Shown here piece by piece: positions 1 to 64,000 of a stretch of 64,000 bases of DNA. Source of the DNA: Octopus sinensis (lineage: Eukaryota); assembly GCF_006345805.1 (NCBI RefSeq), contig NC_043016.1:10478001-10542000 (forward strand), in the 5' to 3' direction. Position 1 is the first letter of the stretch. Every line of letters starts with the position of its first letter. The notes under the pieces were generated by a model. The model was not told where the DNA came from, ran no database searches, and saw nothing but the letters and a program-made list of their open reading frames with translations. The position numbers and the translations under genes are program-made.

Positions 1-287
1 CTTTTTTTTTACAAATGGAAAAATATAAAATATTCAAGATTTTTAAGTTATATAGGTGACTGTGACCTATTTCTTAAAGAATTAAATTATGAAATATTTA
101 GAATAGTTAAAACACTTAAAATATGTTAATTTTGATTGCTTGTCGGTCTGGTATGATGGGTGGGTGGGTGGGTGGGTGGGTAGGTGGGTAGTTAAAGGAA
201 AGAGCTTATGTCAGCCTAAGACCACAAAAATACCCTGAATAGAATAGGAAAATGGTGTAAAGAAGTTTTATTCAAAATATGAAAAAG

Positions 288-562
288 AATCAATTGCAGT
301 GTGGAAGGTGTTTATAAGCCATTTAAGAAACACACAAAAACCGTTAGATTCACTTCAACATTTAAATTTAATTTGTCAAAATATTTTCGTTGCTTTGAGA
401 CTGCGACCTGTTCACTGACAAAATTCCATGGTCAACGAACAGGTCGCGGTCTGAAAGCGATGAAAATATTTTGACAAATTAAATTTAAATGTTGAAGTGA
501 ATCTAACGGATTTTGTGTGTTTCTTAAATGGCTTATAAACACCTTCCACACTGCAATTGATT
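288..562. mobile_element. Foldback element: ~132-bp inverted arms (288-419 / 431-562) with an 11-nt spacer; Penelope-like inverted pLTR pair
   Basis: AATCAATTGCAGTGTGGAAGGT... is mirrored by ...ACCTTCCACACTGCAATTGATT with few mismatches; each arm carries a hammerhead-like fold near the centre. Confidence 0.8.
372..422 (-). ncRNA. Candidate minimal type I hammerhead ribozyme, G3-C8 core variant
   Basis: Minus strand reads UUUGUCA-GUGAACA-G-GUCGC-(AGUCUCAAA)-GCAAC-GAAA-AUAU-UU-UGACAAA; 7-bp stem I; palindromic AAAAUAUUUU at stem III. Confidence 0.55.
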
Positions 563-982
563 TTTGTTTCAGCTCACAATCTCAGATCAGGTCACTTGCT
601 TTGCAAGTACATATAATTTACAAAACAAGAACAACAAAAAAGACAAAAATTTTTTAAATAGGGAGTAAGAAAAAATAAATTGATGCAGCACCAATTGCTT
701 CAGTTGGTCACACATTACAAAGTTTAATGGCAGCGGCGGCTCATAGATAAAATTAACGGGGGCGCTGCTTCAGAAAATTTTTAGCCTTTGTTTTAATATT
801 ATGTAAAAGGAAACAAACATATAAAAAGAATATTTATACATAAACTGATCAGTTTCCGTTTAGCCTCTGCCAGGTAGTGTGTTTAATTTGTTCATTGAAC
901 ACTGCTACGAATTACCCCTTGTTTTTCAAAAAATCCCCCCCTAAATCACAAAATAAGGGCAGGGGACTGTGCCCTATTTTTC

Positions 983-1082
983 NNNNNNNNNNNNNNNNNN
1001 NNNNNNNNNNNNNNNNNNNNNNNNNNNNNNNNNNNNNNNNNNNNNNNNNNNNNNNNNNNNNNNNNNNNNNNNNNNNNNNNNN
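983..1082. other. Assembly gap (100 N)
   Basis: Run of N. Confidence 1.
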
Positions 1083-1230
1083 CATCAACCATCTTATGGT
1101 GTGTACTGGGTGTTTTTTGGAGGGGCCACCGGGGGCACCCACTACATAGAATAAGGTTGTTACTAATAGAAAGGACATCCAGCTGTAAAAAAAAAAAAAA
1201 CTGAGAAAGTTAAAGCTGAAATGAAATTAT

Positions 1231-1384
1231 ATTTACATTATTTACATTATTTACATTTGACGGATATTTGTCCTCATCTTGTTTGTTGTTAACACAACAT
1301 TTCGGCTGATATACCCTCCAGCCTTCATCAGGAGTCTTGGGGAAATTTCGAACCTGGATTCTCATTCCTTAGGTATTTTTCAGC

Positions 1385-1447
<63 letters not shown>

Positions 1448-1523
1448 TATTCAGTCACTGCCTGGAATTGAACTCGGAATCTTGGGGTTGGTAGCCTGTG
1501 CTCTTATGAGAACTACGCCATAT
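1231..1523 (-). mobile_element. tRNA-headed short element carrying a hammerhead ribozyme (family H1)
   Basis: Minus strand: A-box-like TGGCGTAGT and B-box GAGTTCAATTCC (1452-1520), then (AAT)n, a linker, CTGATGA-A-GGCTG..CAGCC-GAAA (1291-1336) and a (TGTAAATAA)n tail. Homologues at 37665-37900 and 46047-46335. Confidence 0.75.
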
Positions 1524-1532
1524 GAGAAGCCA

Positions 1533-1644
1533 TGTTCGAAATTTCCCCAAGACACCTGATGAAGGCTGGAGGGTATATCAGCTGAAACGGGTTAACAACA
1601 AACAAGATGAGGACAAATATCCATCAAATGTAAATAATGTAAAT
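1533..1644 (+). mobile_element. Inverted partial copy of the H1 3' part (hammerhead at 1551-1593), resuming at ~2060-2093 after a SINE insertion
   Basis: Reverse complement of 1231-1353; GTACTTAATTCCTCATCTCTTAAATATAGAAC at 2062 matches the H1 tail seen inverted at 32941. Confidence 0.75.
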
Positions 1645-1805
1645 AGGTGCAGGAGTGGCTGTGTGGTAAGTAGTTTGCCTACCAACCACATGGTTCCGGG
1701 TTCAGTCCCACTGTGTGGCACCTTGGGCAAGTGTCTTCTACTATAGCCTCGGGCCGACCAAAGCCTTGTGAGTGGATTTGGTAGTCGGAAACTGAAAGCC
1801 CGTCG

Positions 1806-1841
<36 letters not shown>

Positions 1842-2060
1842 CATGTATGTTTGTGTGTCTGTGTCTGTCCCCCTAGCATTGCTTGACAACCGATGCTGGT
1901 GTGTTTATGTCCCCATCACTTAGCGGTTCGGCAAAAAGATTCCGATAGAATAAGTACTGGGCTTACAAAGAATAAGTCCCGGGGTCGAGTTGCTCAACTA
2001 AAGACGGTGCTCCAGCATGGCCGCAGTCAAATGACTGAAACAAGTAAAAGAGTAAAGAGT
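1645..2060 (+). mobile_element. tRNA-derived CORE-like SINE, family A (internal (TA)n(TG)n microsatellite)
   Basis: TGGCTGTGTGG A box, GGTTCAGTCC B box, CCTTGGGCAAGTG CORE-like motif, GTAAAAGA tail; more than 15 copies in the window. Confidence 0.9.
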
Positions 2061-2165
2061 GTACTTAATTCCTCATCTCTTAAATATAGAACTGAAATTG
2101 TATTATTTATCAACAAGATATTACACTCTAAAGATGTTACAATCCCAAAAGACTACAATCTAGAT

Positions 2166-2448
2166 CAGTGGTCCTCAGCCATTTTTTTTTTCCTTCTGGA
2201 CCCCTTTGATTCCAATTTTAGTTGGTTGGACCCTCCATGCCATTTGATGTTTAAAAATTCCTACCATATTTTTATAAATAAATGTTATTAGGAAATGTAT
2301 TAAAAAAAATTGTTAAAATATTTTGTTGTATTGTAGAAGTATAATGAATTTATTGCGCTTAATTTTCAACAGCTAAATCATATGTGGACCTTCAAGGATC
2401 ATATGGACCCCCCCAGTAGTCATATGGACCCCCAGTTCAGAACCACTT
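2166..2448. mobile_element. hAT (Charlie-type) MITE
   Basis: TIRs CAGTGGTCCTCAGC / GTTCAGAACCACTT; flanks ATCTAGAT and GTCTAGAG fit the NTCTAGAN target. Confidence 0.75.
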
Positions 2449-2739
2449 GTCTAGAGCATCATTTGGTAAGAAATACGCACAGAATGTATTTATTTTTCCG
2501 TTAAAGCAAAAAAAATGAAAAAGTTGATGAATTGATGACAACTGAAGAATCAAAGAAAAAATTATATAAAAAATGGTAAGTGAGGAGGCTGAATTGGATG
2601 CTAGAATTACCATTACCAGAACTGACAGCATAGTAATGCACCAGTTCCAATATTTGAACCTGAGAAGAGGAGGGGTTGGTAAAAATAAAAAGCCAAACTT
2701 TCTATCTTTAATTTGTTTTTTTGTGTCTATATTCACCTG

Positions 2740-3087
2740 TGATGATGAAAGATGGAGTAATGATTGGAGGTACTGGTTATGAATACAAGCAGCTGGAAAC
2801 CAGATTCCTTCAAAGGGTCTTTAAAGTTATGTTACTTGACAGAATGGGTAGTTTGGAGATCAGAGCATCACTCTCTATGTTGAGCTGCTACTTCTCTTCA
2901 TTGAGAGGTCACCAGAGCCAATGAGCAGGAGATTTAGGGGTGAACCAAGAATAAGATGGTTGGATAATATTTATAGTCTCAGCTGATCACACTTGGGAAT
3001 CCAGCTGGAAAGTCTAATGATGATGGCTTCTGATAGAACACTATGGTAGGGTGCCTGAGGACTTTACCACCACAACAATTATGGATG
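2740..3087 (+). pseudogene. Highly decayed RTE-like LINE 3' end, ending in (GGAT)n, into which the LTR element inserted
   Basis: Residual peptide RRFRGEPRIRWLDNIY...ASDRTLW resembles RTE C-termini. Confidence 0.45.
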
Positions 3088-3348
3088 TGTGGTGTGATGG
3101 TGAAGGAGTGTGATGGATGGGGGAGAGCGGAAGTGGGGCTTGCAGGGCTTGCAGGGCGCATGCGCCGGCAGAAGCAGAAGTGACAGACAGAACGCACGTG
3201 CGGCATTGACCAGTTGCGCCAGACACGACGAAGAGATGAGACGAGCAAGTTGGCTAAAAGCAATCCGAGTTCATCTCCGACTAGGTAAGACCCAATTACA
3301 TTCCATTCTTCCTTTTTCTGTTGTACTCTTTTCACCGTTCATACTACA
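3088..3348 (+). repeat. 5' LTR
   Basis: TGTGGTGTGA...TCATACTACA; 9 substitutions versus the 3' LTR. Confidence 0.97.
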
Positions 3349-3360
3349 AGCTATTTCGGC
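3349..3360 (+). promoter_or_regulatory. Atypical primer-binding site AGCTATTTCGGC, complementary to tRNA-Phe nt 1-12
   Basis: Abuts the LTR; its reverse complement GCCGAAATAGCT is the 5' end of metazoan tRNA-Phe(GAA) as recalled; no TGG follows the LTR. Confidence 0.7.
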
Positions 3361-3424
3361 AAATAAATAATCACTGGGACCGGCAAATAATCACTCGGTT
3401 TCGTAAAAATAAAAATAGAAAATT

Positions 3425-4140
3425 ATGCAGAGTGCTCTGGTTTCACGCGAGCCTATAACACCGTTTTGCGGCGACACTGATGTGGTCGCTTGGTTGAAGA
3501 GAGTGAAGTTGGTGGCGAAGCTCCACGGTATAGCTGACCTGGCGAGTTTCATGCCGTTGTATTTGGATGGCCCGGCGTTGGCGTTATATTTAGAGATGGA
3601 GGAGACGGACCAACTCAGCGCAGATAAAGTGGAAATCCAACTTATGGAGGCCTTCACGGAAGGAATGTTTGAAGCGTACGCTCGGCTGGGTAGAATGAGA
3701 TGGACTGGGCAACAGGTGGACGTGTTCGCCAATGAGCTTAGAAGGTGGCTAACTGGCGGGCTTGGGTTATGAGGGAGAGTCGCTAGAACGGACGGTTAGG
3801 TTAGCGTTCGTGACCGGCTTCCCGACATCATGTCGGTCGAGCTACGAAGCTCCCGAACGTGCGTTCGATGCCGATGGCCGATACATATCGCGGGCACGTG
3901 TACTGGTTTCGTGCAGCAGGTTGACATCGGTAGCAGCGACTGTAACGTCGAAAAGTGGCCCAGCTAGGAGCAGCGGAGAGGGGCTGAGGAAAGAACGCGT
4001 GCGATCGTTCAAAGGACAGTGTTTCCGGTGCCAAGGCCCACACATGGTCCGTGACTGCGCGTCGCCCAAGCCTGAGGTGATTTGCTACCGGTTGTCGAGA
4101 GCCAGAGCATGTAGCCAGCGAGTGTCTGTGGGGAAACGGA
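3425..4140 (+). pseudogene. gag: gag (frameshifted) with CCHC zinc knuckle
   Basis: ORFs 3425-3772 and 3762-4181; motif CFRCQGPHMVRDC. Confidence 0.85.
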
Positions 4141-4199
4141 CCGCGGGAGACTACTGCGCCGGTAGTTGTCCTTTGGATTAGTAGCAGCGTGTTTTTCAT

Positions 4200-7040
4200 C
4201 TACCTGTGGTCGACATTCTGGTGAAGGGGAAGATGTCGCGAGCCCTGGTAGGACACGGGCTGTAAACGACCCTGATGACCACAGAAGTGGCAGAGACGTG
4301 GAGTGGAGGAGGAAGCAGTGTTAGGGCAGTTGACGAGAAGAGAGAAGTTCACTGCGAAGGGGTTACGGATGCGCAGATTGTGGTGCAGGGACTACAGCTG
4401 ACGTTGCGAGCAATTGTGGTTGGTCACTTGGTGGACGAGATTGACGTGGTGATGGGGATGGATGCAATCACCCGTTGGGAGGTGTCACCGTCAACGAGGC
4501 TGGCGTAACGTTTGGTTAGCGGGGAATCCGTGTAGGGCGAGACCGTGCACCGACGACAACCGTGAGGAAAAGGATGCGGCGCACACCATTGAAGACCAGG
4601 ATTTTCGGGCTGTTTTTGATGGCAAGAGGTGGACAGTGGAGTGGCACTGGAAGGAGAGCCCCCGATGTTAAAGAAAAAGTGGGCTGCTATCAGCATACTC
4701 TAAAAGGAGATGCCAGAAGTGAGTTCGAGGGGGAGGTGGAGCGTGGATTAAGGAGGGCATACTGATCCCCTCGGAAAAAGAAGAGAGCGGAGTCCTGCCA
4801 CTGATGGCGGTGATACAGCCCACAAAGCGTAAGGTCAGGCCAGTGCTCGACTTCCGAGAGCTGAATGACCACGTGTCGTGTCATACAGGCGGTGAGGCCA
4901 CGGATGTCTGCGGAGACACCTTGCGAGAGTGGAGGCAGACGACGGGGGCTTCCACGATTGTCGATTTAAAGTCGGCATACCTACAGGTGCATGTGGCTGA
5001 GAAACTATGGAAGTACCAGCTCGTCAGGTATAGGGGCCAGACTTACTGTCTGACCAGGTTGGGATTCGGGCTAAATTCAGCGCCGAAGATTATGGCAACA
5101 ATTCTCAAGGCCATCCTGGGGAAGGTGGACAGAGTAAAAAGGGCCACCAATTCATACATCGACGACATTCTGGTGGATGAAACCGTGATACCAGCAACGG
5201 AGGTCATAGGCCACCTGAAGAGTTTTGGACTGATCGCCAAGCCGCCAGAGGCTATGGAGGGAGGTGCTGCACTGGGCCTCAAGCTATGGAGAGACAAGGC
5301 CGGCGCCTTGGTGTTCCAGCGAGGGAATGAGGTCCCTGAACTGGGCGCCAGCATGAGTAGACGGGAACTGTTCTCTGTGTGTGGGAAGCTGGTGGGACAC
5401 TACCCGATTGCAGGCTGGCTCCGGACAGCATGCAGCTTCATCAAGAGACGAGCCGAAGGAGTGAAGTGGAATGATAAAGTGGGGGAGAGGACAATCGACA
5501 TGATGCAGGAAGTCTTGGTCAGAGTAGGAGCAGAGGACCCAGTGAGGGGCAGCTGGTATGTTCCCAAATCAAAGAGCGGGATAGTATGTATGGTGTGACG
5601 CCAGTAGCATCGCAATAGGGTTGTCTTGGAAGTGGGAGGTGTCACGGGGAAGATGCAGCCTGGCTCAGGAAGATGGATGACTGCAATCATATCAACGTGG
5701 CGGAGTTGGATGCCATGCTGAGGGGGTGAACCTAGCCTTGAAGTGGGGGTTGCACACCATAGAAATCAGGACTGATTCGGCCACTGTACTTGGTTGGGCG
5801 ACAGCAGTCATCACCGATGAGCGGAGGGTGCGGACCAAAGGGGCTGCAGAGATGCTGGTAAAGCGTCGATTAGGAATACTGCGTGAACTAACCACTGAGT
5901 TCAATCTGAAGCTGAGCGTGATCTTTGTGCCTTCCGAGAAGAACAGGGCAGACGTCTTGACCAGGGTAAAGCGAGCCTGGTTGCAGGTGCCAGAGGATGC
6001 GAAGCAGGATGTAGCTGCAGTATGCCGTCTGAGCGACTCGGAGTTACGGAGACTGCACACCATGCATCACATGGGTGTGGACAGGACATTGTTCCTGGCC
6101 AGAAAAGTTGACTCCGACGTAACAAGACAGAGCGTGCAGAGAGTGGTTAGCAGTTGTGACAGGTGCCAGTCCATTGACCCTGCTCTGGTCGTGCATGAAG
6201 CGGGAAGTATTCCAGTGGACCAGGACTGGAGACAACTGGCGGTGGACATAACACACTACCGGCAGGGGACATACCTCTCAATGGTTGACTGCGGACCAGG
6301 GCGGTTCGCCATATGGAGGGAGATGAAGTCGGGAACCGCAGAAGAAATTGTGAAAGTGTTGAATGAGATATTCCTGGAACGAGGCCCCGTGGATGAACTG
6401 CTTCTGGACAACGGCACTGCATTTCGCTCGGATGTGCTGAGAGAAATGCTTGATGAGTGGAAGGTCAACCGCTTCTTCAGGGCGGCATAACCGGCCAGTG
6501 AAACGGGTGGTGGAAAGGCATCATCGTACCATCAAGGCCATGGCAGAGAGGGGTCACATTTCACCAGTCGAGGCCGTGTTTTGGTACAATATGTCGCCCA
6601 GATCAGGACAGGCTGAGGAGTCGGTGCCACACAGGGCAATATTCAGGTACGAGTGGAGGCATCCGTGTACTACATCAATGCGACCCGGGGCAGAGGAAGA
6701 GCACGCCTTTGTGCAGGTCGGGGAGGAAGTCTGGGTAAAACCCCCAAATGCACGGTGTACATCGCAATGGGGAAAGGGGACAATAACCTCCGTAAATTCA
6801 AAGAATAACATCTCGGTCGATGGTATGCCACGCCACGTTTTGGACATACGGAGGATTGTTCATGCCCCAGAGGATGGGACAAGCAGCAGCGGGCAAGACG
6901 AAAACAACAGACAGGATGACGAGGTCGGCAGCAACACACCAGGAACAAGTCCTAGGGTTGCACTGCGACCACAGAGGGAGCAGCACCCTCCTCCCTGGTT
7001 GGCTGATTATGAAACCAGTTTCAGGTGCGGGAGCGAGTGA
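4200..7040 (+). pseudogene. pol: pol (protease-RT-RNase H-integrase), frameshifted as assembled
   Basis: ALV/DTGC near 4240-4263; RT DLKSAYLQ, LGFGLNSAP, YIDDIL; RNase H CDASS, TDS, NRADVLTR; integrase HHCC (HTMHH..CDRC) and AVDITH, LLDNG, VERHHRTIK. Confidence 0.92.
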
Positions 7041-7067
7041 GGAAGCCGGTTCAGTGATCTATAGATC

Positions 7068-7076
7068 AGGGGGGCG
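7068..7076 (+). promoter_or_regulatory. Polypurine tract AGGGGGG(CG)
   Basis: Lies immediately upstream of the 3' LTR. Confidence 0.75.
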
Positions 7077-7337
7077 TGTGGTGTGATAGTGAAGGAGTGT
7101 GACGGATGGGGGAGAGCGGAAGTGGGGCTTGCAGGGCTTGCAGGGCGCATGCGCCGGCGGAAGCGGAAGTGACAGACAGAACGCACGTGCGGCATTGACC
7201 AGTTGTGCCAGACACGATGAAGAGACGAGACGAGCGAGTTGGCTAAAAGCGATCCGAGTTCATCTCCGACTAGGTAAGACCCAATTACATTCCATTCTTC
7301 CTTTTTCTGTTGTACTCTTTTCACCGTTCATACTACA
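7077..7337 (+). repeat. 3' LTR
   Basis: Direct repeat of 3088-3348. Confidence 0.97.
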
Positions 7338-7759
7338 GGATGGATGGATATTACATTACTGCCCATAAAATTGGTAAACTGCTTACAGAAAGAGATTTAT
7401 CAAAGATTGCCTGATTGAATCTGTTGTTGTCATAAACCTACAGAGAAATTATTTTTTGCATCTATTCTCTCAAATCTTGCTTCTTCCAACCCATCTAAAC
7501 TGAGCCATCTACAAACAACTGTTCTTGTACAAAACCCAATTTTTCAATTCTTTAACTAAGGGCAATTTACCAATGTGATGAACAAAATGTTAAAAATGTG
7601 AAAAGGTATAGATTACTCATTACTACCAAACTTTTTTAGATTTGTTTCTATCAACACATACACTCATTCAAAAATCCTGGTAGAAACAATGTTACCTTGC
7701 TCTCAAATGTTGTAAGGGGAACATTGACATATCTACAGTGGTGGACAGCTCTTCATGAG

Positions 7760-8040
7760 AACAGCAAGGTGCGAGACATCTCAGTCCTTTGTCATCTTCA
7801 CAAAGCTCAGTATGCTGAGGTTGGCCTTCAGTAATTCGTCCCATGTCTTCTGGGTTTTTCCCTTCCATGTGTTCCATCTGCTTTAAGTGATCGGCACTAC
7901 TTTTTGCAACTGCTCGCTTCCATCTGCATCACATGACCAAACCAACTCGGTCGCCTCTCTTGCACATTACATCTAATCCCTCTTAAGCCTTCACATATCC
8001 TCTGCATTCAGGGCCCAAGTCTCACTACCATGTAGTATTA
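7760..8040 (-). pseudogene. RTE LINE C-terminal fragment, decayed
   Basis: LILHGSETWALNAEDM and a PRRHG/TWDELLK-like segment, homologous to 16406-16807. Confidence 0.7.
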
Positions 8041-8137
8041 GTGTGTATATGTGTGTGTGTGGTGTGTGTGCGTATGTGTGCGTGTGTGGTGTGTGTATGT
8101 GCGTGTATGTGTGTAAATGTGTGCGTGTGTGTAGGGA

Positions 8138-8168
<31 letters not shown>

Positions 8169-8589
8169 TCTATGTGTGTGTGCGCCCGCGCGTGTGTGTG
8201 CGTGTGCATAGACACGAGATTTGCTCCTGAATTAAATTTATTGGAAATTTTCATTTCCTTCAACACGATATATAAGTGAAGTGACTATATTCAAGGGAGA
8301 TAACAATATAATTCAAACAATTTCAAAACGTTCGAAATTGCCCAACAAAGGGGGTTATCTCCCTTGCAGCCATTTTCTTTCACAATGCATTAATAAAGGT
8401 TTAATGTAACAGCCTAATGAGGGTGGGGGGGTGGAAATGAAGTTATTTCCCTTCACTTTCAAATCCCGACCAGGTACGCTTTGATATTGCAGACAGGTAG
8501 GTTCATACTGCGGAAGAATTGATTTAATCAGCTGCATTTACCTAAAAAAAAAAGAAATAAAAGAAAAAAAAATTGGCACCCCTCTCTCT

Positions 8590-9000
8590 TTTTTTTTACT
8601 CTTTTACTTGTTTCAGTCATTTGACTGCGGCCATGCTGGAGCACCGCCTTTAATCGAGCAACTCGACCCCGGGACTATTCTTTTGTAAGCCTAGTACTTA
8701 TTCTATCGGTCTCTTTTGCCGAACCGCTAAGTAACGGGGAGACGTAACACACCAGCATCGGTTGTCAAGCAATGCTAGGGAGACAAACACAGATACACAA
8801 ACATATACACACACACACACATATATATATACATATATAGACGGCTTCTTTCAGTTTCCGTCTACCAAATCCACTCACAAGGCTTCGGTCGGCCCGAGGC
8901 TATAGCAGAAGACACTTGCCTAAGATGCCACGCAGTGGGACTGAACCCGGAACCATGTGGTTGATTAGCAAGCTACTTACCACACAGCCACTCCTGCGCC
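8590..9000 (-). mobile_element. SINE family A
   Basis: Reverse complement of 1645-2060. Confidence 0.9.
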
Positions 9001-9094
9001 TACTGGAGATCAATATAATTTTAAGTGCAAACAATTTCTCGAGGCTTTTCCACACTTTCTCACTGACGTATGCGTTGAAAACACACACACACCA

Positions 9095-9141
<47 letters not shown>

Positions 9142-9221
9142 AACACACTTACACACATAAACACATACACACACACACACACACACAAACACACACAAAC
9201 ACACACACACACACACCATAA

Positions 9222-9258
<37 letters not shown>

Positions 9259-9407
9259 AACACACACACTCTCACACACACACACACACGCTCACACAAA
9301 CACACTACACAGTGCTGTCTTCACACATATATATGTGCATTACCAAAACCGCTTACACACACACATACACACACACACACGCACACACACATATGTATAT
9401 ATATATA

Positions 9408-9600
9408 GTTAATCCAAACATGAAAACACGAAGAGAAAACACAATAACGCGAGGACGTGGAACAAATAAAGTATTATTGGATGCTCAGGAAAGAAGGAAA
9501 GAAGGAGGGTTTAACGTTTCGAGCGGAGCTCTTCGTCGGAAACATAGGAAAAGGAAAGATCCAGAGAAGGGAAGACGGAGGAAAAAAAATCGCCAACGGT

Positions 9601-9605
<5 letters not shown>
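9408..9605 (-). mobile_element. Short element family H2 with a 35-nt minimal hammerhead (9509-9543)
   Basis: Minus strand GUUU-CCGACGA-A-GAGC-UCC-GCUC-GAAAC-GUU-AAAC; copies at 26472-26620 and 57811-58020, all abutting (TA)n. Confidence 0.75.
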
Positions 9606-9634
<29 letters not shown>

Positions 9635-9635
<1 letters not shown>

Positions 9636-9830
9636 GGCGCAGGAGAGTGACTGTGTGGTAAGTAGCTTGCTTACCAACCACATGATTCTGGGTTCAATTC
9701 CACTGCATGGCACCTTGGGCAAATGCCTTCAACTGTAGCCTTGAGTTGACCAAAGCCTTCTGAGTGGATTTGTAGTCAGTACTAACGAAAGACGTCTGAC
9801 ACACACACACACCACCACACATACACACAC

Positions 9831-9891
<61 letters not shown>

Positions 9892-10090
9892 TTTCTTTTA
9901 TTTGTTTCAGTCATTTGACTGCAGCCATGCTGGAGCACCGCCTTTAGTCGAACAAATCGACCATAGGACTTATCCTTTGTAAGCCTAGTACTTATTCTAT
10001 CGGTTACCTTTACCAAACTGCTAAGTTACAGGGATGTAAACACACCAACAACAGTTGTCAAGCGATGATGGAGTGGGGAGATAAACATAT
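9635..10090. mobile_element. SINE A 5' half (+, 9635-9830) and 3' half (-, 9890-10090)
   Basis: Homology to family A. Confidence 0.8.
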
Positions 10091-10207
10091 ACATATATAT
10101 ATGTGTGTGTGTGTATGTATATATATATATATGTATGTGTGTGTGTATGCATATAATAGTGTGTTGTGGTGTGTATGTATATATATATATGTGTGTGTGT
10201 GTGTGTC

Positions 10208-11690
10208 ATTATTCAGTTTATTTCAAGATTTCTTGCCAATAGAGAAAGAACTGGTTTCTAACCTAAATCCAAGGCTCCTTCATTGGAATTTCAACATCAA
10301 CAACAGGATATTTTTGTATGTATGTATGTCTGTATGTATGCATGTATGCATGCATGCATGTATGTGTGTGTGTGTGTATGTATTTGTGCAGATTTCTATG
10401 TTTTGCTTTATGTATGTATTCTCATGCATATAGTTGCATATCTAGACATGCTCATATATATTTAAATGATAAACTTCTGTAAAGTTTTACAGATTTTCAC
10501 AGTTCCAGTGATGGATTGGATGTGTCATCTTCAAATTAGCTTTCTCCTTTCTGGTTTTGAGAAGATTAATTTTTCAAGATTGCTATTTAGGCAGTGTTTT
10601 ACATATCCCAAGGTCCCAATAATTACAGGTATAAAGCTGAAGTTGTAATCTGCATAGAGTAACTGCAGATTTCTCAATTGTTTAGCATAGATATTCTCTT
10701 TTCACTGATCTTCAGTTTTATGTTAACATCTGGTGGGCAGATAATTTCCACAACTGTGCACAATTTCTCTTCTCTATCCCAAATCATTATGTCAGGTCTA
10801 TTATGGCTTACATTTCATTGAGGTTTTCACTGGTACATTCCACCAGTATTCCTTTGCATTATGAGTGGCTATGGCTTCTACCATACTGTCGGTTCTTATT
10901 TCTTTTTCTCGGGGTTATCCTTTTAATGGATCTTATTATACAATTTCCTAGCATTTCCAACATCATGTCTCATTGGTAGATAATACTGTGATGACATTTT
11001 CGGACAACTGCTTATAATGTGAGTGATATTTTCGGTGCTAACTCCATAAAGTCTGCATCGGTTATCACATTTTATTGCTTTTCTTGCATCTCTGTCCCTT
11101 TTGTCTATCAGGTATTGGTTGATATTTCTTGTTCCTGGATTGCAAATGCATACTCTCAAAGTGGGAGTTAATAATCTGGTTATTGGTCTATGATAGACTG
11201 CTTTGATGATCGATGTTACTATCATCTCAGAGCTTTCTACTAACATATCCGTGCATAGACTTTTGCTCATATAGGCTCATCCTTTCATATGATATGTTGC
11301 GGTAGAGTCATGTAACTTCTTTGGGCATGTATTTAAGTCTATCAGACAAGGAATGCTTTCAAGGAGCTGCCTTCCAAGTCTTATGATGCTATCTTCCTTT
11401 GCCAAGGGTTAAAAGATGTTGCCGAAGAGATACGATACAACATTGAAAGGCATTTTGGATCAATGTTAAGCCTCTGCAGCCTTGTTTTAATTTTAGGCAG
11501 AGGTGGTCTATGTCCCTGTTTATATGGAAATTATGGGTGCTTGTTGGTATTTTTGGGGTTTTCATATCAATGGCTCAGATCTCATCAAACGTCCGATCAA
11601 GCAGCCCAAATGATGGTCTGAGTACTGGCACTGCAAACACATTGTGGGTCACTGTTTTACTGGATGCGTAGAGTTCCAAGGATCAAATTT
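10208..11690 (-). pseudogene. Non-LTR retrotransposon with restriction-like endonuclease (R4/Dong-like), 5'-truncated and decayed
   Basis: CCHC remnant CRLYGVSTENITHIISSC, RHD motif, and NRPDIMIWDREEKLCTVVEIICP (PD-(D/E)xK region). Confidence 0.8.
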
Positions 11691-11744
11691 CTTTATTTAC
11701 CTGTTATATTCTTTAGTGACACATGTTTTGTTACAGGTGCCATT

Positions 11745-11945
11745 GTATGCATGTATGTATGTATGTATGTATGTATGTATGTATGTTGTATGTATGTATG
11801 TATGCATGTATGTATGTATGTATGTATGTATGTATGTATGTATGTATGTATGTTTGTATGTATGTATGTATGTATGTATGTATGTATGTATGTTTGTATG
11901 TATGTATGTATGTGTGTGTGTGTGTGTGTGTATGTATTTATGTAC
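11745..11945. repeat. (TATG)n microsatellite
   Basis: Seen directly. Confidence 0.95.
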
Positions 11946-12479
11946 ATATATATGTACTGTGTTTGTATCCAGGTATATATATTTGTATGCAGGTATGTGT
12001 GTGTATGTATATACACACACATTGAAATGGAGTGTTTTGCTCAAGAACACAATGAACTGCTTGTCTGAGAATCAAAACTACAAACTCACTATCATGAATG
12101 CAGTACTTATTTGCCCTTTGCCCTTTTAGGGTCAATAAAATAAGTACTAGGTAACCACTGGGGTTAATGAAACCGACTTAGCCCTACCCCCAAATTATTG
12201 ATCTTGTGCCGATGATTTCTTATTAAGGTGCAGGCTCTGAATTCTATTGAAATTCTCAAAATAACTTAAAAAAAAACAACATCGTATTCTAATACAAATG
12301 TACCATATTGACTTGTAAAGCATTTAATATACTTGTAGTGTGTTATGATTACAAAATGAAATATTGTGTCCTTGCTAGCAATTATTATTTAAGTACCTGC
12401 TACAAGCAATGTGTTTAGTATGTAAATTGGTCTATTCAATTGTGTTATACTTTGTTGGTAATTAAGAAGTGCTGATCTC

Positions 12480-13217
12480 TAACTGTGGAGGGAACTTGTT
12501 GTAGAGGTAGACCCCGGAACACGTGGAATGAGGTGGTGAAGCATGACCTTCAAACTTTGAACCTCACAGAGGCAATGATTAGTGACCGAGACCTTTGGCG
12601 ATGTACTCTGTTTAAGAGGACCCATCAAGGCAAGTACCCCAGTGTTGGTGGCAGGTAAGAAAATCAACCATTGAATGTTGGGCTAATGAAGGCAAAGTGG
12701 CTGAGTTCCTTTCGAGCATTGGGCCTCACGGTTACGAGGTGGCTTAGTTCCTTTCAAGTGTTGGGCCTCTTCAAGGCAAAGTGGGTGAGTTCCTTTAGAC
12801 TGTTGGGCCACATGGAGTCGAGTTGGCTGAGTTCCTTTGAGCATTGGGCCTCATGAAGGTAAAGTGGCAGAGCTCCTTTTGAGTGTTGGGCCTCACGGAA
12901 GCAATCACCAAGACCTTTGGCATCATGTCGTGCTTGAGAAGAAGACCCATCAAGCCAAGCAAAATTGCAGTTGTGGCAGGTACCGGTGTCACGCAAATGG
13001 CACCCGTGCCGGTGGCATGTAAAAGCACTTATTACACTCTCGGAGTGGTTGGCATTAGGAAGGACATCCAACCATAGAAAACCATGCCAATTCAGACTGG
13101 GGTTTGGTGCAGCCTTCCAGCGTGCCAGCCCAGTCAAACCGTCTGTCCCATACCAGCATGGTCAACGGACATTAAATGATGATAATGGTGGTGGTGGTGG
13201 TGATGATGATGATGATT
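12480..13217 (+). mobile_element. 5'-truncated RTE LINE, subfamily 2: ORF end, 3' UTR with ~39-bp tandem repeats and (GAT)n-like tail
   Basis: TVEGTCCRGRPRNTWNEVVKHDL; GGCATTAGGAAGGACATCC terminal motif; related copy at 58040-58436. Confidence 0.85.
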
Positions 13218-13264
13218 CAAGGATAGCTGGTTAGTTGGCTATGCTTTTTGTCTCCTGTATGTGA

Positions 13265-13298
<34 letters not shown>

Positions 13299-13719
13299 AC
13301 TGATGTGAGTATATATATATATATAAGGACTGATGTAAAAGCAATAACTCTTGAAATATGGATATACACTGATTACCTCTGTTTTCTATCTTTGCGTTGT
13401 TTATAATAGATATATTCATATACAAAACATCATACCAGTTCTGGTGCTGGATTCTACAGAAACTCTATAGAGATAAACTTAAGAATGGGAACTTTGTGCT
13501 ACTAACACAAAAGTAAGCACAGTATTGACTTGTAAACCTTTAATCTATTTTATAGTATATTAGGGTGGCTAAACAAAATACTGTGTCTTTGCTAGCAATT
13601 AATAGTTGTTATAATTGTTATCATTCGTTACAACAATGTTTTCTTTTGTGACTAATTGAACAAATTCTCTAAATCTCTTTATTTTAAAAGAGAGATAAGT
13701 TATATGTCCTAATTCAAAT

Positions 13720-14340
13720 ATGTATATGCATATGTATGTATGTATGTATGTATGTATGGATGTAAGTATGCATGCATGCATGTATGTATGTATGTATGTA
13801 TGTATGTATGTATGTATGTATGTATGTATGTATGTATGTATGTATGTGCGTATGTATGTAAGTATATATGTATGTATGTATGCATGTATTATATATGTAT
13901 ATAAGTATGTATGTATGTATGTATGTATGTATGTATGTATGCATGTATGTATGTATGTATGTGTGTGTATGTATGTATATATGTATGTATGTATGCATGT
14001 ATTATATATGTATATAAGTATGTATGTATGTATGTATGCATGTATGTATGTATGTATGTATGTATGTATGTATGTATGTATATATGTATGTATTATGTAT
14101 GTATGTATGTATGTATGTATGTATATATGTATGTATTATGTATGTATGTATGCATGTATGTGTGTGTGTATGTATGTATGTATGTATGTATGTATGTTAT
14201 GTATATGTATGTATTATGTATGTATGTATGTATGCATGTATGTGTTGTGTATGTATGTATGTATGTATGTATGTATGTATATATGTATGTATTATGTACT
14301 GTGTGTATGTATGCATGTATGGTGTGTATGTATGTATGTT
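13720..14340. repeat. Long imperfect (TATG)n microsatellite
   Basis: Seen directly. Confidence 0.95.
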
Positions 14341-14468
14341 TTAAAAAAACAAAACAAAAAATGGAACAAGAATGTAACAGGCAATGCTCCATTTTTTGTT
14401 TTTTTTATATACATATAGCAGCGTACATACGCTTTTTCTCTCCTGTATGTGAGTATATATATATATAT

Positions 14469-14502
<34 letters not shown>

Positions 14503-17325
14503 TGGTAGTTAGTGACTTTAGGATCAGGACTAGGAGGACAACCAGAAGACGACAAATATGGAGAAGAAGGATCTGGAAGCTTAAAGATCCTGCAAATGGA
14601 CAGAGATTTAGGGACATATATTACTTGAAGCCTCTGACGAAGTAGAAGGGGATAGAGCATCACAGGGGGTAGAAGACAGCTGGACGTTTCTAAGGGACAA
14701 CCTGCTGAGAGCCACTGACCAGATCTGTGGCTGGTGCAAAGTCCCCTCTCGACCTAGAATAACGTGGTGGTGGAACAATATTGTAGACAGGGCTATTAGA
14801 GAAAAGAGACAGGCTTGGAAGGTCTGGAAAAATGGGGGTAGCAGGGAATTGTATCAGACTGCCAAAAGAAAGCTAGGAGACAGGTTTATTTAGCCAGAGG
14901 GGAAGCAGATAAGAAAAAATTTCTGCGCCGTGAGGACCAAAGACGGAGGTGTTTCGTGTTGCAAGACAGTGTGTGAGAGAGAATCGTGATGTGGTAGGAG
15001 AGAAGTGTGTTCGCATGGAAGATGGTTCACTTGCGCTAAATGAGGATGCAAAGAGAGAGGTTTGGAGATGCCACTATGAAAGGTTGCTGAATGAAGAAAA
15101 TGAATGGGATAAAGAGAGTCTGCCGAATGTTGACCCAACAGAGGGACCAGCTATCCGAGTTGATAGTTCCGTGGTAGCTAAGGCAATTAGAAGCATGAAG
15201 ACAGGGAAAGCCCCAGGCCCATCAGGAATCACTGCAGAGATGCTCAAAATGTCTGGTAGTGTCGGCTATAGCCTAGTCACCTATAGTTAATCAGGTGATA
15301 CACAAAGGGGTCATACCCAATGACTGGTGTAGCAGTATAATAGTCAACTGCTACAAAGGTAAAGGTGATGCCCTAGATACAAATAATTACAGAGGTATCA
15401 AGCTGTTGGATCAGGTGATGAAGGTTACGGAGAGGGTCATAGCCCAACTAATTAGAGAGAGAGTTAGTTTAGATGAGATGCAGTTTGGGTTTGTGCCAGG
15501 AAAAGTACTACTGATGCTATATTCCCGGTAAGGCAGCTGCAGGAGAAATACCTAGCCAAAGATAAGCCCCTGTACCTGGCTTTTGTTGACATGGAGAAAG
15601 CCTTCGACAGGGTCCCCCGATCCCTTATCTGGTGGGCAATGAGGAAACTAGGATAGATGAATGGTTAGTGAGAGCTGTGCGGGCCATGTATAGGGACGCT
15701 GCTAGTAGGGTGAGGGTTGGAAATGAGTACAGTGAAGAATTCCGGGTAGAGGTAGGGGTCCACCAAGGCTCAGTACTCAGCCCCCTCCTATTTATCATAG
15801 TCCTCCAGGCAATAACGGAGGAATTCAAGACAGGATGCCCTTGGGAGCTCCTCTATGCTGATGACCTTGCCCTAATTGCTGAGTCGCTATCAGAACTGGA
15901 GGAGAAGTTTCAGGTGTGGAAACAAGGATTAGAATCGAAGGGCCTCAGAGTCAATCTAGCTAAAACCAAAGTCGTAATCAGTAGGAAGGTAGACAAATCA
16001 CAAACACCTTCAGGTAGATGGCCCTGCTCGATCTGTAGAAAAGGTGTAGGTAGAAACTCTATAAGATGCACCAAGTGTAAGCTATGGACACATAAGAGTG
16101 CAGCAATGTCAAAGGAAGGCTAACTAGGAAGATGGTTTTTGTATGTGGCAGATGCTCAGGAACGATAAACACTGAAAATTCTCTGAGACCAACTTCCGTC
16201 ACTTTCCAGGGAGAAAAACTAGAAATAGTTGATAGTTTCCGTTACCTAGGTGACCAAGTCAGCAGCGGGGGCGGGTGTGCTGAAAGTGTAACTGCTAGAG
16301 TAAGAATAGCTTGGGCAAAGTTCAGAGAGCTCTTACCTCTGCTGGTGACAAAAGGCCTCTCGCACAGAGTGAAAGGCAGACTGTGATGCGTGTGTACGAA
16401 CAGCCATGCTACATGGCAGTGAAACATGGGCCGTGACTGCTGAGGATATGCGTAAGCTCGCTAGAAATGAAGCCAGTATGCTCCGATGGATGTGTAATGC
16501 CGGTACTCACACTTGGCAGAGTGTAAGTACCTTGAGAGAAAAGCTGGACCTAAGAAGCATCAGTTGTGGTGTGCAAGAGAGACGTTTGCGCTGGTATGGT
16601 CATGTGGCGAGAATGGATGAAGATAGTTGTGTGAAAAAGTGCCACACCCTAGCGGTTGAGGGAACCTGTGGAAGAGGCAGACCCAGGAAAACCTGGGACG
16701 AGGTGGTGAAGCACGACCTTCGAACTTTAGGTCTCACTGAGGAAATGACTAGAGACCGAGACCTCTGGAAGTGTGCTGTGCGCGAGAAGACCCGGCAGGA
16801 CAAGTGAGTCCATAACCCGTGGCCTTCTACATGGGATGGAGCCAGCCTACGTATGCATACCTTCCCTTCTTGGGACACAAAACTCTACTTGTGAAGACGT
16901 GTTGAGGCAAGTGAGGATCAGAATCGAAATCGATCAATGGAAATCGATCAATGGAAATTGCAGATGTATTACCAGTGCCGGTGGCATGTAAGAGAACTTT
17001 CCGTTTCGCGACCGTTGCCAGCACCGCCCCGTTTCATGTCCGTTGCCAGCCTCGCCTGGCCCTTGTGCCGGTGGCACATAAAAAGCACCATCCGTTCGTG
17101 GCCGTTTGCCAGCTCTGTCTGGCACCAGTGCGGGTGGCACGTAAAAAGCATCCACTACACTCACGGAGTGGTTGGCGTTAGGAAGGGCATCCAGCCGTAG
17201 AAACACTGCCAGATTTGACTGGGCCTGATGAAGCCTTCTGGCTTCACAGACCCCAGTAGAACCGTCCAACCCATGCTAGCATGGAAAACGGACGCTAAAC
17301 GATGATGATGATGATGATGATGATG
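14503..17325 (+). mobile_element. RTE-clade LINE, 5'-truncated, frameshifted RT with internal PHD-like finger, long 3' UTR and (GAT)n tail
   Basis: KAPGPSGI, NYRGIKLL, QFGFVPG, FVDMEKAFDRVP, GVHQGSVLSPLLF, LLYADDLAL, FRYLG, GSETW, RLRWYGHV, GRPRKTW. Confidence 0.95.
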
Positions 17326-17345
17326 ATATATATATACACACACAC

Positions 17346-17391
<46 letters not shown>

Positions 17392-17769
17392 AGGACTCTT
17401 TTACTCTTTCTTTTAGCCCCCGTCACACTTCATTCTTTCCACTTTTCTGTTTTCTTGCTCCCCCTCTCTCACATATCTTGGCCTCCTTTACTCCCATCAC
17501 TTTTCCTCCTGTTCTACCTCCCTTGTACCTTACTCTACGTCCCTTTCCTTTCTTTTCCTCTCTTTCCCTTCTCTCCCTAACTCTTAAATCCCTCTACCCC
17601 CTACCTCTCTCCTCTCCTTCCACATGACCAGTGTTCCACAAAGCCTGACCTTTCTTTCTTGGTTTGACTACCATTTATGTAGCATCTCTTATATTCCTTC
17701 CCATGACTTTCATCGCTTATATCCCTGCTCTAAGGCTTCACTTTCACACACGCCAGCATGATTTAATTC

Positions 17770-18155
17770 GTCCTCAGTCGAAAGACACCTGTTGTTAATG
17801 TCCTGTTATTTGTATTTGTATTTGTGTACCATTTCTCCATTTTTGCATCCTTGTTTTCATATACATTTGCTTACTTTCTTCCAAAGAATCTAGTGCTCTT
17901 AGCTTAGATTTTCTTGGGGCCGGCCAGATTGGAGCAGTCTCAGGTGTAACTGGCTGAAACTGTAAGGATGATCTGGAACTTGACTGATGATAGAATGCTC
18001 CAAATGACCACTCCTTTTTTTTCCTGTCCTTCTTTGTATCAGCTAACTGTCCGGATGTTTTGTTGTAGCCTGTTACATTCTTCTTCCATTTTTTTTGTTT
18101 TGCTTTTTTGTTATATATACATATAACAGCACACATACACTTTTGGTCTCCTGTA
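17770..18155 (+). repeat. Unclassified interspersed repeat; 3' parts recur at 14345-14455 (with inversion) and 13235-13265
   Basis: Shared GCCTGTTACATTCTT..CCATTTTTT..TCTCCTGTATGT(TA)n. Confidence 0.55.
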
Positions 18156-18500
18156 TGTATATATGTACATCTGTGTGTGTGTATGTATGCATGTATGTAT
18201 GTATGTATGTATGTAAGTATGTGTGCACTTGTGTGTATGTATGTGTGTGTATGTGAATGCGTGTATGTATGAATGTATGTATGTATGTGTATATGTGTGT
18301 GTGTATGTATGTCTGTGAGTGTGTGTATGTGTATGTATGCATGCATGTGTGTGTGCACATGCACTCATGCATGTATGTTTATATGTGTGTACATATGTAT
18401 GTATTATGTATGTATGCATGTATTATGTATGTACGTATGTATGTATGTATGTTTGTATGTATGTATGCATGCACGCATGCATGTATGTATGTATGTTTGT
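18150..18500. repeat. (TATG)n/(TG)n microsatellite
   Basis: Seen directly. Confidence 0.9.
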
Positions 18501-18779
18501 ACATCACTAAAGGATACCTGGTGGTTTAAAATGTGTATTCTCTACTTCCTACACTCTCTCCTTGCAGGTGATTGTCCCGTCCCTGAGGGTTTTTGTATGA
18601 TTGAGGAAAATTAATTTGTTGAGTGCTATATATCTGTATATACCTGTTTCACTGTCATGTACAAGAACCTGCACCTGCCCACAAAATTCTTTCCTGATAC
18701 CAAGAAATAGTCCCCAAAGTACCCACTTGCTTTTTCCCAATTTCACAAACTTAGAGCTGCCATGATCAATTTCAGCACC

Positions 18780-19350
18780 ATCAAGTGACAAGTGAGCTGT
18801 GTGCAAGAGGTATGTTGGAAGGGGACCTCAACTTGACTGCTTATAAGCAATGAACCTAAATACAAATTCTTCTGGATGGGCAGTATTGTTGGGTTCATTT
18901 GGGGAGTGGTGTAGGGTAAGGTATACTTTTGGCAAAGAAATGAATTGATAGGATGATGCTGATGAAAGGCAGATTATATGCTTGTGTACATACAGCAAAG
19001 TTGTGTGGTGGTGAACTGTGGGCCCTAAATGTAGAGGACATGCAAAGATTCAAGAGGACGAAGTTATTCTGCTTCATTGGGCATTCAATAAAAGTGTGCA
19101 TGCATGACAAGGTGCTAATGTACTGAGAGAAAAATTAAGCATAAAAGGAATCAGATATTGCATGCCAGTGAGGAACCTGTGCTGGTTTGATTATTTGATG
19201 TTAATGGATCAGGGACCATTCGCATAAAGAAGTGTCACTTGCTTAAAGTGGAAAGGACTTGTGGAATGGAGAGACTCTTGGAAAGACAAGGCAAAGTAGT
19301 GAAGAGTGATGTCAAGATGTTGAACATTATGGAGAAGATGACAAAGGAAC
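18780..19350 (+). pseudogene. Old internally deleted RTE remnant (AP-endonuclease start joined to C-terminus)
   Basis: CVQEVCWKG, YKFFWMG and GILLAKK, then CGGELWALNVEDMQR. Confidence 0.6.
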
Positions 19351-19455
19351 AAGATGGATGGTGATTTTGCTACGCTTGAGAATATTCCTCCATCACTGGA
19401 GAAATGATATCCTAAAACCACCACATGTAGTGATCTGCCCCCCTCTCTCTCTCTC

Positions 19456-19490
<35 letters not shown>

Positions 19491-20406
19491 ACTCTGTCAA
19501 GCTTTTTTCCCACATCTCATCCCCTAAAATTCATCACTTCTCCATCTATGGTACTACCTGGCTGATATAATCACCTGAGTGCAAAATAGGCACAAATTAA
19601 ATTCCTACTCCTTAGGAACCATCTGCATATCTCATTATCATTCCTGCCTAAGCTATTTCCACAACTCACCCCTTTTCTATGCATTCAGCCATTGCTCTCC
19701 CCCCACCCCCACTCATCTGCTATTCCCCCATTCTTATCACCTTTCTTACCTGCTGTCACTCTCAGTGCCCCCTCACGCCTACCATCACACCCCATTTACC
19801 ATAGCCACCCCACCCATCACCCACTGAATCACTCCTATTTCTCTCCCTATCACTCACTACATTCACTTTCACCCCTGTCTTTCTCCCTCTGTCCTCCCAC
19901 CTCCACTGTATCTTGAGATCCCCAGCATCCAACCACCACCTCTGTCTTCTTTCCTGGGCTTACCTTTCCATCACAACACCTGGCCTCATAACACCAGGCA
20001 TAGAATCATCACCTATCCCCTTCTCAAACAATGGCCCCTACACACACACACATTTAGTCAAGGAGACTTTTCCTGCCCAACTTCATTTTTCCCTTGCTTT
20101 CATCTTCCAGTTCCTTTCTCCTTTTTTGGCCAGTAACCAGCAAGGAGGAGGTGGAGGAGGGTGGTCACTATCATAGCTAGAGTGTGTGCTGCCCGGGGCA
20201 ACCCTTCCATTTGCCGGACCCCACGAAAAAATACATATTGCCAAAAGTACTGCCCCTTTAAAAGTGTTGCCCGAGGAGGCGGGGATCTGCCCCTACCGAC
20301 CCCCCCACTATCTACACTAGTTAGGGTGGTTACTCTTTAATCATAAGTCTGACATCTCAGAATCATCACCACCATTCGAATTGTGAAGAGATACATGTTT
20401 GACATA

Positions 20407-20630
20407 AGGCAGTGAACTGGCAGAAATGTTAGCACACAGGACGAAATACTTAGCGGTATTTCATCTGTCTTTACATTCTGAGTTCAAATTCCGCCGAGGT
20501 CAACTTTACCTTTCATCCTTTCAGGGTTGATTAAATAAGTACCGGTTGCACACTGGGGTCGATGTAATCGACTTAATCCGTTTGTCTGTCCTTGTTTGTC
20601 CCATCTCTGTGTTTAGTCCCTTGTGGGTAA
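20407..20630 (+). mobile_element. tRNA-derived SINE family B
   Basis: GAGTTCAAATTCC B box; central CCTTTCATCCTTTC(G)GGGTCGATAAATTAAGTACC resembles the MetaSINE central domain (recalled); further copies at 21215, 25460-26265, 31760, 36330, 36740 and 53546. Confidence 0.85.
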
Positions 20631-20744
20631 TAATAATAATATAATAAAATAATAATAATAATATAATAATAATAATATATAATAATAATAATATAATATA
20701 ATAATAATAATAATTAATAATAATAATATATAATAATAATAATA

Positions 20745-21222
20745 ATTGTGTACAGTGCTCAGGTGCACTACAACTCATCTAAAGTGTATATATAATCAGG
20801 TGTAGCTTCGACGGATTTCGGGAAGCATGAGGGCCTTAAAGGATGCAGTGTCATGGCAGTCAACAACTGATGCAGGCAGTTTATTCCACGCTTCAGCAAC
20901 CCTGAGCGTGAAAAATGTTTCCGAAAGTCATGGGAGCTGTGCTGTTTTCTGACTTTGTAGGCATGTCCACGTGTGTTAGACACATGGAGATCAAAAATGT
21001 GTTCAGTGTTGTTGTTGGTGAGGTGGTTGATAACCTTGTGGGTGTTTACCAAGTCCGTCGCTAGACGCCGGAGCTTCAGTGAATCCATGCCCAGGGAAAC
21101 AAGGTGCTCAGAATATGGTAGGTGTCTGATGGAGGGTATGCGTTTGGTTGCACGTCTCTGGACAGATTCCAGGAGGTCAATGTTCTGAGCAAGATAGGGA
21201 TTCCAAACTGATGATGCGAATT
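20745..21222 (-). pseudogene. CR1-clade LINE 3' fragment with (ATT)n tail
   Basis: EFASSVWNPYLAQNIDLLESVQRRATK, LRRLATDL, TRGHAYK. Confidence 0.9.
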
Positions 21223-21489
21223 CCAAGTGAGATCAACTTTGCCTTTCGTCCCTTCAGGGGTCAATAAATTAAGTACCAGTTGCATACTAGGATTAATCTA
21301 ATCGTCTGGCCACCTCCCCACAAAATTTCGTGCCTTGTGCCTAGAGTAGAAAAGAACACAGGATTGAACATATTAAAAACGTAACCCCTTTATTAATACC
21401 ACACACTTAACATCCATGTGTTGCTTAGATGTCAGAAGCTGTAGTTTCTCATTAGGGGAAATATCCTTTTTAAAGACATATAACATTAC

Positions 21490-22695
21490 AGTGAAATACA
21501 TATCTGCTGCTCTCATGGTCAGGGTTTCATTTTGCCTATCTCTTAAATATATTGTGCTTTTTAACACTGTGAGTCTTTTAAAGGAATTTTTCTGGACAAA
21601 CGACCACAGCTGCCGGCATTTTAACAACACACATACATTAAAAATGTGGTATTAATAACGTTTACATTACAGATTTGTTTGCATTGTATAATCTCAATTC
21701 ATACTACTTACACGACGCCATTGCAAACCAGCAGATAGATTTTACACTATCTCTTGCATATACTTCAGACTATGGATTTTGACTTCATTTTGTAAGTCAT
21801 GACTTGAATGCACAGCATTGATAAGCTATAAATACAGCAAAATATGTATCTGCTGCTCTAAGGATCATGATTTTGCTTTGCGTATCTCTGAAGATATTGT
21901 GTTTTTTTAACACTATTCATCTTTAAAGGGATTTTTCCCCAAATGAAAAATCACAGCTCCTGGCATTTAAACAACACATGTTAAATACATGGTATCGATA
22001 ACATTTACATTACAGAGCTCTTTCAATTGCATAACTGCAATTTATTAAACATATGCAGCACCATTGCAAATCAGCAGATAGTGTATACACTATATGTTGC
22101 ATTTACTGCAGACTAGGAATTTTGATTTCCATTCAGAAGTTATGACTCAAATGCACAGCGGTGATAAGCTCCAAATACAGCAAAATGCATATCTGCTGCT
22201 CTTGTGATTCAGGTTTTCATTTTGAACACTTATCTGTCTTTAGAGAATTTTTCTCAGACAAAAAAAAAAAAAAACCCACAGTTTCTGGCATTTAAATAAC
22301 ACACATATGTTAAATGTGTGATATTGATAATATTTACATTACAGAGCTGTTTCCATTGTGTAATCTCAGTTTATTCTACTTATACTGCACCTTTGCAAAT
22401 CTGCAAAATAGTTTTTACCCTGTCTGTTGTGTATATGCATTTAGGCAAAGGATTTCAGTGCCATTCCGGAAGTAATGATTCAGATGCACAGCTCTGATAA
22501 CCTGCAAATACAGCTAGATGCGTATCTGCTGCTCTTGTGATCTTGATTTCGTTTTGACTATCTCTCAAGTATGTTCGTTTTTTTTTTTTGTTTTTTTTTT
22601 TAATGCTATGTGTCTTTAAGGGATTTTTTTTTTTTTTTGCTGGACATAAAAACTGCAACTTTGATGTTTAAACAACACACAAACGTTAAGTATGT
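21490..22695. repeat. Diverged tandem array, ~340-bp unit, about 4 copies
   Basis: ATCTGCTGCTC anchor at ~21501, 21848, 22191 and 22524 with colinear flanks; resumes near 23265 after a SINE A. Confidence 0.85.
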
Positions 22696-22699
22696 GAGT

Positions 22700-22792
22700 G
22701 GCTTAAACATAAACACACCAACACCATTTGTCAAGTGGTGGCAGGAGGCAAACACACACACACTCACACACACACTCACACACACACACACA

Positions 22793-22823
<31 letters not shown>

Positions 22824-23078
22824 TACACACACACTCACACACACACACACTCACACACACACACACTCACACATACACACACACATACACACACACATAC
22901 ACACTCACATACACACTCACTTACACACACACTCACACACACTTGCACACTCACATACACACACACACAAACACACTCACACACATATATACTACATATA
23001 GTCCGTTTGTTATTTATTGATGATGATGATGATGATGATGATACAACACACACTCACACACACACATACACACACACA

Positions 23079-23114
<36 letters not shown>

Positions 23115-23265
23115 TATGACAGCTGCTTTCAGATTCTGTCTACCAAATCCACTCACAAGGTTTTGGTCAGCGTGAGGCTATAAAAGAAGACACTTTCCCA
23201 AGGTGTCACAAAGTGGGACTGAACCTGGATCCATTTGGCTGGAAAGTAAACTTTTTACCACACTT
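22700..23265 (-). mobile_element. Decayed SINE A with expanded (CA)n
   Basis: CTACCAAATCCACTCACAAGG and GGGACTGAACC motifs. Confidence 0.75.
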
Positions 23266-23336
23266 ACATTATAGAGTTGCTTCTATTGCACAATTCAAAT
23301 TTATTCTACAGTACTTTTTTACTTTATTAGCTACAG

Positions 23337-24294
23337 CAGTGGTTCACAGCTGGGGTCCATATAGCCCCTGAGGGTGAATATAAGATTTTTGGGGAGTCCA
23401 CGCAATAAAATAGTATATTAGGGATCCACAATAGTATTTTAAGGGACCCCTGAAAAACTTTTGCTTTAGATGTATGTATTGGTATGCAGTGAAAAACAAA
23501 ATAGGGGTTTTGGAAGAAGTTTCTATAGAACTAATTTTTTAACATCAAATGGCTTTGAGGGTCACCAGAATAAATTAGTAATCAATGGGGTCCATATATG
23601 AGAAATGACTGAGAATCCCTGCTTTTGATGTATGTATTGGAATGTATCACAAGAAACAGATTGGTTTCTTTCTCTAAAGTTTAGCATACTTCAACTTATA
23701 CAAGTTAATTGGTGGAAAACAAAATATCAATTTTGGAAGAAGTTTCAATTAAAAAAAAATAGTTTTTAAACAATGAATGGCTAAGAGGGTCCATAAGAAT
23801 AAAATAGTAATCAAAAGGGTCCATAGATAAAAAAATGGTTGAGAACCCCTGCTTTTGATGTATGTATTGGTATGAATTGCAAGAAACAGTCAGGTTTCTT
23901 TCTCTAACATTTTACATTGTTCAACCTACACAAGTTAATGTGTGATAAACAAAATAGAAATTTGGGAAGAAGTTTCTATAAAACTAGTTTTTAGATATAG
24001 AATTGGCTATGGGGATCCACCAAAATAGGATAGCAATCAAAGGAGTCCATAGGTGAAAAAATGGTTGAGAACCCCTGATTTAGATGTATTTATTGCAAGA
24101 AACAGTTAGGTTTCTTTCTCTAACATTTTTCATAGTTCAACCTACACAAGTTAATGTGTGAAAATCAAAATAGGAATTTTCAAAGAAGTTTCTAGGAAAC
24201 TAGTTTTTAAACATAGAATGGCTACAGAAGCCCACCAGTATAAAAAAAAATAAAAGGGGTTCATAGATAAAAGAAAAATGGTTGAGAACTCCTA
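23337..24294. mobile_element. hAT MITE with tandemly repeated right end (4 right TIRs)
   Basis: Left TIR CAGTGGTTCAC; right TIR GGTTGAGAACCCCTG-like ending at ~23621, 23851, 24077 and 24294; 8-bp TSD AGCTACAG (23329-23336, 24295-24302). Confidence 0.85.
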
Positions 24295-24534
24295 AGCTAC
24301 AGCAATCTATGAAGCAAATTGTGGTCTTAAAAACTTCTCCAGTACCCCCCACGGACAAAAGAAAACAATAATATGTGTTTCTCTGGAAAATGAAAAGATG
24401 AAATGAAACATGATGAATATGAATGCATGAATAAGCTGAGTAATGAGTGCAAAAGCAAGAAACAAAGATGAAATGGAGTATTTCGTACTAGTCTGAAGAA
24501 ACTCTGAAGGTCTCGGAGTGACCAATCTAATATG

Positions 24535-24860
24535 TAGGCACCTTGGGCAAGTGTTTTCTACTATAGCATCATACTGATCAAAGCCTTCTGAGTGGATTTG
24601 GTAGGCAGAAACTGAAGGAAGCCTGTATTGTGTGTGTGTGTGTGTGTGTATTTGTCCCATGCCACTGTTTGACAACTGGTGTTGGTGTGCCTACATCCCC
24701 ATGACATAGCAGTTCAGCAAAAAAGATCAATAGAATAGTTACCATTGTTTAAATGAATAAAAAGATATTAGAGATTATTTGTTTGACTAAAAATTCCTTA
24801 AGGCAGTGCCCCAGCATGGCCTCAGTCCAATGACTGAAACAAGTAAAGATAAAAGAAAAG
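24535..24860 (+). mobile_element. SINE A, 5'-truncated
   Basis: Homology to family A. Confidence 0.8.
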
Positions 24861-25459
24861 AATATATGTAGACAATAAAGGAACAAAACACCAATAAAAA
24901 AAATTTAAGTTCTATAAAGCCACAAGAACCATAAAAATATTTTGTTTTGCTTCAAATAAAAACATGGGACCAGCTTCCTCCTGGGATTAAAATAGCAGTA
25001 TTGTTTGTTCTTGTAGAACACCCATGGTGATAAACATTATTTCTAAATATAAATATTGCTTTCATCTTTGATAGAGATTTTCTTAATGAGCTAATTTACT
25101 TGTTACAGTATCAGTGATTGTGTGTCACTTTTTTCGCTTTATATTTCAAGCTAGGGTGAATTACTGTTATGTCTAGCAGACGAGCATCCATCACTGAGAA
25201 TGACCATAATAAGGTCAAAACCATGTGTTCTGGTGGTCTCAGGGTTTGAATATTAGGGAGTTCTCTCCCTGCTTGAAATATATATGTGCTTTTTTCATAT
25301 ATTGTTGTTCATCTGAAACCAAAATATTAAAAATTTATCTTTTTACCTCAAGCCCTAGAATTCATAAAGTTTTTTTGTCATATAAGAAGCGGAAATCACA
25401 AAATTCCTCTCTGACTGGACATCAGTCCATTTCAATGCTGAAGGCCAGTAATTTTAAAA

Positions 25460-25646
25460 GGAGGGAAAAGTCAATTATACTGACCCCCACCAGTGCTTTA
25501 TTTTATAGACCCCAAAACAGATGAAAGACAAAGTTGACCTTGCCAGAATTTGAACTCAGAACTTAAAGAACGAAATGCTGCTGAACATTTTGCCCAGCAT
25601 GCTAATAATTGGCCGGCTTGCTGCCATTGCCACCTTAATAATAATA

Positions 25647-25677
<31 letters not shown>

Positions 25678-25717
25678 CGATGACGATAATAATAATAATG
25701 ATGATAATAATAATGTG

Positions 25718-25780
<63 letters not shown>

Positions 25781-25782
25781 TC

Positions 25783-25816
<34 letters not shown>

Positions 25817-26265
25817 TTGGTTTCAGATTTTCGCACGAGGCCAGCAGTTTTGGGGGGGGGGTAAGTTGATTATACTGACCTCAGTGTCCAAATGGTACTT
25901 ATTTTATTGACACCAAAAGGAATGAAAGGCAAAGTCGACCTTAGCGGAATCTGAACTCAGAATGTAGAGATGGACTAACTGTTACTAAGTATTTTACCCG
26001 GCATTCCTGTGACTCTGCCATCTTGCCACCTTTGTTTCAAATTTTGGCACAACACTAGAAATTTCAGAATCTCCTTACAAAATTTCAGAGAGGGAGTAAG
26101 TCAAGTACATTGACCCCAGTACTCAACTGGTACTTATTTTATTTGCCATGAAAGAATAAAAATCAAATTCAACTTCAGTGGGATTTGAACTCAGGACATA
26201 AAGAGTTGAAAGAAATGCTGCCAAAAATTTTGCTCAAAGTATTAATGATTCTACCAGCTAACAAC
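25460..26265 (-). mobile_element. Three tandem decayed SINE B-type copies with an (AAT)n/(GAT)n tract
   Basis: TTTGAACTCAG and AAAGTCGACC motifs, each repeated three times. Confidence 0.75.
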
Positions 26266-26471
26266 CTTTTATGGCTCAGAGCATTAAAACACTAGATTGG
26301 CATGAAATCATTTACAGACATGTTTCAATCTTTGACACTTCGGTATGTTCCCTTACTTCAAAAATCTGTGAGATAGGTAAGGAAAAGGGAGAGACCTGGT
26401 TTCTATAAATCTGTTATTCATGTACATACATCTATGTATGTATGTGTGTGTGTATATATATATATATATAA

Positions 26472-26620
26472 AGTTAATCCAAACAAGAAAGCACAAAAAA
26501 ACACAACAACGCGAGAACGTGGAACAAATATAGTATTATTGGACACTCAGGAAAGGAGGAAAGAAGGAGGGTTTAACGTTTTGAGCGGAGCTCTTCGTTG
26601 GAAACATAGGAGAAGGAAAG
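26472..26620 (-). mobile_element. Family H2 copy with decayed hammerhead (26571-26605)
   Basis: Homologous to 9408-9605. Confidence 0.75.
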
Positions 26621-26804
26621 ATATGTATACCTGACATAAGTTTCATAAACTACAAAATATAAATATCCACACTACCACACCTGAAGCGTACCTGTTATAA
26701 CTCTTTATCTTGTTTTGAATGTTTGTGAAGGTATTTAGATTGCCCAAAGTTATTTCTGCAAATGTGCTAAGCACTGATGCCAATCATAGTTTAATCAATA
26801 AGCG

Positions 26805-27150
26805 TTGACTGCTGGGACCCCCCTTCGGTCATGACTGACTATGGGATTGCCCCTAGAAAGTTACCCTCCAAGGCACAAGTCTGGGAAAGGTTGTTTATGG
26901 AAGGCCAGCAGTCGCCCATGCATACCAGCTTCCTCTCGCCACACCACCAGTGTTATCCAAGGGAAATGCAAAGACCCACACAGCTTGGCACCAGCGATGT
27001 TGTAACTCATTTCTACAGCTGAATGAACTGGAGTAACGTGAAATAAAGTGTCTTGCTCAAGAACACAACACGCAGCCCAGTCTGGGATTTGAACTTACAA
27101 CCTCACGATTGTAAGTTTGACGCTCTAACCATTGAGCCATGTGCCTTCAC
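26805..27150 (-). mobile_element. tRNA-derived CORE-type SINE, family D
   Basis: Minus strand TGGCTCAATGG A box, AGTTCAAATCC B box, TTCTTGAGCAAGACACTT CORE-like motif; relatives at 27540, 41000-41512 and 50680. Confidence 0.8.
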
Positions 27151-27821
27151 AATAAGCGTAGGAGCAAGGTAAATGCAGTAAAAATAGGAGGGGGTCAGTG
27201 GGGGCCCCATTTAAGCGGCCCTTCAGAAATCGAACCTCCTTACAATACTCCCTGGGAGTTCATGGTATGAAATTCATTGTCATTGCTCGGATTCGGCCGC
27301 CAATGCCATGTATTTAGCTTAAAATGCAGTAAAAATAGTGAGGTCAGTGGGGCCCCAACTAGGCGGCCCTTAAAAAAATAGACCCCCTTAGGACATTCCC
27401 TGGGATTAGGGGAGTTGCTGGTTTGAGTTTCATTGTCCTTGCACCAATGGTCTAGGAGGAGTTAACAAACATAAAAACATAATGGACAGAGAAACATCAA
27501 TTGAATTTATAAAATTGTGAGGTTGGAGTGTAGATGAGGGTGCAAATGGCCTACTGGTGTTGCATTCACAATGAATTCCTGGACCAGATGGTGCATTGTG
27601 TTCTTGAGCAAAACACTTCATCTCACGTTGCTCTGTGATCACTTCGACACCTGATGCATGGCACACCTGTGTGCACCTGTTCAGGCAACTTCGGTTTGAT
27701 GGAGAAAATGAGCTAATGTCCATTACAAACATTTGTTCTCTATGCACAAAGCATTTGTGTGGGTTGTTCAAAAAGAAATTTCAGGACTGTCTTTCTCTTT
27801 CTTGAAGACTATCATCATCAC

Positions 27822-27870
<49 letters not shown>

Positions 27871-28129
27871 TTATATATATATATATAGGTGCAGGCATGG
27901 TAGTGCAAATTTAATCATCAATGTACTTTCCCTGATTATCTATGACATCCTTCCATCTATTTACAAGCTTCACTATATATATATATATATATATATATGA
28001 TTAAATTTCAATTAAATATAACATTTGATCACTTGCTTTCTTTATTCAAAATCGGACAGAAGTTATAGGAGGACCTGACACATACATACACATACACACA
28101 CACATGCGCACGCATGAACACACACACAC

Positions 28130-28894
28130 ATATACGACGGGCTTCTTTTAGTTTCCACCTACCAAATCCACTCACAAGGCTTCAGTTGGCCCGAGGCTGT
28201 AGTAGAAGACACTTGCCCAAGGTACTATGCACTGGGACTGAACCCGGAACCATGTGGTTGGGAAGCAAGCTCCTTACCACACTATATATTACTCTTTTCT
28301 CTTTTACTCTTTTATTTGTTTCAGTCATTTGACTGTGGCCATGCTGGAGCACCGCCTTTAGTCGAGCAAAACGACCCCGTGACTTATTTTTTGTAAGCCC
28401 AGTACTTATTCTATCGGTCTCTTTTGCCGAACTGCTAAGTGACGGGGACGTAAACACACCAGCATCGGTTGTCAAGCAATGCTAGGGAGACAAACACAAA
28501 CACACACACACACACTTATATATATATATATATACATATATACGACAGGCTTCTTTCAGTATTCCGTCTACCTAATCCACTCACAAGGCATTGGTCGGCC
28601 CAGGGCTATAGCAGAAGACACTTGCCCAAGATGCCACGCAGTGGGACTGAACCCAGAACCATGTGGTTGGTTAGCAAGCTACTTCCACACAGCCACTCCT
28701 GCGCCTATATATGTATATATATATATTTTATCTTTGACATTTTCCAGGTTTTGGACTTAAGTCATGCAGGAGAGATCTTCAAAACTTATTTTTAAGTTTA
28801 GTCGTTATTCTATCAGATTCTTTTTACAGATATGTAAATAAACCAATATCAGCTGGTGAGCAGTGGTCAGGACTACTACAATACAGCATGAAGA

Positions 28895-28939
<45 letters not shown>

Positions 28940-30125
28940 ACACATACACACACATACACATACACACACACATACACACACATACACACACATACACACA
29001 CACACATACACACACACACATACACACACATACACACACACATACACACACATACACACACACACATACACACACATACACACACACATACACACACATA
29101 CACACAAACACACACACACACACACACGCAAACACATACATATACACACAGACACATAGACATGCATGTTCTTTTATTCTTTTACTTGCTTAAGTCATTT
29201 GAATGCGGCCATGTTAGAGCACCACCTTTTTAGACAAACAAGTCAACCCCAGGACTTATTCTTTGTAAGCCTAGCACTTATTCTATCAGTCTCTTTTAGC
29301 AAACCACTAAATTATGGGGATGTGAACACACTAATATCAGTTGTCAAACGATGGACGTGGGGGACAAACACAGACACACAAACACACACATACCTATATA
29401 TATATATATAGCTTCTTTCAGTTTCCATCTACCAAATCTACTCACAAGGCTTTGGTTGGGCCAAGGCTATAGTAAAAAAACACTTGCCCAAGATGCCACG
29501 CAATGGGATTGAATTTGGAACCATGTGGTTGGTAAGCAAGCTACTTACTGGCAAACCGCAAAACCTATATACATTATATTATATATATATATAATAATGA
29601 GAAATATTTCATAGATATTGTTATTTTTTGTTAGTGCACATCCATATATTTCGGCAACGCATGTATTTGGGGGGACTATCTCACCACACCCATCAAATAT
29701 TATTAAATATTATGCACAGGAGTGGTTGTGTGGTAAGTAGCTTGCTTACAAACCATATGGTTCCAAGTTCAGTCCCACTGTGTGGTACCTTAGGCCAGTG
29801 TCTTCTACTATAATCTTGGGCTCACCAAAACCTTGTGAGTGGATATGGTAGACAGAAACTGAAAGAAGCCCATCATTTATATATATGTATATATATATAT
29901 GTATGTGTGTGTGTGTTTTTGTGTGTCTGTGTTTGTTTCCCCACCACCATCACTTGACAACCGATGTTGGTGTGTTTATGTGCCTGTAACTTAGCATTTT
30001 AGCAAAAGAGATCAATAGAATAAGCACTAGGCTTACAAAGAATAAATCCTAGGATTTATTTGTTCGACTAAAGGTAGTACTCCAGCATGGCCACAGTCAA
30101 ATGACTGAAACAAGTAAATGAATAG
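28130..30125. mobile_element. SINE A cluster: (-) 28130-28280, 28290-28706, 29170-29550; (+) 29712-30125
   Basis: Homology to family A. Confidence 0.88.
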
Positions 30126-30180
30126 AAGAAGAAGAATATCCATGGACCCTAGAGGAGTTCCATTGATTCAATATACTTAC

Positions 30181-30301
30181 TTCCTCTGGCAATTTTGCAT
30201 TAATATTCTTAGGATTGTCTTGTTGTTTAGACTCCAGGATATTAATCATTCTGCACCAATCAAAATGTTCTGCTGGATAAATGGGCGGGGTTTGTAAATT
30301 C
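30181..30301 (-). other. Candidate 121-bp internal exon of an unidentified minus-strand gene
   Basis: Acceptor TTTGCAG|G and consensus donor GAA|GTAAGT; only one frame is open (NLQTPPIYPAEHFDWCRMINILESKQQDNPKNINAKLPEE); non-repetitive context. Confidence 0.45.
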
Positions 30302-30921
30302 CTGCAAATTACCAAACAGATAGATGTATTGATAAAAGGCAAGGAATTTCAAAAAAGGATTGTTTTTGTTTGTTGTTTACATATAAACGCAGGTGGACAG
30401 AGATGGAGAGAGGAAAGAAAAGTACAGGAAGGAGATAAAAATCACAAAATGTATTCAGTTTTATGTGCGCAGAGAGGAAGGCAAGAAGAAGGCAATAAAG
30501 AAACCCCTAAAAAAACCCTACCCCCCCCAAAAAAAAAACTGAGGAACACAGGGAAGAGAGAAAGAAAGAGAAAAAGGGAAAATATAGAGTGATTTAATGA
30601 TGAACCCCATTTAGTTGACAGGGGATTTGAACTCCACATCAAAGCTGTGTTTCACTACTGAATAGACAAATGCCATAAATGAAACAAGGGGTTGGGGGGA
30701 GTAAAAGTTTGTTTTGATCATTATCAATTATGGAGTTAATAAATTGGCACCGTCCGAATTACTCTATTCAATGGGTTTGGTATTAGTAGATGCTTTATAT
30801 ATACATATTGCAGGTTTCCCTTTCTTCGTGTTCTGGTTTTCCTTATATATCATGCAGTAGTCAACATAGATAGATGGTCCCTTGGTAAGGTCAGCATAAG
30901 GCAGCCTTCCTTAGATGTAGA

Positions 30922-30952
<31 letters not shown>

Positions 30953-31154
30953 GCATATGTGCATGCATCTTTGTATGCATGCAAGTGCATGCCAATATTT
31001 ATATGTTCCATGCTTATTACTGTTTCCACAAAGCAGTGCTGATGTTGATGTTCATTGTTGACATTATGAACCAGTTTCTCTGTATTTTCAAAGATATGAG
31101 GAACAAAGAAACCCTTTACTTGAGGAACAGGTAAAGATTAGCTGCAGGAAGAGC

Positions 31155-31560
31155 ATCATCATCATCGTTTAGCGTCCGCTTTCCATGCTGGCATGGGTTG
31201 GACGGTTCAAACGGGGTTCTGGGAAGCCAGAAGGCTGCACCAGGCTCCAGTCTGATCTGGCAATGTTTCTACAGCTGGATGCACTTCCTAACGCCAACCA
31301 CTTCGCGAGTGTAGTGGGTGCTTTTTACGTGCCACCGGCACAGGTGCCAGCTGAGGCTGGTAAATGGCCATGATTGGATGGTGCTTTCTACGTGCTCATG
31401 CGAGGCTGGCAACGGCCACAATTGGATGGTGCTTTTTACATGCCACCGGCACGGAAGCCAGTCAGGGTGGCGCTGGCAACGGCCACGTTCAGATGGTTCT
31501 CTTATGTGCCACCGGCACTGGTATCACAGCTACAATTTCCATTGATGTTGATCGATTTTG
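31155..31560 (-). mobile_element. RTE 3' UTR-only copy
   Basis: Reverse complement of 16930-17325. Confidence 0.85.
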
Positions 31561-31999
31561 ATTTTGATATTGATTTGATTTTCAGGGCCATAAAAATCTT
31601 GCCTTGAATAACTCTTCTCCCAGACCCAAACTAGCATGGAAAATGTATGATGAATGAACAAATGATATAATTCTTATAGCTGGGTGCAGGAACAATAAGC
31701 GCTAGGCACTTAGATTTTCTCAAATGCTCAGGAGGTCATCATGAGGTTGTAGGTAATTTCTTATATCTTTATTGCCCACAAGGGCCTAAACATAGAGGGG
31801 ACAAACAAGGACAGACAAACAGATTAAGTCGATTACATCGATCCCAGTGTGTAACTGGTCCTTAATTTATTGATCCTGAAAGGATGAAAGGCAAAGTCGA
31901 CCTCAGCAGAATTTGAACTCAGAACATAGTGATGAGTGAAATACTGCTAAGCATTTCGCCCAACATGCTAACGAATCTGCCAGCTCGCCACCTTATTGT

Positions 32000-32520
32000 A
32001 AGTAATTTCTGTTACCTAAATGACGGAACTAGCAATGGTGGAGGATGCTCTGAAAGTATTGTTTCTAGAATAAGAATAGGGTGGAGGAAGTTCAGAGAGC
32101 TATTACCTCTGTTGGCAACAAAAGGACTCTCCCTCAGAGCGATGGTTGAATATGAACGGCTATACTCTATGGTAGTGAGATATGGGCTCTGGATGCAAGA
32201 GATATATATAGACTGGAGAGAAATGAAAGCAGTATTCTTCAGTGGATGTGCAACATCAGTGTGCATGTATGACAAGAGGAATCAAATGTAGCATGCAAGA
32301 AAGAAGACTATGTTGGTTTTGACATGTGATGCATATGAATGAGAACAGAAGCATAAAGAAGTGCTGATCACAGAAAGTAGATGGTACCCATGAAAGAGGG
32401 AGACCCAGGAAGACGTGAGATGAAGTGGTGAGGACTGATCTCAGGATGCTGGGCCTCATGGAGGAAATGACAATGGACAGAGAGGTTTGGCGATATGAAG
32501 TTCTTCAGAAGACCTGCTCA
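32000..32520 (+). pseudogene. Decayed RTE C-terminal fragment
   Basis: GGGCSESIVSRIRIGWRKFRELLPLLATKGLSLR. Confidence 0.8.
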
Positions 32521-32940
32521 TGACAATGAAACTGAGCTGTAAAACTGTTGTGTGTTCTACAAGCACTTCTGCACCACCCACACATAACAAGAAAACTTTT
32601 CACACACCCTAACTTAACAAACAACACTCACCCTACCCTGACAAACTACACGCACCCTACTTCAACAAACCACACACCTTACTCCCAACTATATCTCTTC
32701 TCCTGCTCATATTTCTTTCCTGCCCTATCCTTACCTCTCATTTCCCAATCCCATCCTCATGGCCCTGTTCCAGCAGCCCCTACTTCTAAATACTCAAATT
32801 TTCACCACTCGCTGCATTCAAATCTCACATTTCTCCACATTTCCTGATGAAGGGCACCTAACCTCAAAATATTAACCCGTTAACATTTGGATTACTCTAT
32901 CAAATGTAATATTTACATTATTTTGAATTACTCATGCATG

Positions 32941-33075
32941 GTTCTATATTTAAGAGATGACGAATTATGTACATTATTTACATTATTTACATTTGACGGA
33001 TTTTTGTCCTCATTTTGTTTGGTGTTAACAACAAACAAAATGAGGACAAATATCCGTCAATTGTAAATAATGTAC
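32941..33075. repeat. Head-to-head foldback of two H1 3' tails
   Basis: CATTATTTACATTTGACGGATTTTTGTCCTCATTTTGTTTG is mirrored by CAAACAAAATGAGGACAAATATCCGTCAATTGTAAATAATG. Confidence 0.8.
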
Positions 33076-33649
33076 TCACACATGGTCTTGTAGCTTTATG
33101 ATTTCAATGATGTGACTCTTTACTTTAGAAATGATATTGTAGGGTAAGTGTAAGAGGCCAGATCTGGCTGATTTGGACATAAATCAAGATGTGTTTTTAG
33201 TCTGGATTTGGTCAGTTTAAATTGCTAAAGGATTAAAGAAATACAGGGCAAAACTTAAAAAATTATTCTGTCTTCATTTTTGCATTGTTTCGGCTTTTTT
33301 CTTTAATCTAGTATCACACAATACTTCACCCAAAGGATTCCATTCTTAATATATTGTTTTGTTTCATCCACAACTATCTAAATATTTGAAGAATTTTGGA
33401 TGTCTGAAATGAGTTCATGTTTGGTTGGAATCGTTCATTCATTTTCTGCTTTTTTAGTTGAAAAGTTGAAACTGGAACTTTGCAGATTCTTTAATCCAGG
33501 GTGAAGGTAATTTTGTGTATTAACTCCATTATTGTTCGCAGGTGTTTGGTTTGTGTCTTTTGTTTATAGAAGAATGTTGTCAGGTGCGTGATGACGTCTT
33601 CAGATTTTGTCCAATGAGGTCATGGTATACCCTACCTACCTACCTACTT

Positions 33650-33757
33650 ACCAATATACATACATACACATGCACACACACATACATACGTACTTAACAT
33701 GCATACATATACATATACATATATAGATATACATATATATGTATATGTGTATATATA

Positions 33758-33813
<56 letters not shown>

Positions 33814-34407
33814 CATACATACATACATACATACATACATACATACATACATACATACATACATGCCTGCATATGTATACGATAATTGACTCATCATGTT
33901 AGCTGATAGTCATTTCACGTACATATATTTGTATACATACTTATATACATAGTTAGAAATATATATGTACATACAAACAAATACAAACACATATATACCT
34001 CCACACCTACACACAAACATACACATATACATACACATACATATGTATGTACATACATACATACATACATACATACATCCATACATGCATACATACATAC
34101 ATACAAACATACGTACATACATACAAACATACATACATACACACACATACATACATACATACATACATACATACATACATACATACATACATACATACAT
34201 ACAAACATACATACATACACACATACATACATACATACACATACATACATACATACACATACATACATACATACATACATACATACATACATACATACAC
34301 ACATACATACATACATACATACATACATACATACATACATACATACATACATACATACACACATACATACATACTTACATACATACATACATGCATGCAT
34401 GCATACA

Positions 34408-34439
<32 letters not shown>

Positions 34440-34607
34440 CATGCACACACGCATACATACAAATACAGAAAATCCTACAGACTTACATACACAAATATAT
34501 ACAAACAAACAAATGCAAACACAAATGTATATAAATACATACACACATACATACTTATGTACATACATTCATACATACAATCACATGCATACACAGGCAC
34601 ACACACA

Positions 34608-34650
<43 letters not shown>

Positions 34651-34790
34651 GAAATGCAAACACTCGTATTTACAGCAATAAATGAATACATACTTACATA
34701 CACACACACATGCTTTCATACACACACATACATTCATGTATACATACTTATATGCAAATGGTACATACGCACACAAACACACGCACATTC
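33650..34790. repeat. (TACA)n/(TA)n/(CA)n microsatellite field
   Basis: Seen directly. Confidence 0.95.
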
Positions 34791-35717
34791 ATGCAAGAAT
34801 TATAAACTATCTCAGCACTATACACCCATTGTTAAAAAAATCTATTATCATTTGAGATAGAAAAAAAATCATAGAAACATCTGGAAGAATTTTTTTCCAA
34901 GAATTGCAATCAATTAAAACTCACCTTTATGCTTTCTTTGCATTTTAGTGGACATGGAGGTACAAATTTACTTACACATATGTACTAGTATATACATACA
35001 CAAACACACACACACACACACAGATAAGAATACGCTTTCAGACATAGATTTGTGTGTGTGCGAGAGAGAAAGGGAGAGAAAGAAAAAATAGAGAAGGAGA
35101 AAGAGAGAGAGAGAAAGAAAGAGAAAGAGATAGTGTGTGTGTGTGTGTGTGTGTGTGTGTCTTATTAAATTAAAAATTTTTAATTTAAATAATTTAAATT
35201 TTAAATTTGATATTTTATATATTTTGTATATTATATTAATTATGTTTGTTTTTATGTTTTGGTTTATGTTTTTCATTGTTTGATTTGCCTAATAGTGGTT
35301 TTATCTGTAATTTAATCTATATATATATATATATAATATATATATATATATATACTACAAAATTAGAAAATGGAGAAACATACTTAAATCAATAAAACAT
35401 CAACTATCAGATGATACCCAACCAATACTTTATTACACCATTACATATCAGTAAAGGCATATACAAAATATAAAGTAAATATAAATAGACAAGGAAATAG
35501 AAATATAAAATATAAAATATAATATGTAATTATATCATATCTGACATATATATATATATATATACATAGTTCATAGATGAGAATCAGATATTCTTCATAT
35601 AGAATACACTTAGCAGTGCTCAAGAGAAACTTAAGCAGGTAGAGGAGAATATGTAATATGAGAAATTTATACAAACAATTATGAGAAATGTATACACACA
35701 CAAAAGGTTTGACATAC

Positions 35718-36000
35718 ATCATCATCATCATCAAATGTCCATTGTTCATGCTGGCATGAGTTGGACAATTTGACCAGGGCTGGCATGCTGGTAGGCTGCA
35801 CCAGGCTCCAGTCTGATTTGACACGGTTTTCTATCGCTGGATGCCCTTCTTAATGCCAATCACTCTAAGAGTGTAATGGGTGCTTTCACATTCCACAGAC
35901 ACAGGTGCCATTTGTGTGACACCTGTATCTGCCACGACTGTAGTTTTAACTTAGTTTGATGGGTCTTCTTCTCAAGCTCAACATAATGCAAAAGGTCTTG
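35718..36000 (-). mobile_element. RTE subfamily 2 3' UTR copy
   Basis: Reverse complement of 12910-13200. Confidence 0.75.
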
Positions 36001-37164
36001 GTGAATGAAGGAGGAAATACAAGAAAGAGAAGAGATGTAGATTGATTTGTAGGGGCAGGGTGAGGAAAAAGTTTGCTCATTACGTGTGGGTGGAACACGG
36101 AGCCTGGGGGCTAGCAGATGGAGTGAAACAAGGCATACAGGTAGAGAGCAGGGGCAAGCAAAGAACAATGATAGAGTGGCACTGGGCCAAGAGGACAAGA
36201 TTGAGGAGTGAGAGGTAATCGTAGTACATGAAGCGGGAATGTGAGGAAGAGAAGGGATGTAGAGACATAGTTTGGTTCGTTGTGGTAGAGCATGTGAGTG
36301 GGTTTTCTATGCAGTGCTTCTAAATAATAATCCTTTCTACTAAAGACACAAGGCCAGTATTTCGGAGGAGTTGGGGGTGGGGGGTATGTTGATTACATCA
36401 GCCCCAGAAATGACGGAAGGCAAAGTCAACCTTGGTGGATTTTGAACTGAGGACATAGCAACAGGCAAAATACTACGAAGCACTTCTTCCAGCATGCTGA
36501 CCACTCTGCGAGCTTCTCACCTTAAACAACAACAATAATAATGATATTGATGGTGGTGGTGGTGGGGGTGGGAGAAGGAGGAGGTAGAGAAAGAGGAGGA
36601 GGTGGAGAAGAAGGAGGAGGCGGAGAAGGAGTAGGAGGAGTAGGAGTAGAAGGAGTAGTAAGAGGAGGAGGAGGTGGAGAAGGAGGGGAAGAGAAGGAGG
36701 AGGAGGAGAATAGTGGTGATGGTGATGATGATGATGATGATTCTTCTACTATACTCACAAGGCCTGAAGTTTTGTGGGGGGATAGATAGTCGATTACCTA
36801 AACCCCCAGTGCATAACCGGTACTTATTTCACTGACCCCCCACCCCCACACACATCCCCGAAAGGACGAAAGGCAACGTCGACCTCAGACAGAATTTGAA
36901 CGTGGAACACAAAGATGGACAAAATGCAGCTAAGCATTTCGTGCACCATTGCTAATTAATGAGTCGGTCAGATCTCCCCCCCCCCACGTCATGTGATGAT
37001 GACTGTCCATGTGCACGAGTCCTGAGTCATAGAATCGAAAGTGACTCACCGTATATTCCTTAATTCGATTTGATTTCCCAGTGATCTGCAACCGGATATT
37101 GATGTTTACTTTCCTCGGGCTGTGTGTGTTTTTATCCACACCCGCTTAGGTCAGCTATCATCAG

Positions 37165-37352
37165 GCACTGGTTTGGCTGTGTGGTAAGAAGCTTGCCTCC
37201 CCGGCTACATGGTTCCAGGTTCAATCTCACTATGTGGCACCTTGGGCAAGTGTCTTCTACTATAGCCTTAGGCTGATCAAAGCCCTGTGAGAAGATTTGG
37301 TAGATGGAAACTGAAAGAAGCCCATTATGTGTGTGCTTGTGCATGTCTGTGT

Positions 37353-37404
<52 letters not shown>

Positions 37405-37560
37405 ATGTGTGTTTGCCCCACTCGCCCACCACTTGAGAACTAGTGTTAGTTTGACTACATCCCTGTAACTTAGCAGTTTGGCAAAAGAGGCCAACAGAAT
37501 ATGTACCAGAGTGGTGCTCCAGCATGGCTACAGTCTAATGACTGAAACAAATAAAACATA
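37165..37560 (+). mobile_element. SINE A
   Basis: Homology to family A. Confidence 0.85.
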
Positions 37561-37664
37561 TAAAAATGGAATAAAAGATCTACCTCGATTTCCTGTACAA
37601 CCAGCCAACCATTTGTTTTAGTAACTGAGCATTCACTAGTCCAAGTCATCATTTACAATGGGCA

Positions 37665-37900
37665 GATAGGTGTTCTCATTTTGTTTGTTGTTACCAATAC
37701 ATTTCGGCTGATGTATTCTCCAGCCTTCATCAGGTGTTCTGGTGGAATTTCAAATCCAACCTTTTATTAGACAAATGGAGTACTCTGTTCTCATTCCTAA
37801 TATATTCTTTTTTGTTGATATTATTTCCCAAGTCCCTGCCTGGGACTGAACTCAGAATTCAAGGGTTAGTAGCCAGTGCTCTTATCCATTATGCTATCCA
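37665..37900 (-). mobile_element. Family H1 copy (tRNA head 37831-37897, hammerhead 37693-37738)
   Basis: Minus strand TAGCATAATGG A box, GAGTTCAGTCC B box, and AACAC-CTGATGA-A-GGCTG-GAGAATACAT-CAGCC-GAAA. Confidence 0.75.
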
Positions 37901-38104
37901 TTATCTGGGTAATTATAGAGTGAATTTTGGGGCTTGTAAACCTAATATTTTAACCGAGCCAGTCAGCAGGATGTTCTACACGCTGACCTAATATCTCTCC
38001 AATGCTGCAGAGTTTTTAAGGTGGTTATTTTCTCAATTCTAAACTTTCTGAGTAATGTTCTGGAGTCATCACAGATGTCTGATCATGGGCACATGCAGCT
38101 ATAC

Positions 38105-38497
38105 TCTTTTACTCTTTTACTTGTTTCAGTCATTTGACTGTGGCCATGCTGGAGTGCCACCTTTAGTCGGGCAAATCAACCCCAGGATTTATCCTTTGTA
38201 AGCCTAGTACATATTCTATCGGTCTCTTTTGCCGCAAACACACCAGCATCAGTTGTCAAGCGATGTTGGGGGGACAAACACAGACACACAAACATATACA
38301 CATACACATACATATATATATATATACATATATACAACGGGCTTCTTTCAGTTTCCGTCTACCAAATCCACTCACAAGGCTTTGGTCGGCCCGAGGCTAT
38401 AGTAGAAGACACTTGCCCAAGGTGCCACGCAGTAGGACTGAACCCGGAACCATGTGGTTCGTAAGCAAGCTACTTACCACACAGCCACTCCTGTACC
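38105..38497 (-). mobile_element. SINE A
   Basis: Homology to family A. Confidence 0.88.
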
Positions 38498-38979
38498 TAT
38501 ATATTTTATTTTATTGTAATTTATCATATTTTACACATATTTGGGAATTTTGACTGGCAACTGTTGGTGCTGCCACCTACAGGTGCTTTCAGAGTAAGAG
38601 ACAGAGAGAAAGAGTGTTTACCATGACATAGAAAGGAGGGAGAATTTTCCCTCAAAGGGAGATAACCGCTCAGGGTTTATAATCTTTTTTTTTCTTCTTT
38701 TGCTTTGTTTTATTTTAGTTATTTGTTTATTCTTCTTTTATCTTTTACCTTTTTACTTGTTTCGGTCATTAACTGTGGCCATGCTGGGGCACTGCACTGC
38801 CGTGAAGGGTTTTAGTCAAACAAATTGACACTAGTACTTAATTTTTTTTAAAAACCTGGTACTTATTTTATTGGACTCTTCTGCCAAACCGCTAAGTTAC
38901 AGGGGACATAAACACATCAACAGCAGTTGCTAAGCAGCAGCAATAGGCAGGGAGCAAACCTAATCACAAATACATGCAC

Positions 38980-39012
<33 letters not shown>

Positions 39013-39015
<3 letters not shown>

Positions 39016-39303
39016 TGGAGGCACATGGCTTAGTGGTTAGAGCAGTGGACTCGTGGTCGAGGGACCGCGGGGTTGAATCTCAGACCAGGCAATGTGTGAG
39101 TTTATGAGCTCCACACAGCTCCAGCAGAAGGTAATGGCAGACTTCTGCTGACTCTTTCGCCACAACTTTCTCTCACTCTTTCCTCCTACATCTTGCAGCT
39201 CACCTGTGATGGACCAGTGTCCCATCCAGTTGGGGAACCTATTTGCCAAGGAAACCGGAAAACCAGCCCTATGAGCCAGGCATGGCTTGAGAAGGAACAA
39301 ACA
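39013..39303 (+). mobile_element. tRNA(Arg)-like SINE family C, tail type 1
   Basis: TGGCTTAGTGG A box, GACTCG(T/C) anticodon-like segment, GGTTGAATC B box; (AAAC)n end. Confidence 0.8.
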
Positions 39304-39634
39304 ATATATATATACATATACATATAACAGTTTAACTAGGTGTTAAGTAACCACCTAAGGGATATTAAATATCTGAAGAATTTACTGGTTTATGTTACCT
39401 ATATCAATAACAATGTTATTCCAATAGGTAAATAAAAAATAAACATGCAGTTTATCAATAAATAAATGTAAATAAGAAATAGAAAGCAAAACAATAAATT
39501 GAACAATTAGAAATTGATGTGTCATTTGTTTGTATAAAATATTTAAATTGAATTGATTGAATTTATATTTGTTCAATTAATTGTTTTGTTTTCCAATTCT
39601 TTTATGTGTGTGTGTGTGTGTGTGTGTGTGTATA

Positions 39635-39930
39635 CATCATCATCATCATCATCATCGTTTAGCGTCCGCTTTCCATGCAAGCATGGGTTGGACGGTTCAA
39701 CTGGGGTCTGGGAAGCCAGAAGGCTGCACCAGGCTCCAGTCTGATCTGGCAATGTTTCTACGGCTGGATGCCCTTCCTAACGCCAACCACTCCGTGAGTG
39801 TAGTGGGTGCTTTTTACGTGCCAGACGAGGCTGGCAAATGGCCACGATCAGATGGTGCTTTTTACGTACCACCGGCACAGAGGCCAGGCAAGGCTGGCAA
39901 CGGCCATGATCGGATGGTGCTTTTTACGTG
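39635..39930 (-). mobile_element. RTE 3' UTR-only copy
   Basis: Reverse complement of 17040-17325. Confidence 0.85.
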
Positions 39931-40067
39931 TGTATATATATATGTATGTATATACATATTTATATATATAAACAGCTAATTTTGTTCAAGGATGCTGAAA
40001 CAGCTATATTGTAAGAAATAATAGTTAAAATCTTTTAATGCTGTAAGAAGCATGCAATATATATCTA

Positions 40068-40302
40068 CAGGGTGGCCCAGAAGTAGGGTTACATTAATCG
40101 TATAGGCACTTTAAATTTTTTTTAAAACATTTTATTACATTTAAATTTCTATCTTACAGACTCAAAAGGGAGCTTGAGAAAATTAACTAAATTAGCATAG
40201 AATAATGGTTTCTTATTTTTTTTTAAATAATTAAGATCTAAACTGTTATATGAATGTGAAAGAGATGGTTGAATAACTGTAAACCTACCTTTGGGCCACC
40301 CT

Positions 40303-40303
<1 letters not shown>
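40068..40303. mobile_element. Tc1/mariner-type MITE
   Basis: ~26-bp TIRs CAGGGTGGCCCAGAAGTAGGGTTACA / TGTAAACCTACCTTTGGGCCACCCTG; TA on the left flank. Confidence 0.8.
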
Positions 40304-40349
<46 letters not shown>

Positions 40350-40999
40350 ACACACACACATATGTATGTATGTATGTATATATATACATACATATATATA
40401 TATATGTAAACGTCTATACACTGAAAGGGGAGATAACTACCCCAAGGGCATCTCTAGGATAACTAGACCAGACTAGCTTTTGACTCTCATTTCTTGCAAT
40501 TTTCAGAAATTATGGCCTTTCAGTCACCATCAGCCAATTCCAGTCACAAGGCTTTAGTCAGCCCAATACTATAGTAGAAGACACTTGGCCAAAGTGTCAC
40601 ACAGTGGGACTGAACCCAGAACCATGTAATTGAGAAGCAGGCTTCGTACCACACAGATATGCCTACACCTATTCTTTTATTTATTTATTTATTGAAGTTG
40701 TTGCAGTGTAACACCTGACAAGGTACAACAAAACCTAATAACATGTATGAGACTAGTGCACATCACCAACAGCAAGTGTAAGGGATTAATAGCTGAGCTG
40801 TTCTCACCGAGTCCAGCTTCCCTTATTACTATCATGGCCATCCCTAGTATTTGTTGGTGGGCGGGAATAGACAGAATAGTAGAGAGAGTGCAGTGTGGAG
40901 TGAAGTGTCACACTTCACTCTCTCTCTCTCTGTATGATATTGCACTGTATGTCAGTGACAGCAGAATGGACCTGGCATGTAGCTTGGTGGTTAAGGTAA

Positions 41000-41805
41000 A
41001 GGTAAAGGTCAAGTTACCTTCTCAAGTCATGCTGACCCATAAGGGCCAGTTTCCTTGTTTCTGCAGGTGTACATATCCCCTCCCTGTATGGGAATGCCAG
41101 TCTGTTGCAGGATTACTCACTTTTTTGCCAGTTGAGTGGACCGGAGCAATGTGAAATGAAGTGTCTTGCTCAAGGACACATCATGTCGCCCAGTCCAGGA
41201 ATCGAAACCACAATCTTATGGTGATGAGCCCAATACCCTAACCACTAAACCAAGTGCCTCTACAAAAGTAGAGTTACCTTATCGAGTCATGCCAACTCCT
41301 AAGGGTCAATTTCCCAGTCTCCATGGCAAAAACATTCCCCCACCCTGGTTGGGACGCCAGTCCATCACAGGATTACTCATTTTTGCCAGCTGGAAAAACA
41401 TGAAATGAAGTGTCTTGCTCAAGAACACAATGCATTGCCCAGTCTAGGAAGTGAAACCACAATCTTACAATCATCAGTCCAATGCTCTAACCATTAAGCC
41501 ATGCATCTTCACAGTGATTAGAGTGCTGACTCGTGATCATAAGGTTACGAGTTCAATTACCGGTAGTGCTTTGTGTCCTTGAGCAAGACACTTTATTTCA
41601 CGTTGCTCCAGTCCACTCAGTAGTACCTGTATTTCAAAGTGCTGACCATGTTATATTTAGTGTCACGCTGAATCTTCCTGAAAACTACATTAAAGATACA
41701 TGTGTCTGTGGAGTGCTCAGCCACTTACATGTTAATTTCATGCACAGGCTGTTCCATTGATTGGATCAACTGGAACTCTTGTCAATTTAACTAATGGAGT
41801 ACCAT
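41000..41805. mobile_element. Cluster of CORE-type SINEs: two (-) at 41000-41512 and one (+) at 41512-41805
   Basis: GTGTCTTGCTCAAG / CTTGAGCAAGACAC motifs; the 3' part of the (+) copy matches 45458-45650. Confidence 0.75.
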
Positions 41806-42009
41806 TTTTTTCCTTTTTTCTTTTTTAGGCAGAAACATTGTTTGATTAGAGAAACAAATTTGTGAAACACACCAAGTTGTTTTGCTGACCATCTATTTAT
41901 AATAGGTCAGCTTGGTCACAGCTGGTCTGAGGTTACCAAAAAAAAACAAAAAAACAGCTGTAAGATAAACCTTTTGAATCTGGTATCTCTGACTCTGATC
42001 TTTATATAA

Positions 42010-42270
42010 CAGAATGGTTGGTACACAGCTATGGAAAATGTTTGATACACAGCTGTACAAAATGGTCAGCATAGAGCTGTCAAGAATGGTAAGTTGGTAG
42101 ACATAGGTTGGTAAATAACCTTACAGAAGTGGTTGGTACATAACTGTAGAAAATTATTGGTTCTTAATTTCAGAGAATAGTTTGTACACAGCTGCAGAAA
42201 ATATTTGATATGCAACTTTAGAGAATTATTTGGTACATAACTTAAGAGAACTTTTGGCTCAGAGCTGAAG
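42010..42270. repeat. Degenerate ~24-bp minisatellite (AATGGTTGGTACACAGCTGTAGAA-like)
   Basis: About 10 diverged units. Confidence 0.65.
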
Positions 42271-42512
42271 TAAACAGATGGAATTTAGACAATGACTGGC
42301 ACTTCTATTTAGGGAATGGCTGTATTTAGAATAAACCACTCGGACTATATTAAATAAATGACTTTCAGAGAGAAAAAGAAAACTGTAAAAAATCTATAAA
42401 AAAATCTAAAAAAAAAACACAAAAGTAAATATGCATTTAACAATTTAGAAAGAGTATTGTTAAAAAGACAAAGAAGAATGGTAGGAAGAATGGTCATCAT
42501 GATGAAGCAAAT

Positions 42513-42922
42513 ACTCTTTTACTTTTTTACTTGTTTCAGTCATTTTGACAGTGGCCATGCTGGAGCACCACCTTTAGTCAAGTAAATCGACCCCAGGACT
42601 TAATTTTTTGTAAGCCTACTACTTATTCTGTTGGTCTCTTTTGCCAAACTGCTAAGTTACGGGGGCGTAAACACACCAGCATCGGTTGTCAAGCGATGCT
42701 GGGGAGGGGGACAATCACAGACACACAAATATATACACATATATATATATATATACATATATACGATGGGCTTCTTTCAGTTTCTGTCTACCAAATCCAC
42801 TCACAAGGTTTTGGTCGGCCCAAAGCTATAGTAGAAGACAGTTGCCCAAGGTGTCACGCTGTGGGAACTGAACCCGGAACCATGTGGTTGGTAAGCAAGC
42901 TACTTACCACACAGCCACTCCA
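42513..42922 (-). mobile_element. SINE A
   Basis: Homology to family A. Confidence 0.88.
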
Positions 42923-43762
42923 GTGCCAATATGTCAGTACTTTTTAACTATCTCACCCCCATTAAAAAAATCTTATTAGCTCTCAGTTTTACAAGAAATA
43001 TCGGTACTTTTGATCATCTCCCTCAACTAAAAGAATTGTTTAACCCTCAATAAAACAAAAATAAAAGAAGGAAAAATCAATAAACATGAAAACTGAAAAA
43101 ATTAAACATCTTATTGAATATTATAGCCCAATTTTTTAAATGGCAACATTTTAATGGGTGTGTGATAACCAAAAAGTACCCAAATGTTTTTCTATGTGGT
43201 AGATGACATTTGCTAATTCTATCTTTTTTTATATATATATATATTTGGTGATGCAGGAAAACTTATCACTACTTTTAGCAATATTTTGATGGTTCGCCAC
43301 TTAACATTCTGACAACAAAAGACAAGACATCTGTCAAAATACCAATAATATTGTTCTCTTTGTCATGCCAGTTAATCCCAAACAAAGCTAAATATTTGAT
43401 ATTAAACAAATTCCAACGAGAGAGAGAATGACATGAAAACATTGTCACTGATGTTAAAAGGGCAGAGATTTATGAAAAACTTGGCTGCTTGTGTCAGAAT
43501 TCTCACCTGACAACCAAACATGTTTCATTCACGTACTTACCATAAGTTTTGCTGTTTTTGTTGCTTTTTGCTCCCGACTAGAATTTCGTTATGGTTCAAT
43601 GTTCGTTGACTCTTTTGTTGTGAAAGTCACCAAAAGTTGCGAAGCAATGGCTGTGTGGTAAGAAGCTTGCTTCCCAACCACATAGTCCTAGGTTTAGTAC
43701 CACTGCATGATGCTTTGGGCAAGTATCTTCTACTATCAGCCTTGATGTAACCAAAGCCTTGT

Positions 43763-44063
43763 TTGTTCCTTCTTGAGCCACGCCTAGCTCATAAGGGCTG
43801 CTTTCCCGGTTTCCTTGGCGTATAGGTTCCCCACCTGGATGGGACGCCGGTCCGTCGCAGGTCAGCTGCAAGAGGCAGGAGGAAAGAGTGAGAGAAAGTT
43901 GTGGCCAAAGAGTGAGCAGAACTTTGCCAATACCTTCTGCCAGAGCTGTGTGGAGCTTAGGTGTTTCACTCATAAACACACACATATCGCCCAGTATGAG
44001 ATTCGAACCCGCGATCCCTCGACGGCGAGTTCACTGCTCTATCCACTAGACCATGTACCTCCA
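43763..44063 (-). mobile_element. SINE C (tail type 1) inserted into a SINE A and flanked by a 92-bp direct duplication
   Basis: Reverse complement of 39013-39303; 43671-43762 is repeated at 44064-44155. Confidence 0.85.
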
Positions 44064-44764
44064 TTCCCAACCTCATAGTCATAGGTTTAGTCCCACTGCA
44101 TGATACTTTGGGCAAGTAACTTCTACTATCAGCCTTGATGCAACCAACGCCTTGTGAGTAGATTTGGTATACAGAAACTGAGAGAAGATCATTGTGTGTG
44201 TGTGCATTAGAGTGGCCCTTATTTTTCAGCTTTCTAAAAGTTTAGCCCCCACCCATCTTGTTCCAATTAACAAAAAAAAAAACCAATCTATGCAAAATTT
44301 TAGCTCAATCAAACAACTGCAAGGTGACCCTCATTGACCATGAAATTTTGAAGTTTTTGCCCAGAAATTCATTTTTTCAAATAAAAATTTTTATCTCTTA
44401 TATAATTTTCTCTTAAATTAAAAACTTATTCAGGCTTATTCTTGGTAATAGAAAGGTAAATGACAATAAATATATTGGGAAAGGCAACTTGCAAAGCTGG
44501 GGACAGAGTGCAGGTAAAGGGCAAACACCTATTTTTCACCATCATCCAGTTGAGGGCCAGCAGTGAGCGAGTGCGGTTGTGAGTTGCGTTCATCTGTTGA
44601 AAGAATTGTACTGCACCTAATGGTAGTGCTGAGAAATAAAATATACTTTAGTGATGAACAGGGAACTAATATGACTTGTCCACATTTGTAGATATAAGTC
44701 AATTTATTTGTAATAACTTGTAACCATTCGTTCATTTTGTTGTGGGGCTCTCTCTTTCTATCCA

Positions 44765-45090
44765 CTCAGTTGAAGTCGACTCTCGGTCACTCGTTGGATC
44801 AGTGTCCTCCAGTCAGTTCTATCCTGGGCTGCTTCCTTCAGATTGGTCATGTCCATTCCAGTATCACTCCTGATGGTGTCAAGCCACTGGGTTCTTGGTC
44901 AGCCTCTTCCTCTCTTGCCACTGACCATTCCGAGCATGATGTCCTTCTCCAGGGATTCTCTCCGAAATATGACCGAAAAATGCCAATCTACGCTTGGTGA
45001 TTCCAGCTTCTAGCAACATTTTCGGCCTTATCTGCTTAAGAACTTCTCCATTGGTGAGCCCCGCTGTCTATGGAATCCGCAAAAGTGTTG
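44765..45090 (-). pseudogene. RTE-like LINE 3' fragment nested in the hAT element
   Basis: Minus strand IMLGMVSGKRGRG.PRTQWLDTIR...AAQDRTDWR. Confidence 0.7.
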
Positions 45091-45457
45091 TGGGGCATTA
45101 TGATATAGTTCTTCCCCTGTTGTGTTAGTAGCCCTGACAAAATTGTTATACCATGTTTATAACCTCTCCGTCTTTATAATGTTATGTGCTTTGTATTCTT
45201 ATTTTCAATGCCTTTGAACAAAATTTAGAGAAGTGAGACACACAGAAATACAGCACAAATTTAACCTAAACAACTGTCAAGAATTAGTGTTACACTAGGA
45301 TAGAAAGCTGCTCTCTGCACTCCCAGGCATTGGAAAGGCAACAGACTGGCAATAATAGTAACTTTTCAAGGTAAGGAGCAATTGTTGAGAGTCCCTGAAA
45401 TTCCAATATCTGCCAGAGAACTGCAAACCATGGCTGTTTACCAAGCAGTGGTGAAGT

Positions 45458-45842
45458 GGAAGCACTCCGTTGGTTATGACGACGAGGGTTCCGGTTGATC
45501 CTATCAACGGAACAGCCTGCTCGTGAAATTAACGTGTAAGTAGCTGAGCACTCCACAGACACGTGTACCCTTGACGTAGATATCGGGGATATTCAGCATG
45601 ACACAGAGAGTGACAAGGCCGGCCCTTTGAAATACAGGTACAACAGAAACAGGAAGTAAGAGTGAGAGAAAGTTTGTGGTGAAAGAGTACAGCAGGGATC
45701 ACCACCATCCCCTGCCGGAGCCTCGTGGAGCTTTTAGGTGTTTTCGCTCAATAAACACTCACAACGCCCTGTCTGGGAATCGAAACCGCGATCCTACGAC
45801 TGCGAGTCCACTGCCCTAACCACTGGGCCATTGCGCCTCCAC
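45458..45842 (-). mobile_element. SINE C, tail type 2
   Basis: Head GGAGGCGCAATGGCCCAGTGGTTAGGGCAG..GACTCGCAG..GTTTCGATTCC. Confidence 0.85.
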
Positions 45843-46046
45843 ATAGTGATGAAGTAGGGTATAACCGACAACATTCAGGCACTTTGCTGTGATACGACAG
45901 CCAGCAACACAGGTCGAGTGAATGGTACCTGTACAAATCTAGAAAAGTTGTTCAATCACAACTTATTGTATTTCCCTTGCCTTCATCACATTTATGAGTC
46001 AGTTAGTTTTTAGGAGATGGTTTGTCTTGCTGATGGCTGCAACTTC

Positions 46047-46260
46047 TGTACATTATTTACATTATTTACGTTTGACGGATATTTGTCCTCGTCTTGTTTT
46101 TTGTTAACACAACAATGTTTCAGCTGATTTACTCTCCAGCCTTCATCAGGTATCCTGGTAGAATTTTAAACCCAACTCTGGGTTCTCATTCCTAAGGTAT
46201 TTTTTGCTGATGTTCTTCTTCTCTTCTTCTTCTTCTTCTTCTTCTTCTCTTCTTCTTCTT

Positions 46261-46291
<31 letters not shown>

Positions 46292-46335
46292 TTATTATTA
46301 TTATTATTATTATATTATTATTATTATTATTATTG
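46047..46335 (-). mobile_element. Family H1 3' part (hammerhead ~46106-46154) ending in (AAG)n(AAT)n
   Basis: Homologous to 1231-1440. Confidence 0.75.
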
Positions 46336-47670
46336 CCTTTTCACAGCTTCTAATGCTGGAGATGTACTACCTTTGAACTAAGTTAACACCTCTTATTTTT
46401 TGAGCACCTTCCGGAGTATTCGAGTGGTTCCAAGCAGTGCTGTTTTCTGCAAGTGCTCCACCCTTCTTGCAGCCCCTATTTGTTCCACGTACTTCTCAAG
46501 ATGTTTGCTCACTGTTTCTGGGGCTCTGACAATTATTGGTACTACAGCTACCTTTTTCATCGACCACAACTGCTTAACTTCCCAAGCTAACCTGTCATAT
46601 CTATCGACTTTTCTTTCTTCCTTATCTCATACCTTGTTATCAGCTGGGTATGCTATGTCTATGATCCAGCATTGTTTTCTTTCTCAATTAAGACCATGTC
46701 CGGCTTCCTATTCTCTGTCTCATACTCTCTTTACTCTTTTACTTGTTTCAGTCATTTGACTGTGGCCATGCTGGAGCACCACCTTTAGTCGAAGAAATCG
46801 ACCCCAGGACTTATTCTTTGTAAGCCTAGTACTTATTCTATCGGTCACTTTTGCCGAACTGCTAAGTTACGGGGACATAAACAAAATCTCATAGGATCTT
46901 TGCATTTCTATTTTTGACGATGTCTTCAGGTTTGTGTTCATACCAAATTTTTGCTCTGTCAAGTCCTTACTTGTTGCAAAGTGTCCAATGTACAAGCCTG
47001 GCTGTATTGTCGTGGCATCTCTTATATTCCTTCTGGGCTAATGGTGTACATTGGCTGGTAATATACCATACGGTTTCACTGTTTTGTCCACAGATTCTGC
47101 ACTTATCACTTTCTGCTCTGTTGTCTACTCTGTATTTTATGTAGTTTGTTCTTAGTGCTTGCTCTTGGGCAGCACAGATTAGAGCCTCCGTTTCTGGTTT
47201 TAAATCACTTTTAGTCATCCACAGCCATCTTTTTTCTCTGCCTGTCTTATCTTCAACATCCCTATGAAATTGACCATGCATTCTTTTCATTACCCACCTG
47301 TATCTAGTTTCGTTCATTTTCAATTGCCTGTACTGTGCTTTATCTTCGTAATCTTTCATCCTACACAAGCCTGACCTTCCTACTTCTAATAATAACAGTT
47401 CTGTGGCATTTTTTTTACATACCATACTATGCTGTTTTCTTCTGATCTAATGCTGTGTTCGCATCCAATAAGTCCTCTTCTGCCTCTTTTTCTTGGTACA
47501 TACATTCTGTCTGTGTCACTTTTTGGGTGGAGTGACCCATATCTAGTTAGCAACTTCCTCATCTTTCTGTCTAAGCTGTTTAGTTTGGCTACTGTCCAAT
47601 TGGTTACCTCTGCTCCATATCTAAGGAGTGAAACCACCCAGGTGTTGATAGCTTCAATCTTATCCTGTCC
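46335..47670 (-). pseudogene. R4/Dong-like RLE non-LTR retrotransposon, 5'-truncated, with a SINE A fragment at 46722-46883
   Basis: MYVPRKRGRRGL, MHGQF, LKPETEALICAAQEQAL, CRICGQNSETVWYITSQC, RCHD; 3' end abuts (TAA)n. Confidence 0.88.
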
Positions 47671-48854
47671 AAATGGATCAGTCTCAGTCTGTGCAAGTAT
47701 TCCAACCATTACACTATATACCCACGGGCATACAGAACAACTTCTGGTCCAGACATGGTGTTTTAGAGAAACCTGGACAAAAGGGAGGTTTATTAACTAG
47801 TAGCAATGAAGTGCTTGATGATGTCCGTTCTATCATTCTTGGATTTCTTGAATACCACCTTTCTATGCAGAGACAGCAGCAAAATGATTACCAAGAATTG
47901 TTGGAGTTAACAATGATCTTTCTTGACAGCATTCTGAAGAATGGAGTATCGTTCCTTACATCAGGAGCTGTAAGTCTTGCAAGGTGGGTGTCAAAAGCAA
48001 TTTACACATTTAAGATATACCTGTTTCAAGATCAATTTCCCTTATCTCCTGGGGAGAAGAACTCTTTAAGAAGAATATGTATTTTTCTTGCTCAAGTGTA
48101 TGTTGTAGTCTGGTTTCTGTCATCAGAAGCAATTAAAGTACCTTATCGTGATTTCCTATTCATGTGTCAACTGATAAATTATCAGGATATTGATCCAGAA
48201 ATCAGTAAGGCTGCTGCAAAAAAATTTTCTATTTCTGGTACTTAGCTCCTGAAACTGTGGCTCTGTCCATATTTGATGACAATGTTCCAACAGAGGTGAA
48301 GGCAAACATGGCTCAAGTTATGCAGGAAGCAGACAAAGGTGAAGATGAGGAGGAAGAAAAAAATCAACTGAAGAGGTACATTCTGCACCAAAATGACTTT
48401 TCTTCCTTTACAAACAATGAGTTTTCATCTTTTGTAACGCCTGGTACAAAATCTTTCTTCGCAAGATTTTCTATTCAGCACCGATTTCTTCGACAAAGAC
48501 CCTTCAAAAATGGAAGAATGATCCTTCTTATAAAAGTGGACTTGAAAAACCTGAGAAGACAGTTGTTGTGATTGATGTTGCAGAAGGAGGTGTCAAACTC
48601 ATTCAGGATTACAATAACATTCTCACAAAAGTTGAAACTGAGAAATGATTTGTTTTACAGATCGTTACAAAAACCGTAAAACATACCCAACTGCCATTAA
48701 ATCTTCTCTTATGCAAAAATAATGTTCAATATTTAGTCTTCATTTTATGTTTTTGTTTCTATAGAAATTGTTGTTGTAAATAAAAATGCGTTTCTCTTAT
48801 AGAAGTTGAGTGCTTTATTATGAAAACTTAATACTTCTTAATTTTTTTTATCTT

Positions 48855-49247
48855 CCCGACTGGCTTCTGTGCCGGTGGAACATAAAAAGCACCATCCGAA
48901 CATGGCCGATGCCAGCGCCGCCCCGACTGGCTTCTGTGCCAGTGGAACATAAAAAGCAGCATCCAAACGTTGCCAGTGCCGCCTTGGCTGGCTTCCGTGC
49001 CGCTGGCACGTTAAAAGCTCCAACCGATCGTGGCCGATGCCGGACCCCGCCCTGGCACCTGTGCAGGTGGCACGTAAAAAGCACCCACTACACTCGCGGA
49101 GTGGTTGGCATTAGGAAGGGCATCCAGCCGTAGAAACTCTGCCAGATCAGACTGGAGCCTGGTGCAGCCCCTGGCTTCCCAGACCCTGGTCGAACCGTCC
49201 AACCCGTGCTAGCATGGAAAACGGACATTAAACGATGATGATGATGA
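48855..49247 (+). mobile_element. RTE 3' UTR-only copy with about five hairpin repeat units
   Basis: GTGCC(GGT)GG(C/A)AC-(A/G)TAAAAAGCAC units and a (GAT)n tail. Confidence 0.85.
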
Positions 49248-49656
49248 TTTCAGGAACTTTTCCAATTAGCTATTGGTAAATTTGATTCAGAATGTTTTTA
49301 AACATCTGCTGGGGTTGCCTGGGAGTTTCCACATAAATTTCTCTAAGAAGAAAAAAGAAAATGGTTGAGAAAGGGAACAGTGTACCGCTTTTGGACAGAA
49401 TTATTTGTTGCGTATACTATGTTCCAACTTTTGAGGGTCGCTTAGCAGTTGTCCGATTAAGCTGAAATTTTGCACACCCTGTTGTTTAGTTTATTGGAAC
49501 AGGATTAGGGGGTAGGAATAGCAAAAAATTGTGACTTTTGAAAAATTATCTATTGCCAAGGGCCACTTTAGTGTGCATAGACAGACAGACAGATATGTAT
49601 GTATGTATTTATATACATACATATATACATACATACATACATACATATATATATAC

Positions 49657-49719
<63 letters not shown>

Positions 49720-49739
49720 TAAGAGACAGAGAGAGAGAG

Positions 49740-49970
49740 AGAGATAGTTGTATATGTATGTCTGTGTGTGTGGTAAGCCTTCATTTCTATGTTTGTTCCC
49801 ACCACTGCTTGACAACCGGTGTTGGTTGTTTATGTCTCTGTAACCTACCAGTTTGACAATAAGAGACTGATAGTATAAGTACCAGGCTTTAAAATATATA
49901 CTGGGGGTCATTCATTCAGTTAAACCCTAAAGGTGTTCTCCTGCATGACCACAGTCCAATGAGTGAAACA
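49740..49970 (+). mobile_element. 3' half of the SINE A interrupted by the hAT element
   Basis: Continues the SINE begun at 43643/44064. Confidence 0.7.
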
Positions 49971-50327
49971 AAAACCAAAAAAAAAATATATAAGAAAAAG
50001 AAGTGAGGTTGCAAAATAAATTTAAAAAATTAGAAAGAGGAGAAAAGTTGTTTGAAAATTAAAAAAAAGAAAATGGTGTAAAACATGATGGAATATCAAT
50101 ACTTTAACCATTCTGAAAAACATTGTTGACTTGTTGAGCAGTTATGGTAAAGTAAGAAGAGCTAGGTATCAGAAGAATCCATCAGGAGAAATTGCTTCAT
50201 CTCCTTCCCTCACCATTGAAGGAGGGCAGGCAGCTTTTGTCTTTTTCTTCGGGTGGTATATTGGCTGGTTGATTGGTCCATATTACCTGGTGAGGAGCAT
50301 AGGACCACTTTCCATGGTTCCTCTGGT

Positions 50328-50664
50328 CAGTGGTGGACTGGGTCTAAAAATATTGGTTTCCTGGAGACTAAGTGGGCCAACCTGCAACTACACGGGGCCC
50401 ACCCACAACAATGCTATCATTTATTTATTTACTTACTTATTCATTTATTTATTTATTTATTGTTAAAATTATTCTTTTCAACTGTCTGCAAACACAGCCA
50501 GACTGAAATAATTAATGCATTCTTCCAGGAGTAGATAAAAAAAATTCTCAAACTTGAGGAGATGGGCCACTTAGATACTAACATAGGCCCCCATATATAA
50601 ATTCTAATGGTGTAGGAGCCCACTTACCATCAGGTAAGCTGGCAACCTGGCCAGTCCACCACTG
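50328..50664. mobile_element. hAT MITE
   Basis: Perfect 14-bp TIR CAGTGGTGGACTGG / CCAGTCCACCACTG; TSD CCTCTGGT / CATCTGGT. Confidence 0.85.
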
Positions 50665-51375
50665 CATCTGGTGTATATATTCATCCTTGAACAGAACACC
50701 AGTCTGTCGAAGGATTACTCATTTTTACCAAATGTGTGGACTGGAGCAACTTGAAAGGAAATGTCTTGCTCATAAGCACAACATATTGCCCAGTCCAGGA
50801 ATTGAAACCACAATCTTACAATTGTGAGTGTAACATCTTAATTACTAAGCCATGTGCCTCCACTAGTGTATACAGCAAGGACGACAATGGCAACAGAAAT
50901 TTTGGTGTTTTGATATGACGGAGATTGACCAAGGACAGGATTTTTTTTTCTTTCACCCTGGTCAAGCCCTGTGGATTTTCCTTTTTCGCTCAACCAATCC
51001 TTCCAAAAGCATTTTTTTTTTCAAGTACCACTTGAAGAGGAAAACATTTCAGAGAATCACTTACAAACAAAGCAGTTAGCAAACACAAACAGAAAAAGAA
51101 AATGGGGAGTGGGTGGGATGGATGTGTTGAATCAAAGTGGACAACCTTTTTTTTTTCATAAGAACACATGTGATCAGGAGTGATTCAGAGATTAATAACA
51201 TTAACAATTACCCCTTTCAACACTAACAACACTTATTATAAAACAGTGGGTCTCATTCAGAGTCTATATAGCCCCTGGGGGATGGGTCCATATAAGATTT
51301 TGTTAAGATTTATCTGCAATAAATAGCTTATATTTCTCCAAAACACAAAATATTTTAGTGACTTTTTTTTATGCA

Positions 51376-51760
51376 ATCATCATCATCATCATCGTTTAAC
51401 GTCCGTTTTCCATGCAAGCATGGGTTGGACGGTTCAACTGGGGTCTGGGAAGCCAGAAGGCTGCATCAGGCCCAGTCTGATCTGGCAGTGTTTCTATGGC
51501 TGGATGCCCTTCCTAATGCCAACCACTCTGAGAGTGTAGTGGGTGCTTTTTACGTGCCACCTGCACAGGTAACAGACAAGGCTGGCAAACGGCCATGATC
51601 GGATGGTGCTTTTTTACGTGCCATCAGCATGGGGGCCAGACGAGGCTTGTAACAGCCACAATCGGATGGACTTTTTATGTGCCACTGGCACGGAAGCCAG
51701 TCGGGGCGGCGCTGGCAACGGCCACGTTTGGATGGTTCTATTATGTGCCACCGGCACTGG
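51376..51760 (-). mobile_element. RTE 3' UTR-only copy
   Basis: Homology to 16970-17325. Confidence 0.85.
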
Positions 51761-52102
51761 AATCCTTAATTATATTTAATTATAAGACTACAGTTACGGG
51801 AGGAAATTTTTTTTTCTAAATTTACATCAAATTGCTATGGGACTCTATTCCAATTGAGTAAAAAAGGAACCAGAGAGGTCCATGAGGGGGAAAATGGTTG
51901 AGAAATGCTGCTTTAAACCAACGAAGAGAGAATGTATGCAGCGGCAGCAGCAATGACAACAACAACAACAACAATACCAGTCTCCTTGTCTGTTTTTGAT
52001 TTATTGAAAAATAACAACAGTAATAACATCCATTCTATCTGCATCGATGCTGACCATGCCAACAAGACATCGAATAGGTTTAGCATCAGCAGCAACAGCA
52101 AA

Positions 52103-52480
52103 GTGGAGGCACAATGGCCCAGTGGTTAGGGCACCGGACTTGCAGTCGGAGGATCGCGGTTTCGATTCCCAGACCAGGCATTGTGTGTGTTTATTGAGCG
52201 AAAACACCTAAAGCTCCACAAGGCTCCGGCAGGGGGTGGGGGGTGGCGACCCCTGTTGTACTCTTTCGCCCCAACTTTCTCTCACTCTTTCTTCCTGTTT
52301 CTTGTCCTCCCCGACTTCCTACGCAACCGCTGAGCCTGGATGCGCATTCATCCATCCGTCGATGCTCTCGGTGTCGGGGGTTGACCTGCTTTCTCTTCTG
52401 CGGGTCTTACGAATAGCAAAGGACCACGTTTCGGACTTCTCCCACCTTGCGAGCTCTGGGATGAAGACCGTTTGCTCAAC
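52103..52480 (+). mobile_element. SINE C, tail type 3, followed by a (CAA/CAG)n field
   Basis: Same head as 45650-45842 but an unrelated 3' part. Confidence 0.8.
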
Positions 52481-52760
52481 AGCAACAGCAGCAACAGCAA
52501 TAATGACAACAACAGCAATAATGACAACAACAGCAAAGACAAAAACGAAAGCAACAGCAGTAAGAACAGCAACAACAAAAGCAATAACAATAACAGCAAT
52601 GATAACAACAGCAGCAACAACAACATACTTGTTTATTTTGATCTGGAGATAAACAACAGTGACCAACAAATAAGATTCTATAAAGGAAGAGCAGGGCAAA
52701 AGAGCAATTACCATCACCACCATCATCACCATCACCACCACCACCACCACCACCACCACC

Positions 52761-52799
<39 letters not shown>

Positions 52800-53422
52800 T
52801 ATTTTGTCGCTTTTAACAATCATTAATCAATCAGCCAGATGGTGATTTATCAATTTAGCTTTTTTTTAGAATTAGCTTTTGTCCAGTGTATAGAGATGAC
52901 CAGTTCAGATATTGAGCCAGTGGGATCGGGAGGGCAAGGATGGATTGTTGGAATATGAGCAACAACTATTTCTAGTTGGTCAAGCAACCACTTAAAGGCA
53001 AACTCATTTGGTTAGTCAACTGCTACTCTTGCAGGTCAAACATCATGTTGAATCAATCTGATGACTTGGCTGTAATATCTAGCAATTTCGATAACCACAT
53101 AGAGGATAACTCTCTTTGAATTAATCAGCTGCTATTTCTAGCAGGTCGAGTGATGTGACTATATTGGAGCACTCTACTGGCCTGATTTGATTGTTATTTT
53201 TAGCAGGTTAAACGGATACATAGAGGTTAATTCATTAGGTTTATTAGCTACTGTTTCTAGCATGTTGAATAACCATATCATCATCATCATCATTATGTCC
53301 AATTAGGTGACTTGATCAAACCAATGCCACTCTTCCACACCAAATGTCTTGACCAGGTGATATTGTTTGAACATCTAATTTGAATGTCATAGTCATAATA
53401 CATACATCATCATCATCATCAA

Positions 53423-53455
<33 letters not shown>

Positions 53456-53522
53456 CATCATCATCATCACCACCACCATCATGTCTGATTTTAGTTACAT
53501 TAGTTTTTCACTATCTGGAATA

Positions 53523-54433
53523 CAAGGTGGTATCAAGGTGGTATAAGGCGGCAAGCTAGCAGAAGCGTTAGCACACCGGGCGAAATGCTTTGCGGTACTT
53601 CGTCTGCCGTTACGTTGTGAGTTCAAATTCCACCGAGGTCGACTTTGCCTTTCATCCTTTCGGGGTCGATAAATTAAGTACCAGTTACGCACTGGGGTCG
53701 ATGTAATCGACTTAATCAGTTTTTCTGTCCTTGTTTGTCTCCTCTATGTTTAGCCCCTTGTGGGTAATAAAGAAATAGGTATCAAAAGGTCTCCAGACTA
53801 GTTATGTTTAATAAAAAATAACGTATTTACCTAAGTTTTAACATCATCTTCTTTGAAATAGTTACCTTGTATAGCAATACTCCAGTCCCAGCATTCCTGC
53901 CTCTTTTGGAATCTGGCCTGGGAGTCGTTTTCTTAAGCGAGTCGAGGACACTCTGCAATTTGCTATGGATCTTGACATTGTAGTAGAACTCTCAATTGAT
54001 GGTCTAGCTCCGGAGGGGACAAATTTTTGATACACAATACCACATTTCTGGGAGTGACATTTATGACAGGTCTTCCAGAGACATTCTTCCACTTTTGAAA
54101 GCACTCAAGCTACTCAAAACATTGCATATAACCCATTGCCTCATCACTATTATCTTGCCAAAGCATCTTCAATGTCTCTGCAGAAAACTTCCCAAGTTTA
54201 ACACAAAATTTCACATTGGCTCTTTGTTCCTGTCCATGACAAAAAATCACGGACTACAGCATACATGTAATCACAAAAACACAAATTTCACAACTTGTGA
54301 AGTAAACTTAGTGATGTTACTCAGCACACTTCTTCCTGAAGGTCACTGCTAACTCTCACTGTGCATGCAACATTTTACTGCCATCTGTTGGTGTGCTACA
54401 GAACTAGTCCGGAAACTTTTTGATACTACCTTG
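53523..54433 (-). mobile_element. Internally deleted mariner-like element with a SINE B (53546-53780) inserted in one TIR
   Basis: TIR CAAGGTGGTATC..AAAAGGTCTCCAGACT / AGTCCGGAAACTTTTTGATACTACCTTG with TA flanks; peptides ANVKFCVKLGK and WDWSIAIQGNYF. Confidence 0.8.
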
Positions 54434-54449
54434 TATCTTATCTACGCAT

Positions 54450-55200
54450 ACCATGATTACAGCTGATAGCAGTAGATCACTAACAGGATTGATTGATCCT
54501 GGTCATTGACTATTTCTTGTCTTTTCAGCTGCTGAGGCATGGACTTGAACAGCTGACTTGGGTTTTAGACTCATTGGTCATTTGCTATGATTACAGCTGA
54601 TAGCATTAGTTCACTAACTGAATGGGCTGATCTTGGCCATTTACTGTTTCTTGTCCATTCATCCACTCAGCATCTAATGATATTCCCCATTGACTCAAAC
54701 ATCTGGCTTGGGTTTTAGTTTCACTGATCATTTGCTATGACTACAGATGATAGCAGTAGTTCAGTAATTGAATTGGTTGATCCTGGCTCTTCTTAGTTTG
54801 TTGTCTGTTCATCTTCTCAGCCTTTAGTAATATTCACCATTGACTTGAACATCTGGCTTGGGTTTCAGTGACATCAGACACTTGCTAATTGAAATATCTC
54901 TTTTCTGCATGCCTTGACCACAGATGATAGCATTAGTTCAATAATTAAACTGGTTGATCCTCACTTTTGACAATCTCTTGTCCATTCATCTGCTCAGCAT
55001 CTAGTGATATTCAGCATTGGCTCAAACATCTGACTTGGGTTTTAGTTACACTAGTCATTTGCTAGCTGAAATATCTCATTTCTGCATGCTATACTTACAG
55101 TTGATAACAGTAGTTTGCTAACTGAACTGGTCAATTCTGGCTGTTAATTGCTTGTTGATTCATCTGCTCAGGATCTGGTGATATTTGCCCTTGACTCACT
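54450..55200. repeat. Diverged tandem array, 134-177-bp units, about 5 copies
   Basis: GATAGCA anchor at ~54465, 54599, 54749, 54926 and 55103. Confidence 0.8.
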
Positions 55201-55919
55201 AAGATTCATTTGTAAAATATCTCACATCCAATATGCTGCATCCTATGAATTCAATGTACCCTGGCTCAAGTAAATACATGCTGGTCAAAACTATATAGAA
55301 ACTCTAGATTGACTTGATTTTGCTGCTATTTCTAGCATGTTGAGCAATCACATACAAACTTTGTTGTTGGCTTGATCAGCTGCAATATCTAACATACTAA
55401 ATGACCACATAACGGCACCACCACCACCACCACCACCGCTCCCCAGCCATGAACTTGATTTCACCTAGTTTAATTGATAAATGTCTTTACTACTTAGACT
55501 TCTGTATAATTCATGTTCATTCACATCCCAGGAGAATATTATAACACAGAATAACGATCGCATTTGATAGTTCAACATCATGGTAATGATAGAACTCTTG
55601 AATTCAGGATACTTTCCAAAATAATTCCAGATCTACTTTGGATGAAATATTCATAAGCTTCATTATTTGGTCCAGCTTAATTAATGCATGCATAAATAAA
55701 TATATATATACATTTATGCATAAATTTGCAGATGATGGGGATTTTAATGTACACATGTAAATCATGTGTATTTGTATGTATGAATACAACATCTCCAACT
55801 GCATAAATTTATATACACACACACATAAATACATACACATATATATACGTCGTCGTCGTCATCATCATCATCATGTGTTTGTATGTGCACACACACAACA
55901 CACACACACACATATATAT

Positions 55920-56605
55920 TCTTTTATTCTTTTACTTGTTTCAGTCATTTGACTATGGCAATGCTGGAGCACTGCCTTTAGTCAAACAAATCAACCCCAG
56001 GATTTATTCTTTGTAAGCCTAGTACTTGTTCTATTGGTCTCTTTCGCCAAACCACTAAGTTACGGGGACATAAACACACCAACATCGGTTGTCAAGTAAT
56101 GGTGGAGAGGGTGCAAACACAGACACACAAATACATACATATACATACATATATATATCATCATCATCATCATCATCATCGTTTAACGTCCGCTTTCCAT
56201 GCTAGCATGGGTTGGACGGTTCAACTGGGGTCTGGGGAGCCCGAAGGCTGCACCAGGCCAGTCAGATCTGGCAGTGTTTCTACAGCTGGATGCCCTTCCT
56301 AATGCCAACCACTCTGAGAGTGTAGTGGGTGATTTTATGTGCCACCAACACAGGTGCCAGACGAGGCTGGCAGACGGCCACGCTCGGATGATGTTTTTTA
56401 TGTGCCACCGACACAGGTGCCAGATATATACATATATATATATGACAAGCTTCTTTCAGTTTCCATCTACCTAATTCACTCACAACGCTTTCATCAGCCT
56501 GACGTTATGGTAGAAGACACCTGCCCAAGGTCCCACGCATTGGGACTGAACCCAGGACAATGTGGTTCGGAAGCAAGCTTTTTACCACACAGCCACTCCT
56601 GAACC
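55920..56605 (-). mobile_element. SINE A with an RTE 3' UTR copy (56158-56425) inserted in its microsatellite
   Basis: Homology to both families. Confidence 0.8.
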
Positions 56606-57810
56606 TGTGTATATATAATTCTTATGCAAGAATGTTGTTGACAGTGTAGCAATATTGCTTTCTTCTTTGCTATCTTCACTGTTTGAGAAAAATATTAAGA
56701 ATCATCTCGTTTGAGATTACAAACATCTTTGGCTAGTTTAACCTTGTTGTGTCCACTGATCTGATTGGTTAGCATCTAAGCGCGGTCTGTCTCTCTACTT
56801 ATTTCGTGCCAGTGTGTAAACTGACCAATCACGGCTTTCGGACAGGACCTTTCATTTGAGCCATCTTAACTCCTTAAATAGGCTGATCATCTCATGATTC
56901 ACTGTCTTTCGACTTAAGGCCTTGTAAGGTCTTGGTCGGAGACCACACAGAGCTTACTCAACCATGTTCCAGTTCAAAAGGTAGACGACAGCCAAGCCAA
57001 CCTTACTATGAAGACGCTATTGTAAACCAGCGACAGACAGAACATCATCACCAACATTGTCTCCATCTACAAAGATTTCAACTTGTACACAAGATAAATA
57101 CAGATTCAACTCATGCTGTTAGTGTGAAAATCTCACTACGGAAAAACAGTTGCAGTATATATATCTGAAAGAATATCTATATCAAGAGAAAAATATGCAC
57201 AACAAGTAATTCAACTAATCTCAGCTTTGAGACTCAAATCTTGTATAGAACTCATTATCGTGTACTACATGAACTGGTAAAATAACTCTAAAATAACTCC
57301 ATTTTACCTCAAATTGTTGAGACTTCTCTTATGCTCTGTTGTATTCACATACATCTTATTCTGTTCTTCTGTAGCACACACGAACACAGACACAAATATT
57401 ATAAGCATGTATTCATGACACAACACTACTCTAATAATCACAAATCACTTTGTACACTGTGAATAAAATCTATCTTCTCTTTATAAAAGTAGAACGGTTT
57501 TTGGAGTCCTTTATTCATTTACTTTGGCACTGTATATAAAACATGTATTATGGTTTATATATAACATTATGTTATGTTATGTTATGTTGGGATGCAGCCG
57601 TGCGATGTACAAGAGGAGAAATATGTCACAAAAATCCTCATGTACGGCCCATATACCAACATAACAGTAACCTCAAAGTGTTGGACAGCTGAGCCATTGT
57701 CAAATTAAATTTGTTCACTGAAAAGCATAGAGTAATGCATCAGATTAATGCAAAATTGTTTTTATTATAACTGAACACATAAAAACAAGCATTTATATAT
57801 ATATATATAT

Positions 57811-58020
57811 AGTTAATCCAAACAAGAAAGCACAAAAAAAACACAACAACGCGAGGATGTGGAACAAATATAGTATTATTGGATGCTCAGGAATGAAGGA
57901 AAGAAGGAGGGTTTAACGTTTCAAGTGGAGCTCTTCATCGGAAACATAGGAGAAGGAAAGATCCAGAGAAGGGAAGTCAGAGGAAAAAAAATCGCCAGCG
58001 GTACACACGAGGTCACATTT
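57811..58020 (-). mobile_element. Family H2 copy (hammerhead 57911-57945, core CCGAUGA)
   Basis: Homologous to 9408-9605. Confidence 0.78.
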
Positions 58021-58039
58021 ATATATATATATATATATA

Positions 58040-58436
58040 CATGCCAATCTTTAACTGTGGAGGGAACCTGTGGTAGAGGTAGACCCAAGAAGACATGAGA
58101 CGAGGTGGTAAAGTATGATCTTTGAACTTTGAACCTCACAGACTAGTGACTGAGACCTTTGACAATGTACTCTGTTTAAGAGGACCCATCAAGGCAAGTA
58201 CACCAGTGTTGGTGGCAGGTAAGAAAATCAACCTTTGAATGTTGGGACTCATGAAGGCAAAGTGGCTGAGTTCCTTTGGAGCATTGGGCCTCACAGAGGC
58301 ACAGTGGCTTAGTTCCTTTCAAGCGTTGGCCTCACGGAGGTAATGATCAAGACCTTTGGCATCATGCTGTGCTTGAGAAGAAAACCCATCAAACCAAGCA
58401 AAATCACAGTCATGGCAGATGCCAGTGTCACGCAAA
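58040..58436 (+). mobile_element. RTE subfamily 2 fragment
   Basis: TVEGTCGRGRPKKT; matches 12480-13000. Confidence 0.8.
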
Positions 58437-59445
58437 CTTACACAATAACTCTTACTTCCCATACCATAAACCATTGACCAATCTTAAGTATATTAGCAAA
58501 TTTAGTAATCATTCTAGGGCAATTACTAGGAACTTAGTTAAGAATATTTCATTTAGATTGTTTAAGTTATCTGTTAATGTTGACATTTTCAATGATAATG
58601 CCAAATTTTATAACTCTGCCTTACTTAAAGCAGGTTATACAGAGAAAATTATCTACATTAATTCTATTCAGTCTAAGTCTAATTTTACTAATGTAGATAT
58701 GAAATCTAGTTGTAAAGGAATTAATGATATCAATTTTAATTTATACACCAAAACCAAACAGAGGAAGGGAGATAACCCTTATTTAATCCCCTATTTTCAT
58801 TCTAAAGGAAAATCTATGTCTTTCAAAAATAAGATAACTAATAGTATTACCATTTGGTTAATTATTCCATATAGGAGGCAAATTAAATCTAATCTCCCAT
58901 TGCAGTTTCGTGAAGCTATTATTAGGAATTTTCCAAGATTTCTAAGTATTACTCTATTATCAACTCACATATGGTTAGTATTGGTTTTTCCAACGCAAAA
59001 AATCTCTTACAAATTATCTCTTCACATAATAACAACCTGTTAAATATTAATACATTTAATAATACTAATATTAATTTAGCTAATACCATCCATCCCTCTA
59101 GAAATATTAATAACAAGGTTATTGTATCTGAAGTCAATTCCAACAGAATTAAGTTTATGTCAAGTAACTCTAAAATTAAAAATTCTATATACCAGTGTAA
59201 AATTACTACTCATAATCAAGCATCTTTTTTATATTGGAAGCACGTCTTTACAGTTATCTAATAGGATTTCTAATCACTACTCGACATTTAGGGATAGGAA
59301 TAAATGTAACAATACAAGGCTCAGTAAATTAATTGGAATCTAAAAGACTGCAATAAACAGTTTAACTTAGATTGGTTGATTCTCTCAATCTTGATACCTT
59401 ATGACAAAGGCAAGGAATTCTGTCTTCTCTGTAATTCTGAACTAA
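58437..59445 (+). pseudogene. Penelope-like element fragment: RT thumb and GIY-YIG endonuclease
   Basis: YHKP..KYISKFSNHS..ISFRLFKLS..YNSALLKAGY; SIYQCKI..YIGSTS..RISNH..TRLSKLI(W)NLK..W..CLLCNSE. Confidence 0.85.
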
Positions 59446-60914
59446 TTCTGTAATTCAGCATTCCAGAGAGTGCAAGTGTCCGACCTTGCAGCCAGGCACT
59501 TAATTCGTATAATACTCTCCTGTGGTTTCTCTGTTTTCTCTTGGAACAAATTGCAAGAGAAAAGGTAAATATTTTGTCAAGGAAAGCGGGAAATAATGTA
59601 TCGTGATATCTGGCTGTCTCCAGAAGAATACGTTTATAGCAGAAGTGATTTACACTGTCATTATGTATGAGATGTTTTCATTACGGTTGTTTAGGCTTAA
59701 ATATCTGGATATCAGCTCCACTGGCCTTTTCGTTACAGCAGGTCACATGACCTTGTGATTAGCCAAACTTATTGCTTGTACTGGCCGGTTTCCAGCTGTC
59801 CAATCGTGTTGGTGCAACAGTTTGTTTTTCCTTACATGGGAAATTAATCACCAGCTTCTGGGAGCCTACTGATCTCTATAAGAATGGCAATTCTCAACTG
59901 CTCTAGGTCTTTGGCATGTGCCTCTGACCATATGCAACTTGTCTCCAACAATAATGCATCTGACACCAGCCGGTCTCTGCTTTTATTTTCACCACCAGAC
60001 ACCTGCTTACGTCATTGCTGTATGAACATCACAAGACCAACAGACCAACAGCTGCCTCTACACACCACCAAACAGTACGTCAACTTTATCAACAAGATCA
60101 ACAGTCCATCCTAACCACGAAGTTCTCTCACACATCCTTGTTGTAAACCTGTTAAGTTATTTTATTTCATGTAATGGCAATAATTGTATTTTATAACGGA
60201 GAATAAACCGTCACTTGCCAGTTCAGTTTTAATCTCACATCGTATATAATTTTTCCATTTCCTTATTTATCATCTTCGTTATATGTTAGCAAATCAATTC
60301 GCAACGAACAATAGCAAAGTGTGAAAAATGATAGTCGTGAAAGTTACAGCATATAGAACACCTTTGATCACAGATGCTTGAGAAAATTACATTAACAAAG
60401 CGATTCGCAAATAACAATGGTCATAAATTCAGTCATGAATATTGTTTCATGACAATTTTTTAAGATCTATTTACCTACACAGCTGATTGAGATAACTTTG
60501 TTATCTGTTCATTTTGTGAAAAAGGTATTTTTTTTTATTAAAGACCTGTTAATTGTGAAAATATATGAAGTAGACGTGAAATTAACATTGTGATATCAAT
60601 TTCAATATTATATAATTGCGAGAAACATAGCTCGTTTTAACCATTTTTTTTTTTTTGTGTGTTCAAATTGAGTTAGTCTAGCCTAGGTTAAACCTACCAT
60701 TAGATTAGAGAATTGGAAGCTAGCAGCTGTCGCCATGGTTATGTATGTGTTCCCAGTTTTTTATTATTTTATTAATAGTATTTTTATTACACTTATTCTT
60801 GGATTTAATGGTATTATTGTCAGTGCATTAGGTTCCCTGTTTTTCTTTCAGTCGACCATATCCATATTTTTATTTCCTTTTCCGGATCATAATTTAATCA
60901 TATTAACTCTACAT

Positions 60915-62958
<2,044 letters not shown>

Positions 62959-62989
62959 TGTAAAGGTTATAAGACATGGACATTATGAA

Positions 62990-63586
62990 AACCAAGTTCC
63001 TCCAAACTTTAATAGTCTTTTGCTGTGACATCCTGTTACCCCTTATCTTTGAAAAGAGACTTAGGCTCAGTTCAGATGGCTATGCGAAGCTGTGGTAGTC
63101 TGTGGTCAAACTTTGGTTGGAGAGGGTTACCACTGGAAGGTCATATGTGTGGCATAGGATTTGGTTCCTTGCCTTAAGTTTGGAAAGAGTCAGAAGTAGT
63201 TGTTAGGGAATTTCTATAACTTCACCAGTCCCAACTTTTGGCCAACTAATCCCTCTGATTGAATTCGCATGGGTTACTATGTGTGGAGTGTGGTTGAGAA
63301 AGACACCAACCATTCTGCATGTGACATCAAAGCTGAGCTGATGGTCAAGATCAAGAAGGTGTTAGAAGAGCTACCCAGGAGTACAATGAGGAATGCATGG
63401 CATGGGTTCCAGGGCCATCTTGAGGCCATGCTAGAAGCTGAGAGAGGCTATTTTGAGTAAACTGTTATCTCCCAGCCATAATCTAGTGGATATTTTTTGA
63501 TTTTTTAAAATACTTTTATTTTTAGATGGAATGATGTGTTTTCTTTTTCCTTTACACAAATTGCCAAATTTAGCCCAAACATTCTG
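62990..63586 (+). pseudogene. Tc1/mariner transposase C-terminal fossil with right end
   Basis: FWPTNPSD*IRMGYYVWSVVE (decayed WPxNSPDxNPxDY) ... LEAMLEAERGYFE. Confidence 0.75.
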
Positions 63587-63634
63587 CATGTATGTATGTA
63601 TGTATGTAGGTATGTATGTATGTATGTATGTGTG

Positions 63635-63668
<34 letters not shown>

Positions 63669-63807
63669 TGTATGTATGTATGTGGGTGTGTGTGTGTATG
63701 TATGTATGTGTGTATGTATGTATGTATGTATGTATGTATGTATGTATGTAGGTATGTATGTATGTATGTATGTGTGTATATATGTATGTATGTATGTATG
63801 TATGTGG

Positions 63808-63839
<32 letters not shown>

Positions 63840-63888
63840 ATGTATGTATGTATGTATGTATGTATGATTGTATGTAAGTATGTATGTA

Positions 63889-63919
<31 letters not shown>

Positions 63920-64000
63920 GTGTGTATGTATGTATGTATGTATGTATGTATGTATGTGTGTATGTATGTATGTATGTATGATTGTATGTATGTATGTATG
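63587..64000. repeat. (TATG)n microsatellite
   Basis: Seen directly. Confidence 0.95.

Follow-up and report, generated by a model that had tools for sequence, protein, structure and literature searches.

A conserved site complementary to the first 12 bases of tRNA-Phe behind the 5′ LTR of an animal retrotransposon lineage

According to the excerpts consulted of two papers, LTR elements use three primer types, namely the 3′ end of a tRNA, half of a tRNA, or the element's own RNA (PMC6317226), and the primer sites reported correspond to tRNA 3′ ends or anticodon loops (PMC10886601). In canonical priming, used by retroviruses and most Gypsy and BEL elements, the 3′ end of a host tRNA is placed on a site that adjoins the 5′ LTR. 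The IAP element uses tRNA-Phe in this canonical manner. In half-tRNA priming (Drosophila copia, Ty5, Osser, Bryco, Bianca, and fungal Copia/Helenus), the primer is the 5′ piece of a cut tRNA, about half its length, and the site pairs with the anticodon arm; this mode is reported only for Copia lineages in the excerpted text of PMC6317226 and PMC10886601. In the Tf1/sushi group (S. pombe Tf1 and Tf2, Tj1, as well as the lineages of Tcn1 and TAR), the extreme 5′ 11-12 nt of the RNA pair flush and are released as primer through cleavage where the duplex ends, as described in parts of PMC7175516 and PMC4600332, with the Tf1 RNase H cutting the RNA duplex between bases 11 and 12 (PMC7175516, in excerpt).

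The Octopus sinensis element examined here resembles each of these systems in part. As in canonical priming, its site adjoins the 5′ LTR and is matched to a host tRNA; however, it has no TGG and faces the opposite end of that tRNA, whereas four other LTR families of the same host do have TGG. As in half-tRNA priming, a cut tRNA would supply its 5′ piece as primer, but the pairing covers nt 1-12 rather than the anticodon arm and, unlike in the Copia elements, reverse transcriptase (RT) precedes integrase. As in Tf1/sushi, the 11-12 nt at the extreme 5′ end of an RNA are predicted to pair flush and act as primer; in contrast, the complement is found in host tRNA-Phe and not in the LTR, and neither RT nor RNase H makes the element a chromovirus-like Gypsy. 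A site for tRNA nt 1-12 was not reported in any of the literature searched, and the earlier note likewise knew of no description of this priming mode; Repbase Reports, GyDB and subscription journals lay outside the search, and an earlier mention there is possible. No site for a tRNA 5′ end is named in the excerpts of PMC12859917, PMC6238403, PMC8556966, PMC13537249, PMC4600332, PMC13524379 and PMC3286476. Standard annotation pipelines seek only tRNA 3′ ends, for example the last 12 nt (PMC13524379, in excerpt); a 5′-end site therefore escapes them, which leaves the lineage under-annotated.

The element and the site behind its 5′ LTR

The window (the whole stretch of 64,000 nt that was analysed) carries one copy of an LTR retrotransposon, complete in extent and broken in its coding region. 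The element is an LTR retrotransposon by its paired TG...CA LTRs, target duplication, polypurine tract and gag-PR-RT-RH-IN coding order, with the following features:

3083..3087, plus strand: left target-site duplication GGATG
3088..3348, plus strand: 5′ LTR, 261 nt, with TG...CA ends
3349..3360, plus strand: predicted primer-binding site AGCTATTTCGGC, the exact complement of tRNA-Phe(GAA) nt 1-12, with no spacer after the LTR
3425..4529, plus strand: gag (with zinc-knuckle region) and protease, in pieces, by tblastn against relative P0093, with domain names taken from relatives
4588..5679, plus strand: RT, DUF7047 thumb region and start of RNase H, by Pfam and tblastn
5649..7010, plus strand: remaining RNase H (RVT_3-like) and integrase (H2C2 and rve), in three frame pieces in this copy
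7064..7076, plus strand: polypurine tract GATCAGGGGGGCG, preceding the 3′ LTR
7077..7337, plus strand: 3′ LTR, 252/261 identical to the 5′ LTR
7338..7342, plus strand: right target-site duplication GGATG, matching the left 5-bp copy

The first gag ATG of this copy lies at 3425, the tblastn pieces with P0093 span 3455-3745 and 3777-4529, and the RT motif YIDD is encoded at 5155-5166. The two LTRs differ at nine positions over 261 nt, every one a transition. The purine run stops two bases short of the 3′ LTR, and the GATCA-purine-run form of the tract was found in nine of ten relatives inspected. Behind the site, the leader holds a short tandem duplication (3358-3392) that is present in only part of the family (L001-L006 and L020). 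Six small-contig copies (L011, L012, L015, L016, L018 and L019) lie about 1.2-1.4 kb downstream of another family LTR and are followed by the same flank, an arrangement which suggests a repeated block.

The 12-mer AGCTATTTCGGC, which occurs only once in the window, directly abuts the LTR-terminal CA with a gap of 0. To compare it with the host tRNA, the 15-nt start of tRNA-Phe was sought in the host genome (2.72 Gb) and found at 129 exact matches, with none for the control; at 18 of the first 20 of these loci, ARAGORN called a tRNA-Phe(GAA) gene that begins at the matched base. The site pairs with nt 1-12 of this tRNA at 12/12 positions, and the duplex ends at the LTR edge, with tRNA nt 13-15 (CAG) unable to pair with the LTR-terminal ACA. 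On the tRNA, the pairing ends 1 nt short of the end of the D stem and not at the loop. The base 3′ of the site is variable (A 20, C 10, T 4 and G 2 in 36 contexts from relatives). No other stretch of at least 8 nt on the element plus strand was complementary to the rest of tRNA-Phe, anticodon arm included. The earlier note had described a TGG-less 12-mer flush with the 5′ LTR, had given the 5′ end of metazoan tRNA-Phe(GAA) and had placed the match from tRNA nt 1 to the LTR edge; all three statements were borne out by the window and by the host genes. The host genome also contains a tandem array of the tRNA-Phe start with a period of about 200 bp and dozens of units (G000:C15:43562502-43577294). 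In addition, seven identical genes on small unplaced host contigs (L180-L186) form a second family of tRNA-Phe(GAA) whose acceptor stem differs, possibly the DNA of another organism, and a primer site matching this family had 0 matches in the host genome.

Conservation of the site in the host and in distant relatives

The LTR-terminal ACA followed by the 12-mer was detected at 271 places in the host genome, compared with one for the reversed control. The gag of this lineage lay downstream in 29 of the first 30 of these 271, and the LTR ends in front of the site were many and different. Among copies collected by DNA similarity, 29/30 had the exact site and one had a CpG-type change; this set is the best 30 of 40 scored, includes the window copy and was retrieved with a query that contained the site. 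A less biased set of 20 copies was hand-picked from the lower part of the RT match list (70-87% identity), of which 16 showed the junction (11 exact, four with one transition and one with two) and four were without the 5′ part. A TGG site was seen at none of these junctions (0/30 and 0/16), and the check proposed earlier for a canonical TGG in other copies returned the same 12-nt site instead. As a control, four other LTR families of the host were inspected, and an ordinary TGG site lay 0-2 nt behind the LTR in all 16 copies printed; a further locus, L267, had no LTR pair.

A scan of metagenome contigs was used to examine relatives outside the host. Loci were scored for gag first, after which the site was sought upstream. 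Of 77 loci, 27 were without gag, nine did not reach the gag start and 41 covered it. The pattern AGCTAT-nnn-GGC (at most one mismatch) was found directly behind CA in 38 of these 41, and the remaining three are damaged: in one the word is exact but the LTR end in front of it is altered, and the other two have about two changes each. None of the 41 had a TGG site, and on the opposite strand the motif had 0 occurrences in 277,116 nt. The 38 motif loci include near-duplicates, with 36 distinct contexts among 41 motif loci. In the RT-RNase H region the relatives are about 45-61% identical to a close relative, and the site lies 1-264 nt upstream of their estimated gag start. The conservation of the 12-mer, which the earlier note had wished to see examined, thus extends to distant relatives. 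Two further readings were rejected on these data: a chance match is ruled out by the 271-to-1 count, the host copies and the 38/41 relatives, and a deleted canonical site by the lack of TGG in host copies and relatives alike.

The columns that face tRNA nt 1-3 and 7-12 are nearly fixed and variation is confined to those facing nt 4-6; because the fixed columns of this table were partly set by the search itself, the gag-first count of 41 loci is the fairer measure. Flanking positions carry less than 0.7 bit, the ACA of the LTR excepted, and the U5 bases upstream of ACA are unconserved. The middle triplet, which faces tRNA nt 6-4, was TTC in 14 loci, CGC in 11, CTA in six, CCC in three and CAC in three, plus one TTC with a mismatch elsewhere. 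These five words are scattered over a quick 37-row tree of the RT-RNase H region, with CGC inside a TTC clade and CAC and CGC interleaved, and word switches occur within supported clades.

For one of the four non-host words a real tRNA-Phe gene was matched. The CTA word is exactly complementary to nt 1-12 of one eukaryote-type tRNA-Phe(GAA) gene (L218), which is among 11 matches in viral contigs and may come from hosts other than those of the CTA elements. This match includes the G that faces the G-U wobble of the acceptor stem, and the site therefore tracks the 5′ strand of the tRNA and not its 3′ strand. One CTA element (L140) was present in 22 runs, 21 of them labelled annelid metagenome. 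The fixed parts of the site (facing GCC and AUAGCU) are common to other tRNAs, and the variant words pair at 10/12 positions with tRNA-Lys and tRNA-Thr of the host, equal to host tRNA-Phe, in a comparison of 33 distinct host tRNA genes from six amino acids only. Moreover, the site of L314 is a sixth word, one base off the start of host tRNA-Lys(UUU). These observations imply that the isotype may not always be Phe. L314 itself belongs to the lineage and lies on a contig assigned to a bacterial metagenome-assembled genome, likely an animal contamination. The viral contigs searched yielded no relatives of the lineage, and a loose motif scan of the same contigs gave 80 fetched loci, none with the lineage gag.

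Candidate priming mechanism and competing readings

The site is real, is kept across a deep lineage and is unexplained by a known priming mode; in kind, the priming would be a form of cut-tRNA priming. With the position of the site, its exact complementarity, its conservation across the lineage and the lack of both a TGG site and a self-primer directly observed, we consider it probable that the minus strand is primed by a 5′ tRNA fragment, whatever the cutter. Our preferred reading, at a probability of about 0.55, is that the site binds a 10-12-nt 5′ piece of tRNA-Phe as the minus-strand primer and that this piece is cut on the template by the RNase H of the element. The conservation and the pattern of variation support the tRNA 5′-end primer that the earlier note had proposed, while the cleavage step and the cutter stay inferences. 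The nucleocapsid would open the acceptor and D stems and anneal tRNA nt 1-12 to the genome RNA in a 12-bp duplex predicted at -18.7 kcal/mol. Since RT requires a paired 3′-OH at the LTR edge, pairing through nt 1-12 would oblige the tRNA to be cut at or near nt 12; the cut may fall where the duplex ends, after U12, leaving a 3′-OH, or alternatively after G10 if integrase later trims two bases. The two bases between the purine run and the 3′ LTR make such a 10-nt primer with two trimmed bases possible. The geometry of the cut would be that of Tf1, but acting in trans on a host tRNA, and from this likeness cleavage by the element RNase H is the simplest reading. Plus-strand synthesis would then continue over the primer as far as its physical 5′ end, and this would account for both the sharp end of the site at tRNA nt 1 and the changes of whole words among hosts. 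Retroviruses recopy their primer, and Ty1 and Ty3 are said in the excerpted part of PMC7472051 to inherit their site instead, so that recopying is not general.

The main rival, possible though unlikely, is that the same primer is made by a host nuclease, either as a 5′ tRNA fragment cut in the D loop and trimmed to the duplex or by a tRNA-processing enzyme, for example RNase Z, that cuts the 12-bp duplex. All of the sequence evidence is equally compatible with this origin, 5′ tRNA fragments occur in animals (PMC7472051, in excerpt), and the Copia-type half-tRNA primers show that a cut tRNA can prime (PMC6317226, in excerpt). However, the pairing stops 1 nt before the end of the D stem rather than at the loop. 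Moreover, the shortest common 5′ tRNA fragments measure 14-16 nt, and a 3′ phosphate is left by many of the nucleases that cut tRNA; extra trimming would thus be needed.

An improbable reading holds that an intact tRNA is only held in place on the site through its 5′ strand and that synthesis starts from another 3′-OH, that of a freed CCA end or of a protein. Pairing of nt 1-7 would indeed free the 3′ strand of the tRNA, and the bipartite primer sites known in Ty3 offer a precedent. Against an anchor stand the lack of the second complementary stretch noted above, an LTR that terminates in ACA without TGG, a U5 that is unconserved upstream of this ACA, and a duplex end that coincides exactly with the point at which minus-strand synthesis must begin. 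Slightly less probable again is that the 12-mer serves as another cis element, such as an integrase attachment, packaging or translation signal, and that its likeness to a tRNA is historical or accidental. Its placement beside the attachment end and 1-264 nt upstream of the estimated gag start would suit such a signal; yet it occupies the primer position, where there is no other candidate and where the four control families of the host have an ordinary TGG in the 16/16 copies printed, and its variation sits on the variable positions of the acceptor stem, one variant being the start of another tRNA-Phe.

Self-priming of the Tf1 type from the 5′ end of the element's own RNA is largely refuted and very improbable. 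The length class is the same (11-12 nt) and TGG is likewise lacking, but the best complement in the LTR reached only 7/12, as the earlier note had anticipated in stating that the complement of the site is absent there. In the 36 contexts from relatives, the best upstream match (G-U allowed) was 6-11/12, scattered and independent of the variant words, and the site is fixed while the LTRs are unrelated between families. Two other candidates were tried and rejected: (i) a sense copy of the tRNA 3′ strand, in that the site plus the next base resembles nt 66-73, was dismissed because the CTA variant follows the 5′ strand at the wobble and the next base is unconserved; and (ii) extra pairing between the tRNA D loop and U5, hinted at by a co-fold in the family of the window, is absent as a conserved feature in relatives.

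A conserved site for the first 12 tRNA bases would be a fourth primer type and suggests a route from tRNA priming to self-priming, or the reverse; if the reading is true, the lineage bridges tRNA priming and Tf1 self-priming, and its elements escape silencing by 3′ tRNA fragments and are exposed to 5′ fragments instead. The fuller scheme, in which an unnamed old animal LTR lineage uses this fourth type, cuts host tRNA-Phe on the template with its RNase H after nt 10-12 and carries a copy of the entire primer into every new site, such that the site tracks the host tRNA, is offered tentatively, at somewhat under even odds.

Classification of the lineage

The polyprotein comprises gag, protease, RT (YIDD), DUF7047, an RVT_3-like RNase H and an H2C2-rve integrase. 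The domain order PR-RT-RH-IN fits Ty3/Gypsy (Metaviridae), as the earlier note had labelled the element, and is common to BEL, Troyka and retroviruses. That label did not hold up well, and membership in Gypsy is doubtful from the protein comparisons. The Gypsy-type RT_RNaseH families of Pfam matched 0/3 window pieces and 0/7 relatives, the RT thumb gave a better alignment to BEL/Pao than to the two sampled Gypsy lineages of the host, and RNase H by hhalign favored BEL (E 2e-6) over host Gypsy (E 0.014 and 0.026), leaving only the integrase Gypsy-like (E 6e-23 for a Mag-type host family and 2e-18, vs 1e-15 for BEL), with the caution that the reference profiles differ in depth and the Gypsy profiles are shallow. 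The RT core is about equally distant from the BEL and Gypsy profiles. A quick unrooted RT tree of 32 rows sampled only two Gypsy lineages and lacked rows for DIRS, retroviruses and Troyka; on it the lineage stands on a long branch of its own, and the six host Gypsy rows form a separate group (97).

Among the references compared, the RT thumb and RNase H thus align best with BEL/Pao (Belpaoviridae); unlike BEL/Pao, however, the polyprotein is far shorter, the integrase is nearer to Gypsy and RT stands on a separate branch and not inside BEL. Matches to the BEL/Pao domains Peptidase_A17, DUF1759 and DUF5641 were sought and none was found. The Troyka elements (Kuafuorterviruses) are likewise an animal LTR lineage outside standard Gypsy with the order PR-RT-RH-IN, but in the excerpts of PMC11673190 and PMC12440569 they have a 3-bp target duplication, CG...CG ends and IADD, VADD or LADD, whereas the element here has 5 bp, TG...CA and YIDD; membership is ruled out by these traits against the published descriptions. 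In two young host families of Gypsy type (L252 and L257), SQDD or IADD replaces YxDD; although IADD counts among the described Kuafu traits, the L257 element is bounded by TG...CA and carries a TGG site.

Named relatives come from molluscs and crustaceans, the closest named protein match being from Argonauta, and the MolGy clades of PMC6238403 and PMC8556966, whose excerpts say nothing on primers, could include this lineage. A PDB sequence search returned weak RT matches and retroviral integrases only, and an Atlas search returned unnamed clusters with weak RT/RNase H leads. No paper naming DUF7047 was found in the literature searched, which excluded Repbase Reports, GyDB and subscription journals. 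A sister lineage (P0217, P0227, P0229 and P0240) has the same RT-DUF7047-RNase H block and a longer integrase, with one protein from the calcareous sponge Sycon.

Other repeats were also encountered. Six host loci (L274-L279) carry Crypton-like tyrosine recombinase genes, with no RT in the 3-kb loci read. Within the window, a remnant of a non-LTR-type reverse transcriptase lies at 15590-16120 (RVT_1, E 9e-16), and decayed element pieces with no Pfam match lie at 20768-21232, 46967-47446, 47652-48245 and 58270-59043. Interspersed SINE-like repeats of 180-250 nt (8584-9024 and its copies; families D13, D14, D16 and D19) are present at five to nine window copies each.
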